From assembly GCA_013115145.1 (NCBI GenBank), contig JAAPAO010000013.1, positions 62,001 to 126,000 on the forward strand: 64,000 bases of DNA, written 5' to 3'. The position numbers were made by a program, and so were the translations under genes. How positions within the stretch are numbered: position 1 is the stretch's first letter; every line of letters begins with the position of its first letter. Shown here in pieces: positions 1 through 64,000 of this stretch. A model generated the notes under the pieces. The model was given only the letters and a program-made list of their open reading frames with translations. It made no database searches and was not told the origin of the DNA. The stretch comes from Perkinsus chesapeaki ATCC PRA-425. Taxonomy: Eukaryota > Protista > Perkinsozoa.

Positions 1-900
1 CATTGGCCTACGATTCTATGCCATATTGGCGGATACGAATCATCGCTTACCTCCCATTAGCGACTGCCCTCGCTATCTCCGTCGAAGTAGAGCCAGCTTC
101 AGCTAGTCCCCTCAAAGTCCAAGCTAGTATATCACCAAGCATTGGGCATTTCCCTCGAGCCTCTGAACAAGCATTTCTTACGGACCTCTGTCATAACACG
201 TCTCACCTTCCTTTGCACGTGGCCTGTCCTTTGCTGTATAAAAGGTAGGTAAGGAATCAACTGTTGAATATGATGATGAGCACACGGATGATGACATAAA
301 GGAACAAGGATATTAAACTACGCTGATTGATGGATATAGGTGGCATCACCCTTATCTAACACTACGTCCGGTTTCGGTAAGCGAGAAGGAATTCTCCTCT
401 ACCCGCTACTGGCAAACATCAACTACGGCTGATTATCAACGACCAGTTGATAACACATACCCAAAATAATCACGAAAATACTCCTAACAGATGACCACAT
501 AGACCTGCACAGGCCTCAACGACCATGGGGAGCGGGTGATGTTTTGTGCTACAATAGATAGTAGTATAATCACTATGTGACGATTAACTCAACAATATAT
601 TCGCTCTTGGCCTTGAATGATGCCGATTAAGTGAATGAGACTAAATGCTAACCATGAGTGTAATACCACCACCCCGGCAGCCCGCATATATAATACACAA
701 TAATGAACAAAATCAAGGGCGACTACAATTCCGAGGTGGGGACTCCCCACTGGGGAGGAAGGTAGTAATGGTGACCTGTGGTGCCAAGAAGACACCGGCC
801 ACAAGGTAAAAATTATAATGCACATGGGCAAAGATACATAAGAGGAAGAATATCCACCACCGTGCCAACACGGAGCTTGATGTAGGAGTTAGCACTGTCT
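1..900 (-). CDS. Probable multi-exon gene of unknown function, running off the left end
   Basis: Minus-strand GTAAGC donor at about position 50, preceded by an open exon-like frame (WTLRGLAEAGSTSTEIARAVANG); further exon-like frames at 700-900. No recognisable domain; structure unresolved. Confidence 0.3.
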
Positions 901-919
901 CTGATAAACATTGGCATCC

Positions 920-1867
920 TTAACGTGAATGCCTACGCAGTGATAATTTATAACCATCGAGAGCGATACTACACCCATTCTGCGCTGTACGGCACTTGTT
1001 TAACAAATAAAATACACTATTTGGAGAATCTAGAGTTACAAAGCCAAACCCTCTACCAATACCAGTACGGCTATCACGGATAATTATACAATCGACTATA
1101 TTACAACCGACGGGTAGGTGCTGTAGAATAGAACGTGACAAAGTCCTTTCATCGACATGAATAGGAATGCCACCGACAAAAAGCTTTTGCGAATTCCCAC
1201 AAGGGCTGAGCTTCCGGTGATTGAAAAAGGGTTCATCATTATTAAATGTCTGAATATTACCACGGACACAAGGTGACAGGGGCAAACGGCAACCGTTACT
1301 ATCAAAGATAATAACATTATGTTTAACACCTAAAGCTTCATAGGGGTTACCCACAACGTGAGACACATTGGCTTCGAAGCCTTGGATATAGGCCCAGCTG
1401 CAAGAGCAAACTTTGGTACTGTTTCCGCTTAGTGGTAGCTGAACGCCATCTACAGCGGTCATGAACCGTCTGGCAGAGGATTCAGATTTAAAGTTGATAA
1501 AGCCATACCCAACATTGGAACCACGACTGTAGTCTACTGGTAGATATATGAAATCATATTTACCAGAAAAACCAGAGGACTCCAGAAAGTCCAGAACCAT
1601 CTCATTTGTGTACTTGATAGGGATGTTGCGCAACATTACAGTTGTGTTTGGTTTAGATGAAGTAGAGCTTGTGCCACACATGGTTGAAGTATCGGGTTGT
1701 CCAATGATATCTGATATACTCTTTCTATACACCTTATCAACATCATCATCAACAACCAGACGTTCAACCGGTGGAGGGCACGAACAGGAGCGACGTCGGC
1801 GATCCTCGTACAAATCAGGGGCAACACGAACCTCAAGAAAAGTGTTTCGGGTTTCAATGTGAGTCAT
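920..1867 (-). CDS. Mei2-like RNA-binding protein (Mei2 C-terminal-type RRM plus a second RRM), apparently intronless
   Basis: 315-aa ORF containing TTVMLRNIPIKYTNEMVLDFL...YDFIYLPVDYSRGSNVGYGFINF (Mei2 RRM3 signature) and a later LFVGGIP...RGFGFVTL RNP2/RNP1 pair. Confidence 0.88.
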   Translation of the reverse strand: MTHIETRNTFLEVRVAPDLYEDRRRRSCSCPPPVERLVVDDDVDKVYRKSISDIIGQPDTSTMCGTSSTSSKPNTTVMLRNIPIKYTNEMVLDFLESSGFSGKYDFIYLPVDYSRGSNVGYGFINFKSESSARRFMTAVDGVQLPLSGNSTKVCSCSWAYIQGFEANVSHVVGNPYEALGVKHNVIIFDSNGCRLPLSPCVRGNIQTFNNDEPFFNHRKLSPCGNSQKLFVGGIPIHVDERTLSRSILQHLPVGCNIVDCIIIRDSRTGIGRGFGFVTLDSPNSVFYLLNKCRTAQNGCSIALDGYKLSLRRHSR

Positions 1868-2193
1868 TTAAAAAGAGATAAAAGATACCTGATGTTCAAG
1901 AGAAAATACAGGGAACTGTAACGCATGGTGGAGCCGAGGGAGCAGTGCTCCACCCACACACCGTTTATGTAACCATCCGAACAACAACAAAGCCTTCTAT
2001 CAACTCAAACCGGAATGAATGCGGTACAAACTAACAGTATCAACGAGGTTGAAGGAGGATTCATCAAACTTTTCAAATAAAGTATACATGGCGTAGCAGC
2101 AACCTTGGGTGCGAGGAGCTTTGTAATTCTCGCTCGCCCAAAAATCATGACACAATTTAGCTAACTTTCGAGCTAGCAACCTAATATAGAGAG

Positions 2194-2463
2194 TTATACT
2201 ATGGTATTGGCCACTTCTCGTTGCTTAAGATGATTCTCGCACCAATTCCCTATCGGCCTTCGGCTGGGGTGGCCTTCATTTCCTACCGGGCGAGACTGCC
2301 TGACCGGACTTAGGTAGCCGGAATTGTGCCGCTCCTCGGCCTCCCTGTCCCATCCCAAAGGGCGCCGAGGAGCACCGTATAGTGATTCGTAATAAAGTAA
2401 GGCTGCTGTTTCCTCATTGATGCTTGTAATCATATTCGTCTGTGTGAACCACTCGTGGTTCAT
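2194..2463 (-). CDS. Small hypothetical ORF (89 aa)
   Basis: ATG-started ORF in the gap between the Mei2-like and ankyrin genes; no domain recognised. Confidence 0.25.
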   Translation of the reverse strand: MNHEWFTQTNMITSINEETAALLYYESLYGAPRRPLGWDREAEERHNSGYLSPVRQSRPVGNEGHPSRRPIGNWCENHLKQREVANTIV

Positions 2464-2545
2464 CTCATAACCCCGTCATGTCAATAGCGAGGTCGGTGCG
2501 TAGCGCAATATCCCACGGGACATTCACAGTTGTGCGTGTTATGAC

Positions 2546-3879
2546 ATGACCGAGAATACCGATTCTGCTGCACCTTCGGGAGATCATTTAAAGTCGCTCT
2601 ATGGTACAAAAGGGCTTCGCTCATGTGACCAAGTAATGATACCGAGTGAAATCGCCACACGCAAAAACATGTTCATTAGGCGTCTACTGGCCGATTTCCG
2701 CTGGCATGCGCGTATATGTCTCTTCCAGAGATCGAGACTCTCGTTCATAATGTCGCCCACCCACCAGTGAGAGAGCACGATACCGATATCGATATAGATG
2801 CCATCATAGAAGGCGAGCAATTCCTCGATCATGGTTGGCATTTTATCAAGGCTACGCTCCGCTCCTCCATATGTCCCCAGGTTCATCAGAGTTGCCTTCT
2901 CTGCAAACCGATCGTCTACAGGAGTTTATGTCCCCACATAACACCCTAACTCCCCTACATTCAGTGGGGATCCGGTGTAGTGGACCAGTGAAACTACTAC
3001 ACGAGCTGGTGATGACAATACTCTCCAGAAACCGTTTGAGCACGCGCCTTAGGCAATCCTCCTCAGCGGCTCAGAATCGCACGAGTTTGTGCTGGAGACC
3101 GGGGACAAAGAAATCGACGTACGGAGAACGTAATTAGGCAAGGGTGATAAAAATCTCATCTCAGATCGACAAGCTCGTCAAACAAGATCTAGATGCACGT
3201 GATGCCGCCGGGAAGACGGCCCTCCATCATGCCGCTCAATGGGGCAGTTCAGGCGTTGTTATCGAAATGTGTCGATTAGGAGCCACTGTGGATGCCAAAG
3301 ATAATCGGTACCAAGTCGCTGCCGGATACTCGGTATTGGCGGATACTCTCATCAGAGGTCGGACGCCACTTCACGCTGCTCTACTCCATCCAGTTCACGA
3401 AGGCAGCGAGGACGTCATACGATGTCTTATCAACAACAAGGCCGATCCTCTTGTTGCCGATCAAGATGGCTGCACCCCCCTGAGGTAGTCGATGAAGGTA
3501 GTCAGAAGAGCCTCGTACAGCTTCCTTTCAGCGCAGCAGTGGATGCTCCAACCGTCATTCGCTTGTTGGTAGTCTCAAAGGCATTTGATAGCAGCACTGG
3601 CAAAGCTAAGCGTACAAAGGAGCCCACCCTCGGCAATGTTGCCAGTAAGCGGCTGGTCACGTACGCCACCAAATCGATGGCTCATTAGGTCGACCTGGAG
3701 TGAGACGGGAGGCAGCCAGGATATGCGACACTGATGATGCCTTCTCATATGACGGAAGTCTACCAGATCCCTGCGAACTTAGCATCTACGACGCTGCCCG
3801 GCGGACCATGATAATGTGGCGTAATGCAACTAGGAGTAAAGATATGCGACCGACTCCGCCACACTTGAACGATGCATGA
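2546..3879 (+). CDS. Ankyrin-repeat protein (multi-exon; 5' end uncertain)
   Basis: DARDAAGKTALHHAAQWG..VVIEMCRLGATVDAKDN and GRTPLHAA...VIRCLINNKADPLVADQDGCTPL are ankyrin repeats. A GTAAGC..CATTAG intron near 3645-3688 splices into a final exon ending TGA at 3877-3879. Confidence 0.75.
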
Positions 3880-3996
3880 CTGCCTCCTCTTTGACTTCTT
3901 GAGCTCAAGTGTCAATAACTCTGCCAGAACACAAAACCATGTGATACTAATTGAAAATATGACAGTCTTCAACCATGCTCCTTTTGCTGCACGAAT

Positions 3997-6900
3997 TTAG
4001 GCATCAAGCCAGATGCAGCCCTGCCCTCTGCCCCCTGTTTTGATGTTCACCTAAACAACAATCTCTGCCGCCATCATACCCCTCTTACCGTTCCTAACAC
4101 TAACTCCAAAGAGGTCCTGGGCTTGAGTTGACAGCTTCTCCAGTTGCCCCCCAATACCACTCCTGGTTGCATCAGTATGGCCAAGGCCACGCAGAAAACT
4201 AATGATAAGCTCCGACTGGTTCACCAACACCTAACCCCAACGTCGCTAACGGCAACTTGCCTCACTCCCATCCTCACATCAGCGTGCTGCTGTCGTAGCT
4301 TCCTATCAGTTTCCGCGCTGGCCACCATCGACCTCAGCTTATCACATTCAGCGGTTCGCATAGCCAACTGCTTCTCAAACTCCTTCATTGTCTGCTGCAG
4401 TTCACCCCGCTGTGACTTGAGTGTATCAACCTTCAACAGGCAGACCATGCAGACCACATGGAGCCCCTCCACAGCCCTCCCCCTCCTACTACTACTACTA
4501 CTACCTCCTCTTCATAGGTCTGCCTAAGGTGCTCAATGAGCATCTCGTTCTTCCTCCTAGCTTCATTAAGTTGTTTATTAAATTTCCTCTCGAGCCCTAT
4601 ACAGCAGCAGCCCTAACAACCTCCTATTCAGCTTCAGCTACCTATTAGTTGCTTCTCATGTTCTGCCTTCACTGACATCTGCTTCCTATCCAAATCCACT
4701 GACTTCAGCTCAGACAGCGCTGAATACACCGCATCCCTGAAGACCGTAGTCCTCCTCCTAGGGCTGCCCATCCTCTCCCATCAAACCTCAAATGGTTAAG
4801 TTCGGTTCCGGTAGCCCCCTTGCTGGAGCCCTTAGTCGTGCTGCGTTCCTGAAGCCTTTCTTGCAACTGCTTCACTTGTTCCCTCATAACAGTCTCTTGA
4901 TCTCGCATCTGCCCATCAATTAGATACTCGAAAAGAACACCCTCGCCGAGGTTCGAACCTGCGCCGTTTCCCTTTGAAATTTATACTGTGTATCTTCCAA
5001 GGCCTGCTTGGTGTCCTCCAGCATCGTCTCCAACTCCACAACACGTTCCGTCCACTTTTTCCTCTCCTAACACACATTTGTCCCTCCTACCATCCTCCCC
5101 TCACCTGGGCAAAGTCGTCCGTATGCTGCTCTCTCTCCCGTGCTATCATCTCCTGTACCGCAGTGTTCTTACCATCAGCCTCGGCCAACCTAACCCACCA
5201 ACCATCCTCACCACCTCACCACCGACACCAAACACTACTTCGACTGTAGTTGCCTTTTAAGCTTGTCATTTTCTTTACTTAGCTCCTCCCAAACCTTCTG
5301 GACCGAGCCAGTCATAGCCGGGAACACAGTCCCCAACAACACCCCTGTTGAAGCTGGCCCGATCGCCGTTGACTCGTACAGCGAAATCAACTGAGCAAAG
5401 CTTACCATTAGCAACCGTGAGGACTATACCTGCTGCCAGGCCTCAGCCAGCTCAGTGAAGTTAGTGAAGTTCTTCTGCTCTATGTACCTGCATATCCGCT
5501 ATCCCCATGACCGCCATCAAAAGGTCATAGAGGAATATCGAACGCTCCCCGGAGGAGCATATCTAATGACACTCCTTCCAATTTAAACACTAGGAACACT
5601 TGTTTAGCAGCCTCGAAGAGCCTCAATTTCCACCTCTTTCCGCCCCCTCCTCAAATCTTTAATGCCACCAGTGATGACCTACCTGTCATGTAGCTCCCTA
5701 TATACACCTTGACATTCCCTCTCTGACACCCTCTTATTTTCACCAATAACATGCTCGCTCAGCCTTCCTATAGCATTACCCAACTCCTGTCTGAACTCTA
5801 TGTATCGACTGTCCCCTAAATACATCCCCTCCCCCCTACCACCACCATCCACCTCCTACTACCTTGATCGAACTTAGGCCCATTGAATACCTTCAACGCA
5901 GCTGCCTTAGCCTCCTTGTGCTTCGCCCGGACCTCTTCCTCAGCCATAGGAAGCTTCTGCATAACATCTTCATTCATAGTAGCTCTATATCTAACACCAG
6001 CAACACTCCCCAAAGCTGCCAGCTCTCAGCAGCCTCCTACACATGGACTGCATCCCTAAGGCATATACGCAATTGATGGGTGACCACATTAGTCCATGCA
6101 CTCTGTATCGTGGGCACCGCACTTGAGTTGATAGCACTAACGTATCTGATACAGGCCTCATTTACCTACCCCTTGTTATATCTCTTATTACTCTTGAGCC
6201 AGTGTTGCCAGCATAGACCCATTCAAAGTAGTCCCTCCTATCATCTTAGGCTTCAACGAGCTGTACACCTACACCCACCAACCATTCCCCTCCCCCTCCC
6301 ACTACCCCACTCTTTGAACAAATGCATCAACCTGCTGTTGGAACTGCGGCCTCAATGCCTGGTACGGCAGAGCTTGAATGTTGCGCAGATCCGCTCTAAC
6401 CACACAGTGCATCTAGTGCCCGTTCGATGCTCTCGTACTCGTTCTCCACAGGTCGGACCATCACCGAGCAGTTCCTATCTCTAAACATTGTTTTAATACA
6501 CTCCCGAATCTTATTTTTCTGTTGCACCGATTCATTCCTTCCTGCTACTGGTCTAAGAGCATGTTCGAGATACCTAACCAACATGCCTAACCACACTCAT
6601 GTGCTGCTGGATTTACTCCTTTGGCGATATCGGTTGCCCTGTCTCATTGACCAGCTTGAGGTTAAAGTCTCTAAGTACCCACAATAGCGGTGGGAAGTGG
6701 GCAGCTAAATCAGCTGACTCTTTGGCAACATCAGAGTTACGGCTTGATGACGATCTAACGTGTATATGCTTAGTTAAGTGGAGTACCTAATCAACTAGTA
6801 CAGACCTCAGAGGAGGACGAGGACGGGAGGGAGGGAACAGGAGCAGAGGCAGCTGAGGCTGAGTACATTCCACCGACAGCAAGATATCGAAAGAGGGGCT

Positions 6901-7633
6901 GAAAACGCCTTTCGACAACACATGTGAATTATCCCTAGCTCTCGATGCTGTATATGCTCGTCGTCTTATTATATATCTCTAATAAATCCCCTTCATATAT
7001 ATCCGAAGCCCCCATGACCCTTCATTACCAGATTGAGTTGATCCAAGCTCTCCTCATTAATCGCTCCCATGCTGTTATAGACAAAGAAAGAAGACAGCAG
7101 CAAACACAATGAGAATATCTGCATATCGCAGCTCTGTGTCCGAACGCAGCTTCCAAGGCCCTCAGTGTCGATGAGAACCGCGTGGAAGTTCTGCCCAAGT
7201 TGCACCTAAGTCTAAGGCGTACTCTTCCTAAATGCCGTATCATCCCTACCGGTTGTCCCCACATCCATATTCCCCTCGTGCACGGGTTTACACTGGGGCC
7301 TATCTCAAAGCCATCTTGAAGGCCCAAGAGACGGTTCATTAGGAAGCTCTTGCCAGTACGGTAAAGCCCAGCTATACCGATAACCGCCACCTACTGCCCA
7401 AATCGCCGCCATCTCCCCTCCACCATTATTACTACCTTCCCCTCTATCTGCCTTAGGATATTGAGTGCATATTCATCAACTGTACAGTTACCAGTCTCAT
7501 CAATCGATATTAGCTGTACTGGCCCTCCATGGTAGCTTGGAGCAGCTGTGGCCTTCACTGACGTCCCTTCCTCCCCTCCTTGTACAGCACCAGCGGCGAC
7601 GGCGCTTGGGGAGGATCTGGTCGATTGGGACAT
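3997..7633 (-). CDS. Guanylate-binding protein (GBP/atlastin-family GTPase) with long C-terminal coiled coil, many introns
   Basis: VIGIAGLYRTGKSFLMNRLLG (G1), CTRGIWMW (G2), LIDTEGLG (G3), LLSSFFVYNSMGAINEESLDQL; downstream exons are heptad- and E/Q/K-rich. The 3' end is approximate. Confidence 0.9.
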
Positions 7634-7744
7634 ACAAGGCACTGCAACTTCCAAGCTCTATCCCGCCCAATTACAACACAACAAATGTCCCTACTCACAC
7701 TAACAATCATGCCAACTATATCCTACCACTCTTCCGTCACATCT

Positions 7745-8518
7745 CTACCGGCCTCCCTGCTTGCTGGATATAACACCTATAAGCCATTCCATACCATCCT
7801 GCAGGCCATCACCGCTCTTGGCCGAGCATGCCTGACAACACTTCCAAGGCGGTCAGCAACACCGTCCCTTCTCCAACCTGTATAGTCCAAGTCCTATCTC
7901 TTATGTTGTCCAGATGCAGAGCCTCCGATATTTCCTAAGGCCGCCGCCATCACTACAATATATCGCCAATAGCCTTACATTAGGCGGTAGGGCCTGTAGC
8001 AGGTCCTGCTTATTAGCAAACACCAATAAAGCAGTTCCCCCTAATAAGGGTTGCTCCATGATGACGGTCGCCTTCCCAGTCTCACCTAGCTTCTCCTCCT
8101 GCAACAGCTCATTCAATTCCTTACCGCTCTCCTCTAATCTGCGACGATCCGCGGAGTCTATCACAAACACTAGACCATCTGTGGCCTCAAAGTAGTTGGA
8201 CCAATAAGGTCGAATAGTCTTTTGTCCTGAACACCAGTCACCACACTAGCCCTGGTTATCAGCCCACCGCCTATGTCCCACACATTCAGCTTGAACCCAT
8301 CACGGACCAAACTTTTGATGTTGAAGCCCTACACTGCAGGCACTCGGAGCTGGCTGCTCCTGCCGCGTGCCCACCTGAGTCGGCATGATGTGGGTGATGT
8401 CCTCATCGCTGAGCTTCCGCAGTATCGTCGTCTTGCCAGCGTTGTCCAACCCCAATACCAGAATCCTAGCCTCACGCTCATCACGCTTGAGCTTCTTAAG
8501 AATGCTAAGTAAACCCAT
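7745..8518 (-). CDS. ARL3: ADP-ribosylation factor-like 3 small GTPase
   Basis: [104 protein letters not shown]; spliced stop TAG at 7745-7747. Confidence 0.92.
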
Positions 8519-8621
8519 TATATAAAAGAGCCACTAGGACACCCCAGTTTATTGATGGAGGACTGCAACCAGACACGCTTGAATCACTTAATACATGTAA
8601 AGAAGGCTGCGAGGTGGCATG

Positions 8622-9590
8622 CTATCTATTAGTCCCCAAAGGCGCCAAAAGCAGGTTCCTGTACCCTTGGGCAGGCAAGTGACGATGATGATGACGCTGT
8701 CTACCCTGCCTTGATCGACTCCGCCGCCTTGGTGTCTGCGTACCACTACTCACCAGCCCAACCGAATGGCACTTAACATGGGGGGATTCAGGGCGATAAT
8801 GACGCGGAGAGCCCAGTGCAGTTGACCATGCTCGGACACTATCACTCACACACCGGGCCAACGGTGATATCACAACGCCACAAGGCCCTTCATGTCCTCT
8901 AGGCGGCCTCGGACTACGCTCAACAGTACCATGCATGGACCGACATGGAGCCGACTGTGGGCTGCGGTGTCTTGAAGGTGGGGGGCTCATCACCGATACC
9001 TGTGATGGTGTAGTGAACGGCAGGCCAGCCTGCGGTGATGGTCGTAGCTGCGGCAACCTTAACATATCATCATTACACACTCTCTCAGGTGAAGGCGTCC
9101 TTGGCCTTGGAGTAGCCAACGAGCTAGACCTCTTGGTCATCGGAGAAGATTGCCGATAGGGGGACGCTGATGGCCCCCCTCGAACCACAATCTTCGAAGC
9201 TGTTACTATAGGAGGCGGACGCACCTGGCGGCCACTTAGCCGTGGGCTCCTAGACCTGCTTCTCTCCTGCTCTTGTGCCCTCAACAATGAGCACTCCACT
9301 GCTATTTGCCGGGCCTTCCGTATCTTAAGCGCCCTCAACCTGGCCTCTATAGCTTCTATTTCCACATCAGCTGTATCAACACTTCCATCCTCATCATCAT
9401 CATCGCCTGCAACTTGGAACCAATGCCGGGGCAAGAAGCCCTCCGAATTAGATCTTCCCCCCACCAGGCGCCTGAGCTCAGTACTCGGGGCCGCCGCCTT
9501 CTCAGCCCGCAGGCCCTTCCTCGGTATAGGCTCCTGGGGCTCATCACAGGTCCATGGCGCTGGGAAAGGATGTCGCCATGATGTCGACAT
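8622..9590 (-). CDS. Hypothetical intronless 322-aa Ser/Pro/Arg-rich, probably disordered protein
   Basis: Long ATG-started ORF with a short coiled segment (EIEAIEARLRALKIRKARQ) and many SP/RSP motifs. Confidence 0.6.
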   Translation of the reverse strand: MSTSWRHPFPAPWTCDEPQEPIPRKGLRAEKAAAPSTELRRLVGGRSNSEGFLPRHWFQVAGDDDDEDGSVDTADVEIEAIEARLRALKIRKARQIAVECSLLRAQEQERSRSRSPRLSGRQVRPPPIVTASKIVVRGGPSASPYRQSSPMTKRSSSLATPRPRTPSPERVCNDDMLRLPQLRPSPQAGLPFTTPSQVSVMSPPPSRHRSPQSAPCRSMHGTVERSPRPPRGHEGPCGVVISPLARCVSDSVRAWSTALGSPRHYRPESPHVKCHSVGLVSSGTQTPRRRSRSRQGRQRHHHRHLPAQGYRNLLLAPLGTNR

Positions 9591-9699
9591 TATTCAAAGT
9601 AAAACCCTAAAACGAACCAATGGCCCTTATCAACAACACAAAGACGATTAGCAGATAGGATCGAAATGTGACCACTAGAGCTTGACCATGTCAACCCAG

Positions 9700-11340
9700 A
9701 CATACATGGTGTCCGTCTCGGGGACCGCGGAGGTCGGATGGGGCACCAGGCTGGCGGTGACCTCCGCCACACCTACCAGGGCTACTGGCAGCAGCTACCT
9801 AACCGCCTCCTTGCACAACCTTGAAGCTCCTGACTAACATCGACCCGAGCATTATGATTCCAGATAATAAAGCTGCCGTTTTCAACCGTAAAAGCCCATT
9901 GGTGGAGGCCATTGCGGAAGTCTCCCTGACGACCCTCATTCTGAGCGTGGCGCAATAGAACCTGGACGAGCTCTTCTCTTAAGGGACAAAGGCAGTCCCT
10001 AAAGTGCTACCGTCCCTCCAGGCTTAGTGATGTGCAACAAGTGATACAAGGCTACAAGGGGAGAGAAGGAGTGATCCAGGCTGTTGAGCATGTGGACCAA
10101 TGAGAAGTACTCCACAGGGAACGCCATCGATCTGAGCAAACCTGCACTACACCAGCCACACACTCACCCTACACCCTCTCGGATGGCCACGGTGAAGGAT
10201 ACTGCCGGCCATATATTGGTGGGTCAACAACATCATACAGAGCCTGACCATCACAGTTGCCTATGAACCCTGTAGGGGTCCTACAGCATAGTGAACACCC
10301 AACGGGTCAGTGCTGATAATATCGACCATTAGACCACCACAATCCATAGTACTAAGAGGAGTAAAGGGCCCACTGCCAGCATTGAGGATCCTCACTCTCT
10401 CACCAGGATGGTGACCACTGAGGATCAACTATACATGCAGCCACTGCAGCTACTACCCTTAAGAGGCATACCTCAGAGAGGATACGTGCAGGTGATGACA
10501 GAGCTCGTCGAGCGGTTCATGGGCCCACTTCGCCTGTCCAGATGCTCGCCATTGCACCAGACGTACTGCCTCCGGACTAGAGCCTCCCATGGACTCAAGA
10601 CGACTGTGCCAGAAGCCAACCTGCCTGAGCCAAAAGGCGTACTACCTCAGCCGCAGAGTGAGACACACACCTCACTCTCTAAACCACGATGCCAGTTAAG
10701 CAGCCAGCGCCTATAAAGGAGGCCTTCAGCAGTACTACCTACCTCACACTGCAACTGACACTCGAACCGACAGTGCTGTACCCCGCACAGGTTCGAGTCC
10801 CAGCCCCTCCATCCCCCTTGTATTAATCCACACCGGGCTCCTCCTCCCCGCCAAGTACTGATACTGTGTATTAACCATTACGTTGTCCAGGAATTGTCCC
10901 ACCTTACCACATGCATTGTCCCGACATATCCCCTATCACCCTACCACCTACATCCAACCCACAATAATCAACAAGATACTCAGCGATCCTCAATGCCAGC
11001 TCAAGAGGGGCATCATCATCGACCAGACCCGGTCCAGTAGCCGATGCCCAACATGCCAGCAATACAGCCATGGTCACTTGGGGACATCTAACCCAGGATC
11101 ACCAGCATAATCACCCTACTCACTTGCCTATGGTTCAAAGTCACACCGCCAGTGACGGTATCAACATGGACCCTCCTAATGACCATATCATCTACATGCA
11201 ACCTACAGTTACCATCCAACTGCTGCATCTGCTCTCCAGTGCCTATTATTAAACATCATACCACCCGCCACATCGATCGACTACCTATCATAGTGCTAAG
11301 ATCCTCTACAAGTAAATCCTCATCAGTAGTACAATCGCAT
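9700..11340 (-). CDS. Multi-exon hypothetical protein
   Basis: Several open exon frames between splice signals: TGEQMQQLDGNCRLHVDDMVIRRVHVDTVTGGVTLNHR; CPQVTMAVLLACWASATGPGLVDDDAPLELALRIAEYLVDYC; RLASGTVVLSPWEALVRRQYVWC; GDFRNGLHQWAFTVENGSFIIWNHNARVDV. No family recognised; ends approximate. Confidence 0.5.
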
Positions 11341-11715
11341 AGGTGATGAAGAGCGTGCAGTGTAGCAGTGCTCAGGGATAATAAAATAGGAAAGAGGAGC
11401 ATGTAGCCTCAACTGTCAAATGCCAACAACAAAATCATCATTGACAATAACTCGACAGGATTCCTGGAGTGGCTGTTGTGAGACGTAATGAGTTGTAATG
11501 GTACAGAGGACGATTATCATCATCATTATAGGGTTGCCATACAAAGACACTGCTGATGACGGTTATCTACTATATGGCCAGTAAGACCGTACTGTGGAAA
11601 ACGAAGAGAGGATATACTATATAAGATAACATGATAGTGGTGTAGTTACTCTATATAATGTAACAGGTATATACAAGATTAAAGAGCCTATTCCCACAAT
11701 ACGGCCATCTGTTCA

Positions 11716-12697
11716 TCAATTGTCCGCGTAAATGACTCTATGACAGTGCTCATTGGCATCAGCTTTAACACGTTTGATATGTTGGAATGATGAACTAAGT
11801 GACGACGCATTAGGATGCGTTGATCTTCGACCGGATTGCTGCCAATCACAACAACCAACAGGAGCAGCATCAGAACATAGAGGAACCCTATCCGATAGTA
11901 GCAGTTGCTGCTGCTGCTGCTCATCACTTTCCGACATAATACTATTCCACAAATTCTCATCAAAACCCTCCTCCTCATCGGCCTTCATATGTCTTGTATC
12001 ACTACTACTATTACAATCATCATCATCTGCAGCAGCAGCCATGTCCTCATACGGTTGAATGTCGTCATTTTCATAGGATTTTCTCTCAAGTATGTGAACT
12101 GCCTTCACGCACTCGGCCAATTTATTTCGATCAACTAAATGAGCTAAATCAGCGGACATATGCCCAACTTCGTTATTCAATGTAAAATCTTCATCGGGCA
12201 CCTTTTGAAAATTAACATTATATCCTTTTGAATTGGTGCTGGGCCGCCGTTTAAAGCGTGTGGAGTCGGCCGGAGAACAATGGCAACTTCCGCCGTCAGA
12301 GCTCCCGTTCGCACTGCTAAGCTTGGAGATGTCCACCGCAAATGGAATAGGGGCTGTAGCGCACTCACAGCCACTGCTGGCTTCTGAATCTCGAAGGCCT
12401 CCTAAGGCAAAGGAGTCGCTTGCCGGAGAGTCATCACCCCTGGCCGATGAAACTGAACAACAGAGTATTTGGAGAATAGTCATACGGCCAAGTTAGGGGG
12501 AAAAGCCGGAACTTACGTCGAGCCAGACCGGCATGGGAGTGTGTCGAGCTGATAGGGAGAAATAGTCGGCTGCTGCCAGACCTCCTGCTAATTGCAGAGG
12601 ATTGATCAATAGGATGCAAATGACTTGGGAGGGATGCTCGGCGTGACGGGCAAGCCCCCGCTGGTAATAGTGTCATTTGAAGCAAGGTTGCTGTCAA
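11716..12697 (-). CDS. Hypothetical low-complexity protein (at least 2 exons)
   Basis: GTAAGT..TTCAG intron (about 12455-12518) joins the 12434-12697 frame (…HSHAGLAR) in phase to the 255-aa frame (SSARGDD…). So the MTILQILCC start of the ORF track is probably intronic. Further donor sites at about 12836-13004 suggest 5'-UTR exons. Confidence 0.55.
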
Positions 12698-15437
12698 AGG
12701 CGACGTCGAAAAATATGAGAGAAATGCCGCCAGTGGGGTTCGATCCTACGCCTAGTATCCTTCACAACTTTCGTACTACGTACTTGTACGTACGAATGGA
12801 AGGGGTCTGAGACAATGGCAAAGGAAACTCACTCACCTTCTTCTTCTACATTCCTATCAATCCTGCTTACGGAACATCGGAACAGGTAAACACAGTTCAA
12901 AGAACTCTAGAGTACCTCAGAGATACGCACTATCAGCGTAATAGATAGGCAGGGTTCCTGACGTGACGCCAATCGTACGCGCTTGTGCGGGTAGTAACTC
13001 ACTGTAGAACTCAAAGCCGGAAGGATTATCAACGAAATCGCACAAAGGAACAGGTATTATATATACGACAGCAGCAACTATGACAGATGGTGAACTAGTA
13101 AATGCATATAAAAGAATAGTAGGCTATCTTCATATACACACTGAAGGCTACAACATCTTGCAATATCACAGCGATGCCATCACCGTTCAGTTATGATATT
13201 CGCTAAATTGTTACATGGTGTTAGCAGTAAGAGGAGAGGAGTAGGTGTGACCCTTTATCAACACCGCTATCACCAACATCATCATCATCTTCGCTGCCTC
13301 TGATGTCGAATGGCAGTGGCTATATTCTCTATTAGCACTGTCAATGAAGCTAGGGAGCAATCGCTGTGTATAAATAACTGAGCCCCAATAGTTTATGAAT
13401 CCAGCAGAAATACTAGCAGATTTTACGGGCTGTGGAAAAAAGATAATTACTAATCCACACATAGTAAACTGCAATAGGGAAGACGAGGGGGGGGCGCTTC
13501 TAGTAGCGGGGTACCGTGAACAGCACGAAACTGTATTTGAAGTACATGATGGTGTCACTGGATATCAAACGCGAACCACCAAGATGCAACTCCTTCTAGT
13601 CATGCTGTACTGGGCGGCGCAGATTCACCACAACTTCGTGGATAGAGCCACAGTTCATAAGGTTACCATCAGGATAACATCACTGTTATGATACTATTAC
13701 AATAACCAGACAACTGGTAATAATAACAGCGAGGTAAGCAGAAAACAACCAATAGTAGTACAGCAGAAGATGCTGTCGCCCATGTGCACTTCTACAGTAA
13801 AAGCTTCATTTCATTGGGGTCCTCCACAGCTATACACCTCCAGAAAAGTTAACAGAGAGAAACAACAATGAATGGAGAGTGTTTGTAGTAACAGCAACGA
13901 CAACGAGGATGATGTCATACCTAATACAGTAGTAAGAGGTATATTAGTAATTATTATAGCAACTAACGAGTAGTTGTCAAGTAACAAGTATAGGAGGAGG
14001 TTGCATAGTGAGTCTAGTAGCCTGGTAATGGTAGCGAAATGATGATGGCCGGATATTTGATGACCGTATTAGAAAAGGGGTATTATCACTCGGATGAAGA
14101 GTCGGCCGCTGACTTGGATAGTCTACAAGGTGCTACCATAACCGTGCTTAAAAATGAACAACACATACACCAACTACAGCAGCAGCAGCATCACTTAAAC
14201 CCTCAGTGCTGCCTGCTGCGGCATCAGCAACAGCTGTAGGAATGTAACAGCACAAATGACGAAAAAGTAGAACAGTAGTAGATAGTAGTAGTTCAGTTGA
14301 CGATGATGATGATGAGCTTGTCATCATTACGATAAATTATTATGAAAGTCATAATAAGATTTACGATAAAAGGAATAACAGTGCTATGGTACGATGACAG
14401 AATAATAATAACACCATTGAATGATTAACAACCGCCGCTGCTACAACCTCTGTGGATCTGACCCACAATATACATCATAATAACACTATTAAGCATCAAC
14501 ATAAGTAACAACAGAACGGTATGCAATTTTTCAATGGTGAAGCACTGCGATGACGACGACGACGATGATGATGATTATCTACACATTAGGACTCTCCTAC
14601 TAATAATATAACTACTACTGTTACTCTACATAGACGGTTTAACCCTAAGGTAGGAGCAGGCAGCGACCGCGGCAACGGTGGTGGTGAAGTGTTATAGTTA
14701 GCATCATAGTATTAGTGATGATAGTAATAGTACTAATGAGCTGTTTAACGATGAATCTAAGCACAGTTAGGTAGATCTATAAGACTGGTGCGCTGCTACT
14801 ACTACTACTCGCCGACATAATTATTAATGATTGTTGTTTAGCTCCTTAACGTTCAACTGAACGATAAAGAGTTCAACGGAAATATGAGCAATACAACGTA
14901 CACTGTTGATGACACTAGCTAACCTTAACAATAATCAACAACAATGTGACGCGCTTAGTGATGGTAGAATAGAGAAGAGGAAAAGTATGGTATCAAACAA
15001 TAGCAACAACAACAGCTATTATGCAGCCACAACTCCAGTGTTACGAGGTATCCTCTGGACATATGTTGCCATGCCGCGACTCTGAATGGGAGAAGACGGA
15101 AATGCCACGGTAGACCTAGACATCTTCGACCTACCCTTGCTTCTCTCCTCCTTGGTGTAGAAACAATATAATTCCCTCTTGGTGAGCTTTGATATCTAAA
15201 TAAAGCAACTTAATCAAATATGCTTTGAAGGAACGATCTAAACTTACGCATAAAGACTGCAAGACGGTGACATTCCTGAAGCCCCACGCCCCCGTGGGGT
15301 ATCGCCAGCTAAAAGACAATCAGTAACAAACATCCACCACCGCGCTTATCCGACTTACCTAGACTACTGGTAGTAATTCTAGGGGAAGCACTCGGGTACC
15401 TAATGAAGTGATAAAACAGTGAAATATGCTTTACCAT

Positions 15438-15857
15438 TTACCGGCGCCTGTACGCGTATGCCGCTGGTGCTGGACTAGCCGCGATGCCTGATACCAACTT
15501 TTCGTCAACTCTTATGGGAATGAACTTACCAGAAACATCGATCGAACCCATAGAGGACCGAGCAGGTCGTATCTTTTTGTGGGCGGACACTCCCGGAAGT
15601 GGGGGTAGGTTTTGATCGCGATGACGCAGAGACTCATCTGGTGAAGTACGAGATGACGATGCAGTCGTCGATGTAGACGGTAGAGCTACAAGCAAGTAAA
15701 CTAACCATTTAACAATCCACTTACAGTCATCCGCATGCGGCGATGTTGTCGATTGCAACACCACACTATCCTGTTTGGGTGGGACTGTCGGCCTGAACAA
15801 ATGGTGATAAAGCCTTCTCCTCCTCCTGATATTACTCGTCATTGTGTGGTGGTGCAT
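15438..15857 (-). CDS. ORF of unknown function; possibly a distal exon of the ABCD C-terminal tail or a separate small gene
   Basis: 139-aa open frame with protein-like composition just downstream of the ABCD tail exon; connection not resolved. Confidence 0.3.
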   Translation of the reverse strand: MHHHTMTSNIRRRRRLYHHLFRPTVPPKQDSVVLQSTTSPHADDCKWIVKWLVYLLVALPSTSTTASSSRTSPDESLRHRDQNLPPLPGVSAHKKIRPARSSMGSIDVSGKFIPIRVDEKLVSGIAASPAPAAYAYRRR

Positions 15858-16089
15858 TAGGAGTGGCCACGGTGCTCACCATGTCTTTGCTCTCGGCACA
15901 TCCCATTATGATAGGTGTTAATAAAATAATACCTTTAAAATGCTGCAACAAATACAAACCAACAACAGCAGCAGCAGCCATAGGCGACGCCACCCCAACA
16001 ACAACACATGCAAACGAAGGTGAAACAAAAATCGGAAAACAGGACGGGAAATATGAAAAACGTTCGAGCGCACAACATCATGTGTTTGG

Positions 16090-19000
16090 ACCATAAACTT
16101 GACATGCCCCTATCCGTGCCTTCTATAGCGGTTGTTGTTGTTCCCAGCCTAACCATGAGCCTATTAATGGGCGAATAGAGACCGTCACTTACTTTCCTAC
16201 TTCGACGAGGCTTTCCAACACGTCTAAGCTCATCGACCTGATCGCTCTTGTTCCGCTCACCTCCGCCCAACAGCACCTCAGCCGGTGGTGGCGGCGGCAT
16301 CTCATCGGCAGGAGGAACGAGCTCAGCATCATCCTCACAGGACTCGAAGTCACCTTCCGTCATTGGGCTAGACTCAAATGATCTATAACCCTCATCTGTA
16401 GTATACAGCCCCTCATCTGCCGACTCCCGACCAACCAGTTGTGGCACAACGCCAACCTTCATGTCACACACTTTAGCATCTTCACCGACTTCTCCCACAA
16501 GGGGCACTGTGGCGCCAGCAGCAGCCTGTCGCTTATCCACGTACACCAGGTCAGGAAGCCTTTGAGGCCTGCCAAAGTACTAGAACCAACGACACCCATC
16601 CAGACCTACTCGACCGCTGCCGTCTCTTTGTTGTTTGTTATTCTCCTACTTGTCCAGTTAGCTAGGCCAGTGCCAGCACCCAGCTCTAATAGCTGAGAAT
16701 GGAAGCTTAGCAACCAGGGCTTCTGTGATGCTGTTAGCACCGTACCTACATAGGACTTTACAGCAGTTACGAATACACAAAGCTACAATGGTAACCATCT
16801 CTAAGATGACGATACACCTCCTCCTCCCCATCCAGAGCGACAGCACTAGTGCACTCATCAAGTAGTGCCCACCGAGGGCTGCGATACCTGATACAATGAC
16901 ATAAGCAAAAGCCGATCGGTACCACAACTACAATAATCGTGCTACTGCTATCCTCTGTTGCTCCCCAAGACTCAGCTTATTCTCCCAATCTTCATCATGG
17001 GACAGCAAACCCTTGCGGTAGCGCTCGACTAAATAGCTCAGCCTCACCTTCCCCAAACACTCCTGCACAAGCGTGAGCACCTCCTCAGAGCCACCCGCCT
17101 GATACATCACTACCGACAACATAACCAAGCGGTTAGGCTACCCTATCAGGATAGGTCACCAAGTCTGCCAGGCTCCCCTCAGGCATATACGGCTTAGTCG
17201 GCACATAATGTAGCGACTGTTCCTCCCCGGAGGGAAGTGATATGGTACCAGAGCCAGGCCTCCAAAGGCCAGCTATCGTACCTGTCGCAAGCTGCTGTTA
17301 AATGCTACCCTAGTGCCGACTGCTCCCACGTAAAACAGCGCTTTTTCCGCAGCCACTCGGCCCTGTTATAATCATACCGCTGTCAACCCGACCATCTACT
17401 GTACACGATAGCCGTGACACCTGAACCCACATGTACTAGGATGAGATGAGTGGCTACAGCAGCAGCGGCGGCAAACTACCAATACAAGACCGCCATCGGG
17501 GGTCTGGATATCAACCTTCTCTAGCTTAATTATGTCTTCGTTAGTCTTCTCCTTGGTAAGAGAGGGGACAATCTCATCTGACATAACCATAACAGATAAA
17601 CGCAATGCTACAAGGGTGATTACCCCTTGCCTTACTGCCCGACTCTTGTGCAGCCTCGCAAGCTCTGATAAGCTCCTCCACCTGATAGCCACCATTAAAG
17701 ACCACTAACAGTGTGACGACTACCTACCCTAGTAGCATGACCACTAGCACCTGCCCACTTACCACCAAGCTCCATCAACATACCCAGCGCAGAAAAGGAA
17801 TGGGATACCACAGAACCGAGATACCTGATAATGATCATCTCATCACACTCTCGACACAAAATCTGTCCCACTAGCGAGCCCTCGGCGCGATCAGCTACTA
17901 CCTCAGTGTGTGCCCGAGATACTCGTCCCCCTCCTTCTGCCCAGCCCCCTCCGTATACATCAGACTCAACACCCAGGTGGCATTATTAGGCACCATTTGG
18001 GATATGAAGAAGTCTAGTGTACCATACAGATGCTCCAGCCTCTTCGACGATTTCTGGAACTCTAACTTATCCTCTAGTAGCCTGAACCACACCTATCAAT
18101 AACATACCAGATGGCAGCTCCATCTTACCTGTCCGCTGTCTGGGACTCTACCGCCCCGCCATCCAAGAAGGCTATGGACTCTGCACACTGACTAAGGCGA
18201 GCGTGAAACATAGAGAAGGCAGCATCTACAGCAGCAGTAATATAGCCGTGGCAGCAGCATCAGGCATACCAAGCTCCTCCCTCCTGGCCGTAAGCTTGGC
18301 CAAGTCGGGACGTATCAACCTTAGCAATGTCATACCCGATATCATATAAGTCAGCAAGGATGTCAGCCCAGTTCTGCCTGATAAAGACAAGTGTCAACAC
18401 AGACGACGAGATACAGCTGTTACCAGTTAGCTGGAACACTCCAGCGCTGAACCAAGCTAGATCAACTAAGGGTTTAAGAGTATCACTAAGCATGCTGGCA
18501 AGGGCATCAGCCAACTAAAGCAGGCAAAGGTAGTAATCAAGCAAGCGCCACCGCCGCATTGCCCTTACTTTAGGAATGTCCTCGACAATGACTTGATCCG
18601 CCCCTCCAGCAGGCGGCACCAAGTGATAGAAGCTGGAATCCTTTAGGTACCTGCAATGACGACAGTCTTAATGACAGCCATATGTTAGTACATATTGGTT
18701 AGTTTCCTAGTCAGGTCCCTTCGCCAATGGTCTCCTATACCAGCCTCTAGGATATCACCCAGCGGACTCAATACGGCTTGGACCAGGCCCATCAATAAAG
18801 CGTTTATCACCTGAACAACAGACATCTTAAAGAAGCCGCCATTGGGATGAAGCTTACCAAGGCGTGGAAGTCCACGGTCTTCCTTTGCATTAAGAGCCTT
18901 AACGAATGACCGTTAATATGAGCTATTCTATTACTAACATATGTACCTAATATAACACATGCCACACAAAAGGGCAACAACACAGCAGCCTACGTCCCAT

Positions 19001-22000
19001 AATAATAGACAACAGCTCCGCTAACCGCATAAGCTGGCCCTTATCAGGCAGGCCCAGCAGCTGCACAACCTGTCCCAGCGTAGGCCTCTCAGCCTTCTTG
19101 TAATTACGCTCTAAGAGAGCACATCTTCCATTTCAACGATCCCAGTCTTACCAACATGTTTGCCTTTATTACTGATAACTGCCGTACTCTGACCATCACC
19201 GAGCTGCTGCAAAGACCCCGTCCCTAAAGCCATACCATCCCACCATACCCCCTCCGACAAAGCCTTACTTTCCAGTCGACTAGCTATCTCTGTGAAAGGC
19301 AATGCCCCAGTCTGCATTAGAGATGCTAGGGACTCCGAGGCCTTCAGTGGCAGCAGCTTTCCCCGGGACCCCTCAATCGTTGTTATACTATACCTGCAAC
19401 GGACAGATGAAGGCAAAGTGAAGCGTTCCGAGCCCTACCCTCCACTGCCATCCAGCGTGACCATATGATTATGAAATTCTTGCAGTGCTGGTCTATGGGA
19501 TATTGTTATTAATGATATCCCCAACTGGCCACATAACGTAAATAATCTTCGCTCCATCTTAATGCTGACAGCGGACGTGCACTCGTCGAGGATGGCAAAC
19601 GTGGGCCTATGCCAGAACAACCTGGCCATGGACAGCTTCTGCTGCTCCCCCAGAGACAATCTAGCATCCCAATCCACAACACCTGAGGCGAGCGATGGAC
19701 ACAAAGCTGATAAAAGGCAACAGTAAACTTACTGGTAAAGTCATCCAAATGAGACAACTCGACCAGCCTTAAAAGAGATCGCAGCTGCTGCTCATCAGGC
19801 CGATTGCTGTCCGGATAACATACATTATCCGGCAATGTACCAACAACACAATAGGGCTTTTGGGGAAGGTAGAACAGATAGCTGTGCAGACCAACACGGT
19901 CTCTGGCACCGGGCCTCGTAATGGTACCTATAAGCAATAAAAACTAATCAGCAAAAGTAGCAAGCCCAAGTACCTCTCTTAATGTCCCATAGACCTCCCA
20001 GACACCTAAATATGCTAGACTTGCCAGCTCCATTCGGCCCACATATAATAACATTATCACCTTTGCTAATACGCAGATTGAGATCGGTTACCTAATCTCA
20101 TATAAGATTCCCACCAAGCCCGCAAAGCCCACCAATCTATGCCCGGTAGGAGTGTCGATGTCAACACCCTCAAAGACAACCTCCGCACAACCACCAACAG
20201 CGTCGGCGCTGAACTTCCGTCTGGCAGCCTCGGTCTCCGCCTTGGACTCGGCAAGTGCCTTCTGATCTTCCATTTCAACGATCTGAGTGGAGACAGTAAC
20301 GCACACAAAAGATCAATGAGGTAGTACCAGTCGGCCACACCGATCCACTAGGCCTGACAGTCTAGCCACAGTGCCGGCGAGGCGGGCGAATTGGGAACAT
20401 GCTACTAGCTCCATGAGCAACATGTCTGTCAGGTACCTGAATACGAGCAGTTACTGAATATTGCCACATGTGTGAGATATACACTTCTATTACTATTGTA
20501 TAGCGTCTTTGCTACGAAGCAGTGATCTATTGATGACCTCACTAGTATAAAAACATTTCAGCTTATACATTCGAAAGACTACTCTTCGGTGATAAATAAC
20601 ACCCACAACCGTAAGATTAGAAAAGAAGAGGAGAATGGGATGTGCTTACCTAACCTCATAGAGCATCTCTCCTTTAGACTTGTTCCTAATTGCCTGAGGA
20701 CCTTGCTTGAAGAACGGTATTAATATAAGGTACATGCCCAAAGTGAATGTACAGTACCGGCCAGCATACCTAAAATCATACCGTATCTTCCCATAATCAC
20801 AATAAAGATACCCCCTACTCTTGTAGCACATTGGACAGGAAGTTATCATGTCGTACTTTATCCAAATAAAACATTAGGCGACCAAAGGCTCCTCTTAAAG
20901 CTTCCCCTTCATACTCCCTAAAGATACACTTCACTTTGGCAACACAGCTGCTGTGCTACTCACCCGCCCTTGTACAGAGCTACGGCCTCGGCGTTCCTGG
21001 CCAACCTCGAATGACCGTGCTTATAGGCCGATTCAAGCTTACGAGTCTTCTTCTCTACAAAAGGAGATAACAACTACGACTACGGCACCACAGCGGCAGT
21101 TAATTACTTTGCATCCCATAGTCAGGTGCAATGCTCTGAACGATAAGATAGGCGGTGGCTGAGTACCTAGAGCATGATATTATCAACAAGAGATAGAGGA
21201 ATTACTACAGGATAGGGCCGACTGTAAGCTTAAGGCCATCTAGTCTAGAGCCACTAATGCCTTTGGCGAAAGGGTAGATAAGACTTGAAAAGAATGCGAA
21301 ATTGGTAACACTATTGACCAGATCACAGGCTGCTAGACCAAGGTCTCGAGTGAGCAAAGGAACCTACAGCAGGAATGTCACGCGTGAAGCTTAGATACCC
21401 TACATCAGTGCAGATCCTATCATAGGCATGTGCCTCTCCTTGTAGATGATAATAGTTAAGGCTTCCAAAGTATAACGTCTGAAGGTAGCGTGCCATTTTA
21501 GCATGCCAGTGTCGTCCAAGACTGCCTAAAGGGAAACATAACAAGCTTGAACACGCCTGCTTTTGGTATTACTAACAACATTCGCCAGGGCTTTATTGGC
21601 GACGGATAGGGCGAAACCAAGCCCTAAGTTGCGCACCAGAAGATACCCAAAAACATTCTTTCGGCCCTCAAAGACCGATTTAAAAAGTTCCCCTTGTAGC
21701 CTGGCCTTTCTAACATCAATTTGGGCGAAGATACAGGCTATTATCAGCATGAATACACCTAATAAATATATAATAAAGGGCAGCATACACTACACTTACA
21801 CAGCTTCTGAGCATGCCTATCGTTCTTGAGGTCCAGCAGCCTAATTATTACCCTCCACAGCTCCCCTCGCGAGAGCCGCTTCTTTGGCAAGATACCTGAG
21901 GTCAACGAAATGACATATTATGAATCTTACGAGCCCGGTATTACTTTCTTTTTCCTTCTCATTTCGGTGCTCTTCTCTGCCACTCTTCTTCCTTCTATTG

Positions 22001-22483
22001 GCTTGGACTACCCCAATAGCACCAAATGCTGCCGATGCCAATAAAGCTGTCCATAATAGCTGGGACTTTAACACGCGGGATGGCCTGACTGTCATTAAGA
22101 CGGTAAAACTATCACCAACGACTCCTATACGACGCAGCAATTTACGAAACAAATTGTCGCTAACAACGGCGCGCTGGTTTTCAACTGCTAGAATCTCCGA
22201 AGTGGTGAAAAGAAGTGCAAAAAACGGCTGCATAACAAACCCAAGTGTCTCGGAGGCTAAACAAAAGATATAGAGGAAGAAATTCAACAATATGAGGTGG
22301 ATACCTTGAGGTTAGCACAATATTTACGAGCATAAAAAAGAAGCCGATTGACGGAGCGAAGCGATTCGGGTTTGACATTTTTGTGGAGACAATTGACACG
22401 GTGTTATTGTTGCGATGACAGCCTGTGTGCCAGGCTAGGACCACTTCAAGGTCTACTCCTCCACCACTAGCGTTGGGTACCAT
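16090..22483 (-). CDS. Full-size peroxisomal-type ABC transporter, subfamily D (TMD-NBD-TMD-NBD), with acidic/Pro-rich C-terminal tail
   Basis: NBD1: GPNGAGKS, YLPQKPY, LSLGEQQKL, FAILDECTSAV, TISHRP. NBD2: GPSGCGKS, YVPTKPY, LSLGEQQRI, WALLDECTSAV. TMD2 contains DALASMLSDTLKPLVDL. Splicing continues into the 15935-16546 frame. Start and end approximate. Confidence 0.9.
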
Positions 22484-22816
22484 GGGATAGACACGTTAAA
22501 AATAAACTCAGTACGCATGTATTTGCGCAATTTGTCTCCCATTCCCAGTGGCCTAATTTTCCTAATTATCCTAGCTGTTGCCAGGGGGTGCTTCAACACG
22601 GGTAACAGATAACACTGTTATCATAACAGCTCAGTCGATATTAGGCTGTTCATGTCCCTAGTCATCCTCGATATCATAAACGGGCTTGAAATGTCAAAGT
22701 AGCAAGTATGACAGACAAAGATATTCATCGGTGAGCTAGAATTGGCTCCAGCAAGCCATGGTGCCGTCGAAGTACACTTAAAAGACATTCGCTGCCGACA
22801 TTACCACTGGGCAGCC

Positions 22817-22839
22817 CCGGCTTAAACGGTTTAAGCCGG
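22817..22839. promoter_or_regulatory. Perfect 23-bp odd palindrome (11-bp arms) in a divergent intergenic region
   Basis: CCGGCTTAAAC-G-GTTTAAGCCGG read directly; function not shown. Confidence 0.5.
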
Positions 22840-23125
22840 TTTGAGTTAAACCTCAGCAGAATATAGCTTTCTATTACTCTTCAAAGCTTCGTATACCTAT
22901 TGATATTTATATGGTAATTTCGCGGCATAGTAATCGTTTGTGTGATTTATGTGTTCCTGGCGCCGGCCAACAAAGGGCGTATCGAAGTTGTTTAGTAGCA
23001 ATACACCCACGCAATCTTTCGATCATCCTCATTTGTAATACACGAGTGGTTCTAACACATACGTTTTCTCCTGTGGGGTATACAAAGCTTACCGTTATAC
23101 CACGAACTCAGTGTCAGCCTTGATA

Positions 23126-23242
23126 GGTGCCAATGATAATGTTTGCTCAATACTATGGAGCAAACATTATCATTGGCACCGTTGATGACATCGAATTGAT
23201 GTCCTATGGAGTCCATAGGACATCAATTTGATGTCATCAACG
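23126..23242. repeat. Two abutting long inverted repeats (double hairpin)
   Basis: Hairpin 1 at 23126-23180 has perfect 23-bp arms (GGTGCCAATGATAATGTTTGCTC / GAGCAAACATTATCATTGGCACC) and a 9-nt loop. Hairpin 2 at 23181-23241 has 30-bp arms with a single G.T pair and a 1-nt centre. Confidence 0.95.
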
Positions 23243-23417
23243 ACATCCTTCGTTCACTTCATGCGTTATCTTCGTACGGCCCGAAGCCTGTATTTACTCT
23301 TTGTGCTACGCTTCGGTTCAAGGCCGTCCTTGTCACTTATATGCCTGGATCTCCGAAGTGTGGTACATTTTGATCGGCGTTATTGTCGTACAGGGTTTGT
23401 TTTGGGCCCTTAGCCAC

Positions 23418-25377
23418 ATGACAGAGCTAGTAGAGGATGTGGTGCTCGAGAAATCTGCTGGGGAATCAAGTGGTGCCGGCCAGCTAGATGAGGCACATGC
23501 TTGGGAAGCTGATTACACTAAAAGTTGGATTAATATAACCAAAGACCAGTATGCCGATCGCCAACATGAATGATATCTATTAATCCTTCAGACGTGGTAA
23601 ACTGGTGGTAAGGGACGAGGCAGCTACGGCTAGGAAGTAATATCAGGGGGCTTCATCAGTGCAAATATCGCCACGTACGCAGCTGAGCTATTAAAAAGTC
23701 GCTGCCGAAGACCCTCACTAAATTGCTGCTCCTGTCGTTCTATTAACCATCCACATCAATACACCATCTGGCTGTTCTTTGCTGTGATACAGAAACTGAA
23801 CAGGGGAACGTGATTGTTGCATCATGTCTGGCTCGTTATTAAGGACCATTCCAATCGATGCATAGACGTCACTTTGCGCCTAGGTTTGGTTGAATTTGAC
23901 CTTTTTTATAAACTTAGTGGTACAAAATCTCTTATCACACATGTGGCTACTAATGTCTCAATACGTCATCTATTTCATAGATACCCTCGGAACTACGATG
24001 GAGTTTTACCCACTACACTCGACGGTGACGGGGAGCTACACCACAAGGAGTCGATGGCACTAAAGAGGGGTCTACTGCGGTTCATGTACTTGGTAGTCGA
24101 TATGAGCTCGGCCATGCAGAATACGGACTATAAACAGAACAGGTTATAAAGGGAGGCCCGGCGTCTCGCACTATGAATAATTTCAGGCTGGACTTTGTCA
24201 TTACGCATCTTTGTCGCAACTTCATACCACAGTATTTCGACCTCAACCCGATAAGCAATCTCTCAGTGATCGCCATGCGTGACCAAAAGGCACACTTTGT
24301 CACACGTAACAGCTTTGTCAACCCCGAGGTGGCCACAGCACTGCTGTAGGTATGTCCGGCCAGCCTGCATCCCAAATTGAGCGGGTCCTCCAATTCTCAA
24401 CTGGCGGGGCTTCTGGCTCAGCCTCCCTAGTGAATGCATTGGAGGCAGTTGGGCAAGCAGCTAAGGGAAGCCTTCCTCGTTATGGTATGGACGGGAGATC
24501 ATAGCATAGCAGCCACTGCACGCAGGCACACGAGAAATCCTTATAGTGTGGGGATCGCTGCATTCTGTCGACCCTCCGACAAGCGGCAAACTAATACCAG
24601 ATTGTGTCGACAAACTGATAGAGGAAATCAAACCAAACTCGGTGCGGGTAATCAGCTCGTCCACGGCGCGCTGCTGGCTGCTCAACTGACCTCAGGTTTC
24701 CGTTATCTCACTTTCACCGGAACTCTACGCGCTGCGTAAAGTGGTAGAAATGACCGGAGGCACCTTCTCGGTCGCAACCAGCCCTATACACTTTAAACGG
24801 TTAATGCAGAGTAGTGTATTCTGTTGGCTGTGTAGCTTTGCCTTATTATCCTTTCAGAACATTTAACGCCTCCTAATTGGATCAGCCCACCGAGCTACAT
24901 TAAGATGGGTTTCCCGGTCCGTAGGGCATGTGATGGCAATCACACAGCAGATCCGCCAATAAAGTGTATGTGCCATAACCGCCTACAGAAGACCTTCGTG
25001 TAATGCTTCTTTGGATTGAATCAAGCAATTCTCTAATAGGTACATTTGCCCTCAATGCCACTGCCCGGTCTGTGAGATACCAGTCAACTGTCCAGTATGT
25101 AGACTCCCTCTAGTAGATGATGATGCACTTAAGAAACACCATCGGCACATCTACTCTATGCCCACGTAAAAGTGTTGGCTAACCCCTCATGAACGCCATC
25201 CTGTTTAGGTATACTTTACTGCCTACTGTCGATTACCCCAAAACCTACACGTGCCGGTTTTGCGGATCTGACTTCACTGAGGGTGGAGCAAGATGCGATC
25301 AATGCTTGAACGATGTCTGTTATCATTGTGATATGTTTGCCCATAATAAGTTACGCCATTGCCCTGGTTGCTTATAG
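23418..25377 (+). CDS. GTF2H2: TFIIH subunit p44/Ssl1
   Basis: AWEADYTKSW N-terminal motif; KRGLLRFMYLVVDMSSAMQNTDYKQNRL (vWA start); YFDLNPISNLSVI; C-terminal CRFC…CDQCLNDVCYHCDMFAHNKLRHCPGC zinc finger. Confidence 0.92.
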
Positions 25378-25721
25378 TTTCTCATTACTTTTTATTTAGT
25401 TATCTATTAACAACAAAACAATACTCTCAAACCTAAGAGGCGGTCCATCATAACCTCTTCCCACTCTCCCGAAAAGACAGCGATTTACAACCAAAGAACA
25501 ATTAACTGATAAGAGTGTGTTTGCTTTCAAGCATATCTACACATCATAGGGATTAACGTCACGTGATAACGTGAAGAAGTAGTAAGGCAATCCCTCCATG
25601 GCCTTGGAGAAGTACAGAAGAAACAGTTTGAGGTGCTATCCGAAGCACGACTATAAAAGTACACTTCACATACTGCTCATTGCGAGCGACTGCAAGATTT
25701 GTAAGGAAAATGGCAATGTCA

Positions 25722-26912
25722 TTACTTTAAACGACAGTCGGAAGCAAGGGAGTGGTAATCTTGACAGTCGGAGAAACCCATATTCTGGGAATAACTATCA
25801 CCATAGAAACAACGTGACCATTCCCAGTTATGTACAGCAAACAAAGTGCCATTAACATCGAACAAATGGTTGAACTGATCCTGGGTAACAACGCCTTCAG
25901 AAACCATACGTTGGGTAAGCTTATTTAGAGTATCCCAAATGTACTCGATACCACCATTGGAGTCAGGATAGGAAGAGGTATCTTTAGCACACATAGACAG
26001 CTTAGCACATCCGTTACCCATTTCACAGGAACCTTCAACCATAATAGTAATCTTGGCCTTAAGATTCTCCCATCCAGGTTGAGTGCAGACCTTGCATTGC
26101 TCAGTCATCATCCATTTCATACGCTCTAGTAAATCGTCCTCATAGCTACCACCAAGCTCATTTCTATAAAGCATCATAAGAGCATGGTCAGCATAGCGCA
26201 TAACGTACTCCGTCTCTTGAGAGTTCTCCTCACCCTCAATTGTACTGTCAACGAAGATGGAATTAGGCAAATAACCCATTCCCTGAGTGACCTCAACAAT
26301 CATATCTTGAGACTTTTGGAGAGCTTCTTTATAGTAATTATCGGCGATATGCTCAACATCGAAACTGATACCAATAGGAGCGATCTCGGCCATGGTTTGG
26401 GCGTTAACAGAGCGCATGAGGAACTGCTCGAACGTGTTAACGAAGGCGACCATTTTCTCACCACTCTTGTCGACAACATCACCATAGGTAAGCCAAATGA
26501 TGCCGTTGTTACCGCTCTCCTGGCGCCATTTCTTCATCCAGCTTACAAGGTTAGTCTGATCCTTGATGAAGTTATAATTAGAGGCATCGGCAATATTAAT
26601 GTACAAATCACCACAGTTCCACTGACGACCCATATCGCTCTTGGCAAAGTTGACCAAGGATTCGTCTCCCTCCCTCCAGTAGGACTGGGACCACGTGTAG
26701 GTGGCAATCTTATTCCCGGTACAGGCGTCCGAGGGCGGGGGTCGCGAAGTCGGAGGAGTAGGGGGGCTCGGAGGGAAGGTTACGGGTTGACTGGGATCGT
26801 CGGGAAGCGCTGACGGCAAACTGCCGGAGCCACCGCTACCAGATGTGGTAGAGCATCCATTGAAAGCTAATGCAATGAAGGCACAGGCTACTGGGGCGAT
26901 GGACCAAAGCAT
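25722..26912 (-). CDS. Unknown secreted/membrane-tethered family, copy 1 (396 aa, intronless); putative glycoside-hydrolase-like TIM barrel
   Basis: Uninterrupted ORF: hydrophobic N-terminus ending FNGCS, Pro/Thr linker, conserved domain with WSQ, LYIN, WLTYGD, ISFDVEH, LMMLYRN, ITIMVEG, FAVHNW. The CDS is secure; the fold is inference. Confidence 0.9.
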   Translation of the reverse strand: MLWSIAPVACAFIALAFNGCSTTSGSGGSGSLPSALPDDPSQPVTFPPSPPTPPTSRPPPSDACTGNKIATYTWSQSYWREGDESLVNFAKSDMGRQWNCGDLYINIADASNYNFIKDQTNLVSWMKKWRQESGNNGIIWLTYGDVVDKSGEKMVAFVNTFEQFLMRSVNAQTMAEIAPIGISFDVEHIADNYYKEALQKSQDMIVEVTQGMGYLPNSIFVDSTIEGEENSQETEYVMRYADHALMMLYRNELGGSYEDDLLERMKWMMTEQCKVCTQPGWENLKAKITIMVEGSCEMGNGCAKLSMCAKDTSSYPDSNGGIEYIWDTLNKLTQRMVSEGVVTQDQFNHLFDVNGTLFAVHNWEWSRCFYGDSYSQNMGFSDCQDYHSLASDCRLK

Positions 26913-27765
26913 TAAATATGAGAAGAACGGTAAACCTACAATAGAGAATGGTTTATTGGACAGTACAGTTAAAGCGCTAGAGCCCTACCAAGAGAATAGA
27001 GTAATAGTAATACAGTATAATATCTACTAGCGACACCTCACTCCTACAGCTAGTACAATGCTTGAGACACTCAATAGATACGAGTAAAGCGTCCCATAAC
27101 ACAAAGTCGTATTACATTACCCTGAAGCCGCCTAGCGGCGGCCGCTATTCCGTATAACATTGATATAAGAGTGTCAGTATGCCCGAGGAGCACTACACAG
27201 CGTAACGCTGTCTAAAATAACGTCTATCATTCAAGAGATCCGAGTTCGATTCAACCATCACGCATTTCTCAAGATATTTTTTGAGCTTTTTTAAAATAGC
27301 CTATCTCAAGGTTGCCTTATGTTGTTGAAACCTCCTCCTAAACTTTCAAAGACACAAGAGAGCGTCCAATCAGTGTGTTTTCAGAATTTTCCTCGACTCC
27401 TCAGTTCACCTCTGATGATTCCTAGATGCGTTTTCCCGAACTAGATACTTGACCACCTCATACTTGCCAACTCTACCCTCTAAACACAACACACAAGGCT
27501 TGGAGAAATCTACTACCCTAGCCCGATTAAATACGTGAATGCATCCTGGGCATACTCCTAGGAACGAGGAACCTCTATTCACAATAATCAACTGATGCAC
27601 CATCGTACAATCGAGTAGCACTCGCAATGCACTTGTGGCACTCGGTTAAATCACTAAAATGTCGCGTCGATAACGCAGGAACTGTGATAGGGCAGTTTGT
27701 TTGAACATAAACAGAGCTCTAAATGTGACACGAAGGGATTAACCCAATAAGTACAAAGTCAGCAA

Positions 27766-28956
27766 CTACTCAGCTCTGCAACTCTGTGCATCGAGATGAT
27801 AGTTCTGAACGCAATCAGTGTAGTTATGTTGCTGCGAGAACGAATCTCCATAATAACATCTTGACCACTCCCAGTTGTGGATTGCATATAAAGTACCGTT
27901 AACATCGAATAACTTATTGTATTGGTCTTGTGTCACAATGCCAGCAGGAACCATCTGACTAGTAAGGTCTTGTAGTTGATCCCAGACATACTCTATACCA
28001 CCGTTGGGATCAGGGTAGGAGGTGGCATCATACGCACACATAGAAAGCTTGCCACAACCGTTACCCATTTCACAGGATCCCTCAACCATGATAGTAATCT
28101 TGGCCTTCAAGTCCTCCCAGCCAGGTTGGGTGCATACAACGCATTGGTCAGTCATCATCCACTGCATACGCTCCAATAGACCGTCGTTGTTTGTACCATT
28201 AACCGAGTTCCTGTAAAGCATCATCAGAGCTCTATCAGCATTCTGCATAACATAAGTAGTTTCTTGTTGGTTTGGTTCACCTTCGATGGTACTGCCGACG
28301 AAAATAGAATTGGGCAGATAACCCATACCTTCAGTGACATTGGCAATCATTTGTCTTGAACTAGTAAGTGCCTTCAGATAGTAATCATCGGGAACATGCT
28401 CAACATCAAAGCTGATACCGATGGGGGATATCTCGGCCATGTCCTGGGCAGAGACGGAACGTATAAGGAACTGCTCGTAAGTGTTTACAAAATCACACAT
28501 TTTTTGACCATCCCTCTCAGTAACATCACCATAAGTTAACCAAATAATTTCATTGTTACCGCTATCTTGACGCCACTTTTTCATCCAGGCAACCAGCTGT
28601 GGTTGGTATTTGATAACATTGTAGTTAGTAGGATCGGCCACGTTGATGTAGAGTTCACCACAGTTCCAAGTCCTGCCCATATCAGTCTGAATGAAGTCAG
28701 TGAGCGTCGGATCTCCATCAACCCAATAGTCCTGTGACCACGAATACATACCAATCTTGTGTCCAGTGCAAGCATTGGTTGGTGGTGGCCTTGTAGTTGG
28801 AGGTGGGCCAGTCGTCTTAGGGAAAGTAACCGGTTGATTAGGATCTGCTGGCATCTGAGGAGGTAGTGTCTCTGGAGTACTATCACCCGAGTCGGTGGAG
28901 CAACCAGTGAGCACAAATGCCAGAGCCACAGACGCTAATCCTCCGAAAAACTTCAT
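27766..28956 (-). CDS. Same family, copy 2 (396 aa, intronless)
   Basis: MKFFGGLASVALAFVLTGCS N-terminus; same motif series as copy 1. Confidence 0.9.
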   Translation of the reverse strand: MKFFGGLASVALAFVLTGCSTDSGDSTPETLPPQMPADPNQPVTFPKTTGPPPTTRPPPTNACTGHKIGMYSWSQDYWVDGDPTLTDFIQTDMGRTWNCGELYINVADPTNYNVIKYQPQLVAWMKKWRQDSGNNEIIWLTYGDVTERDGQKMCDFVNTYEQFLIRSVSAQDMAEISPIGISFDVEHVPDDYYLKALTSSRQMIANVTEGMGYLPNSIFVGSTIEGEPNQQETTYVMQNADRALMMLYRNSVNGTNNDGLLERMQWMMTDQCVVCTQPGWEDLKAKITIMVEGSCEMGNGCGKLSMCAYDATSYPDPNGGIEYVWDQLQDLTSQMVPAGIVTQDQYNKLFDVNGTLYAIHNWEWSRCYYGDSFSQQHNYTDCVQNYHLDAQSCRAE

Positions 28957-29521
28957 TGTTAAATATTGGTGTATTTATATTTTACGATAGCCAGCGGAAC
29001 GAATTGTGTTGTTAGTAGCCCGGACACAAGCTAGCTTTGCGGGACTGTCCCTCATTTCCAAGCTCCCGACTGGCTTTATTCTGTGAGGGTTTGTCACTGA
29101 TATATAGTGCCAAGCATGCATACTATGAAATGGCGCGAGAGTTCTATTGCAATTGTCATCACGATAGAATACATAGCATGCTTTTTTCAAGGAGATCCCC
29201 TTGAGCATCGGCCGACCCCTGTCTTCCTGTACACAATTGTCCCCCAGGAATTGCCTCGGCTAATAATATTTTTCTTCACCGCCACAACTGTCTCCTATAT
29301 ATATTTCGTGGAATTCAACAAGTTCGGCAGCCCACCAAAGACTAACGCAAGTGCCATATTAACTAATAATGATAATGGTCTTACAGCTACTGCTGATGTA
29401 CTGGAAAAGCAGCAAGGGCATAGTCGCCCAGAATGAGAATCATGAGCGATTGCTCAATAGCTTATGTAAAACACGAAATGCTGTATGATGAATAACAGAC
29501 TCTACTGTACGACATAGTAGA

Positions 29522-30754
29522 TTACTTGCCCCTGCAAGTGTCAGCCATACTATGGTAATCCTGACAGTTGGTATAATTGTGCTCTGCAGAGAAATCATCG
29601 CCGAAATAACAGCGAGACCAATCCCAGTTGTGGATAGCAAAGAGAGTTCCATCAGTGAGGAAAAGCTTATTGTATTGATCCTGTGTTAAGATGCCGGCCG
29701 GAACAATATCCTTTGAGAGCTCTTCCAACGTATTCCAAACGTACTCGATACCACCATTGGGGTCGGGATACTGAGATGTATCCTTCACGCACATAGACAT
29801 TTTACCACAACCATTGCCCATCTTGCATGAACCCTCGACCATAATGGTGATCTTAGCACGAAGGTTTTCCCAACCAGGTTGGGTACAAATCACGCACTGA
29901 TCGGTCATCATCCATTGCATCTGCTCGACTAGGTCATCGGCGTGAGTATCGTCAACAGTATTCCTATAGAGCATCATGAGAGCTCTATCAGCATACTGCA
30001 TAACGTAAGAAGTTTCCAATTGGTTCTCTTCTCCTTCGATAGTGCTCCCCACAAGAATGGAGTGAGGTGGGTAACCCTGCGATTGCTCAACATCCTGGAC
30101 CATCTGCTGCGCGTTGACAAGAGCCTCTTTATAGAAGTCGTCCGGAACATCCTCGACATCGAAACTCACCCCTATGGGACCAATAACCGACATGTCCTGA
30201 GCCGACACTGATTGAATCAGGAAGTTCTTGAAGGTATCAACGAACCCAACCATCTTCGTGCCGTTCTTCTCTACCACGTCGCCGTAGGTCATCCAGATAA
30301 CCTCATCGTTACCACTGGCTTGTCTCCATTTTTTCATCCAGTTAACCAGCTTATCCGGGTCAGCAATAAAGTTATAGTTGGAGTAATCGGCGACATTGAT
30401 ATAGAGCTCACCGTAGTCCCAAGTGCGGCCTCTGTCACTCTGGATGAAGTCCGTCAGAGAAGGATCACCTTGGCGCCAGTAGTCTTGAGACCAAGAGTAG
30501 ATACCCATCTTGTGACCATTGGTAATATTGCTGACAGGGAACTGTGTCGGGCCGGAGGTTGAACTCATGGATGATGTAGTCGAGCCTGCCACGTCGCTGC
30601 CCGTCGTTGCCGAAGGACCTTGCTCTGAACTTGCGGTTGTCGTTACGACACTTGCGTCAGTGTCATTGTCTGGCCCGCTCTTCCCACTGCTCGAGGAGCA
30701 CCCAGATATGAACAACGGGATAGACAAGAGTAACCAGGCAAGAGAAGTTCGCAT
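29522..30754 (-). CDS. Same family, copy 3 (intronless)
   Basis: Likely start MRTSLAWLLLSIPLFISGCS at 30754; Ser/Thr-rich linker; VSFDVED variant of the core motif. Confidence 0.9.
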   Translation of the reverse strand: MRTSLAWLLLSIPLFISGCSSSSGKSGPDNDTDASVVTTTASSEQGPSATTGSDVAGSTTSSMSSTSGPTQFPVSNITNGHKMGIYSWSQDYWRQGDPSLTDFIQSDRGRTWDYGELYINVADYSNYNFIADPDKLVNWMKKWRQASGNDEVIWMTYGDVVEKNGTKMVGFVDTFKNFLIQSVSAQDMSVIGPIGVSFDVEDVPDDFYKEALVNAQQMVQDVEQSQGYPPHSILVGSTIEGEENQLETSYVMQYADRALMMLYRNTVDDTHADDLVEQMQWMMTDQCVICTQPGWENLRAKITIMVEGSCKMGNGCGKMSMCVKDTSQYPDPNGGIEYVWNTLEELSKDIVPAGILTQDQYNKLFLTDGTLFAIHNWDWSRCYFGDDFSAEHNYTNCQDYHSMADTCRGK

Positions 30755-31207
30755 AATAACTAGGAGTTGAGGAAAAGAATAAAGACCTGTTACAAGCTTA
30801 CCATCCGTGCTAGCGCGCCAACACAAAAACGTCACAAGGAAAGAATCTAATGAACTGAAAAGTATCACTGGCAGAGTATCGCTTGAAAAGTAGTAGTGAG
30901 ACTGGAATGTAGGAGCCATTTAATGAAAGGCACGGCTTCCTAGGAGCGTGTGAAGATTCCAGAGAGATCAACAGAATTCTGTAGTGTAAAAGTATCTGAT
31001 TCTCCGAGAAGTCTCGAAAACAATAGCGATATAGCTTGATCCTTGCACCAACAAAACACATTAGAGTAACGAATGAAATATGATAAGCATTCACTGATGT
31101 ATCCGAGAGGTATTGCCGAACAATGGCATAAAAAGGCGATGGATGAACAATTGTTCACCACGCAAAAACGATTACTATACGAACCAAGATATAGAGGGCC
31201 CCAGTAG

Positions 31208-32413
31208 TTACTTTGTTCTACAAGTAGCGGCCATCGAATGATAGTCCTGACAGTTGGTGTAGTTCTGTTGCCTCGAGAAATCGTCACCATAGTAGCAACG
31301 AGACCAGTCCCAATTGTGGATAGCATAAAGTGTACCGTTGGTGAGGAAGAGCTTGTCGTATTGCTCCTGTGTTAAGATTCCTTCTGGAACAATGGCATTG
31401 GTGAGCTCCTGGAGTGTGTTCCAAACATACTCAATACCACCAGTAGGATCGGGATACTGGGACGTATCCTTGACGCACATAGATAGCTTTCCGCAACCAT
31501 TTCCCATCTTGCAGGAGCCTTCGACCATAATGGTAATCTTAGCACGAAGATTCTCCCAACCGGGTTTAGTGCAAACCACGCATTGATCAGTCATCATCCA
31601 TCTCATGCGCTCAACGAGGTCATCTGAGTAGGTCCCGTTTACTTCATTACGATACAACATCATCAGGGCCCTATCTGCATACTGCATGACATATGTGGTT
31701 TCCTGTTGATTCTCTTCTCCCTCAATGGTGCTTCCAACTAGAATAGAGTGAGGCAGGTAGCCCATACTCTTCGTTACATTTTGCACCATGTCCTGGGCCG
31801 ACATAAGAGCCTCCTTGTAGTAAGTATCCGGGACATGCTCTACATCGAAGCTGAGGCCGATAGGAGCAATTTCGGCCATATCTTGAGCTGACACGGACTG
31901 TGTAAGAAAGTCCCCGAAAGTCTTAACAAATCCGACCATTTTGGTGCCGTTCTGCTCCACAACATCACCATAGGTCATCCAGATAACATTGTCGTTGCCA
32001 CTAACTTGTCTCCACTTCTTCATCCAATCGACAAGTTGAGGCTGATCAACAATAAAGTTGTAGTTGGTGTTATCGGCCACATTGATATATAACTCGCCGC
32101 AGTCCCAATCACGCCCTCTGTCTGTCTGGATAAAATCAGTCAGAGACGGATCGCCTTCTCTCCAGAAATCCTGAGACCACGCGTATATGCCAATAGGATG
32201 GCCTGTACACGGACTTGAGCTAGCGGGTCTAGGAGTCGGAGGAGCACCAGTGGTCTCCGAAGACGCTCCAGGACCGTTGGGATCACCTGGCTTATCCGAA
32301 GGTGGATTCTGGGTCACAGCGGAAGCGTCATTACCTTTTGAGTCGGACGAACAACCTCCGAAGAAGCAAGCAAGAGCGACCAGAACTGGTGATAGAAGGA
32401 GAATGGACTTCAT
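31208..32413 (-). CDS. Same family, copy 4 (intronless)
   Basis: Likely start MKSILLLSPVLVALACFFGGCS at 32413; same motif series. Confidence 0.9.
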   Translation of the reverse strand: MKSILLLSPVLVALACFFGGCSSDSKGNDASAVTQNPPSDKPGDPNGPGASSETTGAPPTPRPASSSPCTGHPIGIYAWSQDFWREGDPSLTDFIQTDRGRDWDCGELYINVADNTNYNFIVDQPQLVDWMKKWRQVSGNDNVIWMTYGDVVEQNGTKMVGFVKTFGDFLTQSVSAQDMAEIAPIGLSFDVEHVPDTYYKEALMSAQDMVQNVTKSMGYLPHSILVGSTIEGEENQQETTYVMQYADRALMMLYRNEVNGTYSDDLVERMRWMMTDQCVVCTKPGWENLRAKITIMVEGSCKMGNGCGKLSMCVKDTSQYPDPTGGIEYVWNTLQELTNAIVPEGILTQEQYDKLFLTNGTLYAIHNWDWSRCYYGDDFSRQQNYTNCQDYHSMAATCRTK

Positions 32414-32867
32414 GATAGTGTATTTGGTACCAACTGTGGTGTAGCGACGAACCGCCAAGATGGATTCCCAGGGGCTAGTATCTTTCCAAGCTAACGCACA
32501 ATGGCAACGAGAGACAAACATACACAAAGGAGACAACGACCAGCTCCACTGTGACACAGCAGCTTGAATTACACGTTGCCGCTCCACAATGTGTAGAGCA
32601 AACCAAATGAGACGACATGCCAAAAACTGAGCCTATTAGATGGGACGAAAAAACTCAAGACCCTGAACCAGGCATTCTTCCTCCACTTCAGATTTACAAC
32701 GCATTCCACCAGATTTCGGATCTGATACCAGTGTTAAAGCGATGGTCTGTTCATCTCACACGACGAAAGACAGAGAAACATAACAGTTTGAGAATTATAC
32801 TTTGCACAATATTGACGCCTTGGGGTTACTAGGCGTCACGAGATGTAGAAGAAGGAATGCACAGCAA

Positions 32868-34222
32868 TTACAACATCCTGCAATCGGAGGCTAAAGGATG
32901 ATAGTTTTGACAGTTTGAGAAACCCATCTCCTGGGAAAACGAGTCACCATAGAAACAACGGGACCATTCCCAGTTGTGGATGGCAAATGAGGTACCATTG
33001 ACGTCGAATAGATGATCGAACTGTGCTTGGGTTACAATCTGAAAACAGCTAATGTTAACGCGAACGATAAGGACATCGAACTGGATGCCGCAAGGAAGCG
33101 TCTCTTACCCCATCGGAAATCATTCTTCGTTGTAGTTCTTGTAAGGTATCCCACACGTATTGAATACCACCCGCAGGATCCGGGTAAGAAGTGGTATCTT
33201 TGGCGCACATGGAAAGCTTCTTGCAGCCGCTGCCCATTTCGCATGCACCCTCAACCATAATGGTGATCTTAGCCTTAAGATTCTCCCATCCAGGTTGGGT
33301 GCAGACAACACACTGCTCAGTCATCATCCATTTCATACGCTCTACCAGATCATCCTCATACCTGACATCACAGCCAAAGTGATAAAATGAGAACCTATCA
33401 CACAAATATCCCAACTTACGTTCCGTTAACTTCGTTCCTATAAAGCATCATAAGAGCTCTGTCAGCATGACGCATAACAAACTCGGTCTCAACAACATTC
33501 TTTTCACCTTCGATGGTACAATCAACGAAGATAGATCCAGGCAGATATCCCATTCCCTCTGTAACTTCTTGCTTCATAGTTTGGGCATCTATCAGTGCCT
33601 TCTCATAGTATTCTTCTGCGACGTGCTCGACATCAAAACTGATGCCCATAGGAGCAATCAAAGCCATATCTTGAGGTGAGACCGATCTCATTAAGAAGTG
33701 TTTGAAAGTCTGTACAAATGCCACCATCTTAGGGCCATCCTTCTCGACGACGTCACCATACGTCAGCCAGACAGTGCCAATGCTGCCGCTCTGCTTGCGC
33801 CACTCCTTCATCCATTCAACGAGCTTGTCCTCATCCTTAATCCTGTTGTGGTTCGAAGCGTCCGCCACGTTGATGTACAAATCACCGCAGTTCCACTGGC
33901 GACCCACAGGGTGATCCAAGAAATTGATCAGAGAAGGATCGCCCTCACGCCAATAGCCCTGAGACCATGTATAGGTGCCAATACGGTTACCAGTGCAACC
34001 GTTGCCTGGAGGTGGCCTTGAGGTTGGCGGAACTCCTGTGGTCGGTGGGAACGTCGGCACTCGACTCGGATCCGGCGGAAGGGTGGGAAGACCGGGCCCT
34101 CCGCTTGATCCTGGAGCACTGCTTGTTGAGCACCCACCGAGAAACACGGTGCTTGTGATGGTGATGGAGATGCATAGTACCGATGTAAGGACTGAGGAGA
34201 GACTCTTCGGAGCGATGAGCAT
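32868..34222 (-). CDS. Same family, copy 5 (three exons)
   Basis: Start MLIAPKSL…VFLGGCS at 34222. Removing introns 33362-33419 (GTAAGT…GTCAG, 58 nt) and 33039-33108 (GTAAGA…TTTCAG, 70 nt) restores a frame collinear with copy 1, ending CRML* at 32868. Confidence 0.88.
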
Positions 34223-34636
34223 CCCGGAGTGTGAGGAACTACAATAAACTGAAATACGGAAAACGGTACAAAACACAGAAAAGACGTTTTTCTCCAACTC
34301 AGCTTTACAGACGAGCTAGAAATTGTTACAACTGTCCCACGCTAGCAGAAGCGGCCATCCTGGTGGCCCAACACAACACCACTTTGGTCGACACAGAGCT
34401 GTCTCCCGTGAGAAGGAATTGCGACCCACTGTGTTTTCAGCTGGCATATTACTCTGCTAGTGCCATAGAGCTTGTATTCCACATTGGAACCCCTATTGGT
34501 TTTGCGCAGAGGTGGCGCGCAACTGTATCCCGATGCGAACGAGCCTTGAACTAAATACCCAGTTTACAGGAATGAAAACTTCAATTATGGACTAGTCAAG
34601 CACGACATTATCAAAAGATAGATGGAGCATGTTAAT

Positions 34637-36898
34637 CTAGGCGATCATAACTTCGGGTGAGGCAGCCTTAACATCGTCTTCTTCAAGCCAAGCTCGAACT
34701 ATACGGCGCATCCCTTCTCGCGCTCGCCTAATATTCGAGCAATAGCGCAGGCTTCTGGTTGGCTAGTTTACTCTAGGCTTTCATCCACCTTTTCGCTCCC
34801 TTGATGAGTCCAGTAATGGTGCGAGGCGATCGGAACCTGTGCAGTCAGAGCTATCACGATGTGCATCGAAAGCTCATTCCATTGAAATGATTCCAACTCA
34901 CCCAAATAGTGGGTAGGTGAGGACTATTAGACGTAGTAAGTGCCAGTCGATGCCAGGGATCTATGCCACCATTGATTGAGAGAATACGCGTGGCGTTGTT
35001 GAGTGATAGACCACCGTGTTTCTTGTTGGTCTTCTCGATATTAGCTGCTACCTGACCGCACTCTGTACTTCGGTGACTTATTCTTGTTCACAGATGCAGA
35101 TTGGATTATAGTTGTTTTTACAATAATGTACAAGATGACATACGAGCATCTCCCACTGTTTCCCAACGTTCACGCAAATTCCATACTTGGCCATCGGTGA
35201 ATCCCCATGCAATTTCACAAGGCAGCATGTTCCCCTCTAGATCAGCAACGCCTGGCGTCCACAGACAGTTGCGACTTGAATTGCAGGTTTGATAAAAACC
35301 AAACTCATTGCAAGTTTGAAAAGTCCACATCTTCATCCAGTTGCTATCGGACTCGTTCTTGTACCTGATAGTGTCAGAGATCCTTACTACCCCATCACAG
35401 AGTAATAGTCCCCGAGCAGGTTACATTTTCACGACTTTGCTGAAGTCGATGTCCTCGCAGTCTGATTGGTTGAACCGGTTAACCACGGCCAAGCGTTCAA
35501 CTAGGGACCTGAGTAGTCCAAGTGGCAGCAAGACATGCCAAGGAGATCCGTACTCGGGCACATCAGAGTCGGTGAAGTAGCGACAGATCTTGTCGATATT
35601 GCACAGTCTACCTTTGCACTGTGGATCATTAGATTGCGTTTCGAAGCCCAGTAGACCTCCAGAAGCCCTGAACATTGCACTCTCAGTACAACATTACACG
35701 CCGCTAAGTCAGTGAGCTTACCATGTCTTCACGTTATCCACGTTCTCTAGCATATGAGTGCCGCAAATATTGAAAGATCTTTCCAGCTCTCTTCGGCCCT
35801 TGGTATCTTCCAACATTTCGGCTACCCTGGCGTGGGCCCGTTTGACCTATGCCAACAACGAATACTCCTATAGAGTATTTCCGGCGACTTACGGCTGACG
35901 CACAGGCGATGCTTCCTCCAATCAGCTCATTCGCAAATGTATAACCAACAGCATCGTTGTATCTATCGTAAACCATATACAACAATATTATTGCCAAATG
36001 ACAAATGTTACTCTGGAAAATCAAGCCTTGCCTCAATCGGTGCGCTGGAGCTCACAGCCCCGACGAACTTCTCAGGATACTCAGCTCGAGCCCAGGCAGC
36101 GACCACCTGACTGAGGGTAAACAAAGCTAACTATGAGGGGAGGGAAATATAACGATGTTTAGAGCCCAACGGTATGGATGATATCCAACAATACCCCTGG
36201 ATAGCTCCCGCCAAAGGTAACAAATTGTGCACTTCCAAGACCATAATGGGAAGCGGCATAGTCACGAAAACGAGCGACATCGGCCACGGCCTGATCGCTG
36301 GTGAAGGTCTTCTTTAAAACCTCAGCCGATAGATTACTGGTTGGCTTCTCTTGACCGTAGTATCTAATCATAGCGTACGCTATTGACCCCCTAAAATAGA
36401 AACTAACCTGTGCTCGAGAGCCATCGCTATAGCGCCGATTTCTTTGGCGAGTGATATCATATCATCTGCGATATTTGACGCTGTAACTGCATTGTCGGGA
36501 AGAGAAGGTGATTCTCCACCAGTGTACAATAGAACAACCTGACAAATGCGCATCATAGCAGCTGAGACCGATACTTCCTCACTGGCCTTTGGTTCTGACC
36601 CTGTCTTACGAACTCGTGGTTGTAGAGGTATTTTTGACACCAAGTTTTTGAGGATCGGTGATTATCTGAAGGACTCCGAGGCTCTTTTCTCAGTTGGCAG
36701 ATATCTCCAAATGAGTGACGTACACGCACCTTTAGAAAAATGGTCCACCAGCTGGTCACAATAGAAATGTGTATGGTTCCCTTCTGTTTCAGGCTCCGGT
36801 CGTTGCGATAAACCCCCCGAATGCATTCTAAGCCATTCCCTCTGAGATGGCAAGCTCGCCACTCCGCTCAATAGAATCGCAGTGCTGATGGCAATCAT
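34637..36898 (-). CDS. Serine carboxypeptidase S28 family peptidase (PRCP/thymus-specific serine protease-like), copy 1, with signal peptide
   Basis: CDQLVDHF, LLYTGGE, ALEHR|YYG, SDQAVADVARF, TFGGSYPG (catalytic Ser), WTFQTCNEFGFYQT, NGGIDPWH; multi-exon. Confidence 0.9.
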
Positions 36899-36984
36899 GT
36901 TTATGTAAAACACAAGGGCTATGGAATCGATGGCAAGAGTACAATAGGAGGTATCGAGCTGCACAACTGGAAATAGATTCTTGC

Positions 36985-37050
36985 CGGCTGCTGATTGAAG
37001 ATTAGAGTTAGACCGCCGTGCTTCTTATTAGCTCGTTCGATAACTTGATC
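36985..37050 (-). pseudogene. Relic of an internal S28 peptidase exon
   Basis: Translates DQVIERANKKHGGLTL versus (DQ)VAANIERTNKKHGGLSL in the intact copy 2; lies upstream of the copy-1 ATG. Confidence 0.6.
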
Positions 37051-37199
37051 CGGAGAAGGTGCTGTTGGACTCGCACCAAGGCATTTCCGACGTTGGACAA
37101 TAAACTCACGAGCCCAACACACATCGAATGAGAGCATAGACGAAAACCAACAAACATTTCAACGGTAGCTCAACTATGATCGCTGGCTCATCAATCAGT

Positions 37200-37350
37200 T
37201 GATAAGGTATGAAACCATTCAAAAGATCGGAGCTTCATCGAGCAACATTTCCGTCGGACGTGCTCATGGGACTCCTAGTTCTTCCCAGACTGCCCTTTGC
37301 TGCGCTAAATTTGCATGTATGTCAGAAACAAGCACTCCAAACCGCATTAC
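37200..37350 (-). pseudogene. Degenerate duplicate of the last exon and 3' flank of the RWDD2-like gene B
   Basis: DNA similar to about 40210-40355 (AAAGATCGGAGCTTC…CCGTCGGACGTGCTC…GGACTCCTAGTTCT); translates CGLECLFLTYMQI* versus AGLEDLFLTYMQIY, with a premature stop. Confidence 0.7.
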
Positions 37351-37455
37351 AAACTAAACATGCAACTCGTAAAGATAAAGTGAGACTTGCCGGTTGACAA
37401 AGACCGCCCAAACGGCATAGACAAGTGATATGTATTTTGTAGCCAAAGCTCGTAT

Positions 37456-39654
37456 CTAAATAACTAACGTATCCGACTTTTCCAAGCCCGAGTTGTCATC
37501 ATCAAGCCATTGCTTTACTATACGGCGCATGCCTTTCCTAGCTCGCCTGAAAAACAAAGATTCATCTTAAACCTAGTGAGTAGCTTACTCTAGGCTTTCC
37601 TCGACCATGCCGCTTCCTTGATGAGTCCAGTAATGGTGCGAGGCACTCGGAACCTGTACCATTCATGAAGACGTCAACACTCCAATCCAACTCACCCAAA
37701 TAGTAGGTAGGTCAGGACCACTGGATGTCACAAGTGCCAGTCGATGCCAGGGATCTATACCACCATTGATTGAGAGAATACGGGTGGCATTGTTGAGTGA
37801 TAGACCACCGTGTTTCTTGTTGGTTCTCTCGATATTAGCTGCTACCTGATCCAGATACATCAGAGCAAGATGCTTTTACTAGTAAGCCGAACGAGATGGC
37901 AGCGGAGTGATTCCATTTTTCAGGAACAGCACATAGAGCGAAGTACCTCTTTTTCGGTGAAGCCCCACGCAATTTCGCAAGGCAGCAGGTTCCACTCGAG
38001 ATCATCGACGCCTGGCGTCCACAAGCAATTTCTACTTGAGTTGCAGGTCTGATAGAAACCAAACTCATTGCAAGTTTGGAAAGTCCACATCTTTATCCAG
38101 TCGGCGTCGGACTCGTTCTTGAGTCTACGAACGAGCCGTGTACTCTAGAGGCGAGAGCGAAAACGTCGTACATTTGGACAGTCTTGCTGAAATCGACGTC
38201 CTCGCATTCCTCCCGGCTTCGTTGATTAACGGCAGCGAGGCGCTCAACTAGGGACCTGAAGGATTCGACGTTAGTTGGGAATCCAGTGGCTCTTTCTACT
38301 CCGGCACATCAGGATCGGTGAAGTAGCTGCACATCTTTTCAATGTTGCACAGCTTACCTTCACAACGCGGATCATTTGATTGGGAAGAGAAACTCAAAAG
38401 ACCTTCGGATGCCCTGAGAGGAGCCAAATGTGTTGGTCACCACCCGAAGAGCTCACCATGTTTTTACGTTGTTCATGTCCACTAGCATGTCAGTACCACA
38501 TATATTGAAAGCCCGTTCCAGCTCCTTCCGGCCTTTAGGCTTCATCAACATCTCGTGCACTTTAGCGTGGGCTTGCTTGATCTGCATCAACAGGCAACAT
38601 TTCACAGGGGGTCACTCGGAGCGACTCGCTCCTTACTGCAGACGCACAGGCTATACTCCCTCCGACCAGCTCATTTGCGAATGCGAGCCCGAGGGCCTCA
38701 TTGTATCTTTTATGAGCTACGCATGCTTATCATAACAGTACGCGAGCAACACTACTCTGGAAAGTCGAGCCTCGCCTCAATCGGTGCGCTCGAACTCACA
38801 GCTCCGACGAACTTATCAGGATACTCCGCTCGAGCCCAGGCGGCGACTACCTGAGACAGAGCGCACAAATGGTGACGATTCGAGTAAAAACAGTATGATA
38901 TTTAGGGCGAAAAGCTATAAATAATAATCAGCAATACCCCTGGATAGCTTCCGCCAAAGGTAACAAACTGAGCGTTTCCAAGTCCGTAATGGCAGGCAAC
39001 GAAGTCACGAAAACGAGCGACATCGGCCACGGCCTGATCGCTGGTGAAGGTCTTCTTTAAAACCTCAGCCGATAGATTACTGGTTGGCTTCTCTTGACCG
39101 TAGTATCTAATCATAGCGTACTCTATTGACCCCCTAAAATAGGAACTAACCTGTGCTCGAGAGCCATCGCTATAGCGCCGATTTCTTTGGCGAGTGATAT
39201 CATATCATCTGCGATATTTGACTCCGTAACAAGATTGTCGGGGAGAAGAGGTGACTCTCCACCAGTGTAAAGTAGAACAACCTTGCAGATGAACGACACA
39301 GTGTGTACGATGGGGCCCGTCGGACCGATGGGCTCTTCCTTACTGGCCTTTGGCATCGATCTTGTTTTGCGAACTCGTCGTTATAAAGGTACTTCTGACA
39401 CCAAGTTTTCGGGGATGGGTGGTTATCTGAAAAATCGCTCTCGCCTCAGTTGGCAGACATCTCCAGATGAGTAACGTATACATACCTCCAGCAAAATGGT
39501 CCACCAGTTGGTCACAATAGAAATGTGTATGGTTCCCTTTTATTTGAGGCTTTTTCGGGGACAATAAACCCTCCCGGCGCATCATAAACTTTTGCCTTGG
39601 ATATGGCAAGCTCGCCACTCCGCCTAAGAGTATGACGATGCTAATGAGATTCAT
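37456..39654 (-). CDS. Serine carboxypeptidase S28 family peptidase, copy 2
   Basis: MNLISIVILLGGVASLP signal peptide; same exon series and GGSYPG motif; several exons nearly identical in DNA to copy 1. Confidence 0.9.
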
Positions 39655-39949
39655 TTTTTAATATAAAGCACAAGAGCTAGAAATCAGGAAAGTGAGCGTC
39701 GGTTGAACGCAGACGCTTCTGATTGGAAGACTTGGAATATTCATGTGGTCTAACGGAGATCCCGATGTAGTTATGGCGAGCATGAGCTCTAATATTACTA
39801 AGCAGTACACCAACTGTTAAAAACAGCTAAAACTGAAAAGTCACTGCGTCTTCTATCAGTCACTTCCATATTCGTATGTAGGAAAGGCTAAAGTCAGCAC
39901 GGCCTCGAGGAGCTCAGCGACGAGGACGGCAAGGATCCACACGGCTATA

Positions 39950-40028
39950 AGCACTGCTTGCTTACTTCCGAAGTACTGGGTCTGCTCATTAAGCAGAGCC
40001 AGTACTTCGGAAGTAAGTACTTAGTGCT
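39950..40028. repeat. 79-nt imperfect hairpin
   Basis: Perfect 19-bp arms CTTACTTCCGAAGTACTGG / CCAGTACTTCGGAAGTAAG, then a G/G mismatch, a 6-bp inner stem TCTGCT/AGCAGA and a 5-nt loop; outer 6-bp stem AGCACT/AGTGCT. Confidence 0.9.
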
Positions 40029-40294
40029 ACTTCCCATTGGAAGCGATGACTGAGAGACTGTACACGAGTCGTGTGTAGACACACTAACAGTTCCAAGAGC
40101 ACCCTTCTTAACGCACCCCAGGTTATGAAGCATGATAACACAAGCCTAATGGAATCTTAGAGGAACACTATTAAATTTCCACAGCCATTCAATTGCGCTC
40201 AGTGGCTTATAAAACAGTTGATAATGTACGAGAATCATTCGAAAGATCGGAGCTTCTTCGGGCATCATCCCCGTCGGACGTGCTCCTAGGACTC

Positions 40295-41624
40295 CTAGTT
40301 CTTTGCCGACGATTCTTTGCCGCGGTATATTTGCATGTAAGTCAAAAACAAGTCCTCTAACCCCGCCTCCCGGCATCTGAATAAAACGATAACCGCTTTA
40401 CCGAAAACCAAGTGGAGCAGTGGCATATTGATACTCGGACCGGTTAAAGTGTGCACACATTTACATGTTAACCGACCTACTTATCAGCCACTGCATTCAG
40501 CTCATCTTTGCCGTACTCGTGAAACTCAATAGGCAACTTGCGCATATCGTCAAGCTCTTTGCCGGGCGGTACGGGAATCTGTTCGTCACCGCGAACATCC
40601 ATATATCGCCAATTCAACCTGGTATGAAGGAACTCAGGTGGGGAAGGACAACCGAACTGTACTTGTACACCATGTTAACATAGTCCGTCACATCCTGTTC
40701 ATCTCCCTCCACAACTATACATCCAGGGAACCCTATTTTACTCATACCACCCAGTCGAAGCTCCTCTGAAAGATAAGAGATGGATTAAGCGCCAACCGTG
40801 GCAGTAGATTTCAGTGGAGTGGAGATCTCACTTGCCCACTGTTGAATGCACCGTCTTTTATAGGGGCTCCGAATGTGATGGAAGAATATGATTCGTCGGC
40901 CGAGGATGGGAGGCCCTCTACGCTTGGCCTCCTTTGTCTGATGCAGATGTTACTAGACTTTGCTGCCTCATCAAGCTCTACCTCAGCTGCTGCTGCTGCC
41001 CGCGATGTTGACAAAGGCTCGCCTGCAGCGCCCTTATATTGTTCACTCTTCCACTCCTCGGCAAACTAGAATAAAGCGTTGCTCACAGATTGCGAGTCAC
41101 AATAGAACCCAATGGTGCTTGGTACCTTGGAAATAAGTGCTGGTATCGGAGCCAAGGCGGCAAGGATAGGGAATTCATACCCAGACCTCAGCTGGGCCTT
41201 AACATTAGAGGCAATTGCGTCTTGCAACTTTCCTAAGCATTAACGTATCATAGGATGCCCAAGTCGAATAAGCAGATTGGCTATATAGTTGACGTCCATG
41301 GGACACTTACTTGATCTAGCAGAGAGATCGGCGGAGCACTCGGCAATGACGATTTCTGGAAAGGCCGCTCCGTCATTTGTAGGATATCCATGCGGGAGAG
41401 TTACCATAACAGTGGCACTCGTTTCGTCATCATAGCCGTTAGTGAATGTAATGGCGTATCTAAATGAACCCGACATGTTGTTGAAACAGTACGCGAAGGT
41501 TATCCTACGTCATCTCGTCTCCGTCGTCTTCGTTATCAGGCTGATGCAGCCACATAAAGTCACTGCCATATGCAGCAGAAAGAGCCTCAGACTCTCGCAG
41601 TTGAAGATCAAAGCAAGTGGACAT
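40295..41624 (-). CDS. RWDD2-like protein (RWD domain plus DUF1115-type domain), paralogue B
   Basis: MSTCFDLQLRESEALSAAYG, VTLPHGYP (RWD motif), LRLGGMSKIGFPGCIVVEGDE, LNWRYMDVRGDEQ, CREAGLEDLFLTYM. Confidence 0.78.
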
Positions 41625-41994
41625 GCTGTATCAATAATCAAACCTTACAGAGTCCAATTCATCATTCAAGCGAAGGTCCACTACCCACACCAACTCGAAG
41701 GGACATCTTCACGAGTCGTGGAGCAGCAAGAGACAGCCGTGACAGGGTCTACTAATTGCAATTGTGCAGCTTTCACTGTGCAAGCATTGCGAATACCGAT
41801 TATACTCCTTTGAATAGAAGAAAAACGGCGTGTGTGCAACACCTCCGACCCTCGCGATACAGATTGCCCATCTGAACACGTTACTGTATCGTACAAAAGG
41901 CAAGTTTGACAGGCAACAAGAACTGAGTGAGCATGAAGCAAATAGAACCACTGTGTGGCGAGTAGTGTTATATTTGACCATGGCCTCCAGCAAT

Positions 41995-43511
41995 TCAACG
42001 TTTCTTTTCTTTCTTCTCATCAGTAGACTTCGTTCTGGCCTTCTTGTCCTTGGACTTCTTTCCACCATAGATCTTCATGCACGTCAAGAACAATTCCTCC
42101 AGCCCGGCTTCTCGGCATCTACAAGAGCACAGACGTAAAGGAGGCAAACTACCCGATCTGTGCACCACCTGGCAGCCACCTTATCCATGTCGTCCCAGCC
42201 GTATTCGATGAACGACAGTGGCAACGCTCTCATATCATCCAACGTTCGTCCAGGCGGCACTGGGACCTGCTCCTCGCCTCGCACAGCAATGTACTTCCAG
42301 CGAAGTCTGACAAGCAATACCGGACCATCTGAGAGGGGCCGCTGGTTACCTAGTCACTAGGTTTACAAACTCAGCGCAATCACGTTCGTCTCCTTCAACC
42401 AATATACAGCCAGGGTAGCCTAGCTTCGACATACCTCCTAGACGGAGCGCTCCTAACATGCTCCGATCGACGTCTTGACAGTGGTACTTCACAAAAGACT
42501 CACGGGCCCATTCTAGAATATATTTCCGCTTCACAGGACTCCATATGTGATGGGAGTAGATCATCCTTCTGCCGAGTACTGGTGGGCCACGCCTCATCTC
42601 GTACTTCTTTTCCTGCATGTCGGGCTGGCAATGCGCCTATTTCGAGTGGCCTACTGCAACAGCAAGGTGCGCCGCCCATGCATAGTCTTCTTCAGCTTCC
42701 TCCTTCTTACGCTCCGCCTCCATATCGGCCCATTCCTCCTCGTACTGATCGAAAGCATCAGTACGTTCCCCACAGTTATACAATCTCACCTGGTGGAGCA
42801 AGTCTGGTATTGGAGCAAGAGCGGCTAGAATAGGGAACTCGTAGCCCTCTTTTAACTGCCGCCGGACCTCGGCTGCCACTGTGTCTTCGATCTTTCCTGA
42901 GACCATCGCATACCAGCGCGCATACCCTACGACGGCCCTAGACGAAAGTAACCGAGAAGAAAAGGTAAATCTTATTATGTTATTCTCAGAACACCTAGAG
43001 TTGCCACCGGTTTGTGGGATTGAAAACCAATGTTGGTGAATCGAATCCCTCGGCACTGCGCCGTATAGTGCGCACGTTCTGGATTTGGTCTCCAGGTATA
43101 CCAATATTTTGAAGGCATAACAAATGAAAGGCTGGCAGTTTCCCGTAGAAGATAGATCCTCAGACTGTTCAATTTGGACATACCTCCCCCCACCCCTCAC
43201 TTAGTTTCCTCTTAACAGTCTCTGATGCCTCCACTGCCACTATCTCCGGCAAAACACCGCCACTCGTGGGATATCCAGCTGGGAGAGTGAACATGATCGT
43301 TGCCGTGCTTTCCATTGTACCACTGCTATGCACTGTTACTGCGTATCTGACCATCCCAACACTCCAACTTCAGTGGTGACTTCACGTACGCAGGTTCGCC
43401 GTCCTCAGACGATTCTGGCTTATGCAACCACATAAATCCCTCATCTTGGCCGTAGACTGACTCAAGTGCGTCGGCCTCATCGAACTGTTGATCCAGACAG
43501 GTGCTCCTCAT
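41995..43511 (-). CDS. RWDD2-like protein, paralogue A
   Basis: LDQQFDEADALESVYG, FTLPAGYP, RRMIYSHHIWSPVKRKYILEWARE, LGGMSKLGYPGCILVEG, RWKYIAVRGEEQ, CREAGLEELFL; matches the RWDD2A/B architecture. Confidence 0.82.
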
Positions 43512-43715
43512 GGCCTCTCCAACGTTATTAATCAGTTATAAAAAACATCAACTTGTAAGACTCGATTCCAATGGTAACCAGTCAGAGCTGGTCAAAGGGA
43601 GGGATTATGTCAGAGAAGCCTCGCTGCGGTGTGGCCTTCAGTATTAGTCCTAGGCTTGCGGGTCTACACATTGCACTTGAGAACCCAAGCCGGGCTAGGT
43701 GTTAGAAACTGCATA

Positions 43716-45250
43716 TCATGAAACGGTAGCTGCAACAGCTGGCTCATCAGTAACACGCCTCCGTTTCCCTCCCTTCCCCGTCCGCACCGCCTGTGCTGCT
43801 ATATAGTCCTTCAAGGAGGACACTTCCTCCCGTGTCAGCTCCCTAACATCGCCCGGCATCGGTACACCAGCTTCATGGATGGCGAATGGCCCCAGCTGGA
43901 TGCGACACAGATCGCGCACTGTAGACCTGTTAGATCGCTGTCCTACCTATCCCGAGCCCCTCCACTCACCCCACAGCCTCCACCATTCGCCTAACTTGCC
44001 GATTCCTTCCTTCCCACAGTGTTATGTTAAACTGCTTGCATGTATACCTATCATACTCGCTCATTTCCAATGGGAAAGGGTCCCCGTTCCCATCGAGTGG
44101 CTCGACCAAGGTAGGCAGTGTTGGACCATCTATCACCATAATAGAGCCTTCTTAAAGGAGATTCTTACCATCTAACGATACGCCACTACGCAAAGCCATA
44201 AGCTGGGCTCCTGTAAGAGGCGGGCCTTTGACAGCCACACGATAGACCTTCGGCACCTTATAGGCCGGATCAACCAGGGAAGACTGCAGGTAGGTGTCGT
44301 TGGTAAGGAGGAGCAGACCTTAAATAGATCACATGGTAAACTTATCGAATCCGCAGATCTCCACGGGATGGAGGGGAAAGATTACGAATCGTTGTAACCG
44401 GACAGCAGAAAGTTAAAACGGTCCTAAATCCCACACGCCGCCGTTATCCTTTAGCACCCCCTCGTACCAGTAGTCGCCTTATCCAGTCTTCCTGATGCCC
44501 CAATATATACAGCAGGATCTGGTAAGAGCTGGAACACCTACTAACACCCTACCCAAGCTCAATTACACTCTCTTACTGTATCCCTGTTTAATGGGTCATC
44601 TCGGCTCACCACACAGCCCGCTGGCTTGTGCATCAGCAGCGTAAGGTGGCAGGTGGCCTCCAGCGGTGTGCCATTGACCTAAGCAAGCCCATCCAGTCAC
44701 GCGCCCTGGCTCCTTCTTACCAATATAGAGTCCTTTCGTATATCAACCCATTTGTTTTGGAACACCGGCCTACCATTCACAGTTATCCGACCACGCTCTA
44801 TGAGCCTTCCAGCCTCGGTACCTTACCAATGACATAAGCACTCAAGGAGCACACCTTACTGACGGCTGCAGAGACCAAGCTTCGAGAGCAGGCGGTCAAC
44901 CGTGACGTTATCAGACCCGACTCGAGCGATCTGATGGCAGAGACATTCTTCTGTGCTGCGGTCCGCAACTGTCTTACTGATTCATCGCTGAGCACTCCCT
45001 TCGAGTGCTCCAGTGCGGAGACTTTGGGCTCAGGCTCATGGCCCCAGGTGGGCTCCCACGATATGGAGGTAGACGGCGTTCTAGGACGCCTCCAACTGAA
45101 TAATCATTAGCCCTCCAACTGGTGTTAACTACGTACTGTTTAATCTTATGCCACATGAACTGTGAGGTGTCCCACCGCCGGGCCATGCTTATGCATTTGG
45201 GAAGGGACGGCCGACACTCACACAGCCCTCGAGATATCAGTGCCATCCTC
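43716..45250 (-). CDS. RsuA/RluB-family pseudouridine synthase with S4 domain and an N-terminal extension (possible organelle targeting)
   Basis: AGRLIERGRITVNG (S4), LMHKPAGCVVSRDDP, GRLDKATT|GLLLLTND (catalytic Asp), VPKVYRVAVKG, RDLCRIQLGPF. Confidence 0.82.
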
Positions 45251-45477
45251 ACAGTCCTAAGAAGCCATGGTCTGCCCCCCCCACTGGTTACTAGGAGGAA
45301 CGCAACAAGGAGGCAACCAGAGATAAAATCTAGTGAACGTTAAGGGACGATAAAAAGTCTGAGAAACATAGCTTGCCAAGTACAGAAGAATGCTGCTGCT
45401 TGAGATTCATGAGTCACAACCCTTTTGATTGGACTGCGCAGCGAGACAGGCAAATAATAACATCTTCATTTGGCTCT

Positions 45478-46550
45478 CTCAGGCCTGTTGAGGCAGACGA
45501 GCGGACTGAGAGCGCGGCACGAACGGCGGAGGCTCATTGGAACGCCTCGCTGTGGCTGAACAAAAACAAATATGCTCCGAAGCCCTCAAGCCGAGCCTAC
45601 AGATATCTGCAAAGGTAGGGCCACGGTGTAGGAAGGGAGGCTCCTCTCTATGATCGCCAGCCAGATCACCCTCTATACCTAAATAGGCATAACTGCGCCC
45701 TTACTTAACCAATTCTTACCGAGAATGTCCTCGAGCCGCAGCCAGCAATCACCAAAGTGAACCAGATGAACGGCTAGAGAGACCACTTGCAAAAGGCCAG
45801 TAAGAAGAAACTTTTCGGCTGCACCTGAAGATACCCCCATGGTTCATTGCTCCTTTGCTCGGAACACCCACCGTTCACTGTCCCCAACTGACTTGGTGCT
45901 TGGCCAGTCTCTGCCCACAGGCTGGTACGCATTCTAGTGAGCTCCACATTCAGCCTTATGACAGCCTGCCTCACACAACTCCCTGCAGACCGTGGCTGCT
46001 GGACACATGTTACATCCACGTTCACCCTGGACTCCAGTGATACATCTACGCAGCAATGAGGCATTACTCAGTGGCCTTTATAGCGGCCAACAGCTCATCC
46101 ATATTATTAATGAGGCCACCAGCGACCTGCACGCCCTTACTGCCAAGCCGGCAGTCCCTTGCAGGGCTTGCTACAGCCAACGCTGCCAAGGAGAGATCGA
46201 CCTGTCACCAGGAGAGCTACTCGGAGAGCGGTATGAGTGCAATTGGTTACCAAAGCCTCGTTGACGTCCGTAGAGAAGTCCCCCCTTCGCATGATCTGAT
46301 CTTGCAGTTTGCCTTGTCTAATCAAAGGCTTGGTTGCTGGAGGGAAGTGGACCTGATCACCAAGCGATCCCGCCAAGCGTCTTAAGCGGCAGCAGGCATA
46401 CTAAAGTGTCCACAGCCTTCGGGGGTACCCCACTAGCAGCGTTGCGCGGAGGCTTGTAGCTCGTAGACTGGGGCTTCTCCTCCTCGGAAGTTGTCACGAG
46501 GCGGCTCATGCTTCTGGTATACCTGACCCTCAACGACATATACAAGCACA
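45478..46550 (-). CDS. Multi-exon hypothetical protein
   Basis: Exon-like frames with splice signals (SRLVTTSEEEKPQSTSYKPP; DQVHFPPATKPLIRQGKLQDQIMRRG; GLINNMDELLAAIKATE); no family recognised; could instead be joined to the pseudouridine synthase. Confidence 0.4.
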
Positions 46551-46663
46551 AAATCCTAATAGAGATCAGCCTCAGTAAGGCCAAGTGACGCTCCTACCAA
46601 CGATACCCCTAGGCCTTCCATTAATGACACCCCCTACCCAGCCTCTACCAACAACACCCGCTA

Positions 46664-48920
46664 TTACGCCAGAGCACTCTGCCCTTCAGCCTTATCACTA
46701 TGCTGACACTGTGTGGCTTTCACAACAGCTCGCATAGTCACATCCACGGCAGTCTCCAATAGATCCTTATGAGGAGCGTCCAATGCGAATCGTAGACGGA
46801 ATGGTGGTGGTACCATCTAAGACCAGCACTCTTCAAGAACGCCGCCTTCCCTCAACTCTTACTGCAAATATCATAGCCAGGAATACACCAGTACAAACAA
46901 TAGCAATACGATAGAGAGCCACATGCCATATGGCATAGGAATCCCGAGCTGAAAAAAGAAGAACAAGTGACAAACCGCCCACCGTCGTCATCGCCAGTGT
47001 GATAGGGCCCGCTGCCTCTAGGGACTATGCATTGGCTGGGGGATACTACGCATTGAACCAGAGTTGCTACTCTCATCTTCCTTCCAACTAGCGATCGCCA
47101 CCACCACCCATGAGATGTACGCCAGCAATGGGCCCGACACCTTCTTAACCGTTCTACGGTGGAAGTAGGCGGCCAGGGCAGCAAGGAGGACCTGGGGAGC
47201 TGGTGAGGGTGGATGGGCCGTGGACAGGGCTTACCAGTTGAGTGGCATACGCACTGATGTTGCCTCTATTGGCCTCTGCCGACGCCAGCCCTAGTATGCC
47301 ACCGAAGAGGGTCCAAGCGAATAGAGGGGCAACACAGTAGACCGCACGAATCTATAGTGGGTAAGAAAGAAGTAGAATATGAAGGAGGGGGAGATGCTTA
47401 CCATGCCTCCCTTAAGTAATACTTGTAAAGTCATGAGACCCGGTAACAAACCCCATAGGGCGTATCTGATATTAGAGGATGAAACACATTACTACGCATA
47501 TATCAGACACTGTAGAAGCTCTATTAGAGAACGATTTATGTTTCTTATACCATATTTACTATTACCCTATACACCATATTTACTATTACTCTATATACCA
47601 TATTTACTATTACTCTATATACCATATTTACTATTACTCTATATACTACCTACACCCCTATCGTCCCCCCACTCCCTTACGCATCAACTGCTGAATCTCT
47701 ACCTTCCCACAGAGTATACAGTATAGTAGCCACAAACATCATAACGGCCATACGTAGAGCGTAGCACCTAACACCAAGGCAACACCTTCAACCCTTCATC
47801 ATCAGCCGGCCTCATAGCTTACAGGGCATCCTCCGCATCACAGCGACTACCGAACGACTGCCGTATAGAGCCAACTGCCTTCCACTTCGCCACTGTGTTC
47901 CTGCAACCGCCAACAATACCTCGAACAGACATGGAGAAGCGTCACTTACCTTCCCAGCATCGACAGTACCACCCTCAGTGAGCCCATCGTCGAGGCAACG
48001 TACTGAGTGCTCGCCATACGAGCCCTCCGCAAAGCCCGAACCTTAAAGAAAGATGACTAAACGACCGGGAGATGGCAGAGCTTACGAATCTGACAATCTC
48101 CAGCACGGCGGCCTGCAATGCGAAGGCATCGGCAGCAGCGCTCTTGTAGGCCTGGCTGACGTGGGCCCCCATACTCGACTGAACTAGGTCGACCAACTGC
48201 TCCTCGCTAGGTAGGGAATCTATAAAGAGAAAAAGGAAATGAGCACTGAAATATATCGGCGTCTTACTCTCCGATACCGCAGCGATAACAGCGGTGAACT
48301 TTAACATAAAGGGAGCTGTTACCAGCCCCTCACATGCCTCTGGTAGAGACAAAGGACGTCCACTACGAGGAGGGTGTATCTAACAAAAGTGTACTCTATC
48401 TGTAAGGGTGCAAAGGCTCACCGTTTGAGCAAAGGTCGCCAGGTTGCCAAAGCATACAGACTGCAAATGGGTAACCTGACACAAACGCTGTCCCATTGTC
48501 AAATGCCAGACACCTACTTTTAAGGCTCCCTCATCATCCGATTGCTTCCATGCTCTATAGAGGGCCTTCTGACACCGCAGTGAGGCTGCTCTGGTAGACA
48601 CATAATCCTGAATTAAAAATGCCCTTACCCGGGATCGAACCCGCATAGGCGCTACCTCCTGAGCTCCGGATGGGGACATCAGCGATGTGCAAAGAGCGTG
48701 AAAATAGGACAGCAACGCCGAGTCCGCCTCGAACAATGCCATCTTACTCGACCCACACAACCGGCAGCTCCTGCATCGCATCTGACCATAAGGGACTACT
48801 CGGGCTGGTTAACCACAGCGGTCTTACTAGTGACAGGAGGGATGTGACCAGGAACGTGACTATGCCAGCTGCGCAACCGGCGAGCATACAGCGACCGAGC
48901 TCGGAATAGATGTTCGCCAT
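46664..48920 (-). CDS. Multi-exon hypothetical membrane protein
   Basis: Hydrophobic exons (GIVTFLVTSLLSL; PLFAWTLFGGILGLAS; VLLAALAAYF; PLLAYISWVVVAIASW) joined by GT-AG introns; may be two genes. Confidence 0.45.
47546..47646. repeat. AT-rich minisatellite, about 4.2 x 24 bp, intronic
   Basis: Unit TATACCATATTTACTATTACTCTA repeated four times with two single substitutions. Confidence 0.95.
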
Positions 48921-49299
48921 CGCGCCGTATCTGATAGTAACACTCCTAGCAGTACTCGGATGTGCTTAGGTCAAATTCCCACGTTGTTGGATCACAACAA
49001 GCATTCAGAATGGTCTTCTAGCTCGAGTTCTTCAAAAAGTGCAAGCTGCATTTCAATTCCATAAAATACACGAGACTAGGAGGAGAAGAGGAGGAGCCAT
49101 TCTACTCACATTGGCACAGTACAGACCATCAAAGCTCCAATAGGTACACTGTACACTTCGGTTATCTGAAAGATACCATATGATACAGGATATGATTATA
49201 AGCACTTACAGGCTTAACAGTATAGGCAAAGGCGTGCAGTATCATTAAAGGCAATGCCCAGACAGCTGCTATATATGAATTATACCTGGGCATTCAAAT

Positions 49300-50870
49300 A
49301 GAGGGGAAGCCGGCCTATTGATGGCTTACTCTACTGATGAAGCATCGAACACAGCCTTTATAGTGACGGTCCAAACGCCAGTGAGCACGTTAGAAATTAT
49401 AGACGCCGTTATCACCTAACAACATGCATAGATTAGCAGCTTCTGCTGCAGAGAGGGATCGACTCCTAGCTCGACTATAATTCACGCTGGATGGACAAGG
49501 TTCGATGTGTCGGATGAGTATCTTAGTACTCAATGAGAATAAGGACAACATGCGCGTTCACTACTCAATGACAAGCATTAGCATAAAGATGCCATACTGT
49601 ATCAAAGCTTCTAATGGTATTCAGTAGTATTATTGGAAGAGACGGTTACTTTCATAGAGTTGCTTGCTGCACTATATACGCAGTCCCCAGCAGATATAGC
49701 AACGGCCATCAATGATAGGGTAGCTATGTCGACACCAATCCAACTGCTAACCGTTGGTACAAAGCATAATACCTAAAAGGGGGTCATCATCAACCACACT
49801 CATCGGTTGTTGAGGATTACTGATAGAATTATAGTAGACAGAACGAATGATAGCATGTAGAATGTGACAGGGTAGTCCAGGAATCTTTGTGTTAGGTGGA
49901 GGGTCATTAGGACGACGATGGTGGTGGCAAGGTGATTATAATTATAAAAAGCTGAAGCCAACCTTACAAGTCTGCTGCCGGACCGAAGTCGAAGGGCGTT
50001 CAGAGACGTTAACAACTGAGCAAGGGGCGCAAGATACCCCTCAGTGCCCCTGTGATTCTTTATGCAAAAATAGATTCAATGGGAATTAGCGACGACCGTT
50101 CAACGTAGTGGAGCGTAATCAACGAAACCTTCACTAGCGTACAGGCAGGTCAGTAGAGGTGACGAGTAATGCTTGAGCCAAAACTGCAAAAAACTCGATA
50201 CCGCAATACCTGAGCCCGGCTCGGTGACTGATCGATCACGTCTGCCGTAGGAGTGATAAAGACGTCTTCGGTACATCGGTGATCCTCCTTTTTTCCAATA
50301 ACGGACGAATCATCGAACTTTCATCCCATTTCACATAGCAACTCGGCCGTCTATTATCTCTGATATTCAAACGACTAACATCCGAAAGGGACAGCGCTAC
50401 CGAGCGTGAAGGAAACACAACACTGCAGTTGAGTAAAAGGCAGCATTATCCACATGGGCCGCGGTACAGAGGGCATGCATCGGCCAGCCCCAATAGAGGC
50501 TTTGGGGGTTCCTATAGGGGCACCAACATTCCTTAAGAGTCTCTGCCGTCCATGGGCGCCCATGAAGACAGTGTGCAGTAGCAACCGAGGCGTTGAACTC
50601 GCTACCGTACCTATTCCGCCATACACCACCAACATTGAAGCCTTCTTCCTCCCTACTTAACATGTCGAAGTGGCCCCGTAGAGGCTGGGTTACGACACGG
50701 GTAGTTGCCGTGCCAGTCCACCATAGTCTCAGACGCACACGCGTACCATTCATTGTGATCCAGTGGCCTTCCTGGTTCCACATTCACACTGGCCTCCGAC
50801 AGGCAGTAGACATAGTACCTTTTGATGGAAGGGATGCTCCCTCCTACCCCACGGTGAATAAGAACATATA
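49300..50870 (-). CDS. Multi-exon hypothetical protein with C-terminal hydrophobic segments
   Basis: Exon frames YYVYCLSEASVNVEPGRPLDHNEWYAC, FWLKHYSSPLL, QRFLDYPVTFYMLSFVLSTIILSVILNNR, VLCFVPTVSSWIGVDIATLSLMAVAIS; boundaries uncertain. Confidence 0.4.
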
Positions 50871-51179
50871 CTTCATTTTGGTATACTATATATAAAACAC
50901 GGTATAAACAAAATAGTGTAAATATGTTGTATCATACCTATTTTATTATTACTATTTTGTATATTTCTTACATTTAAATATACACTATTTTCTCTATATT
51001 ACTAATATGCAGGAAAGGGGGGTTTTCGAAGAAAAACGAGCGATCTATGCTTCGCCTTGTGCACAGGTGCGGAGTCAGAGCCTCGTCGTCGGCGTACTCG
51101 TGCGTGGTCGGTGATGACTTATAACCACCAAGGTTATAACTGATAACCTACTAACTGGCGAACAGTCGAACGCGGAATG

Positions 51180-52329
51180 CCACGGGACGTTTTCCATCCG
51201 CACTTCGCGCCCACATCGACTTTCTCGTGCAAGAAGGGAACGGGGACAGAGATCAAGTCGCTATCGGTCACTTCTGCCCAGCTGATCGTCCCGGTTGTGA
51301 GCTCATCTTGCTCCCCAGCGGTCCCTCATGGCGAACGGGCAGGGCCGAGATGGCGTTTCGTAATATGACACAAACATATACCGCATACATGTATAATATG
51401 CTTTCTAGTGCTTACGTTGCTCATCACTGTAATAGAGTGAGGCATTGGCAGCGGCAGCAGCAGCAACGGTAGTGGCTTACGTTGACGGTATCCGATCGAT
51501 CGTCACATCACCGAGGAGCATCGCCAAATACACCTCGCTACCAAAACGGTCAACATATGGCGTAGATGGGTTACTTTCCACCATAACCGCTGCGACGCCA
51601 CTGACTAAGGCCCTCCACATAGAGAAGTATCTGCAGAAAGATTACTACCCATACCACAACAAAAGGAGGACAACACCTCAGAGCGGCCCCTCGAGTCATC
51701 ACTGCATGCCGATCATTCACACCACCGTAGTCCTCCCCATCCGGAACAAACACGACCTCGCTCTCCCTAGCACCGAGCAAGCCGAGGCTTATATGAGGGG
51801 CGAGCCAATGGAGGTCAGGACGGCTTCGAACGATCCATCTGTACTGGAAACCTCCCCTCGCCTCAGCCATCTCAAAATGCTGTAAACAGCTATCAAGTAT
51901 CCTGTACACCATCAGCCGTGACCCACAGAAGGCCTGCCCTGTCCGGTTCAATAGGACATTCCTCTGATATTGAGAGGTGACGTCAAAGCCAGCTTCTATG
52001 AGCCTTCGCTCCACACCGATGCTCTCATCCTGTATAAATAGCTGAACTCTGGCTCCTGCCCGACGGAGGATGCTCATAAACGTATTAGCAGCCAACCGCT
52101 CCTCCTTTCCAGTGACATGAGGCGTTCCAACAAACGCATCAATCTCATACCCTTCAGAGGTTAGAGCAGCTATCAGATATGTGCCAACACTCTGCATTGT
52201 ATCATTGGTTACTCGACCACCTATTTTACCATGGAAGCATATACCAACCCTTGGGCTACCAAAGGCCAACATGAGGACTGTCAAAAGGACGAGGAGGAGG
52301 ACGACGACGACGGGCGTACGGGCGGCCAT
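51180..52329 (-). CDS. Type II membrane protein, putative glycosyltransferase-like
   Basis: N-terminal anchor VVVVLLLVLLTVLMLAFG, then RVGICFHG, YRWIVRSRPDLHW and VPDGEDYGGVNDRHAV. The function is inference; the 3' end is approximate. Confidence 0.55.
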
Positions 52330-52452
52330 TGGAACATGAGATCGAAAGGAAAACTGGCCCCTGATATCGAGAATGGGCAACTCAAGCCGATGATGAAGGA
52401 TACCACTTCTCCTGGCTGTTATCGAAGTGTCGCGGTAGTCTCAACGTATTCA

Positions 52453-54529
52453 CTACTTCCGGGCATATGATATCTTCACAATCTGTCCCTCCATGGTGAA
52501 GTCAGCCCGAGCATTCTTGGCCATAGTAGCCTGGAACTCACTGCTAAAGTCTACGAACCCGACCTAACCAACAGTACTGTAGCCTCCTCCCCCCTCCAAA
52601 CACCCTATATAGTACCTGTCGCTCAGCAATCACACGGGTGCCCTCGAATCCAGGATACGACTTGAATATCATCGTTAGCTTCTCAGGAGTGCACTTCGGT
52701 GGAAGATTCTCTACGAACAGAGTCCTGACAGTGCCCGGCAGTTTACATCGGGAAGAGCGCTACAATGGGCCTACTTATTAGGAACGTTGGAGTGTTGCAC
52801 GACCTTAGGCGCCGACACAGTGGTGTTGAAGAAGTCCTCGGCAGTTGACAGCTTCTGAAGAATAGTACAGGACCGTGTAACCCAAACAGTGTTACCTTCT
52901 GTGGCTGCTGCTGTTGGCCTGCATTGAAAGCCATACCTGAGATAACTCGTGTTGTAGGAAGCCAAGAGAGGAATACTACCTGGGAAGGCTCCGAAATCGG
53001 GTGGCATTGGTGGTGCCCCTCCCTGAACAACAACACCATTACGCACCTCCGACGTTCCCCCAATCCTTACCGGAGCTCCACCAGGCGCTGCTGCCTTGGC
53101 CGCTGCTGCCGCTGCTGCTGCAGCTGCTGCCGCCCTAACAACAACTACTCGTTGAGCCCCTTCCCCTTTAGCGGGTTTTATTACGCTTGAGCTGCCGTAT
53201 CAGGCAACTGGTTGGCCTGGGCTGCTGCCCTGGCCGCCGCCTCCCTCATCTCCCTTAGCTTCTTCTTATCCCGACGTACATATGTACCTTACCATCATCA
53301 CGCCATCCAGCATGCCTCTCTTGGCCTATCATTAGTACCTTCCTTTTTGGCAATGGCATCCGACTTGGTCTTGGCATACGAAACCCGCATGTTCTTGCTG
53401 TATCTAAGGTTAACAGCATAATAAAAGACTGAAAAGACAGCAAAGACTGAGACGATGCGGTCCTTACAGGCTGTGACCCTGCAACTTCTTCATAGCTGAA
53501 GAGGACTCCTCTTTGCTCGAGAAAACAACAAATACCTGCAATAAGCACCCTATGTCAAGCAAGAGTCTAAAACTGGTATTATGCAGAATAAAGTAAGGAT
53601 TGAATGTGTTCTCATTCCAGGATGATGAGCTATATGAAATATGATATGAACGCCGCGCAACGATAGGTACATGCACTACCATACACGCCCATAAAAGCGA
53701 CCGGCCAGGAGTTTAGACAATGAGGAGCCTTTCCCTCCCCTTCCCTAGCGTATCCCTTCTTTATTACCTGCCCTCGACGCCGCAGTGATCCCATAGCAAT
53801 ACAGTCGATAACATTACCACAAGGTTTACACAACTGATAAAAGAAAAGTATCCCTCCCGGGTCTGTCGAACATCTGTTGTCTACCTCTAATATAGACTTC
53901 TTCAACTCCTCTGGTTTAACCCGATCGTTTAAGTTGTTGATATAAATGGTCTCACTGGGTGGATAGTCATCCGGTGGCCTCTCATGTGGGTCCTGTCATC
54001 CACACTACCATCCATAACTCTATTAATAGCACTACATTGGCCATACGCTCAGCCAGAGGGATCTTGGCCATCTCTGGCGATGCTGATCCAGCCGTGCCTT
54101 GCTGTTGTTGGCCCTGACCGCTGCTGCCCTGGCCAGCTGCTGGCCCACCAAAGCTGCCTGGCATAGGGGGCATATTAGGGAACCCAGGCGGTGGGGGCAT
54201 GTTGGCGAAGGCACTCCCTGGAGGAGGCATCGGCAGGCCGCCTGGCATCCCCGGGAAGCCGGGCAGGCCTGAGAAGCTGTCAGCAACATCGGTGATGTTA
54301 GGCTACTACCTGACGGGGGAGGTGGCATCATACCTCCAGGCATCCCCATCGGAGGCATCCCTGGCAGCCCTGGTGGAGGCGGCGCTGAGTTCTAAATAAA
54401 AGTGTATAACAACCCCCAAGCACCCAGGCCCTGTAATACCTTGCCACTGGATGGCTGTGGCATACCCATAAAGGACTGCGGCATGGAGGGCATGCCCTGT
54501 GGTGGTTGCTGAGGCGGGGCCCCTGACAT
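52453..54529 (-). CDS. U1A/U2B''-like snRNP protein (two RRMs) with Pro/Gly/Met-rich N-terminal extension
   Basis: ETIYINNLNDRVKPEELKKSI…GSLRRRGQ, NMRVSYAKTKSDAIAKKEG, PNK-led second RRM and terminal VKISYARK* match the U1A/U2B'' family. U1A versus U2B'' not resolved. Confidence 0.85.
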
Positions 54530-54756
54530 TATTCAACTTATCACCCCGCTGATCACCATCATAGCTTCCCATAAATACTCAACACTACATCAGTTGTTTT
54601 AGCAGTAGTAATAGAAACCTATATAACGTGAAGACTTGAGCTGCAGCAGCATCAGCAGCATCAGCTCTATTGGTAAATACGTCAATGATGGTAGTTACTG
54701 TACCGTCATTCATTATATATACTCCTTCCATCACCACCACCTTACGCGGCGAAGAC

Positions 54757-57700
54757 CTATAAGGAGAAATGAGCCGACTGCGGGCGTTCTGGGTATCCTA
54801 CGAATTCCTTCTTCGGCTTCTTAACCTGCGTAGCCATCTCGTCCTTAGTGAAGCCTCGGACGGTCTTGGGCACCTCCATCCTCAGGTCAAAGCATCCAGT
54901 ACCTAAGCCATCCTTTAGGGTCATTTATGCCACTAGCAACCTACCAACACTGGCCTGCTTGCCAAGGATGATGGATCCAGCTGGACTCAGAAGATTATCA
55001 TATTGAGCGTTGTTGCAGGCCTGAAAATAAGCAGCGGTGATGCTGGCCGCTACCTCCACTCGCTCCATCTACCTTGGTAAGGAAGTTGACACTGGTCTCG
55101 AATGTCATCTGCAGCCATGGGGAGGCATGGGCTTCCATGCCTCTACGGCTAAATGGACGGAACCTGCATACGAGTATGGTAGGAATAGAGCAGTAGATTA
55201 TAATAGTAGTAGTACCCGCCATGATGGGTCATATAGTCGGAAATGAGCATCAAGTGTCGAGGGTCAACACCAATACCGTAATGCCCGAACACTCGAAGAA
55301 CCTCTTGAACTATAGCAGCACGGGCAGCCTAAGGGAAAGCTACTACTACAACAACTTGGCTGATGGTACTACCTCAACACCGTACCGGTCCAGGATGAGA
55401 CCGATGTCATTGGTCACTATACGGTCATGGTCAATGCCATTGAGGCCCCAAGCGATATCAAGATTCACACCTAATTGCCATGATTTGGGAAAGGAGCGGT
55501 ATGGCAGCAGCAATGATCATCCTACCTTCGGTTTCAATCATGACCTTGTCAGACTGACCAGGACGGGGCTCTACAACGTGTACGCTGGTGATGCCAGGAG
55601 TCTGCTGGATGAACAAGTCGGAACAGAGATCGGCGACGGCCTCAAGAATGAGAATCTTCCGAGAGATGCCTTGGGACAATGCCAACGGTCGAGATCGGAG
55701 CACGAACCTGAACGATTGGGATACGAGGATGCCTCCCAGAACACACGTACTTGGAGCCATAAAGACGGCCAGACTTATTGAAGATAACCTCAGTGGAGTC
55801 CTTAGTCTTAGACACCTTATACTCCTCCACAGTGCCAACAACGCCTTGAGTGCCGGCAGCAGGCCTGAGCAATAAAGCAACATAAGGCCTATCAAAAGCC
55901 ATGGCCACCTACCGTTGAGTGCCCTCCTCAGCCTCTGGTGTCTCATTATCCTCTTCAGCTTCTTCAGCCTAAGCCAACACATATCCTAGCATCAACCTAA
56001 GATACCCTCCTACAGCTGCATCATCCCCAGCGTTGCTCTCAGCAGCATCATCATACTGTCCCTCATCGGCGTCATCAGCATCTGAGCCAAACCATCCGTG
56101 CCCAATAACTCTACACCACTTACCACTGGCAGCCTCCATCCTGTCAAGCTCTGCCTCTCTCTCCTCATCAGTAGCACGAGCGCGCTGGGCCAGTGTACCT
56201 ACAGCGGGACCTACTATGGCTCATGGCGACTTGGGTGTCTACGAGTGAGATTCTGACTTTCATCAGCCTGCTCCTTTTGCTCAGCATTCTCATCATCCGG
56301 TGACTCATTGAACACATCAGCCGTTCCCTCCTCTTGTTGGGCCTTACGGGTGGTAATCTGATCGAAACAGATTGCTCGCCAAATCCCGCGAAACAGCACC
56401 CAGCGAAATCAACAGTGATTGCTATATTGTATATTCTAATGGCCGTAATCTCTCACGAACCTTGCTTAGATCTATAGTACTCCTCACCGTGATGCTGGCT
56501 AAGACGCCGTTGAGGAAGTGCCCCATTGCAGAAATAGCAAACAGGAAGGCAACTCACCGTAGAGGTGCTCTCAGATATCTTGATGAACTTCTTAAGATTG
56601 CTATTAAGCTTGTCCCTAAAGTCATGGTCCAAGAAATGAGCAACGGCGGTTGGAGTAAGGGAAGGATAGGCCTTTCGTATCATGTCCGTGTCAACCAGGT
56701 CAACCTACATCAGGGCCATCAGAACACCCCCGGTTTGTCTGTCCTACCACAAGCTCGTAGGTACGCATGGTCTCCCCGCTGGGCTGGGCGGCGGTGACAG
56801 ACTCCAGCACATGAGTGGCCACAACAACATCCTTCAGCGACACTCTGGTCATCTTGCCCTAATACACAGAGATTGCCTAGGCCTAGAAACAGAGGACACC
56901 TACCTTGAGCTCCTCGGCAACCTTGAGGCCACCGAGGACAGGGAACTCCATAGCGGGGGTTTCGGGATGACGCGAAGCCGTCTAAGTGATAGAGCATAGC
57001 CCCACTAGAAGGTGGCCACCTCCTCCTACCTGGACGATTTCTCTCAATCGAGGGATACCTAGTGTAACGTTAACACCACCGTGACCAGCAAGATGGAATG
57101 TGTTCAATGTCATCTGGGTAGAGGGCTCACCCATACCCTAACAACAACAGCAACAAAGTCATACCCCTCATCACCGTACACAACAACTACCCTACCTGTG
57201 CCGCCAAGGTGCCAACAGCCTCACCAGGATCAGCGAGAGTCCTGAGCCAAGCATGAGATGTCCAATAATGATTTCAATAGGATACTCCTACCTGGCGTAT
57301 TTGTGCATGATGACATCCCGGAACTCCTCGGCCGGCATCTTCTTCTCGAGCTCCTCTGGCCTGTGATCCAAGTACTGCTGTAGGGCCTTCTCTTCCCTCT
57401 CCGACATAGAGCCAGTGAACCTAGTACCACACTTTCACGCACCTAGCCCACCGCAGCTACCAACCTCCACGGTGGAAGCATGCTGTTCATCGGTGGAGCT
57501 TTGCCTCCTTTAGCATGGGTATCCTCAACAACAAAGCCAATATGGGCCTTCTCTTCATCCCGCAGCTTATCGCTGGTATCAACCTAACCACCACAGCACC
57601 GTATACTCCCTTGAGTACCTTCTTCTCCTCTTACCTCCTTCATAAGATTCTTGGTACGTCGATTGCTCTGTGGCTTCTCTGCCCACTTGCGGTAGAGATC

Positions 57701-60700
57701 GGGCAGATTACTTTCCATCTTAGCCTCCTTCTTGGCTACAGCCACACTATCAGCCATGAATGCAGAGTTCTCATCCAGCACATCAAACCTGAGGAAGCAA
57801 GACATAGGCGAGCAGCAAGAGAAGCAAGTAGATGAAGACCCATTATGGCCATGTAAGAGGCTAAACTAATACTAACTGGCATGTTACTTCAATAACGTCG
57901 AATTGGTTATCCACTTGAATTAGATACCAACCGTGACATTGTCTAGCTCCCCCTCCTCCCCCTCCTTCACCACCAGACTTACTGTTCCATATGGCTAACC
58001 TTGGTCACATCCATACCATCCTCACCATAAAGGAACTCTACAATGGAGCGATCAGTGTCTCGTACAGTATAATCGTAGTTCACAGTAAGACCCTCTAAGT
58101 TCTTGACTAAGCATCTTTGAAGGTATCCAGACCTACTCAGCACTACAACCAACAACAATGTACCGCTCCCTCGCCACCGCTACCTAGCTGTCTTCACTGC
58201 TGTATCGACCAGACCCTCTCGACCAGCCATACAATGGTAAAAGAACTCCTGTGGACGGTAGCCAGTAAGGAATCTGAATGTCAGCAGCAGCAGCAGCCTC
58301 CAGCGTGTTAAGACAGCGCCAGCACTCCCACCTATCAGTAATGTAACCTCCTGCCCTCGGACCAATATCATATTGAGCAAAGCTGGGCAAGAACCGCTGA
58401 GTTCGCATACGAGGAGCACGGTGGCCCTCCAACTCCTGCTGGCCAAGCATTGCGTCAATCATAGAATGGTTAACCTTAGAACCCTTAGCACCTAGTACGA
58501 GACACCTACACCCTACTGCATCGTGAATCCGGCGGTATTACCAGTGCTAACCATAGCAGAGAAGCAGTTCTCTGGGAAAGGGGACATCTGGCCCTTAGGG
58601 AACAGCACATCAATAAGCTCTGAAAACACCAACACTGACCATCACCACCTAACCCAGCGTCCTTACTTCCCCAGTAATCTCTATTAGTTGACAGCATAGT
58701 CTCCTCTAGCTCCTCAAACATAGGGTGCTGCACCTTAGGATCGGCGGCATACAGCTTGCCTAAGCACCACTATAGCAGCAGCCTAGCCTTCCCCTCTATC
58801 TGCTGCCTACCTATCTCCCTCTGCAGTTTATGAAGGGTAGTGACATTGGTCTCCTCAGGGCTGTTCTCTTTAACCCAATCCCTAATCTTGTTCCAAGAAT
58901 CTTCTCGAGCCTTGTTCAACATCTGCCTTCTAGCTTCATTGCCCTCTGGCGTGATAAGCAAATCTCTCATAGCACAAGTGAACCCATGCAGCTGAAGGTA
59001 CAGTGTAAGCATCCTTCCAAGACCTAATAAAAGACTAAACAGTGTCCACTCAGCCTCACCAGTCTTACCAGTCAAGAGCAATCCCGCTGCCTTAGGGCCA
59101 CACAACTCATAGAAGAGATGGGTAAGACCATTGGCCGTGGCACCGAATGATGCCTTATCCAGCACACCTTGAATAAGCTCTGTGTCCTTTATAGTGACCA
59201 TTTGTTCCTCCTTATTGCCATCAGCCACACCACCCCAGAGGTCACCAGGTGTCTTGGCCTTTGCATGATGGTTGAATCCATTCACTATAGACTTGTCCGT
59301 GCTGTGAGTAGCGAACTTAATAAGACTCTTCAAGAAGATGGTGATGACCTGTTTTCCCGTCCAAAGCTTCTCCGGTTTAACAATGACCGGCGGCTCCATA
59401 ACAATCCTGAAGTTGCTAGGTACACCTGCTGGGGTACTCAGCTTAGTCAGTTGGCCTCGGGACTTCACACTGCCTATACCAGACGTATCGCCCTCAATGG
59501 CAGCCCTCATGGCCGTATAGATGAGATTCTGGACTTGTGTTTTGGTCATAAAATGGTCCCTAGCAGTGAGGAACACTCCGGAGACCACATGGTCCTGGAT
59601 AAGACCACGAAGAGGCTTTCCGGAGGTGGGGCCAAGATACTGGTGATCGGCGGAGGCAATATAGATGGCCTCTGCCCTCGCATTGGAGTCCTGGGGACAA
59701 TGCAAGTTGATCTCATCACCATCGAAATCAGCATTGAACGTGTTGCAGTTGGCATAGTGCATACGAATAGTCTTCTCCTTACTCAACACCTAAACACCCA
59801 TACCGCTCCTTCCCCAAATCCTACCCTCTATATTACCTTCACAAACAGCGCCATAATACCGGGCTTATGCAGAGTAGGCTGACGGTTCACCAGGAGCGGA
59901 TCACCATCCCTAACATGCCTCAGTACCACCCTCGGCTTTTTATCAGGATTGGTGCTCTGGTAGAGACTCCTTGCAATAGCCTTCCTCTGATGTGGTTGCC
60001 GGCCCTTCAATGACACTAGCTTGCCATCCGGGAACACCACCGCCGCTGCGCCTGGGTACTTATCAGGGCCATTCTCGACCAATGCTCTCAGATAGTCGAC
60101 GTTGAAGGAGTTCACCGGCTCCGGTACGGTAAGCTGCAAGGCCGCGAACATAGGAAGACCGATCTGGTTGGTTTCCAAAGAGACATCCGGACTGATGACA
60201 CTTCTAGCGGCGTAGTTAACACGCTTTCCCATCATTTTCATCCGGAAGAGGCCTTGCTTTCTCTCCAACAGCTGCCTCACACCAAATGCCACCACCTTGT
60301 TCTGAGCCTTCCCGCTCTTTGCAGAATCTAGATAATTATTGACGTTATTCTGCAGATCGATAAGGGCCGTTCCCAAAGTGGTCATCGGCCCTCTCTGAGG
60401 GACAGTGCCATCAGCCTGCTTCGATGGCTCTTCCTCGTCTGATATAATATCCGGTACCGCGTCACCAGCTGAAAGGCACCGAATCCCGGCAGCCTAGACT
60501 CCCCTTCACCTTACCTTTTTCCCTTTGCATAGTGTCCTCCACGGCCTGCTGGTCAGTCTCTAAGAGCTTCTTTAAGAGCAGGTTAGATTCCAGAATATTC
60601 TTCAAGCACACAGTAGAGGCCGGTAGAAAGCCTTGGTTGTCATCGCTGTCACCACCAAAACGGAGAGGTCTCAGCTTGTTAGGTGGCACGACTATATTCT

Positions 60701-62113
60701 GCATAAAGAAGATATCCTCTCCTCGCCCCACAGAGGCTGGGAACAGAAACTCTAGGATCTCTCTTTCCTGGCCCCAAAGTCTATGTAACAGATGGCGGAC
60801 CTACAACCGGAAAGATTCAAATAAGGTCGGAAGTGACGCATACGTAGGCTGGAGTGACGAACTTCTCAGCGGCCTTGCCGCGAAGCTTTCGGAAGATCTT
60901 ATTGTACCCATCAATACCTGAAGGACGCCATATTAAGTAGCGGACGACTTGCCAACGAAGGCCTACGGTAGAGCTCCGACTTGGCTTTGCAGTTGGGGCA
61001 TACAGCGGTGGACACTTCGTTCTCGAACTCGGCAACTAAGTCGTTCCACGCCTGTATCTCACCGGAGCTGCCTAAGATGAAAAGAAGGGGGCGGTATAGA
61101 AACCAACGGGAATTCTTCCTTGTACTTATGCCCCAGCTGGTGTTGTTCTCCAGGACCTTCTCAAGGTTCTCATTAACCTCGCTATGCGCTATACCAAGCT
61201 GCTTGACTAGAGCCTTAACTCTGTTCTGTTCCTCACCGTGGCCCATTATATAAGGTACGTAAGAAGACGAGCCATCCTCATAACCTACCCCGTAACCATA
61301 ACTACACCCCTTCCCCCTTGTCCCTACTAGCATGCTCAACGAAAGCCTCCCGGCCATCACCATTGGGATCAACAGTCATGTCTCTCTCCAAGGCTGACTT
61401 GGTCTTCTCATCACAAGGCTCCATGACAACATCATGGGACTCGGGCTCTAGGCCGGCCAGGATCAGCTTAAACCGATCGCAATATCTATGCGGCAATAAC
61501 CATGCGTGCACGCTGGTGGCCAACCTCTCACTACCTTTGGGTCACGGCTTTTCGCACACGGAAGTGGTTACATGAAGTACACATTCTGCGCAATACATTG
61601 TACCTATAGGAACATTAAAGGCCCTATTGAGAACTAGGCAACACTGCTTAAGGCTTGTAATTGAGAGGAAAGATACCGCCCTTATTACAATGTTCGTATG
61701 AGGAAGGGGTTATAGACGTCAGTAGCGAGCTGAATGTGGCCCAAATGACCAGGACAGTCGTGGACCTAAGATACAATAAGATAAGGCCGTCCCTAGGGTC
61801 CTACACCCAAGCCACAGGTCTTGCATAGATCACCGATATGGAGGGGTCCCAATGCGGGATCGTATCTGATTTAGCACCATAAATGATGGTATTGATGATC
61901 TCTATTACAATCCGCCAGGCAATGGTGCGCCGGCCAAGTTGCCAAAGGCAGCAACTTCCGTTATTTCCTTAACTGATATATCTTTAATCTCCTTAGGGGA
62001 CATGTACCTGTTTATTATCAACCCTATCCCATATTCCCCTTATCCCTATACTACATGAACTGGACATCATGTATAGAACATCCCGGACGGATCTGCTCGT
62101 CAGCCGCAGACAT
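54757..62113 (-). CDS. RPA1: DNA-directed RNA polymerase I largest subunit
   Basis: YDPALGP…CKTC and CPGHLGHI zinc sites, [55 protein letters not shown] (catalytic motif), C-terminal LQMTFETS; many introns. Confidence 0.95.
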
Positions 62114-62442
62114 TCTGGGGAGCTACCGCGAGAAACTGAAAGGATATCCCATACTCGGTGTTACTAAGTAGAGAGTTTGATGAAATAGAGGAGAGGTATA
62201 TGATAATAGGGACCACACGCACTTGTAACACAAAGGCCAGTCCGATGTCTAAGTACGAGCGATTTTGCACGCGGTAAAACATCAGTACATCGGAATACTT
62301 AGCACAGAATAATCGTCTAGGATCAACACCATACCGAATTGCGTCAGTCGTAAGGTTAACAACTTAGTAATAGGTGGAGTAGCTATAGGGATAGACTGAC
62401 AGGCGGACCTCGCAGGCCGAAGGCTTTTTGGTGTCTTTCACT

Positions 62443-64000
62443 ATGCTCTCCCGTGCAGCATCCCATTCCAGGACCGTATATCTACGCACTCTCTGCACAG
62501 TCTCATCTGCCAAGAAAGCAGGTGATCCCTTCAAGTGAGATGCTTAAGCTTCATCTTAATACATTTTCTGGGTAGATGGGACCATGAAACCCATTGGAGA
62601 GACATGTTCATGTTAGAGGATATGCTTACTGAAGAGGAAAGACTCATACGGTAGCCAATGCCTCCATCACTGCCTCGGTCCCAACTTGCTATCAGGGACT
62701 CTGCCCGTGCATTTGCAGACTCCGTGTTGATGCCCACCGTCCTCGATGGCTTCCGTAACGAAACGTTCAATAAAGACGTTTTTCTAGAGTTCGGCAAGAA
62801 CGGTCTCCTTGGTCCCTTCATAGAAGGCTACGGTTGCGCCGGTACCCTTACTCCAGCTCCTCCCCCTGGTATGCCTCCTTATAGGTGCATCATCTGTAGC
62901 ATACGGCTTGATTGCTCGAGAAGTGGAGCGTGTAGACTCGGCCTTCCGCTCAGCTTTCTCAGTACAGTCTAGCCTGGTCATGCATCCCATCAATCTGTTT
63001 GGTAGCGAGGAACAGAAGGCTCGCTGGCTACCTGCCCTCGCCACAGGTAAAAGCCCAGTCATTCACCGTACGGTATGGTCTATAGTATAGGGGAGAAGAT
63101 AGGCTGCTTTGGCCTTACCGAGCCTAACCATGGATCGGACCCTAGTGGGATGGAAACCACAGCTAAGAAGGTTGATGGAGGCTGGAAGCTGAATGGATCT
63201 AAGAATTGGATAACTAACTCTCCTATAGCTGACGTCTGTGTCGTCTGGGCCAAGTGTGATACCGACGGAAAGGTCCTCAGTAACGGATTCTTAGTACTAA
63301 AGGCCCTTGCTACAGGTACGAGGGTTCCTAGTAGAAACGGAATGGAAGGGCGTATCCTGTCCGAAGATTCTGGGCAAGTTCTCCCTGAGAGCCTCTCCCA
63401 CCGGTAAAGTTGTCCATCGGTAATACCCACATAGACCTAGTCTATAGGTATGATTCTGATGGATGAGGTATTCGTCCCTGAAGGCTCCCTGTTGCCCGGC
63501 GTAGAGGGCATGAAGGGACCATTTGCCTGCCTTAACTCCGCCAGGCTTGGTACGCCTCTGTAAAGCAGGCCTCCATGTGATAATGTATTATAGGTATTGC
63601 TTGGGGTGTCATCGGGGCAGCTGAATACTGTATGGATGCAGCCAGGCAGTACACCATGGATAGGAAGCAGTTTGGTCGACCATTGGCGGCTAATCAGGTC
63701 CTATATAGCCCCGAGGGGAGAGGCAACCGTAGCTCTCTAAACTAGTCCATGCATCGAATAGAATAGAACTTTTTGGCTCGGTCTTCGAGCCCGGGCGTGG
63801 TATGTGATGATGAGGGGAGGGCCCTATTTGCATTTGCTTGCTTTAAAGTTATCTAGGACTTGCGCGTCGGTCGTTATATATTATGACTGGGTACTTACTA
63901 GAACTCTCCTAGGTTGTTTTTGATATCGTTGGACGGTCATCGGCATTGTTTATAGTTAATCCAAAAGAAGATGGCAGACCAGCTCACTGAGATACACTCC
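62443..64000 (+). CDS. GCDH: Glutaryl-CoA dehydrogenase (mitochondrial precursor), truncated by the window end
   Basis: [81 protein letters not shown]. Confidence 0.93.

What the first reader, a model, noticed from the sequence alone, without database searches (positions are those of the whole stretch)
25722..34222. Tandem array of five genes of an unrecognised secreted, glycoside-hydrolase-like family
Seen: five same-strand paralogues (~400 aa) share the layout signal/anchor + Pro/Ser/Thr linker + conserved ~330-aa domain. The conserved motif order is W-S-Q, LYIN, WxTYGD, (I/V/L)SFDVE, TIEGE, LMMLYRN, ITIMVEG, (F/Y)A(I/V)HNW, plus conserved C-terminal cysteines. Established: a D-x-E at the end of beta-4 is the catalytic site of GH18-like (beta/alpha)8 barrels. 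Inference, from memory and unverified: the alternating short hydrophobic strands fit a TIM barrel, and the series FDVE / LMxYRN / IMVE / AIH resembles uncharacterised bacterial proteins with HLDIEP / MAYRD / VET / AIH motifs. That would make this an expanded extracellular glycan-active enzyme family, possibly acquired horizontally, in a probable parasite.
Basis: partly seen in the sequence, partly recalled or inferred. Interest (0 to 1): 0.8.

Follow-up and report, generated by a model that had tools for sequence, protein, structure and literature searches.

The report
Perkinsus secreted chitinase-like barrel gene array
A shellfish parasite (Perkinsus) carries five neighbouring, expressed genes for an unnamed family of exported proteins that are predicted to fold like chitinases and probably cut sugar chains; the family looks like the parasite group's own invention, not a recent bacterial import.

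Summary
Five minus-strand paralogues (396-410 aa, 57-67% identical) fill 25722-34222. All five are intact. Copy 5 only looked broken: it has two GT..AG introns, kept in P. olseni and spliced out in public contigs.

Each protein has a secretion leader ending in an invariant G-C, a 45-60-aa Pro/Ser/Thr linker and a ~335-aa cysteine-rich domain. There is no Pfam, NCBIfam or PDB sequence match.

AlphaFold2 (pLDDT 86.7) gives an eight-stranded (beta/alpha)8 barrel. Its best structural matches are almost all GH18 chitinases and chitinase-like proteins (Z 14-15). Conserved polar residues sit at the C-terminal ends of seven of the eight strands, including D184-x-E186 on beta-4.

Horizontal transfer is not supported. 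A profile search of 1.84 billion proteins found 61 relatives. All that could be placed are Perkinsus or uncultured relatives, and none came from 185,579 prokaryotic genomes. The array is syntenic with P. olseni and under strong purifying selection.

Best reading (0.55): extracellular GH18-like glycosidases forming a new sequence family. The lipobox-like leader may mark bacterial-type lipidation; that was not tested here.

The scan read this same stretch before (s1-211508). It also noted similar leaders, Lgt and LspA genes on other pieces of this genome.

The parts
25722..26912 (-). Copy 1 CDS, 396 aa, no intron. Orthologue is P. olseni P0004 (89%); P. marinus P0005 and P0006 fall in the same clade.
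27766..28956 (-). Copy 2 CDS, 396 aa, no intron. This is the protein that was folded. Orthologue is P. olseni P0001 (89%).
28900..28956 (-). Copy 2 leader, residues 1-19: a hydrophobic secretion signal ending L-T-G-C (lipobox-like). The model has pLDDT below 50 here.
28765..28899 (-). Copy 2 Pro/Ser/Thr-rich linker, residues 20-64 (58% P/S/T). Low model confidence, and it evolves faster than the domain.
27769..28764 (-). Copy 2 (beta/alpha)8 barrel domain, residues 65-396. Strands are at 67-72, 102-107, 138-144, 179-185, 218-224, 242-246, 286-292 and 357-360.
28399..28407 (-). Codons of D184-V185-E186 of copy 2, at the end of beta-4. This is the proposed catalytic pair; D is 39/39 and E 38/39 in the core family.
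29522..30754 (-). Copy 3 CDS, 410 aa counted from the Met before the leader; identical to the called protein P0009. It lacks both C63 and C99. Orthologue is P. olseni P0008 (82%).
31208..32413 (-). Copy 4 CDS, 401 aa counted from the Met before the leader; identical to the called protein P0003. Orthologue is P. olseni P0002 (84%).
33420..34222 (-). Copy 5, exon 1.
33362..33419 (-). Copy 5, intron 1: 58 nt, GT..AG. Skipped exactly in contigs of three public runs. An intron lies at the same place in P. olseni.
33109..33361 (-). Copy 5, exon 2.
33039..33108 (-). Copy 5, intron 2: 70 nt, GT..AG. Skipped exactly in contigs of two public runs. An intron lies at the same place in P. olseni.
32868..33038 (-). 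Copy 5, exon 3 with stop codon. The spliced product is 408 aa; orthologue is P. olseni P0007 (408 aa).

Best explanation
The array encodes five old, separately conserved members of a family found only in Perkinsus and its uncultured relatives.

Each protein is exported by an N-terminal signal peptide. A disordered Pro/Ser/Thr-rich stalk then holds out a disulfide-stabilised (beta/alpha)8 barrel. The barrel's nearest structural relatives are GH18 chitinases and chitinase-like proteins.

Inferred mechanism: retaining hydrolysis of a beta-linked, N-acetylhexosamine-containing glycan, as in GH18. E186 at the end of beta-4 would act as the acid/base. D184 and Y248 (just after beta-6) would position the substrate's acetamido group.

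Inferred targets: the parasite's own wall, or host (mollusc) chitin, mucin or N-glycans.

Shown here: gene structure, expression as spliced RNA, fold prediction, the pattern of conservation, synteny, purifying selection, and restriction to the Perkinsus lineage.

Inferred only: catalytic activity, the roles of individual residues, and the substrate.
For: - Anatomy: five intact paralogues.
- Expression: contigs of public runs skip both copy 5 introns exactly, and zero-mismatch contigs lie on copy 3.
- Fold: AF2 model with pLDDT 86.7 and pTM 0.85, eight strands alternating with helices.
- Structural neighbours: Foldseek top hits are GH18 (ScCTS1, hevamine, concanavalin B), then PgaB and an O-GlcNAc hydrolase, E about 3e-5. 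In VIA-align, roughly nine in ten of the top 50 representatives are GH18 or GH18-like proteins, Z 14.9-11.8, about 240 residues aligned, rmsd about 4 A. A second look gives the same picture.
- Atlas: the nearest ESM Atlas folds include bacterial GH18.
- Conservation: in 39 core members, invariant or near-invariant polar and aromatic residues lie at the C-terminal ends of seven strands: Y71/W73, N105/D108, Y142/D144, D184/E186, Y248/R249/N250, E292 and H360/W364. After beta-5 the conserved residue is G226.
- Linear spacing: hevamine's catalytic residues are named in PDB titles as D125/E127/Y183. With the barrel aligned from residue 66, D184/E186/Y248 fall at offsets 119/121/183.
- Fusions: distant relatives are joined to GH20 beta-N-acetylhexosaminidase domains.
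- Source names: distant Perkinsus paralogues are named 'Chitinase' by a source.
- Selection: domain pN 0.125-0.25 against pS 0.77-0.89.
- Age: 1:1 orthologues and conserved gene order in P. olseni.
Against: - No sequence-level link to GH18 or any other known family: Pfam, NCBIfam, PDB sequence and PDB profile searches are empty. hhalign against a small GH18 alignment gives probability 0.5%.
- Only the last D-x-E of the GH18 DxxDxDxE motif is present.
- No model coordinates were available, so residue-level superposition and clustering of the acidic residues in three dimensions could not be checked.
- Z of about 14-15 at 10-14% identity is usual between different glycosidase barrels, and clan GH-A members reach Z 12-13.
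- Several of the best structural matches are non-catalytic GH18-like proteins (concanavalin B, narbonin, XIP/XAIP, chi-lectins).
- An invariant Glu at the end of beta-7 (E292) has, as far as I recall, no GH18 counterpart.
Confidence: 0.55

Rival explanations
1. The barrel is a glycosidase with clan GH-A ('4/7') chemistry, not GH18 chemistry. E186 at the end of beta-4 would be the acid/base and E292 at the end of beta-7 the nucleophile, in a classical double displacement. The substrate then need not contain N-acetylhexosamine.
For: E186 (38/39) and E292 (39/39) lie at the C-terminal ends of beta-4 and beta-7. There is also a conserved Tyr after beta-6 and a Trp after beta-8, as in clan GH-A (established knowledge). 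GH1 (Klotho), GH39 (PslG) and GH5 chains appear in the top 50 at Z 11.9-13.2.
Against: GH18 proteins fill roughly nine in ten of the top 50 rows and score 1.5-3 Z units higher. The GH-A hallmark Asn before the acid/base Glu (N-E-P) is V-E-H here. Foldseek's top ranks hold GH18, PgaB and an O-GlcNAc hydrolase, with no GH-A chain listed in the top 50.
Confidence: 0.15
2. The proteins are non-catalytic glycan-binding proteins on the GH18-like scaffold: lectins or adhesins, or inhibitors of host enzymes, like chi-lectins, concanavalin B or XIP-type inhibitors.
For: Many top structural matches are non-catalytic GH18-like proteins: concanavalin B, narbonin, XAIP, XIP-I, TCLL, Ym1, SPS-40. A distant P. 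olseni paralogue is named 'Adhesion related protein'. In the GH20 fusions and in the PoAdh-like branch the D-x-E is lost or altered.
Against: In the core family, D184, E292, N105, D108, Y142 and D144 are invariant and E186, Y248 and N250 nearly so. All lie at or next to strand ends over deep divergence down to about 30% identity. That pattern fits an active site; known chi-lectins have lost the catalytic Glu (established knowledge).
Confidence: 0.2
3. The family was acquired from bacteria by horizontal transfer as a lipoprotein glycosidase, and the lipobox-like leader is a relic of that origin.
For: The leader ends [LIFM]-x-G-C like a bacterial lipobox. Copies 1-4 lack introns in an intron-rich region. 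The nearest ESM Atlas clusters by features and by fold are bacterial.
Against: No bacterial or archaeal homologue was found among 1.84 billion representatives (61 hits in all), in 185,579 species genomes or in viral contigs. Every homologue that could be placed is Perkinsus or lies on a eukaryotic contig. For the two contigs tested, the housekeeping genes are closest to Perkinsus. Scan notes report the same kind of leader on unrelated Perkinsus families (s1-221137, s1-235041; unchecked), which would make it a lineage trait and not a mark of this family's origin. The Atlas similarities are weak (0.83-0.90; TM 0.48-0.55).
Confidence: 0.1

Closest known systems
Glycoside hydrolase family 18 (chitinases, endo-beta-N-acetylglucosaminidases, chitinase-like lectins; e.g. 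hevamine, ScCTS1, S. marcescens ChiB)
   Same: Both are (beta/alpha)8 barrels. GH18 gives the best structural matches (Z 14-15, about 240 residues aligned). Both have a D-x-E at the end of beta-4, a conserved Tyr after beta-6, a Trp after beta-8, and are secreted.
   Different: There is no detectable sequence or profile similarity. The first two Asp of DxxDxDxE are missing (Ile and Ser in their place). This family adds an invariant Glu at the end of beta-7, a cysteine-rich insert between beta-7 and beta-8, eight to ten conserved cysteines, and is restricted to Perkinsea.
PgaB/BpsB C-terminal domain (GH153) and C. difficile Cwp19 barrel
   Same: Both are surface or periplasmic barrels acting on GlcNAc polymers, and both are among the structural matches (Foldseek E about 4e-5; Z 12.2-14.0).
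   Different: They score slightly lower than GH18, share no motifs that could be verified, and are bacterial only.
Perkinsus olseni 'Adhesion related protein' (BAG85335.1 / B6ZIU8) and the Perkinsus proteins auto-named 'Chitinase' (C5K632, C5K633, A0A7J6LTE0)
   Same: They are true homologues: 27% identity to copy 2, E 9e-35. They have the same barrel length and the same C-terminal cysteine pattern, and belong to the same genus.
   Different: They form a separate, long-branched subfamily with a plain signal peptide without G-C and no P/S/T linker. The beta-4 motif is altered (FVDVE, FNVD, FDAE) and the YRN motif is lost. No functional data could be found in the searchable literature.
Bacterial lipoproteins (Lgt/LspA substrates)
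   Same: The signal peptide ends [LIFM]-x-G-C and is followed by a Ser/Gly/Thr-rich tether. The Cys appears to be unpaired.
   Different: The host is a eukaryote. Position -2 is often polar (N, Q, E, H). Lipidation is untested.

Membership tests
GH18 (Pfam PF00704, clan GH-K) | (beta/alpha)8 barrel fold closest to GH18 structures | tested here: met
   AF2 pLDDT 86.7 with eight strands. GH18 and GH18-like proteins fill roughly nine in ten of the top 50 rows, Z 14.9-11.8. Foldseek E about 3e-5.
GH18 (Pfam PF00704, clan GH-K) | Sequence or profile match to the family model | tested here: not met
   No PF00704 hit for the window proteins at E<=1. No member among 26 hits it at E<=10. hhalign against a six-sequence GH18 alignment gives probability 0.5%. 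No PDB sequence or profile hit.
GH18 (Pfam PF00704, clan GH-K) | DxxDxDxE motif at the end of beta-4 | tested here: inconclusive
   Only D184-x-E186 is present, and it is at the right place. The positions of the first two Asp hold I179 and S182.
GH18 (Pfam PF00704, clan GH-K) | Conserved Tyr after beta-6 (hevamine Y183, ChiB Y214) facing the active site | tested here: inconclusive
   Y248 (37/39) lies two residues after beta-6, at linear offset 183 from the start of the barrel. No coordinates were available for a superposition.
GH18 (Pfam PF00704, clan GH-K) | Hydrolysis of beta-1,4-GlcNAc linkages with retention through an oxazolinium intermediate | not testable with these tools
   This needs an enzyme assay.
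Clan GH-A (4/7 superfamily) | Glu at the end of beta-4 and Glu at the end of beta-7 | tested here: met
   E186 and E292, by strand position in the model.
Clan GH-A (4/7 superfamily) | Asn directly before the acid/base Glu (N-E-P) | tested here: not met
   The sequence is V185-E186-H187.
Bacterial-type lipoproteins | Lipobox [LVI][ASTVI][GAS]C at the end of a signal peptide | tested here: inconclusive
   G(-1) and C(+1) are kept in the five copies, their orthologues, P0019 and most full-length environmental members, and -3 is hydrophobic. Position -2 is often atypical (N, Q, E, H, G).
Bacterial-type lipoproteins | Lgt and LspA present in the organism | not tested
   Known only from scan notes s1-241970 and s1-225840 (unchecked) and from a published P. 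marinus EST with a BlastX hit to prolipoprotein diacylglyceryl transferase, E 2e-23 (PMC2868825).
Bacterial-type lipoproteins | S-diacylglyceryl modification of the +1 Cys | not testable with these tools
   This needs labelling or mass spectrometry.
Horizontally acquired bacterial gene | Bacterial homologues within which the eukaryotic genes nest | tested here: not met
   There are 61 hits in 1.84 billion representatives, and all that could be placed are Perkinsus or eukaryotic contigs. None in 185,579 prokaryotic species genomes.

The most novel reading that the evidence does not exclude
These five proteins and their relatives are genuine bacterial-type lipoproteins made by a eukaryote. A Perkinsus Lgt/LspA pathway would recognise the [LIFM]-x-G-C leader, attach a diacylglycerol to the invariant unpaired Cys and cut before it. 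The GH18-like barrels would then hang from the parasite's surface on a Pro/Ser/Thr stalk. If so, the family would be both a new glycoside hydrolase family and a ready-made set of substrates for a lipidation route that reviews consider absent from eukaryotes.
Probability: 0.3. Interest if true: 0.85.

Novelty: new variant of a known kind. Interest (0 to 1): 0.58.

Why it matters
Perkinsus species cause heavy losses in oysters and clams, and few of their surface or secreted effectors are understood.

- This is an expanded, conserved and expressed family of exported enzyme-like proteins with no database family. It is a candidate new glycoside hydrolase family and a candidate factor in wall remodelling or in host-glycan attack.
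- Because it is restricted to Perkinsea, it could serve as a lineage-specific marker or antigen.
- Its conserved lipobox-like leader gives a concrete, testable substrate set for the question of whether these alveolates use a bacterial-type lipoprotein pathway.

Tried and rejected
- Pfam on the six ORFs at E<=1 and on 26 family members at E<=10: only scattered chance hits.
- NCBIfam: nothing for the domain. Two insignificant hits of one leader to bacterial lipoprotein leaders, E 0.04-0.09.
- PDB by sequence and by profile: nothing meaningful.
- hhalign of the family against a GH18 alignment built from E. coli ChiA and five plasmid-borne GH18 genes: no relation. The GH18 link therefore rests on fold alone.
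- 'Copy 5 is a pseudogene': rejected, because it has two spliced introns.
- 'Bacterial contamination': rejected. Copy 5 has spliceosomal introns, the neighbours are eukaryotic (Rpb1 exons in the window), and gene order matches P. olseni through Ssl1/p44 and an ABCD transporter.
- Scans of prokaryotic genomes and viral contigs: no relatives.
- A high-depth 'joint' at 33360>33438 with 19 foreign letters: rejected as alternative splicing. The inserted letters encode the copy-1-type N-E-L-G-G-S, so these are cross-matching paralogue transcripts.
- Literature searches for Perkinsus with HGT/glycoside hydrolase, lipobox, PoAdh, chitinase or adhesion-related: nothing on this family.
- Model coordinates are not exposed, so no distance or cleft analysis was possible.

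Full report
**Observation**

The ORF list shows five minus-strand paralogues between 25722 and 34222. tblastn of family members against the whole window finds exactly these five and no further fragment.

Copies 3 and 4 start at the Met before the leader (30754 and 32413). They are then identical to the called proteins P0009 (410 aa) and P0003 (401 aa).

Copy 5 looked split, with a divergent tail. Reading the DNA and splicing out two GT..AG introns (33362-33419 and 33039-33108) gives an intact 408-aa protein.

Contigs of three small public runs from one study skip intron 1 exactly, and contigs of two of them skip intron 2. On the plus strand the skipped ends read CT..AC. One run matches with almost no mismatches, and zero-mismatch contigs also lie on copy 3. 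The runs are only guessed to be RNA, but a spliced form is most simply explained by transcripts.

**Organism and context**

The best named hits are Perkinsus olseni (82-89% for each copy), followed by P. marinus and P. chesapeaki paralogues. Scan notes call the genome P. chesapeaki. That fits the masking of the window's own proteins in the search output.

The window holds few long ORFs apart from the array, and it has Rpb1 exons near 59 kb.

A P. olseni contig carries the same order: copy 5 (three exon pieces, introns at the same two sites), then copy 4, copy 3, copy 2, copy 1, then Ssl1/p44 and an ABCD-type transporter.

In a maximum-likelihood tree each window copy pairs 1:1 with a P. olseni orthologue. 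The array therefore predates the split of the two species.

Synonymous sites between copies are saturated (pS 0.77-0.89). Nonsynonymous difference is 0.125-0.25 in the domain and 0.33-0.53 in the leader and linker. These are old duplicates, each under purifying selection.

**Anatomy of the protein**

- **Leader.** A hydrophobic signal ends in an invariant G-C.
- **Linker.** It is 45-60 aa long and 51-64% Pro/Ser/Thr. The model has low confidence here.
- **Domain.** About 335 aa, with eight to ten conserved cysteines.
- **Cysteine pairing.** C63 and C99 are lost together in copy 3 and its orthologue. In most members the number of cysteines after the leader Cys is even. The leader Cys is therefore probably unpaired.

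**Fold**

AlphaFold2 on a 26-sequence alignment gave pLDDT 86.7 and pTM 0.85, with most 10-residue blocks of the domain above 90. Eight strands alternate with helices.

- Foldseek against the PDB puts GH18 proteins first (ScCTS1, class III chitinases, concanavalin B, hevamine), then the PgaB C-terminal domain and an O-GlcNAc hydrolase, at E about 3e-5.
- An independent all-against-representatives alignment gives Z 14.9-11.8, about 240 aligned residues, rmsd about 4 A and 7-14% identity. Roughly nine in ten of the top 50 rows are GH18 or GH18-like proteins. The rest are Cwp19, PgaB, PslG, Klotho and a GH5.
- A second look at Foldseek's top 1000 agrees.
- ESM Atlas fold neighbours are bacterial GH18, DUF3142 and unannotated proteins at TM 0.48-0.55.

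**Active-site pattern**

In 39 core members the invariant or near-invariant polar and aromatic residues sit at or just after the C-terminal ends of seven of the eight strands:

| Strand | Conserved residues |
|---|---|
| beta-1 | Y71, W73 |
| beta-2 | N105, D108 |
| beta-3 | Y142, D144 |
| beta-4 | D184, E186 |
| beta-5 | G226 (no polar residue) |
| beta-6 | Y248, R249, N250 |
| beta-7 | E292 |
| beta-8 | H360, W364 |

By established knowledge of TIM-barrel enzymes, this end of the barrel is the catalytic face.

D184-x-E186 and Y248 match the linear positions of hevamine D125/E127/Y183, which PDB titles name as its catalytic residues. This equivalence is an inference. The model's coordinates are not exposed, so I could not superpose residues or measure clustering.

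E292 at the end of beta-7 is an extra invariant acid. It keeps a clan GH-A style E(beta-4)/E(beta-7) mechanism open as a rival.

**Sequence-level membership**

No sequence-level link was found:

- Pfam, NCBIfam, PDB sequence and PDB profile searches are empty.
- hhalign against a GH18 alignment that I built from E. coli ChiA and five plasmid GH18 genes shows no relation.

The family works like, and looks like, a GH18-type barrel. It cannot be filed as a GH18 member.

**Distribution and origin**

The word-index search found 28 relatives: Perkinsus paralogues plus eight metagenomic proteins at 33-39% identity. The exhaustive profile search of 1.84 billion representatives found only 61 hits, 35 of them below 1e-30.

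- The metagenomic members lie on compact eukaryotic contigs beside cyclin, Vps37-like, PEX11, CorA and polycystin-like genes.
- The mitochondrial G3P dehydrogenase on one such contig is 58% identical to P. olseni, against 43% for the next named group, the oomycetes.
- On a contig of a more divergent member, SHMT is closest to P. chesapeaki (64%), then Vitrella and dinoflagellates at about 60%. This second placement is weaker.
- The most divergent branch is also Perkinsus. It includes the protein deposited as 'Adhesion related protein' of P. olseni (27% identity, E 9e-35 to copy 2) and proteins auto-named 'Chitinase'.
- Weak hits (E 5e-9 to 8e-4) are C-terminal domains fused to GH20 beta-N-acetylhexosaminidase domains in metagenomic proteins. 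One of these lies on a contig beside a UBA-domain gene. Their D-x-E is not kept.
- No relative was found in 185,579 prokaryotic species genomes or in IMG/VR. Both scans are pattern-seeded, so their sensitivity is limited.

The evidence favours a family that arose and diversified within Perkinsea. Horizontal transfer from bacteria has no positive support.

**The leader**

[LIFM]-x-G-C is kept in the five copies, their orthologues, P0019 and most full-length environmental members, while the rest of the N-terminus is free to vary. It resembles the bacterial lipobox.

Scan notes on other pieces of this genome report the same leader on unrelated families (s1-221137, s1-235041), four Lgt genes (s1-241970) and an LspA-like gene (s1-225840). 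I could not check those notes.

Independently, a published P. marinus EST survey lists a BlastX hit to prolipoprotein diacylglyceryl transferase at E 2e-23 (PMC2868825).

This makes lipid anchoring a serious but untested possibility. It also means the leader says nothing about a bacterial origin of this particular family.

**Verdict**

- The TIM-barrel, GH18-like reading is supported at the level of fold and active-site pattern.
- Catalysis and substrate remain inference.
- Horizontal transfer is not supported.

The family is a new, lineage-restricted sequence family of a known structural kind.

Noticed in passing
window 33362-33419 and 33039-33108; L020 5523-5577 and 5833-5926: Only copy 5 has introns (58 and 70 nt). 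The same two sites are split in the P. olseni orthologue. Copies 1-4 and the environmental homologues have none. Whether copy 5 gained them or the others lost them is open.
   Followed up: partly
L001 (ENA k141_594798), also the contig of P0027: Uncultured Perkinsus relatives in metagenomes have very compact, apparently intron-free gene arrangements, with intergenic gaps of about 50 nt at GC 46%. The order cyclin, family member, Vps37-like, G3PDH, CorA, CorA, polycystin is conserved between two contigs.
   Followed up: partly
P0075, P0077, P0086 (L003 133-2475): Metagenomic proteins of 762-780 aa join an N-terminal GH20 beta-N-acetylhexosaminidase domain to a C-terminal domain distantly related to this family. 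That domain has lost the D-x-E and may act as a binding module.
   Followed up: partly
window 33360-33438 (read laying joint): High-depth contigs in runs X1 and X3 replace 77 nt with 19 other letters. On the minus strand those letters encode the copy-1-type N-E-L-G-G-S. This looks like cross-matching transcripts of a copy-1-like paralogue or of another species, which would mean that paralogue is abundant in those runs.
   Followed up: partly
window 58770-59789 (-): An ORF with RNA polymerase Rpb1 domains 2 and 3 (E 1e-27): an exon of a large-subunit RNA polymerase gene.
   Followed up: no
window 51571-52380 (-): A 269-aa ORF with a DUF7796 match (E 2e-9).
   Followed up: no
P0010, P0012, P0013, P0016 (Perkinsus subfamily): A sister subfamily replaces the G-C leader with a plain signal peptide followed by a small N-terminal module with several closely spaced cysteines (starting TDCS-x-GD-x-[FY]C) before a Thr-rich linker.
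   Followed up: no
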